Part shown: positions 1 to 16,375 of the stretch, in pieces
Layout: each line of letters begins with the position of its first letter
How positions within the stretch are numbered: the first letter of the stretch is position 1
Origin: Candidatus Bathyarchaeia archaeon
Lineage (GTDB): Archaea > Thermoproteota > Bathyarchaeia > Bathyarchaeales > Bathycorpusculaceae
Assembly (NCBI GenBank): GCA_050012755.1
Contig: JBEKGO010000042.1
Location: forward strand, 1-16,375
DNA: 16,375 bases
Direction: 5' to 3'
The notes under the pieces: generated by a model
Seen by the model: only the letters and a program-made list of their open reading frames with translations
Database searches by the model: none
What the model was told of the DNA's origin: nothing
Position numbers and translations under genes: made by a program

Positions 1-29
1 CTGGATTTTCTATAAGGAGCATGGAATAG

Positions 30-428
30 TTGAGTAATGAAGCAGACGTTCAATCCGATATTTCCCACATAAAAGTCAAGTTCATCATCGAAGGCTTTGG
101 TGAAGCTGAAGGTGAATTAGTCAGGTTTTTAGCACCAAGAACCATCGACTATATCGTTCGAAAGCTTCCTGTAGAAGGCAGAGCTGCATTATGGAAAGAA
201 GAAGTTTACTTTGAAATCCCAATAAAAATGGGGGAAGAAAAGGCAAAACCAACCGTGGAAACAGGCACAATTGCTTTTTGGCCTATGAGCGGCGCTTTAT
301 GCGTGTTCTACGGCAAGTCACAGCCATATAGTCCTGTGAGCATACTTGGCAAAATAACAAATAATTTGGAGATTTTCAAACAAATAAAAAGTGGAACAAC
401 AATTAAGGTTGAGCTTCTAACGGTTTAA
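30..428 (+). CDS. Cyclophilin-like fold protein (TM1367/DUF369-type)
   Basis: 132 aa, TTG start with GGAG upstream. Pattern APRT...LP.EG.A.LW.EEVYFEIP...E.GTIAFWP...ALCVFYG.SQP.SPV..LG is typical of archaeal cyclophilin-like proteins. Stop overlaps the convergent gene (TTAA 425-428). Confidence 0.85.
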   Translation: MSNEADVQSDISHIKVKFIIEGFGEAEGELVRFLAPRTIDYIVRKLPVEGRAALWKEEVYFEIPIKMGEEKAKPTVETGTIAFWPMSGALCVFYGKSQPYSPVSILGKITNNLEIFKQIKSGTTIKVELLTV

Positions 429-907
429 AAAGCCAAGGAACTTTCTTTCCACATTTGTAGTAGTCGTTCGCATTCTTCTTTTACATTTTTGTCTTCGCTT
501 TTTTCCCGGAGCTCTTGCAAAAACTCGATGCGTTTTGCGACTGAGCGTTTTTCTGCGTTGCCGCCGTAATAGAGTTCGCCTTCTAAGTACTCTTTCATGT
601 GGTAGGCTTTTTGGATGAAAAGGCTAGCAGCGTCAACAGTGTTTTCCACAGCGAACTTGTTTGCCCAGATCGCTGCTTCTGTTTCGCGGAGTTGCGTTAT
701 TCCGTCAATTTCAATTATTTTTCGTATATACGCATTCAAAAAGTCAGAGACCCCTGCAGTTTTGACAAGTTTAAGGGCTCGGTTGACTTTTTCTTTGAAA
801 TCCGATGAGCCCTCAACTGTGAGATTGTGCTTGTAGCCTTCGTCAACTAGTTCTTTTGCAGTTTTTACTTCTTCAGAAGTATAAACTCTTTCAGGAAATT
901 CTTTCAA
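425..907 (-). CDS. Conserved-looking hypothetical protein, possible degenerate zincin-like fold
   Basis: 160 aa, TTG start preceded by AAGGAG. Protein-like composition, fills the gap between neighbours, co-oriented with rps25e. Confidence 0.75.
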   Translation of the reverse strand: MKEFPERVYTSEEVKTAKELVDEGYKHNLTVEGSSDFKEKVNRALKLVKTAGVSDFLNAYIRKIIEIDGITQLRETEAAIWANKFAVENTVDAASLFIQKAYHMKEYLEGELYYGGNAEKRSVAKRIEFLQELREKSEDKNVKEECERLLQMWKESSLAF

Positions 908-965
908 TGAAAACTAAACTCCTTTATATCAAAAAATCTAAAAATAAAAGATTAGCTTGAGCAAG

Positions 966-1298
966 TTAACTTGCTTTTGCCTTGTAGATTTTGATGTTGT
1001 GGCTTCCGGAAATGAGCTGTACTGTACCGTCAGCTTCCAATTGTTCAAGGAAGTCTTTGGCTGCGCTTATTCGTACACCGTACCTTGTTGAAACCGCATA
1101 AGGTGTTAAAACACCCATCTTTTTGACTTCAGCAACGATTTTGGCATCTTTTGCGTCAGGAGCCATGATTCCAACAGTTTTTCTTTCTTTTGGCGGTCCA
1201 GCTTTCTCTTTCTTCTTATCTTGCTTAGCTTTTTCTTCGTCTTGACTGACCTGCTGTTTCTCCATCTGCTTTATGCCGAGCTTCTTTTTTCCACCCAT
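966..1298 (-). CDS. rps25e: 30S ribosomal protein S25e
   Basis: MGGKKK Lys-rich N-terminus and winged-helix segment LTPYAVSTRYGVRISAAKDFLEQLE..G.VQLIS..HNIKIY. ATG at 1298 preferred over the ORF-track GTG at 1307. Confidence 0.92.
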   Translation of the reverse strand: MGGKKKLGIKQMEKQQVSQDEEKAKQDKKKEKAGPPKERKTVGIMAPDAKDAKIVAEVKKMGVLTPYAVSTRYGVRISAAKDFLEQLEADGTVQLISGSHNIKIYKAKAS

Positions 1299-1332
1299 AA
1301 ATTTCACTTTGTTATTCTTTTGTTCTCAACAT

Positions 1333-2838
1333 CTAGAATGGTTGGCTTATTTCAACTTTATGTTGAGCCTTCCATTCTTTGATTGGAACGCCAAGTTTCT
1401 TTTCAACTTCAGTTCTGTGGATGGAGTTCATGGTGCAGAATGGAATTATTCGTCCATCGGGCACAGCATAATGAATCAGGCAGCGTTGTACACGTTCAAG
1501 GTCAAAGTTGTAGGGATCCATAAAATGCATCGCTGAAAGCAAAATTGACTGCCTCTGCAGGTTGCCAAGAGATTTGTAGTCACCTTTTGTAACTACAGGG
1601 AACACTTTTCGTAAGGTGCTAAACTTTAGGTGTCGAACAGTGCCAAGTAACGATAGATATGCTCTAGTTTTGTGTCCACTGGATGCTTTTTCGTAAACAT
1701 CTCTCATTCCAGCAAAGAAAGCGTCAACATTTGCCATTTCACCGATGGTTTTTACTTTGCCTTTGTCAATCATGAGGTATGTTGCCATGCCACAGTGTGG
1801 GTGCGCAGTGAACTCGAGGTATCGTCTATTTTTTAATGCGCCAACAGCTTTAGACACTATAGCCACTGAAGGCACTGGGTAGAAGTCTGAGGTTTTGATC
1901 ATGCCATTTGTTTGCTCTTCAACTTTTTTCATGAAGTCGGGGATTGTGATGCGCATCTTTTCTCGATCTTTTTGGGGCAAACGCCCGCATAAGCTTACAG
2001 GTTGAACATTGATGCATCTTACAACATCAAAGTTTTTGACTGCAAAGTTTACGATATCTCCAAGTTGATGATCGTTTACACCCCTTACTAACGTGACGAC
2101 TAACACAACACTGGTGAATCCTGCTTTGCGAAGGTTCTCAATAGCCTTCATTTTAATGTCAAGCAAATCAACTCCACGGATAAACTTGAAAACATCTGAG
2201 GTTAACCCGTCAAATTGGAGATAAATGGTGCTTACGCCTGCTTCTTTGAGTTCTTTGCAATATTCTACGCTTTGTGAAAGTCTAAGGCCATTCGTATTAA
2301 CTTCCACATGGCTGAAGCCAAGCTCTTTTGCTTTTCGAACGAAATCGGGAAGGTCTTTGCGTATTGTTGGTTCTCCACCAGAGAACTGCAATGCAGTGGC
2401 TGGCACTGGTTTGTTAGCTCGAAGGTTCTCCAACATTCCAGTGATTTGCTCTTTCGTGGGTTCATACACATATCCTGCAGCGGCAGCGTTAGCAAAGCAG
2501 ACTGGGCATGTAAGGTTGCATCTGTTTGTAACGTCAATTATTGCAAGGGCAGTATGCGATTTGTGTTCGGGGCAAATGCCGCAGTCATTTGGGCAACCAT
2601 TCTTCTTTTCGGTTCGGGGATTTTCTATTCCGTCGCCGTCAAAGCGGAATTTTTCCGCGCGCACGTATTGGTCATAGTCTGACCAGTAAAGTTCTTGGAA
2701 ATGCCCATGTTCAGGGCACTCTTTTTTGATGAAGACTTTGCCGTCGTCTTCGTAAATTGTTGCATCTATAGCTTTTAGGCATTCAGGGCAGAGGCTTCTT
2801 GTAGGTTTGATATCTTTCATTTTTTTGCCTTCTAACAT
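1333..2838 (-). CDS. tes: Tetraether lipid synthase Tes / GDGT-macrocyclic archaeol synthase (MJ0619-family radical SAM enzyme)
   Basis: 501 aa. N-terminal rubredoxin-like CPEC...CPEH (C17, C20, C41, H44), auxiliary-cluster CPNDCGIC (C82, C86, C89), radical SAM CNLTCPVC (C107, C111, C114), SGGEPT, YLQFDG, HPHCG, MHFMDPYNFD.ERV.RC.IHY..PDGRIIPFC. Alternative start ATG 2820. Confidence 0.88.
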   Translation of the reverse strand: MLEGKKMKDIKPTRSLCPECLKAIDATIYEDDGKVFIKKECPEHGHFQELYWSDYDQYVRAEKFRFDGDGIENPRTEKKNGCPNDCGICPEHKSHTALAIIDVTNRCNLTCPVCFANAAAAGYVYEPTKEQITGMLENLRANKPVPATALQFSGGEPTIRKDLPDFVRKAKELGFSHVEVNTNGLRLSQSVEYCKELKEAGVSTIYLQFDGLTSDVFKFIRGVDLLDIKMKAIENLRKAGFTSVVLVVTLVRGVNDHQLGDIVNFAVKNFDVVRCINVQPVSLCGRLPQKDREKMRITIPDFMKKVEEQTNGMIKTSDFYPVPSVAIVSKAVGALKNRRYLEFTAHPHCGMATYLMIDKGKVKTIGEMANVDAFFAGMRDVYEKASSGHKTRAYLSLLGTVRHLKFSTLRKVFPVVTKGDYKSLGNLQRQSILLSAMHFMDPYNFDLERVQRCLIHYAVPDGRIIPFCTMNSIHRTEVEKKLGVPIKEWKAQHKVEISQPF

Positions 2839-2921
2839 CTAAGCGGTTTTCGAAGGGCTTAAGAGCATATGTGATGTAATAAGGTTTCCAAACGTTTCCT
2901 AAGGTGATAGAGGGGTAAAAG
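2839..2921. promoter_or_regulatory. Divergent promoter region between tes and trmB
   Basis: 83-bp gap. Minus strand has a BRE/TATA-like GGAAACCTTATTA; plus strand has SD-like AGGTGA and GAGGGG before ATG 2922. Tandem AAGGTTTCCA/AACGTTTCCT at 2881-2900. Confidence 0.55.
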
Positions 2922-3674
2922 ATGGCAATTAACGAGGACACTAGGAATGCTCTGCGAGAAATGGGTTTAAACGCCTACGAAATTGACGCTTACATAGCGT
3001 TGCTTGAAGGCGGGCAGATGACGGCTATGGATATTAGCCAAGAAGCCATGGTTCCCTACAGCAAAATGTACGAGGTTCTCAACTCGCTAAAAGAGAAGGG
3101 ATGGATAAAAAGCAGCGAAACTCGGCCCTTCAAATATTACCCTGTGCCTCCGCTTGAAGCAACAAGATCAACGAAGCTGAGGCTGGAAGATAAATATTTG
3201 ATTTGGGAAAATACTGTGACTCAAACACTTCAGCCCTTGTATGAAAAACGCGAACTTGTTGAACGTCCAGACATGCTTATTTTACGAGGTCAACAAGCCG
3301 TATTGAGCAAAATTGAAGAGGTCCTCAAAAAAGCAACCAAAGAAATAGTAATTGCAGCCCCAGAATTTGCGAAGCCTGTAATTGTTATGGCTGAACCACT
3401 GCTTGGTAGCGGTTTAAGAAAGAATGTCAGCATTAAACTTATGGCAGCTGGAAAAAAGGAAGATTGGCTTTTTATCAAAAAATACTCTGGATTAAATGAG
3501 TTGCGAATTCGCGATCACATGTTCGGCGGCGGCATAATCGCCGACGGAAAAGAAGCCATGCTTTTTCTAGGCGAAGACAAACCAACTCTGGTTATATGGA
3601 GTAATCATGTGGGTTTAGTTGGGTTTGCAAGGGAGTACTTCCAGTTCCTATGGGATTCCTCGTCCACTGCTTAG
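2922..3674 (+). CDS. TrmB-family transcriptional regulator (short, TrmBL2-like size)
   Basis: N-terminal wHTH LREMGLNAYEIDAYIALL.GG.MTA.DISQ...VPYSKMYEVLNSL..KGWI....RPFKYYPVPP, then a coiled helix and a PLD-like C-terminal domain (A.KEIVIA...IIADGKEAML...FAREYFQFLW). Confidence 0.92.
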   Translation: MAINEDTRNALREMGLNAYEIDAYIALLEGGQMTAMDISQEAMVPYSKMYEVLNSLKEKGWIKSSETRPFKYYPVPPLEATRSTKLRLEDKYLIWENTVTQTLQPLYEKRELVERPDMLILRGQQAVLSKIEEVLKKATKEIVIAAPEFAKPVIVMAEPLLGSGLRKNVSIKLMAAGKKEDWLFIKKYSGLNELRIRDHMFGGGIIADGKEAMLFLGEDKPTLVIWSNHVGLVGFAREYFQFLWDSSSTA

Positions 3675-3775
3675 CACCAGTTATTTGCTTGAACCTTTGT
3701 TAAAGGTAAGCAAAAGCATTCATCTTAGAATTTTAGAGACAAAGCTAAAGTTCATTTAAATTGGGCAAGAAATCT

Positions 3776-3800
3776 AACAAAAAAGAAAGGAAGGAAATAT
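3776..3800 (-). terminator. Pyrimidine/U-rich archaeal terminator of the histone gene
   Basis: Minus strand reads TTTCCTTCCTTTCTTTTTTGTT about 20-40 nt after the histone stop. Confidence 0.55.
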
Positions 3801-3816
3801 TTGAGTTATGAAGTTA

Positions 3817-4038
3817 CTATTTTCCCATGACTTTTCTTGCAGCGATTTCTATATCTTCGGATTTAATGGTTTTTCTCCCTGCGTGCATCGCGTAATCAAG
3901 TGCTTCTTTAGCAATCTTGACACCTATATCTTCAAGTGCTTTTGCCAGTTCTTTTGCTGCTGCTTCACTAACTCTGTCAGCACCCGCTTTTTTACATAAT
4001 CTGTGCATGGGGGCTACAGCTATTTCTAAATCGGTCAT
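3817..4038 (-). CDS. Archaeal histone (HMfA/HMfB family)
   Basis: 73 aa. EIAVAPMHRLCKKAGADRVSEAA...A..YA.HAGRKTIKSEDIEIA has the histone-fold RVS loop and the HAGRKT..x.D R-D clamp. GGAG upstream. Confidence 0.97.
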   Translation of the reverse strand: MTDLEIAVAPMHRLCKKAGADRVSEAAAKELAKALEDIGVKIAKEALDYAMHAGRKTIKSEDIEIAARKVMGK

Positions 4039-4139
4039 ATCGACAACTCCGTTGCTTCTTTTTCTTTTTAAAGCAATATTTAACCTTTGTTATCGCTTTT
4101 TCCTTTAAATTATCGTTAAGATAAAACTGACGTTTAACA

Positions 4140-4155
4140 AAGAAAATTATAAAAA
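4140..4155 (+). promoter_or_regulatory. BRE-TATA promoter of tatD
   Basis: AAGAAAA followed by TTATAAAA (4147-4154), about 30 nt before ATG 4184. Consistent with a very short leader. Confidence 0.6.
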
Positions 4156-4183
4156 CACATAGATAATAATAGCGCTGAGAAAA

Positions 4184-4957
4184 ATGAAGCTAATAGATGC
4201 GCATGTCCACCTTTCAGATACAGAATACGCTGGACATATAGATGAGCTAATAGCAGACGCAAAAAACGCTGGCGTAGCGGCTTTAGTGACAAATTCACTG
4301 GATTTTAAAACATGCCAAAACGATCTCGCCCTTGCCCAAGAATATCCCAACTTAGTTTATGCCGCATTAGGAATTCATCCCTGGAATGTGAATGTTCTTA
4401 AGGAAAATGAGATGGAAGAAACAATCGATTTTATCCAAAAACAAAAAAACATAGTTAAAGCAATCGGTGAAATTGGCTTAGACTACAAATACGAAACCAT
4501 CTGGGAAAAACAAATGTCGGTTTTTGACAAAATGCTTCATCTTGCCGAGACGCTTGAACTTCCTGTAATTATTCATTCACGCGGAACGACGGACAAGATC
4601 GTGGAAATGCTTCCTTCGTATCGGCTTAAGCATGTGTTGCTTCATTGGTTTAGCCACCCGATGGCTGCCTTATACAAAGCGATGGATAATGGATACTTTA
4701 TCTCTGAAGGTCCACCAGTGACTTACTCAAACGGTATTCGGGAGGTCGTGGAGAATGTGCCATTGACAAACTTTTTAACCGAAACTGATGGGCCAGTAAC
4801 ATATTGGAAACAACCTTACAATGGACAATTAACAAAGCCTTCATTTATCCGCAATGTTGTTGAAGCAGTGGCTGAAATCAAGAAAATGAAAGTTGAAGAA
4901 GTCGCAGAGCAAGTAGCCAAAAACTTTGAGGTTTTTTTTAAAATAAAACTAGATTAG
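4184..4957 (+). CDS. tatD: TatD-family metal-dependent nuclease
   Basis: IDAHVHL, ALGIHPW, AIGEIGLDY, LPVIIHSR, LLHWFS, FLTETDGP motifs. Confidence 0.96.
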   Translation: MKLIDAHVHLSDTEYAGHIDELIADAKNAGVAALVTNSLDFKTCQNDLALAQEYPNLVYAALGIHPWNVNVLKENEMEETIDFIQKQKNIVKAIGEIGLDYKYETIWEKQMSVFDKMLHLAETLELPVIIHSRGTTDKIVEMLPSYRLKHVLLHWFSHPMAALYKAMDNGYFISEGPPVTYSNGIREVVENVPLTNFLTETDGPVTYWKQPYNGQLTKPSFIRNVVEAVAEIKKMKVEEVAEQVAKNFEVFFKIKLD

Positions 4958-5115
4958 CTCTCTTTCAAGTTCATCAACTTTTCTTGTGTTTTCTCGGTAA
5001 GTTAAATTGCATCATAAGGCGTAAACTTAAATTAAGCCGATTATCTATTTGCATCTGCTCTTGCGCGCAGTGAAGCGTCGGACATTAAAACGTTATTAAT
5101 CTGAGGAATAGAGAT

Positions 5116-5352
5116 TTGGGAAAAGTAAAAACTGATCAAGTTAAACGAGCAGGCAAAGAATTACTTAAACGATTTCCAGATAAATTCACCACCGAATTTG
5201 ATGAAAACAAGGTGTTAGTTAACACTTTAACTAAAGGAACAAGTACCCGAGTAAGAAACCAAATTGCAGGTTACATAACCAGAAAGAAGGCATTAGCTCA
5301 AGCAGACTCTGAAATGGACTCTGACATGAGCGAAGATGAAGAATCTGAATAA
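5116..5352 (+). CDS. rps17e: 30S ribosomal protein S17e
   Basis: MGKVKTDQVKR...ELL.RFPDKFTTEFDENK..V......S.RVRNQIAGYITR with an acidic tail. TTG start, GAGG upstream. Confidence 0.97.
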   Translation: MGKVKTDQVKRAGKELLKRFPDKFTTEFDENKVLVNTLTKGTSTRVRNQIAGYITRKKALAQADSEMDSDMSEDEESE

Positions 5353-5378
5353 CGATAATTTCGGGAAAAGAAATCTCC

Positions 5379-5756
5379 ATGATGGATGACTATCGAAAAG
5401 GATGGGCCCTTAGATACCTTCGTGAAGCAAAAGCTGAATTGGAAGCAGCACGAAAGATACCTTATATGGCGCCTGGTTTAGTTCTGGAAGCGATCAGGAA
5501 AGCACGAAACGCCATATATTACAGTCTAGGAGAACCTGCTTTCATAGAGATACTCATCCATGAAGAGGTAACCAAAAACCCAAATACAAATGACTCAATC
5601 CTGCGTTTTTTAATTGAAATTGAAACCATCATACAACAAATTTCACAATTGGAAGAAGTGAATGAAGATGCTATGATGAAGCAGGCAGATTCAATAGTTA
5701 ACATAGCAACCGATATCGTGGAAACCTTAACCGAAGAAAGGTTCCAGAATTTCTAA
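5379..5756 (+). CDS. All-helical hypothetical protein, HEPN-like
   Basis: 125 aa. YLREAKAELEAA...EAIRKARNAIYYSLG and C-terminal ADSIVNIATDIVE resemble HEPN helices. No Rx4-6H motif. 26 nt downstream of rps17e. Confidence 0.6.
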   Translation: MMDDYRKGWALRYLREAKAELEAARKIPYMAPGLVLEAIRKARNAIYYSLGEPAFIEILIHEEVTKNPNTNDSILRFLIEIETIIQQISQLEEVNEDAMMKQADSIVNIATDIVETLTEERFQNF

Positions 5757-5780
5757 TTCCGATTAGGAATCGCGTAAATA

Positions 5781-5805
5781 ATTTAACTTAACAATTATTA
5801 TAAGC
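5781..5805 (+). promoter_or_regulatory. TATA-like promoter for the ubiquitin-like/DUF62 pair
   Basis: AT-rich ATTTAACTTAACAATTATTATAAG, then GTGAAGGAG SD before ATG 5824. Confidence 0.45.
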
Positions 5806-5823
5806 TTACGTGAAGGAGAATAA

Positions 5824-6108
5824 ATGCCCTTAAACATAAAATTCATCGGTGCATTACGCCACATCTCAGGTAAAACACAATTAACCGTTAACTGTCAGGG
5901 AAGCATATCACTAAAAACGTTGTTGTCGAAGCTTAGCCAAGAATTTCCATCATTGGAAAAAAGCTTCAACGATCAACAACTCAACGATTCAAGATCCAAT
6001 GCGCTAATACTTGTTAACGGCAGGGAAATTAGTGTTCTGAGTGGTTTGGAAACAAAATTAAATGATGGAGACGAAATTGTTTTTGTTCCTGTTGTCCACG
6101 GCGGCTAA
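5824..6108 (+). CDS. MoaD/ThiS/Urm1-SAMP family ubiquitin-like protein
   Basis: 94-aa beta-grasp pattern IKFIGALR..SGK...ILVNGREI..L.GLETKL.DGDEIVFVPVVHGG with free C-terminal diglycine. Confidence 0.93.
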   Translation: MPLNIKFIGALRHISGKTQLTVNCQGSISLKTLLSKLSQEFPSLEKSFNDQQLNDSRSNALILVNGREISVLSGLETKLNDGDEIVFVPVVHGG

Positions 6109-6113
6109 ATAGA

Positions 6114-6887
6114 ATGATAACTTTGACGAGCGACTTTGGTCTAAAAGACCCTTACGTTGCAGAAATGAAAGGGGTAATTTTAACAATTAACCCAAGGGCG
6201 ATAATAGTCGACATAACACATGACATTGAAAGATTCAATATTGGAGTGGCTGCTTTCATGTTGGCTTCAGTAGCATCTTATTTTCCAAAAGGCACAGTCC
6301 ACTTAGCTGTTGTTGATCCTGGCGTGGGCACTGAAAGACGTGCGATTCTAGTTCAAACTAAATGCGGCTTTTTTGTTGGACCTGACAATGGGGTCTTAAT
6401 GTTAGCGGCTCAAAGTCAAGGCATAGAGCGCACATATGAACTTTCAAATCCTAATTTAATGCTTCCAAAAACCTCCAACACTTTTCATGGAAGAGACATT
6501 TTTGCGCCCGCCGCAGCTTACATAGACAAAGGCGCTAAACCACATGAGTTTGGGCCTGAAATAGAAAACCCAGTTTTACCCCGCTTTCCAGCAGTTAAGA
6601 GAAGCAACTACTCATTAACTGGTGAAGTTTTGTATATCGATGGCTTTGGCAATATTATCACTAACATACAAAAGAAAGACATGGTTAATTCTAAAATATT
6701 TAACGTGAAACTAACTGAGGTTACGTTGAAGCTCAAATTTGGTAAAGCCTACGCCGAAGCAGAGCCCAAAGAGCCTATTGTTTTGGTGGGAAGCTACGGC
6801 TTTGTGGAAATAGCAGTAAATCAGGGTAATGCAGCAAGCAAGTTTAATGCGAAAGTGGGAGATAAAATCACAGTTTCCGCTGCTTAA
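6114..6887 (+). CDS. SAM hydrolase / S-adenosylmethionine hydroxide adenosyltransferase (DUF62, halogenase-fold family)
   Basis: ITLTSDFG..DPYVAEMKGVI, HLAVVDPGVGTERR, VGPDNG, SNTFHGRDIFAPAAA, YIDGFGNIITN, EIAVNQGNAA. The Asp-Arg-His triad of hydrolases is present. Confidence 0.93.
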   Translation: MITLTSDFGLKDPYVAEMKGVILTINPRAIIVDITHDIERFNIGVAAFMLASVASYFPKGTVHLAVVDPGVGTERRAILVQTKCGFFVGPDNGVLMLAAQSQGIERTYELSNPNLMLPKTSNTFHGRDIFAPAAAYIDKGAKPHEFGPEIENPVLPRFPAVKRSNYSLTGEVLYIDGFGNIITNIQKKDMVNSKIFNVKLTEVTLKLKFGKAYAEAEPKEPIVLVGSYGFVEIAVNQGNAASKFNAKVGDKITVSAA

Positions 6888-7857
6888 TGCTGTCAACAAC
6901 TTTTTCGATTACGTCAACAGGGTTCTCGAGTTCTGCAAGCTTACTCTGCGTATCGAATCTCTTGCCAAGATACTTCTTTGCATATGCAAGAACTCTTCGC
7001 TCTGTGGTTGCAAATAATGGAAAGCCCTTCTTTGTCAAATATGTGTTAACGTATGTTTTAGCCATATTAGAAATAGCTATGCTGGGTACGCCTTGAAGTG
7101 CTGCTTCCCTACCAATAGTTCCCCCATAGCTAACAACCAAATCAGCGTTCGCAACTAAATTTGCTGAATCCACAAAGCCTTCTTTGACGCCGAAGGTTTT
7201 GCTTTCTCTGTTGTATCTTTGAATCAAATTGACGTTTCCCAAGGCAGCAAGCTTCTCGACCATGACTTGTGCGTTGTCTTTTTTGCCGCCTGCGTATGTT
7301 GCTTTTGTTTCTAGCTGCCGAATAACTATTAACGGTTTCCTTAGCTCTGCAATTTCTACAGGTTTAAACTCTCTAATCCATGCGACCTCGTCAACCCCCT
7401 TATAGGAAACAACATTCTTAGGGCAATAGTTCTTGACAAAACCGCGCGGCAAAGCTTCTGACACTACAACAGTATGAGCAAAAGGTATCGTTAGCCTATT
7501 AACAGCGTAGGCGTAAGGGGTATCTGCAGTCAAAATTATCGGGATTCCCAAACCGAAAGCAGTTCTGCAAAGCTCAACCGACTGATGCGCTATTGCAATG
7601 TCTGGAGGATTATTTTCGAAGAGTTTAGAAAACTGCAAAACTCGTTCTGCACTTTCTTCAAGTCTTGAGAAGAGCGTTGCCGGATTGTATTTGCCCACCA
7701 CAATAGGTTTTTCCCCAAGAACTTTGGCTAAGGGAATGGTGTCTGGATGCTCGCGCGTTGTAAAAACGAATTCGTGCCCTGCCTTCCTAAGACGTTGCCC
7801 AATAGCCGTGCCATACCTGACGTGTTTACCTGTGCAGGCATCATACCATATTCTCAT
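6868..7857 (-). CDS. DUF354-family protein (GT-B-fold glycosyltransferase/epimerase-like)
   Basis: MRIWYD....KHV...I...L...GHE...TTR, R.AFGLGIP.I...DTP.A...N.LT.PFA, YKGVDE.AWI..F.P, ADLVVS.GGT..REAAL.GVPSI. Start overlaps the upstream stop (ATGA). Confidence 0.88.
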   Translation of the reverse strand: MRIWYDACTGKHVRYGTAIGQRLRKAGHEFVFTTREHPDTIPLAKVLGEKPIVVGKYNPATLFSRLEESAERVLQFSKLFENNPPDIAIAHQSVELCRTAFGLGIPIILTADTPYAYAVNRLTIPFAHTVVVSEALPRGFVKNYCPKNVVSYKGVDEVAWIREFKPVEIAELRKPLIVIRQLETKATYAGGKKDNAQVMVEKLAALGNVNLIQRYNRESKTFGVKEGFVDSANLVANADLVVSYGGTIGREAALQGVPSIAISNMAKTYVNTYLTKKGFPLFATTERRVLAYAKKYLGKRFDTQSKLAELENPVDVIEKVVDSIKQRKL

Positions 7858-8366
7858 TTCTTCACCTTAGATCTTGACTTTATGAAAGTGCCGCGTTTGG
7901 CTTCATACTCTTTTAGAGTCATAACTACGCGTGCTGGGTTGCCCGCTACCACTGTTCTGGGCGCCACGTTTTTGGTGACTACGCTTCCGCCCCCGACCAC
8001 TGCCTTCTCACCTACAGTTACATCTGGTAAAATTGTGGCTCCTCCGCCGATTTGGGCTCCATTTCTGATGATTGGCGGTGTCAAAAGGACGCTTTTCGGG
8101 TACTTATCATTTAGTAGCGAAGTGTTGGGAGCAATAAACACGTTGTCGCCAAGCACGCAGTCGTTTGAAATAGTTACATGTGCTTGAATGTTGCAGTTTT
8201 TGCCTAAAACTACATTTTTGCCAATATCGCAAAAGCTTCCGATTAGGGTTCCATCGCCGATTTTTGTGTTGTCGCCTATTACAACGTAATTCCAAATGGC
8301 AACATTTGCGCCTATTTTCACATTTGTTCCTGTAACAATGCCTGTGCCTTTTTTTGCGTTCAGCAT
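7854..8366 (-). CDS. Hexapeptide-repeat (left-handed beta-helix) sugar acyltransferase, WbpD/LpxA-like
   Basis: Repeated [VI]xIGxNxxI hexapeptides, GDNVFIAP...LNDKYP, GAQIGGGATILP.VTVG..AVVGGGSVVTKNV....VVAGNPAR. Confidence 0.92.
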   Translation of the reverse strand: MLNAKKGTGIVTGTNVKIGANVAIWNYVVIGDNTKIGDGTLIGSFCDIGKNVVLGKNCNIQAHVTISNDCVLGDNVFIAPNTSLLNDKYPKSVLLTPPIIRNGAQIGGGATILPDVTVGEKAVVGGGSVVTKNVAPRTVVAGNPARVVMTLKEYEAKRGTFIKSRSKVKK

Positions 8367-8384
8367 AAAGTCTCATTTCGGGCT

Positions 8385-8431
8385 CCAGATTTAAATAGTT
8401 TAACTTTAACATGACTCTCCAACGACGGAGG
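8385..8431. promoter_or_regulatory. Divergent promoter with self-complementary TATA box; SD of the dehydrogenase gene
   Basis: ATTTAAAT palindrome at 8389-8396 in a 73-bp gap. GGAGG at 8427-8431 before TTG 8440. Confidence 0.5.
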
Positions 8432-8439
8432 CAAACAGC

Positions 8440-9312
8440 TTGACTAAAGAAACAGTTCTAATTATCGGTTTAGGCGAGATTGGTCACACACTTTTTGCAT
8501 TGTTAACTGAACAGAAAAAGAATTTCGATGTCTATGGTCTTGATCTGGATCAAACAAAAATGCGTGAGCTTAGCCAAAACAGAAAAAATGTTCCACAGCA
8601 AATTGATAGCTTGCATATTTGTTTGCCATGCAGTAACAAAAAAAACTTTACACACATAACCGTTGGATACGTAGCTGAGTTTAAGCCAAAACTCACAATA
8701 ATTAACAGCACCGTTCCACCAGGCACAACATTACAAATAGCGGAAAAATGCAAATGCCTAGTTGCTCATTCACCGTCCCGCGGTGTACACAAAAGTGCTG
8801 AACATATGAAATGGGAAATGAAACGCTGGACAAAATACGTAGGCGGAGCAAACGCGGATGCCGCTGCCGCAGCGTGTGCCCATTTTGAAAAGTTAGGTTT
8901 GAAAGTTAAGATTTTGAAGAGTTCTACCGAAACAGAGCTAGCTAAGCTTTTCGAAACAACTTACCGCGCATGGATGATTGCTTGCTTCCAAGAAATGCAT
9001 CGAATCTCTAAAGCTTTCGGCGCTGACTTCAACGAAACCGTTGATTTCCTCGAAGATACCCACCGGTTGAGATTTGATAGACCAGTTATGTTTCCAGGAG
9101 TGATTGGCGGGCACTGCTTGATTCCGAATACTGAATTGCTTCTCGATTGTTATGACTCAGAGTTTCTGCGGTTGATTTTGAAATCTAATGAGAAACGTAA
9201 AAAGGAAATAAAAGACAAAACCATTAAAGCAGAAGCTGAAAAAGTTGCTGCACGAGCAGAATCTTTAGAGCAGGACCTAACAAAGAGCAAAAGCAAGAGT
9301 GAATGTGAGTAA
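8440..9312 (+). CDS. UDP-glucose/GDP-mannose dehydrogenase family protein, short form lacking the C-terminal domain
   Basis: IIGLGEIG Rossmann motif, INSTVPPGTT, HSP.RG, TELAKLFETTYRA..I...QE, catalytic GGHCL. Only 290 aa. Confidence 0.88.
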   Translation: MTKETVLIIGLGEIGHTLFALLTEQKKNFDVYGLDLDQTKMRELSQNRKNVPQQIDSLHICLPCSNKKNFTHITVGYVAEFKPKLTIINSTVPPGTTLQIAEKCKCLVAHSPSRGVHKSAEHMKWEMKRWTKYVGGANADAAAAACAHFEKLGLKVKILKSSTETELAKLFETTYRAWMIACFQEMHRISKAFGADFNETVDFLEDTHRLRFDRPVMFPGVIGGHCLIPNTELLLDCYDSEFLRLILKSNEKRKKEIKDKTIKAEAEKVAARAESLEQDLTKSKSKSECE

Positions 9313-9403
9313 TCTCGTTTTATGAAGGCCTAAGGGAATTTGTCCTGGGTCTTTGGTTTCGTGCTTCGAAATATTCTGACAGTTTCATAGTGTAACCCTA
9401 GAA

Positions 9404-9461
9404 TCTGGCCCATCAATTGACTATTCTAAGAAGTCAGTTAAAAAATGCTTCTTTGGCCAGA
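9404..9461. repeat. Nested imperfect inverted repeat between convergent genes
   Basis: TCTGGCC (9404-9410) / GGCCAGA (9455-9461) enclosing AATTGACT (9415-9422) / AGTCAGTT (9432-9439). Confidence 0.5.
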
Positions 9462-9492
9462 CAAAAATGGAAAGAACTTATTATATTGATTT

Positions 9493-10377
9493 TCAGACTT
9501 TGGACGCCTTTAGGAGACCTTTCATATAATAAAACCGAATTAACGGATGAACATATAGAATCGTAGGCTCACGAGTCTGCACGGCCATAAACAAGCCAGT
9601 AAAAGGGGACAGGCAGAATCGACGTATGACTCCAAGTTTTGTTACAGGCGGGGGTTTATTTGTTTCTGCGCCGATTTTTCTCCATATTTCATACAACTGG
9701 GTTCCATACCAATATTGATGATTAAGTTCTTGTCTTAAGCTATTTCGCAAATGGATAGATTGTACATTATAATCAACAATCCATTTGTAGCTGGCGCCAT
9801 CAATTCTGTAGGCTAAAGTGGTTTCAACACCAGCGTTTACTCGCAGTTTTGGAAAACCGTCTAATGTCCTGATTATCTTTGTTTTATAAATCGTGTTGTC
9901 TAATGTTTTACCCAGAGTAAAAGCAGACATGTCTCTGGACTTAAGCCAAGACGCTAAGTTTGCCTCTCCACGATACTTCTTACCTACATACTCCTGCATT
10001 TTTCTAACGCCAGGGGGCTTGTCTGCAAAACGCATCCCAGATGCAGCAGCAACGCTTGAGTTTTCAAGTAATGGCGGAATTCTTCGCCACCAATCAAAGG
10101 CTAGCAACAAGTCTTGTTCAAAGCTTACGAAGAAATCGGATGTGACTTGTTCTAGTGCTGTATTTGCGCCATCGCTGATTCCATGGCCTTGGTTGGGGAT
10201 AACTGACCATCCAAAAGAAGAAGCAATGTTTGCCGTGTTGTCGCTGCTGGCATCGTCGACTATTATTTTCTTATTTGTAAATTCTTGAGGAATGACTTCA
10301 TTTATCCTTTGCAGGACTCTAGGCAGGGTTTGAGCTCCGTTCTTAGTCCACATTACTAAATCTACTTTGCCAATCAT
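9493..10377 (-). CDS. Glycosyltransferase family 2 (GT-A)
   Basis: VDLVMWTKNGAQTL..VL..I...IIVDDASSDNT..IA...G...GISDGAN.AL......FFVSFEQD (EQD at the DxD position). ATG 10377 preferred to TTG 10401. Confidence 0.9.
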   Translation of the reverse strand: MIGKVDLVMWTKNGAQTLPRVLQRINEVIPQEFTNKKIIVDDASSDNTANIASSFGWSVIPNQGHGISDGANTALEQVTSDFFVSFEQDLLLAFDWWRRIPPLLENSSVAAASGMRFADKPPGVRKMQEYVGKKYRGEANLASWLKSRDMSAFTLGKTLDNTIYKTKIIRTLDGFPKLRVNAGVETTLAYRIDGASYKWIVDYNVQSIHLRNSLRQELNHQYWYGTQLYEIWRKIGAETNKPPPVTKLGVIRRFCLSPFTGLFMAVQTREPTILYVHPLIRFYYMKGLLKASKV

Positions 10378-10492
10378 GCCATTCCCAAGAGAGGATGTCA
10401 ATAGTCTTATCTTAAGAAGATTAGCTATTTATAGAATCAGGGCAAAAATAAAGGAAAAACAGATTCATTAGGTGTACTTGCCAGGGTTTCTA

Positions 10493-11764
10493 TCAATTCT
10501 TTTGTTTAAAAGCCAAAAGTGAGTCTTCAAAGATAGTTTCCATCGTCCGGGCATATTTTTCCCATGACAAATGATTTTTCACATATTCATAAGCATGTTC
10601 CCCAAGTTTTTTGCGCAAATCGGCATCGTCCAATAGTTGGTTTACCTTTTGTGCCATTTCTTCTGGTTTTGTTTGGTCAAAAATTAAGCCATTGTCATTG
10701 GGTTGAATAATTTCTGATGCTCCACACGCATTGGATACGATTGCGGGTTTTGAAGCGGCCATTGCTTCAATCACTGCTAAACCCCACGTTACCTGTTGTG
10801 GGAATAGGAATACATCACAAGCAGCATACACCTTTGCCAGCTCTTCGTCATCATTGCTGTGAAGAAATAGCACTTTGTCACTTATACCAAGTTTTTCACT
10901 TAATTTTACTAACTGCTCCTTTGGACCGCCACCGTCAAGGATCAGCTTGATCCGATCATAATTCCTAGAAAGTTGATAAAGTGCCTTTATAGAATCAGCC
11001 TGACCCTTACTGAGTTGAAAGTTGCCAACCTGCAACAAAACAAAATCGTTATTCAACCCATATTTTTCTCTGACTTCTTTACCGGATGCGTTGTGAAAAA
11101 TTTCGACATCTACTCCACTTCTTACAATCCTTGAAGACCTATGGTACGCTCTATCTACATATCCCTGAGCAATTTTTGACAAAACCAAAATCTTATCAAT
11201 GTAATCTGAAGCAGCTTTATCAAATATTTCATAAATCGGTCCATTAATTTTGCGCAAGCCTTTTCTAGATTCGGAACTAAAAAACCAAATCGGCGGTTCA
11301 TTACACATCCAGACTACGGGAACATTCAATCTTTTTTTGGCGATAAAGGCTGCCCATTCAGACGGAAAATTGTGATTGTTGATAATGTCAAAGCCTTTTG
11401 GCATTTTTCGACCTATATTGATCATCGACGGGAGCTCATACGGAATTGTGTAAAACTGTCGCCCCATCGCTCTTCGCATCCAAGTTCGTAAGGAAGAAGC
11501 CCTTGCAGTTTCTCCGCCGTCGTCATCTTTTTGATAGATTTCAGAAGGGATGAGAAATTTAGGAATTTTATTTTCAAGCGGATGCGGAATCACGTTTATT
11601 GTAAGTTTTTCGATTATTTCACGATAACATTTTTCTTTGTTTACTGCACTAGTAAATATCTCTACTTCATGCCCGAACTTTTGAAGTTCAAAAGCTAATT
11701 TCAAAATTTGCCTTTGTCCTCCACCTCGACTTACAAGTGGAGTATGGATCATAGCGATCTTCAT
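10493..11764 (-). CDS. Glycosyltransferase family 4 (GT-B), paralog A
   Basis: MKIAMIH....RGGGQRQ...LA.ELQK.GHEVEIFT, SGVD, LLQVGN....KG, YAACDVFLFP....WGLAVIEAMAASKP.IVS..CGASEII. Confidence 0.94.
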   Translation of the reverse strand: MKIAMIHTPLVSRGGGQRQILKLAFELQKFGHEVEIFTSAVNKEKCYREIIEKLTINVIPHPLENKIPKFLIPSEIYQKDDDGGETARASSLRTWMRRAMGRQFYTIPYELPSMINIGRKMPKGFDIINNHNFPSEWAAFIAKKRLNVPVVWMCNEPPIWFFSSESRKGLRKINGPIYEIFDKAASDYIDKILVLSKIAQGYVDRAYHRSSRIVRSGVDVEIFHNASGKEVREKYGLNNDFVLLQVGNFQLSKGQADSIKALYQLSRNYDRIKLILDGGGPKEQLVKLSEKLGISDKVLFLHSNDDEELAKVYAACDVFLFPQQVTWGLAVIEAMAASKPAIVSNACGASEIIQPNDNGLIFDQTKPEEMAQKVNQLLDDADLRKKLGEHAYEYVKNHLSWEKYARTMETIFEDSLLAFKQKN

Positions 11765-11792
11765 GAGTTCTGCATTCCAATTACGCTTAGAG

Positions 11793-11820
11793 CATTATAT
11801 AGCCCTTATAAGTTTGTCCC
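11793..11820 (-). promoter_or_regulatory. BRE/TATA promoter of GT4 paralog A
   Basis: Minus strand GGGACAAACTTATAAGGGCTATATAATG has two TATA-like boxes about 30-48 nt upstream of ATG 11764. Confidence 0.55.
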
Positions 11821-11840
11821 TTCAAACAAATGGCGGAGTT

Positions 11841-11855
11841 AGAAGAAAAAAGAAG
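11841..11855 (-). terminator. U-rich terminator after the SDR gene
   Basis: Minus strand CTTCTTTTTTCTTCT about 60 nt after the stop at 11915. Confidence 0.4.
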
Positions 11856-11914
11856 CCGTTGGTTGCAGTCAGAAAAAGCACAAACTGTGTTGAATCAAGT
11901 TTCCTTTAAGTCGC

Positions 11915-12886
11915 CTATTTCCCTTGGTTTTTTCTAAAATAGGAAATTACTTTGTCGATTCCTTCGGATAGAGATATTGTGGGCGTCCAACCTAGTTCTT
12001 TGTGTATTTTCGTTGAATCCAGAATTATTGATGCCTGATCAGAAATTAATGGTCTGTAAGGGTAGCCAGGAGGATATGAACCGAAAACAAGATTCTTCTT
12101 GTCAAATCCTATTTTGTCGGCGATCATAATAGCAAGTTCCTTGTTGGTTATGCCAATACCTGTTCCAACGTTATAAACCTGGCCATTAGCCTTTTTATTA
12201 GTCATGGACAACATGTAACCGTTCACATGATCATCGACGTACATGTAGTCCCTTATTGAATCAGGAGAGCCTACGTATACTTTCTGGCCCTTTAACATTT
12301 GAGTAACTGTATATTCTACCATGAAACTTGTGTCAAATTTCCTACCGTATGAGTTTGTAGGTCTCAATATGGTGCCGTTCAAATTATACGAATTAAACAT
12401 CATTCGTAAATAGAGGTCGGCTGCAGCCTTGCTAACCGCATATGGGCTAGAAGGATTTAGAGGCAAGTTTTCTTTTAATGGCTCGTTCTTCTGTATACCA
12501 TAGACTTCAGCTGTTGATGCAGCTATGAAGTGTCTGGTCTGTGGATCTTGGAGTGCGAGCAGCGAATGTGCTATGTTCATAGTTCCGATGTAGTTAGATT
12601 GTTGATATTCGAAAGGTCGCTCGAATGAATCTCGTACAGGTGACAGTGCGGCTAGATGGAAAATCACGTCAGGATTGGCTGTCTTGACCGCGTTTAGAAT
12701 AGAGACATAATCTGAAACGTCGCCTGAAATTGTGGTAATGTCCTGCAACAAATCGTGGATTACCTCCATGTTTCGACTTGCTACTCTTCGCACGACACCA
12801 TATACTTCAACGTTCTCGTTAACGAGTTTCTTGGCTAAGTGGCTACCTATGAAGCCCATGATTCCTGTTATTAACGCTCTTGTCAT
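11915..12886 (-). CDS. Extended SDR NDP-sugar 4,6-dehydratase/reductase (GDP-mannose 4,6-dehydratase-like)
   Basis: LITGIMGFIGSHL, GVVRR (GMD-like), HLAALSPVRDSFERP, ASTAEVYG, PSSPYAVSK (YxxxK), RPTNSYG, RDYMYVDD. ATGA overlap with the upstream gene. Confidence 0.9.
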   Translation of the reverse strand: MTRALITGIMGFIGSHLAKKLVNENVEVYGVVRRVASRNMEVIHDLLQDITTISGDVSDYVSILNAVKTANPDVIFHLAALSPVRDSFERPFEYQQSNYIGTMNIAHSLLALQDPQTRHFIAASTAEVYGIQKNEPLKENLPLNPSSPYAVSKAAADLYLRMMFNSYNLNGTILRPTNSYGRKFDTSFMVEYTVTQMLKGQKVYVGSPDSIRDYMYVDDHVNGYMLSMTNKKANGQVYNVGTGIGITNKELAIMIADKIGFDKKNLVFGSYPPGYPYRPLISDQASIILDSTKIHKELGWTPTISLSEGIDKVISYFRKNQGK

Positions 12887-13602
12887 GCTTGGGAACTCCG
12901 TAACATGGCGAACTCTTTTTCTGCAACAGATAAGTCCTTAACGCTATTAATAGTTAACCATAGCTCCTCAGGTTTGAGTTTGCACGCTTTCAGCGCTCGC
13001 TTCTTTGCAAGCAACGGAAAAACTGTTCTTTCGATGGATCCATTCTCCGGGATATAATCAAGTATTTTCCGGTTGAAAATATACACTCCAATACTGACGA
13101 ACATGTTTTCAACCAAAGGTTTCTCCTTGAAAGATACAATGTCATCGCCTTCTAGTTCGAGTATCCCAAAAGGTGAACGCATAGGTGCAACAGCAACCGT
13201 AGCTACAGGTTTGCTCATAAAATGTAACTCTTCGATGCGCTCCAAGTTTAAACTAGTGATTTCATCTCCATTCATTGCCAAGAAATCATCGTCTTTCACA
13301 AACCTGCTTATGGCAAGACGGAATCCTTCCCCAGTTTCGCCTTCAACTGTGTGCTCGCTAAAATCTATTTTCAAACCTTGTGAGTTCTCTTTCAAATAAT
13401 TAATGACTACTTCTTTGTGGTAAGCAACGCCCAACACGATGTATTTGAAACCCTGGCTTTTCAGCCATGATATTATCCAGTGGATCAGAGGTTTTCCCTT
13501 AAGGGGAACCATGCATTTAGGCATATCTTCTGTAAAAGGTCGCATACGCAAACCTGCGCCTCCAACTAATATGACGGCAGTATTGATCTTCTTCACTTTC
13601 AA
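12883..13602 (-). CDS. Sugar-1-phosphate nucleotidyltransferase (NTP_transferase family)
   Basis: AVILVGGAGLRMRPFT..MPKCMVP..GKPLI, MNGDEI, PFGILE...IVSFKEKP....VSIGVYIF. True start may be GTG at 13596, 6 nt after GAGGG. Confidence 0.93.
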   Translation of the reverse strand: MKVKKINTAVILVGGAGLRMRPFTEDMPKCMVPLKGKPLIHWIISWLKSQGFKYIVLGVAYHKEVVINYLKENSQGLKIDFSEHTVEGETGEGFRLAISRFVKDDDFLAMNGDEITSLNLERIEELHFMSKPVATVAVAPMRSPFGILELEGDDIVSFKEKPLVENMFVSIGVYIFNRKILDYIPENGSIERTVFPLLAKKRALKACKLKPEELWLTINSVKDLSVAEKEFAMLRSSQA

Positions 13603-13685
13603 CCCTCACAAAAACTGAATTCATACTAAAAGTACAAATATATAAACTTAAATTGCCTTCATAAAACACAACTTGTGAAAAAGCA
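13603..13685. promoter_or_regulatory. Divergent promoter region (nucleotidyltransferase / GT4 paralog B)
   Basis: Central ATATATAA (13638-13645) readable on both strands. Palindrome CACAA-C-TTGTG at 13667-13677. Confidence 0.55.
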
Positions 13686-14954
13686 ATGAGAATTGCAATG
13701 ATTCACCCCACGCTATGGGGACGCGGTGGTGCTGAAAGGCAGCTCTTGAGGTTAGCCGTTGAACTTCAGAAAATGGGGCATGAAGTCGAGATTTTTACCG
13801 ATTTCGTTAACGAGAACTGTTATCCTGAGCTTCTGGAGAACTTAACAGTCAACTTGGTTCCTCATCCATTATGGCGAATGCATCGCGCCATGGGTTGGCA
13901 AGCAACCTCCTCAATGATTCACCAAGATCAACCAGGCAACACAAAAGTCTCCTATGTTGACAAGATTATGCGCAAATTAGTGCTGAAGCAATACTACGCC
14001 AAAGAATTGCCTCTTATGCTAAATTTGGGAAAAAGCATACCCAAAGGCTTCGACATAATCAACAACCACAATTTCCCAAGCGAGTGGGCTGCATTCATCG
14101 CAAAAAGAAACCTGAAGATCCCAATCGTATGGATGTGCAACGGACCACCCACGTGGTTTCTTACTAAAACAAAAAGCAAGATAAGCATCCTTTATTGGCC
14201 ACTTTTTGAAGCCTTCGACAGAACAGCCGTTGACTACATTGACGAAATCGTAACTTTATCCGGTGCGTTGGCTAGAGACATCAAGATAGCCTACGACAAA
14301 CCTGCAAGGTTGGTAAGAACGGGTGTAGACGCCGATTTTTTTCGCGAAGCCGACGGCGCAAGCTTCAGGAGAGCACATGGGCTAGAAAAAAGTTTTGCCC
14401 TGCTTCAAGTAGGTAACATAGGACAGGTCAGAAGAAATGTTGATTCCATAAAAATTCTTGAATACCTATGTCATAAATACGACGATGTCAAGCTGGTTTT
14501 GGACGGCTACGGCTCACCCATGCAGATAGATGAGTTAATGAGTTTAGCCGAGAAATTGGGATTGAAGGACAATTTGATTATTCAACAGACTCAAGTTGAC
14601 AGTGAACTTGCCCAAGTTTATGCTGCTTGTGATGTATTCATTTATCCTTCGTATGTGCCTTGGAGTTTGGCTGTTACTGAGGCAATGGCCGCTTCAAAAC
14701 CGGTAATTATTCCAAAAGAGTCTGGAGTTTCTGAAATCATAACGAACGGTGTAAACGGTATAATCATAAACACCTCAAGCCCTGAAGAAACCGCTAAGCA
14801 GATAGAATTGTTGCTTATAGATCCGACCCTACGCAGAAAAATAGGCGAAAACGCATACAAATACGTCAAGAACAATTTGTCTTGGAAACAATACGCCAAG
14901 AGCATGGAAAACATATTCGAAAAGACGATATCAAATTCCAAGAAAAGAAACTAA
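13686..14954 (+). CDS. Glycosyltransferase family 4 (GT-B), paralog B
   Basis: MRIAMIHP....RGGAERQ..RLA.ELQKMGHEVEIFT, TGVD, YAACDVFIYPS...WSLAVTEAMAASKP. Shares the identical block PKGFDIINNHNFPSEWAAFIAK with 10493-11764. Confidence 0.94.
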   Translation: MRIAMIHPTLWGRGGAERQLLRLAVELQKMGHEVEIFTDFVNENCYPELLENLTVNLVPHPLWRMHRAMGWQATSSMIHQDQPGNTKVSYVDKIMRKLVLKQYYAKELPLMLNLGKSIPKGFDIINNHNFPSEWAAFIAKRNLKIPIVWMCNGPPTWFLTKTKSKISILYWPLFEAFDRTAVDYIDEIVTLSGALARDIKIAYDKPARLVRTGVDADFFREADGASFRRAHGLEKSFALLQVGNIGQVRRNVDSIKILEYLCHKYDDVKLVLDGYGSPMQIDELMSLAEKLGLKDNLIIQQTQVDSELAQVYAACDVFIYPSYVPWSLAVTEAMAASKPVIIPKESGVSEIITNGVNGIIINTSSPEETAKQIELLLIDPTLRRKIGENAYKYVKNNLSWKQYAKSMENIFEKTISNSKKRN

Positions 14955-15035
14955 CAAATTCCTTTTGATCCCGATACCTAAGGTTTGAAAACCGTAGTTG
15001 TTCAATTCCTTGAAAAAAGCCTTTGACGGTAAAGT

Positions 15036-15052
15036 GGAAACGATTTTATACT
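15036..15052 (+). promoter_or_regulatory. BRE-TATA promoter of the C-methyltransferase gene
   Basis: GGAAACGA followed by TTTTATAC, about 36 nt before ATG 15087. Confidence 0.5.
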
Positions 15053-15086
15053 TGTCTGGTGGACTTGAAGTAGCTTGTGAAACATC

Positions 15087-16361
15087 ATGCAAGTCAAAGC
15101 ACGAGAAACCTGCAGAGTTTGTGGATCAAACAAGCTAGTTCCAATTCTGTCTTTGGGTGAACAGTTTGTCACGAACTTTGTTGACGATGCAAAGAAAGAT
15201 TATCCTAAGGGTCCGCTGGAACTAGTTCTCTGCAACGTTAAGAACGGCGGTTGTGGGCTTCTGCAACTAAAACACACGTTAGAACGTGACGTTTTGTACA
15301 CTAAGTACTGGTACCAGTCAGGAATAAGCAAAATGATGGTTAAAGCATTAGCCGATATCGTCTCGTGTGGCGAAAAACTAGTAAAACTCTCCTCCGGAGA
15401 CTTGGTAATAGACATCGGAGCGAACGACGGCACCCTTTTAAGACAATACAAAACGCCTGGGTTGGTTACCGTAGGTTTTGAGCCCTCTGACTTGTTTAAA
15501 CTAGCCACTAAAGGAACATCCAAAATAATAAACGACTATTTCAACAGCAGCGCATTTAAGCGAGAATTCAAAAACAAAAAAGCAAAACTCATAACAAGCA
15601 TTTCCATGTTCTACGACTTGGAAGATCCGAACACCTTCGTCGAGGACATAAAACATTGCCTAGACGAGAATGGAGTATGGATAATACAAATGAACTACCT
15701 CGGCTTAATGCTGGAAAACAACACTTACGACAACATCTGCCATGAACACCTCGAATACTATTCTCTGCTTTCTTTATCGAACCTGCTTCAAAAGCACAAC
15801 ATGGAAGCGTTAGATGTGGAACTGAATAACGTAAACGGCGGCAGCTTCAGAATATACATCACACACAAAGGAAGTAAGCTGAAGGGGTTTCCAGGATGCA
15901 AGGAAAGATTAGAAAAACAAAAGAAATACGAAGAAAAAATGGGGTTTAACGGTAAGAGAGTTTACGATAAGTTTTCACAGCGAATAGAAAAAAGTAAAGC
16001 CGAATTGATGGAGTTCCTCACACAGGAATCAAAAAAGGGAAAAAAGATATTTATCTACGGAGCCTCTACGCGCGGCTTGGTTGTCCTGCAATACGCCGGA
16101 ATAGACAAGAAACTAATCAAAGTCGCAACCGACAAGAATCCCGAAAAATGTGGAAAATACATCGTTGGCACAGGCATCCCGATAATTTCTATCGAGCAGT
16201 ACCGGAAAGAAAGACCTGACTACCTGTTTGTCCTTCCATACCATTTCCTGGAAGAAATAAAACAACAAGAAAAAGCGTTTCTAAAAGCAGGCGGAAAAAT
16301 GATTGTTGCCATACCAAGGTTTGAAATAGTACCAAGCGCAAACACTAACCATATTCCTTGA
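15087..16361 (+). CDS. NDP-hexose C-methyltransferase (TcaB9/TylC3/NovU-like; Zn domain + class I SAM domain + C-terminal domain)
   Basis: CRVCG...SLG.Q....F...PLELVLC..C.LLQL Zn site, YWY.SG, DIGANDGTLL, GFEPS, YDNICHEH..YYS, NGGS.R, YGA..RG, D.NP.K.G....GT.IPI, PDYL.VLP..F..EI, GGK.IV.IP. 424 aa. Confidence 0.9.
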   Translation: MQVKARETCRVCGSNKLVPILSLGEQFVTNFVDDAKKDYPKGPLELVLCNVKNGGCGLLQLKHTLERDVLYTKYWYQSGISKMMVKALADIVSCGEKLVKLSSGDLVIDIGANDGTLLRQYKTPGLVTVGFEPSDLFKLATKGTSKIINDYFNSSAFKREFKNKKAKLITSISMFYDLEDPNTFVEDIKHCLDENGVWIIQMNYLGLMLENNTYDNICHEHLEYYSLLSLSNLLQKHNMEALDVELNNVNGGSFRIYITHKGSKLKGFPGCKERLEKQKKYEEKMGFNGKRVYDKFSQRIEKSKAELMEFLTQESKKGKKIFIYGASTRGLVVLQYAGIDKKLIKVATDKNPEKCGKYIVGTGIPIISIEQYRKERPDYLFVLPYHFLEEIKQQEKAFLKAGGKMIVAIPRFEIVPSANTNHIP

Positions 16362-16375
16362 CAACAGTGCCTTTT

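Follow-up and report, generated by a model that had tools for sequence, protein, structure and literature searches.

The six genes GT2, GT4a, SDR, NT, GT4b and MT, located in the window (the whole stretch of DNA analysed, 16,375 nucleotides), are on balance best read as a surface-glycan module in which a nucleotidyltransferase (NT), a GMD-like SDR, a C-methyltransferase (MT) and GT4 and GT2 glycosyltransferases would together generate a C-methyl-branched deoxysugar. A rare methyl-branched deoxy sugar for the cell surface is probably the product of the gene set, and the corresponding reading of the locus in the initial annotation is plausible. The enzymes concerned are all members of known families, and comparable gene sets are present in many uncultured microbes. 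A search of the published literature returned no report of a C-methyl sugar from archaea, in keeping with the initial annotation, to which no characterised archaeal pathway to a C-methyl-branched glycan was known.

Source and gene layout

The source organism is an uncultured peat or wetland archaeon of the Bathyarchaeia, represented by a 100%-complete genome of 65 contigs. The window is the entire contig C42, and there is therefore no contiguous sequence past position 16375. Pfam searches placed all six genes where they had initially been annotated, as given below together with a neighbouring dehydrogenase-like gene and the spacer:

8440-9312, truncated dehydrogenase-like gene without its C-terminal domain (profile match)
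9493-10401, minus strand, GT2-family glycosyltransferase (PF00535, 49.3 bits), last gene of the NT-SDR-GT4a-GT2 unit
10493-11764, minus strand, GT4a, a GT4 glycosyltransferase (PF00534, 134 bits, plus PF13439)
11915-12886, minus strand, extended SDR (PF16363, 227 bits; PF01370, 186 bits)
12883-13602, minus strand, NT, a short sugar-1-phosphate nucleotidyltransferase of 239 aa with a TTG start (PF00483, 88 bits)
13603-13685, AT-rich spacer of 83 nt separating the NT unit from the divergently oriented GT4b-MT unit (read directly)
13686-14954, plus strand, GT4b, a GT4 glycosyltransferase (PF00534, 104 bits, plus PF13439)
15087-16361, plus strand, MT, a Zn-binding SAM-dependent sugar C-methyltransferase (PF08421, 46 bits; PF13489, 51 bits; PF08484, 156 bits)

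The coupling of NT and SDR was evident in the ATGA at 12883-12886, which is common to the stop of the former and the start of the latter. The gene order is not a chimera, its junctions being crossed by contigs of metagenome runs other than the possible source: that between GT4b and MT is spanned both by X2 record 8 (14121-16375, no differences) and by X3 record 15 (14013-15531, one difference), while X2 record 1 extends over 9400-12937. The divergent spacer, a putative promoter, contains the TATA-like 'ATATATAAA'; a sigma-70 scan was also run on this spacer, the model being one that is inapplicable to archaea.

The methyltransferase

The assignment of MT as a Zn-type sugar C-methyltransferase was supported by its three domains and by its matches to the solved structures of MtmC (4rv9; 6.4e-50), TcaB9 (1e-34) and 5t64 (1e-33), all over the full length; whole-length alignment was likewise obtained with the solved sugar 3-C-methyltransferases MtmC, TcaB9 and KijD1. 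MtmC, TcaB9 (3ndi) and 5t64, the last bearing the name 'sugar 3-C-methyl transferase', are NDP-4-ketosugar 3-C-methyltransferases of actinomycete antibiotic pathways. MT resembles them in combining a Zn domain, a class I SAM domain and the PF08484 C-terminal domain, and in keeping the four Cys (Cys9, Cys12, Cys49 and Cys56), the SAM motif (DIGANDG) and the Glu-His pair within Cys218-His-Glu220-His221, but is only ~30% identical to them, has a four-residue insert between the second Cys pair, and lies in an archaeal, surface-glycan context with GMD-like partners rather than among dTDP-sugar antibiotic genes. All 22 orthologues fetched keep the Glu-His pair, DIGANDG, two Tyr and the four Cys, except that the Cys region is missing from one truncated row. 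Among 150 cluster representatives of MT relatives, chosen without bias, 147 have the Glu and all 150 the His.

The alignment also placed Asp177 and Cys218 where TcaB9 and MtmC have His and Tyr, two positions mutated by the depositors of the TcaB9 structure. With Asp in 142 of the 150 unbiased relatives and Tyr in none at the respective positions, MT is a member of a large subfamily that has Asp plus Cys for the His plus Tyr of TcaB9, and judged by these residues its chemistry or substrate could differ from that of TcaB9. It is distinctly improbable that MT thereby has another job altogether, the two residues steering methylation to a different position, C-5 for example, or to a substrate of a different type, so that no 3-C-methyl sugar results. 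Such a role would accord with the two replacements and their prevalence, with the fact that searches found no characterised member of the subfamily, and with the lack of any matching model in an NCBIfam profile search; against it stand the retained Glu-His pair, Zn site, SAM motif and both Tyr, the fact that neighbours and fusion partners are all sugar-nucleotide enzymes, and the consideration that C-5 methylation would also yield a C-branched sugar. MT is 63% identical to its counterpart in Micrarchaeota locus L019, and a bacterial origin was not resolved in the MT tree.

The SDR

Motif alignment identified the catalytic residues of the SDR as Thr125-Ala126-Glu127 and Tyr149-x3-Lys153. According to Table 1 of a review of such enzymes (PMC8987622), GMD needs only one extra Glu and GalE has no added acid/base, and comparison with that table supports a dehydratase-type site Thr-x-Glu…YxxxK in the SDR, as opposed to one of GalE type, in keeping with the GMD-like SDR of the initial annotation. 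The enzyme shares with GMD (E. coli Gmd, 1db3, and human GMD) this motif with its single extra Glu and an 'RRxxS' segment past the second beta-strand, gave its highest query-normalised TM-scores (0.86-0.87) with GMDs, and was sister to the GMD clade in a tree built by quick search with moderate support (SH-aLRT 89). A whole-genome profile search returned it as the best match to the gmd model and the only GMD-like enzyme, the same model finding no canonical GMD in the complete genome. It differs from GMD in the residue before the Glu, which is Ala here but Ser in GMD and Asp in RmlB, in lacking the 'NHESPRRG' loop, and in being ~50 residues shorter; by sequence and fold E-value it is equally close to a putative RmlB (2hun), GalE (4zrm) and GMD.

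Scores fell below every NCBIfam cut-off, namely those for gmd (124 versus 415 bits), dTDP-glucose dehydratase (187 versus 365), LegB (171 versus 475) and GalE (129.5 versus 262), just as none of the NT, MT and other enzymes reached the cut-off of a curated family. Since no such cut-off is reached, we infer rather than assign dehydratase activity: the SDR is predicted to be an NDP-hexose 4,6-dehydratase, and possibly a 4-reductase too.

That the SDR is instead a plain 4-epimerase or a TunA-like 5,6-dehydratase, with MT a functionally unrelated or inactive neighbour, is hardly to be expected. GalE 4zrm is indeed its second-best solved match (7.4e-39), an epimerase would account for occurrences of the core genes without MT (see below), and in TunA, which has Thr-Cys-Glu, the same review describes how swapping the residue ahead of the Glu can redirect chemistry. 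By way of contrast, the extra Glu is absent from GalE-type enzymes according to that source, the genome already has two separate 'SSAAVYG' GalE-like SDRs, and MT is an intact gene, 72-80% identical across genera and constantly linked to the SDR in the Bathyarchaeia loci and family genomes.

A UDP-glucuronate decarboxylase of UXS or ArnA type, from which MT would receive a 4-keto-pentose for conversion to a branched pentose, is a very unlikely identity for the SDR. The segment Ser-Thr-Ser-Glu-Val-Tyr-Gly does occur in UXS and ArnA too (E. coli ArnA), and the UXS-type reaction is redox-neutral, its product serving as a donor with no need of a further reductase, so that the core lacking MT would be accounted for; an NDP-sugar dehydrogenase on contig C15 (175.6 bits, cut-off 189.8) and the truncated dehydrogenase-like gene at 8440-9312 could also be enlisted. 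The SDR, however, scored 62.5 bits with NF008872 and 45 with ArnA as against 187 with the RmlB model, and 75-77 bits with human UXS as against 138 with 2hun; ArnA fell outside its clade in the tree, and the dehydrogenase-like gene, besides lacking the C-terminal domain, is unlinked in most loci.

Neighbourhoods, fusions and the sugar nucleotide

The initial proposal that NT, SDR and MT serve a single pathway gained support from their occurrence together in all eight Bathyarchaeia loci (the SDR being of 'STAEVYG' type) and from fusions among homologues. Within the 25 longest of the 150 representatives of MT relatives there were 11 fusions of MT to a GDP_Man_Dehyd-family SDR, one of NT to MT and one of GT4 to MT; all 11 fused SDR domains were closest to E. 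coli Gmd, nine retaining the catalytic Glu, in one case as Ser-Ala-Glu. These proteins thus join the same MT family to GMD-family partners, but in the window the genes are separate and the SDR forms a distinct GMD-sister clade. The SDR lay ~3 kb or less from the MT orthologue in each of the six family genomes having one, and a Gmd- or Fcl-type SDR adjoined MT in seven of nine loci from Nitrososphaeraceae, Patescibacteria, Marinimicrobia and Proteobacteria.

The best solved relatives of NT are mannose-1-P guanylyltransferases and HddC (7whr, 7x8j, 7d72 and 6jq8), which form GDP-sugars; its top NCBIfam matches, all below cut-off, were Arch_glmU (108 bits), man1P_GTase (101) and HddC (99), and the NT domain of P0145, the protein in which NT is fused to MT, shares 36% identity with it. 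By these resemblances NT probably forms a GDP-sugar. A GDP-sugar route is likewise indicated because the MT subfamily is fused to, or lies next to, GMD-family SDRs, an NT-like enzyme and GT4s. The C-methyltransferase fold was upheld, but the fusions, neighbours and NT relatives favour a GDP-sugar over the dTDP route of the antibiotic examples cited in the initial annotation.

It remains rather unlikely that MT makes its C-methyl-branched deoxysugar from dTDP-4-keto-6-deoxyglucose provided by unlinked RmlA and RmlB. The SDR would in that case not be the dehydratase but would act as reductase or epimerase in an NT-SDR pathway of its own, or would reduce the 4-keto group of the methylated sugar. 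Contig C13, unlinked to the window, carries an RmlB-type 'STDEVYG' SDR, a true RmlD (244 bits, cut-off 224) and a long RmlA that could supply such a keto sugar; rml genes adjoin the module in loci L020, L034 and L036, while L012 has an RmlD-like gene two genes past MT; the characterised solved relatives of MT all use dTDP-sugars, judging by molecule names; and NT-SDR occurs without MT. In the 11 MT-SDR fusions, by way of contrast, the partner is always a GMD-family domain and never of RmlB type, GMD- or Fcl-type neighbours prevail in the distant loci, the window SDR retains the dehydratase-type Glu, and MT, NT and SDR are tightly linked throughout the eight loci, whereas rml genes are nearby only sometimes.

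Four loci with good flanks carry NT-SDR-GT without any C-methyltransferase, and a profile search for PF08484 returned no matches in five genomes having this MT-less arrangement. As the NT-SDR-GT2-GT4 core thus occurs alone and can stand by itself, MT is an add-on to it, optional within one archaeal family. The product of the SDR must therefore be usable by itself, a point against the favoured scheme, as a bare 4-keto sugar is normally not usable as such.

Proposed pathway

In the favoured GDP-sugar scheme, NT would activate a hexose-1-phosphate, mannose-1-P plus GTP being likeliest, and the translationally coupled GMD-sister SDR would convert the resultant nucleotide sugar to an NDP-4-keto-6-deoxyhexose. 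Where MT is present, its Glu-His pair may deprotonate the carbon adjacent to the keto group, presumed from the solved relatives to be C-3, and homology suggests that methyl addition would then give a C-methyl-branched keto sugar.

For the ensuing 4-keto reduction, no dedicated 4-ketoreductase was linked to the module. Downstream of MT, where the initial annotation advised looking for one, synteny in relatives suggests neither a ketoreductase nor a 2,3-dehydratase nor a sugar aminotransferase, the last two having been noted from the start as absent from the window. Candidates for the step are the SDR acting twice, unlinked Fcl-like SDRs on contigs C47, C22 and C27, and MT itself. The first would resemble PBCV-1 GMD, described as one enzyme for both dehydration and reduction (PMC5408694).

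A close parallel is the in-silico GDP route to virenose of Coxiella burnetii LPS, comprising GDP-mannose pyrophosphorylase, GMD, a C-3 methyltransferase and an epimerase/reductase, for which a bifunctional GMD or dual-function MT was proposed to effect 4-keto reduction (PMC3539893); biochemical proof, by the account in PMC3204966, reaches the first steps only. Both schemes run from a guanylyltransferase through a GMD-type dehydratase to a C-methyltransferase and pose the same question as to the 4-keto reducing enzyme, and the layout of that route is matched exactly by L023, a locus of Nitrososphaeraceae (gmd, MT, Fcl-like). The window differs in its putative dehydratase, a divergent GMD sister whose score falls far short of the gmd cut-off, in having no linked Fcl-like gene, and in coming from an archaeon.

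Transfer of the sugar to its acceptor, for which an S-layer N-glycan and a lipid are candidates, would fall to the GT4 and GT2 enzymes. GT2 orthologues (47-63% identity) lie beside NT-SDR, and GT4a orthologues (54-62% identity) are found, in five of the eight Bathyarchaeia MT loci each, and both also occur in the MT-less L034 and L036. GT4a and GT4b are paralogous over their whole length (48.6% identity), the latter directly upstream of MT on the same strand, and in the comparison of Bathyarchaeia loci a second GT4 copy of the GT4b kind was found only in the window and L012.

Organisation of the locus

Pfam analysis confirmed every gene named in the initial annotation, with the coordinates, strands and domains listed below.

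Genes of the putative branched-sugar locus, as identified by Pfam
9493–10401, minus strand: GT2
10493–11764, minus strand: GT4a, with PF13439 N-terminal and PF00534 C-terminal domains
11915–12886, minus strand: SDR, an extended protein of the GDP_Man_Dehyd/Epimerase type
12883–13602, minus strand: NT, a sugar-1-P nucleotidyltransferase
13686–14954, plus strand: GT4b, with PF13439 N-terminal and PF00534 C-terminal domains
15087–16361, plus strand: MT, with a Zn domain (PF08421), a class I SAM domain and a C-methyltransferase C-terminal domain (PF08484)

The coupling of NT and SDR by an ATGA was likewise borne out, these four nucleotides serving both the end of NT and the beginning of SDR. An AT-rich spacer of 83 nt, in which a TATA-like element occurs, separates two divergent transcription units. 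GT4a and GT4b are paralogues (48.6% identity), neither of which reached a specific NCBIfam family. The genome concerned comprises 2.41 Mb in 65 contigs with a 100% completeness rating, and the window makes up the whole of one of these contigs (C42, 16,375 bases). The stretch studied was found again in peat and wetland metagenomes from many studies; no RNA dataset was listed for it, an absence with no bearing on expression. Contigs of runs other than the likely source spanned the GT4b/MT junction as well as the NT/SDR overlap, at 0–1 differences, and the gene layout is therefore considered real. GC content ranged from 0.39 to 0.45 over all window genes, none of which exhibited a compositional sign of recent import.

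One contig from each of two metagenome runs (X2 and X3) matched the window from 11506 to 16010 and no further; past both ends of this match the two contigs continue with the same sequence, which is unlike that of the window. The 4.5-kb block common to these contigs consists of the 3' part of GT4a, SDR, NT, GT4b and most of MT: a second population seems to have it in a different context, and cassette-like exchange of the module is possible.

Family membership and active site of MT

The three domains of MT scored 46 (PF08421), 50.7 (class I SAM) and 155.7 bits (PF08484), all over the Pfam cut-offs. The protein aligned end to end with MtmC, the actinomycete 'D-mycarose 3-C-methyltransferase' of PDB entry 4rv9 (6.4e-50; residues 4–422 against 8–423), and whole-length alignments were also obtained with two further solved relatives from antibiotic pathways, TcaB9 (3ndi; 1e-34) and the 'sugar 3-C-methyl transferase' 5t64 (1e-33). 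An unbiased search of 1.84 billion cluster representatives returned 12,182 relatives at E ≤ 1e-3, 2,406 of them at ≤ 1e-30. A four-cysteine site (Cys9, Cys12, Cys49 and Cys56), kept in 130–139 of the best 150 of these 12,182 relatives, presumably provides the Zn ligands, as in the structure of TcaB9 and as the name of the Pfam domain implies. Three-domain architecture, full-length homology, the four-cysteine site and a Glu-His pair together uphold, at the level of sequence, the proposed membership of the Zn-type NDP-hexose C-methyltransferases. No NCBIfam model matched MT; many close homologues carry the JGI automatic annotation 'NDP-4-keto-2,6-dideoxyhexose 3-C-methyltransferase'.

Side-by-side alignment of the TcaB9 variant chains in the PDB located the mutated residues as the His in 'tlcHip' (4e2w), the Tyr in 'qiYdeh' (4e2x) and the Glu of 'dEh' (4e30), the last variant having Gln at the Glu position of the catalytic pair. 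The corresponding residues of MT are Asp177, Cys218 and Glu220, followed by His221: Glu220-His221 aligns with the 'dEH' of TcaB9 and the pair is retained, and MT is without the active-site His and Tyr common to TcaB9 and MtmC, having Asp177 and Cys218 in their place. We take the His of the pair, His221 in MT, to be the base that removes the C-3 proton. Among the best 150 of the 12,182 relatives, position 177 was Asp in 142, position 218 was Cys in 96, Val in 16, Gly in 15, Ser in 12 and Tyr in none, and the catalytic pair had Glu in 147 and His in all 150. Because this residue pattern recurs in the best 150 relatives, MT can be placed in a large, distinct subfamily of the fold; literature searches found no biochemical study of this Asp/Cys subfamily. 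Three homologues (P0131, P0195 and P0220) are interrupted by inteins or LAGLIDADG domains.

Association of MT with GDP-sugar enzymes

In all eight Bathyarchaeia loci with an MT orthologue (72–80% identity), NT (63–76%) and an SDR bearing the motif 'STAEVYG' (65–75%) lay within a few kb, and five of the eight also contained orthologues of GT4a and GT2. Six of 120 other genomes of the family had an MT orthologue, and in each of the six the SDR orthologue was about 3 kb away. G003, a complete genome belonging to the same genus, has MT-NT-SDR on a single strand, with an immediately following gene for a 525-aa DUF3131 protein (PF11329, 110.7 bits; L010:15482–17059), a gene with no counterpart in the window.

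A survey of fusions was confined to the 25 longest of the best 150 among the 12,182 MT relatives. Eleven of these combined MT with an SDR of the GDP_Man_Dehyd family; the remainder comprised one NT-MT, one GT4-MT and one MT-NUDIX fusion, one MT with a second methyltransferase, three proteins with inteins, and seven with no additional domain. Among the references used, E. coli Gmd was the nearest to all 11 fused SDR domains, nine of which retained the catalytic Glu (in one case as Ser-Ala-Glu), and the NT domain of the NT-MT fusion shared 36% identity (E 9e-46) with the NT of the window. More distant neighbourhoods were similar: a Gmd- or Fcl-type SDR adjoins MT in seven of nine loci from Nitrososphaeraceae, Patescibacteria, Marinimicrobia and Proteobacteria, and in Nitrososphaeraceae MT stands between a gene that strongly matches gmd (328.9 bits, in a truncated ORF), which precedes it, and one for an Fcl-like SDR, which comes after. 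Four actinomycete loci had only an RfbC-like cupin, some kb from MT.

Since linkage, fusions and distant neighbourhoods agree, comparative sequence evidence ties the MT subfamily to GDP-sugars rather than to the dTDP-sugars used in the antibiotic pathways. The likeness to established routes of activation, dehydration and C-methylation initially proposed was sustained, with the evidence pointing to GDP-sugar partners in place of the dTDP antibiotic parallels cited for it. A Nitrososphaera MAG presented another arrangement (L021:1981–6869), with the C-methyltransferase (54% identity to MT) inside a nonulosonic-acid-like cluster: next come genes for a DegT-type aminotransferase, two methyltransferases, a NeuB-cytidylyltransferase fusion and a further NeuB.

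Identity of SDR and NT

SDR reached no curated NCBIfam cut-off, scoring 171 bits with the LegB model (cut-off 475), 119.9–124 with the GMD model TIGR01472 (415), 187 with the dTDP-glucose dehydratase model TIGR01181 (365) and 129.5 with the GalE model TIGR01179 (262.3). By sequence a putative archaeal RmlB (2hun) and a GalE (4zrm) were equally close to it, and its catalytic positions were Thr125-Ala126-Glu127 and Tyr149-x3-Lys153. The available text of a 2022 review (PMC8987622) describes GalE as having no added acid/base, dTDP- and UDP-glucose dehydratases as having Asp-Glu, CDP-glucose dehydratase as having Asp-Lys, GMD as having [ST]-S-E with a single Glu as the sole extra catalytic residue, and the 5,6-dehydratase TunA as having Thr-Cys-Glu. 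Against the GMD pattern [ST]-S-E…Y-x3-K, SDR has the Thr, Glu, Tyr and Lys, with Ala in place of Ser, and by these residues would fit the single-Glu scheme; titles of GMD structures in the PDB carry '(S156D)' and '(E157Q)'.

Assignment as RmlB was not supported, the TIGR01181 score being under its cut-off and the residues being Ala-Glu, not the Asp-Glu couple of RmlB; a true RmlB-type gene lies elsewhere, on contig C13, within a set of canonical RmlB, RmlD and long RmlA. A plain GalE is likewise improbable: the model score was below the cut-off, Glu127 is an added residue that the GalE type is without, and E. coli GalE was separate in the tree. That tree, a quick search of 39 rows anchored by E. 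coli RfbB, RfbD, Gmd, Fcl, GalE and the ArnA C-domain, placed a 13-row 'STAEVYG' clade as sister of the GMD clade, and outside it (SH-aLRT 89). SDR shares with E. coli Gmd an 'RRxxS' after the second strand; it differs in lacking the GMD cofactor/substrate loop 'NHESPRRG', with 'NSYGRKFD' at that place, the loop being described as 'NHE(S/G)PxRG' in the available text of PMC3539893. The predicted SDR model (pLDDT 78.7, with loop 128–143 below 50) gave query-normalised TM-scores of 0.86–0.87 with GMDs and 0.80–0.84 with other SDR types, and its Foldseek E-values did not separate RmlB, GalE and GMD: as a comparison of a predicted fold, this leans weakly towards GMD. The description of SDR as GMD-like stood as regards the GMD-sister position and 'RRxxS', and failed as regards the gmd cut-off, the GMD loop and placement within the GMD clade. 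No canonical GMD was found in the genome, the best match to the gmd model being the window SDR itself; if MT needs a GDP-4-keto-6-deoxyhexose, SDR is the only candidate source.

NT scored 88.2 bits with PF00483 (cut-off 21.2) and reached no NCBIfam equivalog cut-off, and its best solved relatives were guanylyltransferases.

MT as an accessory to a self-standing core

Seven family genomes without MT had an SDR orthologue (57–89% identity, all 'STAEVYG'). Four of these loci (L034–L037) had ample flanks in which NT-SDR was present and MT absent, two of them with GT4a and GT2 arranged as in MT-bearing loci; the remaining three cases were contigs of 1.2–7 kb and uninformative. PF08484 gave zero matches in five of these seven genomes, which were 79–98% complete, and rows linked to MT were interleaved on the SDR tree with rows without it, corresponding to at least three changes. 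By this comparison of gene content, MT is accessory. Because the core occurs without MT, NT-SDR-GT is regarded as self-standing, and its predicted product has to be serviceable as a donor, which a bare 4-keto sugar normally is not.

The initial annotation had proposed inspection of downstream genes for a 4-ketoreductase. The window ends 14 nt past the MT stop, and the single contig-end overlap found was of 41 nt, between C19 (minus) and the window start, with none at the MT end. From synteny with three homologous loci (L016, L017 and L020), the contig that follows is probably C3, the first genes of which encode two proteins without a Pfam match and a class-V aminotransferase: no 4-ketoreductase was present at the start of this contig, placed by synteny. 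Among the Bathyarchaeia loci, a linked ketoreductase was absent except for an RmlD-like gene two genes beyond MT in L012. An FkbM/RfbT-type methyltransferase (PF05050) adjoins the C-methyltransferase in two loci (L012:11378–12232 and L017:8946–9806), where the sugar may also be O-methylated.

Three candidates for the reductase may be considered. SDR itself could carry out both steps, a combination of dehydration and reduction being recorded for the PBCV-1 GMD in the available text of PMC5408694. Alternatively, reduction could be effected by the unlinked Fcl-like SDRs of contigs C47, C22 and C27; those of C22 and C27 each lie ahead of a GT2, and in the tree they cluster with the SDR found after MT in Nitrososphaeraceae. 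Finally, MT itself could serve, an MT-type enzyme having been proposed as a reductase for Coxiella in the available text of PMC3539893.

Distribution and origin of MT

Sampling of 24 other genomes from the genus gave one with an MT orthologue, and two further genomes had 30–32% paralogues. Across 300 other genomes of the class, 20 had any PF08484 domain, 14 of them within one family. In the MT tree, the Bathyarchaeia sequences joined with one from Micrarchaeota (99); the backbone was unresolved, and the transfer from bacteria raised initially could be assigned neither donor nor direction. Sampling for this tree was biased because the seed patterns used to find loci included 'YDNICHEH', and L020 was left out because its ORF call was N-terminally truncated.

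The MTs of one Marinimicrobia MAG and two Rhodospirillaceae MAGs (L025, L026 and L033) were near-identical, with end branches of 0.02–0.03, which points to recent transfer or mis-binning. L012 is the closest relative, its MT being 80% identical. Frameshifts there divide SDR into two ORFs and GT4b into three (5539–6514 and 8644–9914), which could be real decay or assembly errors.

Proposed pathway and its relationship to known systems

Archaeal glycans are noted for unusual sugars, and the barely cultured Bathyarchaeia abound in peat and sediments. The enzyme families of the locus are all already known, and the locus would work like known pathways of activation, 4,6-dehydration and C-methylation. 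It differs from them in its divergent GMD-sister SDR, the Asp/Cys active site of MT, the optional MT and the lack of a linked reductase. Nearest in logic, and matching in layout, is the GDP route to virenose proposed in silico, as given in the available text of PMC3539893. Literature searches agreed with the earlier statement that no characterised archaeal pathway to a C-methyl-branched sugar is known, and found no report of such a sugar from an archaeon.

The pathway as a whole is plausible for enzymes known here from their sequences. That MT makes some C-methyl sugar is judged likely; that a C-methyl-branched 6-deoxyhexose is made by way of the window's own SDR is favoured by a small balance. 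A rival route to a branched pentose, with SDR as a UDP-glucuronate decarboxylase, was considered and is held improbable on the model scores, the solved relatives and the SDR tree. A minimal modular GDP-sugar system is a speculative extension, and a rather improbable one: a single GMD-sister SDR would dehydrate a GDP-hexose and later reduce the 4-keto group, and an optional MT would intercept the released keto intermediate. From the same core, some Bathyarchaeia strains would then obtain a plain 6-deoxyhexose and others its 3-C-methyl-branched form. If true, a cell-surface glycan would be recoded whenever a single gene is gained or lost, the product would be the first C-branched sugar known from an archaeal glycan, and the Asp/Cys type would be the first characterised GDP-dependent subfamily of sugar C-methyltransferases. 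A GDP route to sugars such as virenose has long been proposed, and characterisation of the MT subfamily would put it to the test; presence or absence of MT inside one archaeal family offers a natural experiment in which strains with and without the branch can be compared.

Other genes of the window

Three further genes, listed below, form a conserved trio (6868–9312) found again in G003 and in two homologous loci (L015 and L037).

Genes of the conserved trio
6868–7857, minus strand: DUF354 protein (Pfam/NCBIfam)
7854–8366, minus strand: NeuD/PglB/VioB-type hexapeptide acetyltransferase, overlapping the DUF354 gene
8440–9312, plus strand: UDP-glucose/GDP-mannose-dehydrogenase-like protein of 290 aa, without the C-terminal domain

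At 1333–2838 (minus strand) lies a 501-aa radical SAM enzyme with an HMPTM N-terminal zinc ribbon (PF23545), which suggests methylation of a methanopterin-type cofactor in this Bathyarchaeia genome. A SAM hydroxide adenosyltransferase (PF01887 and PF20257; 6114–6887, plus strand) adjoins the glycan genes, with synteny conserved in G003.
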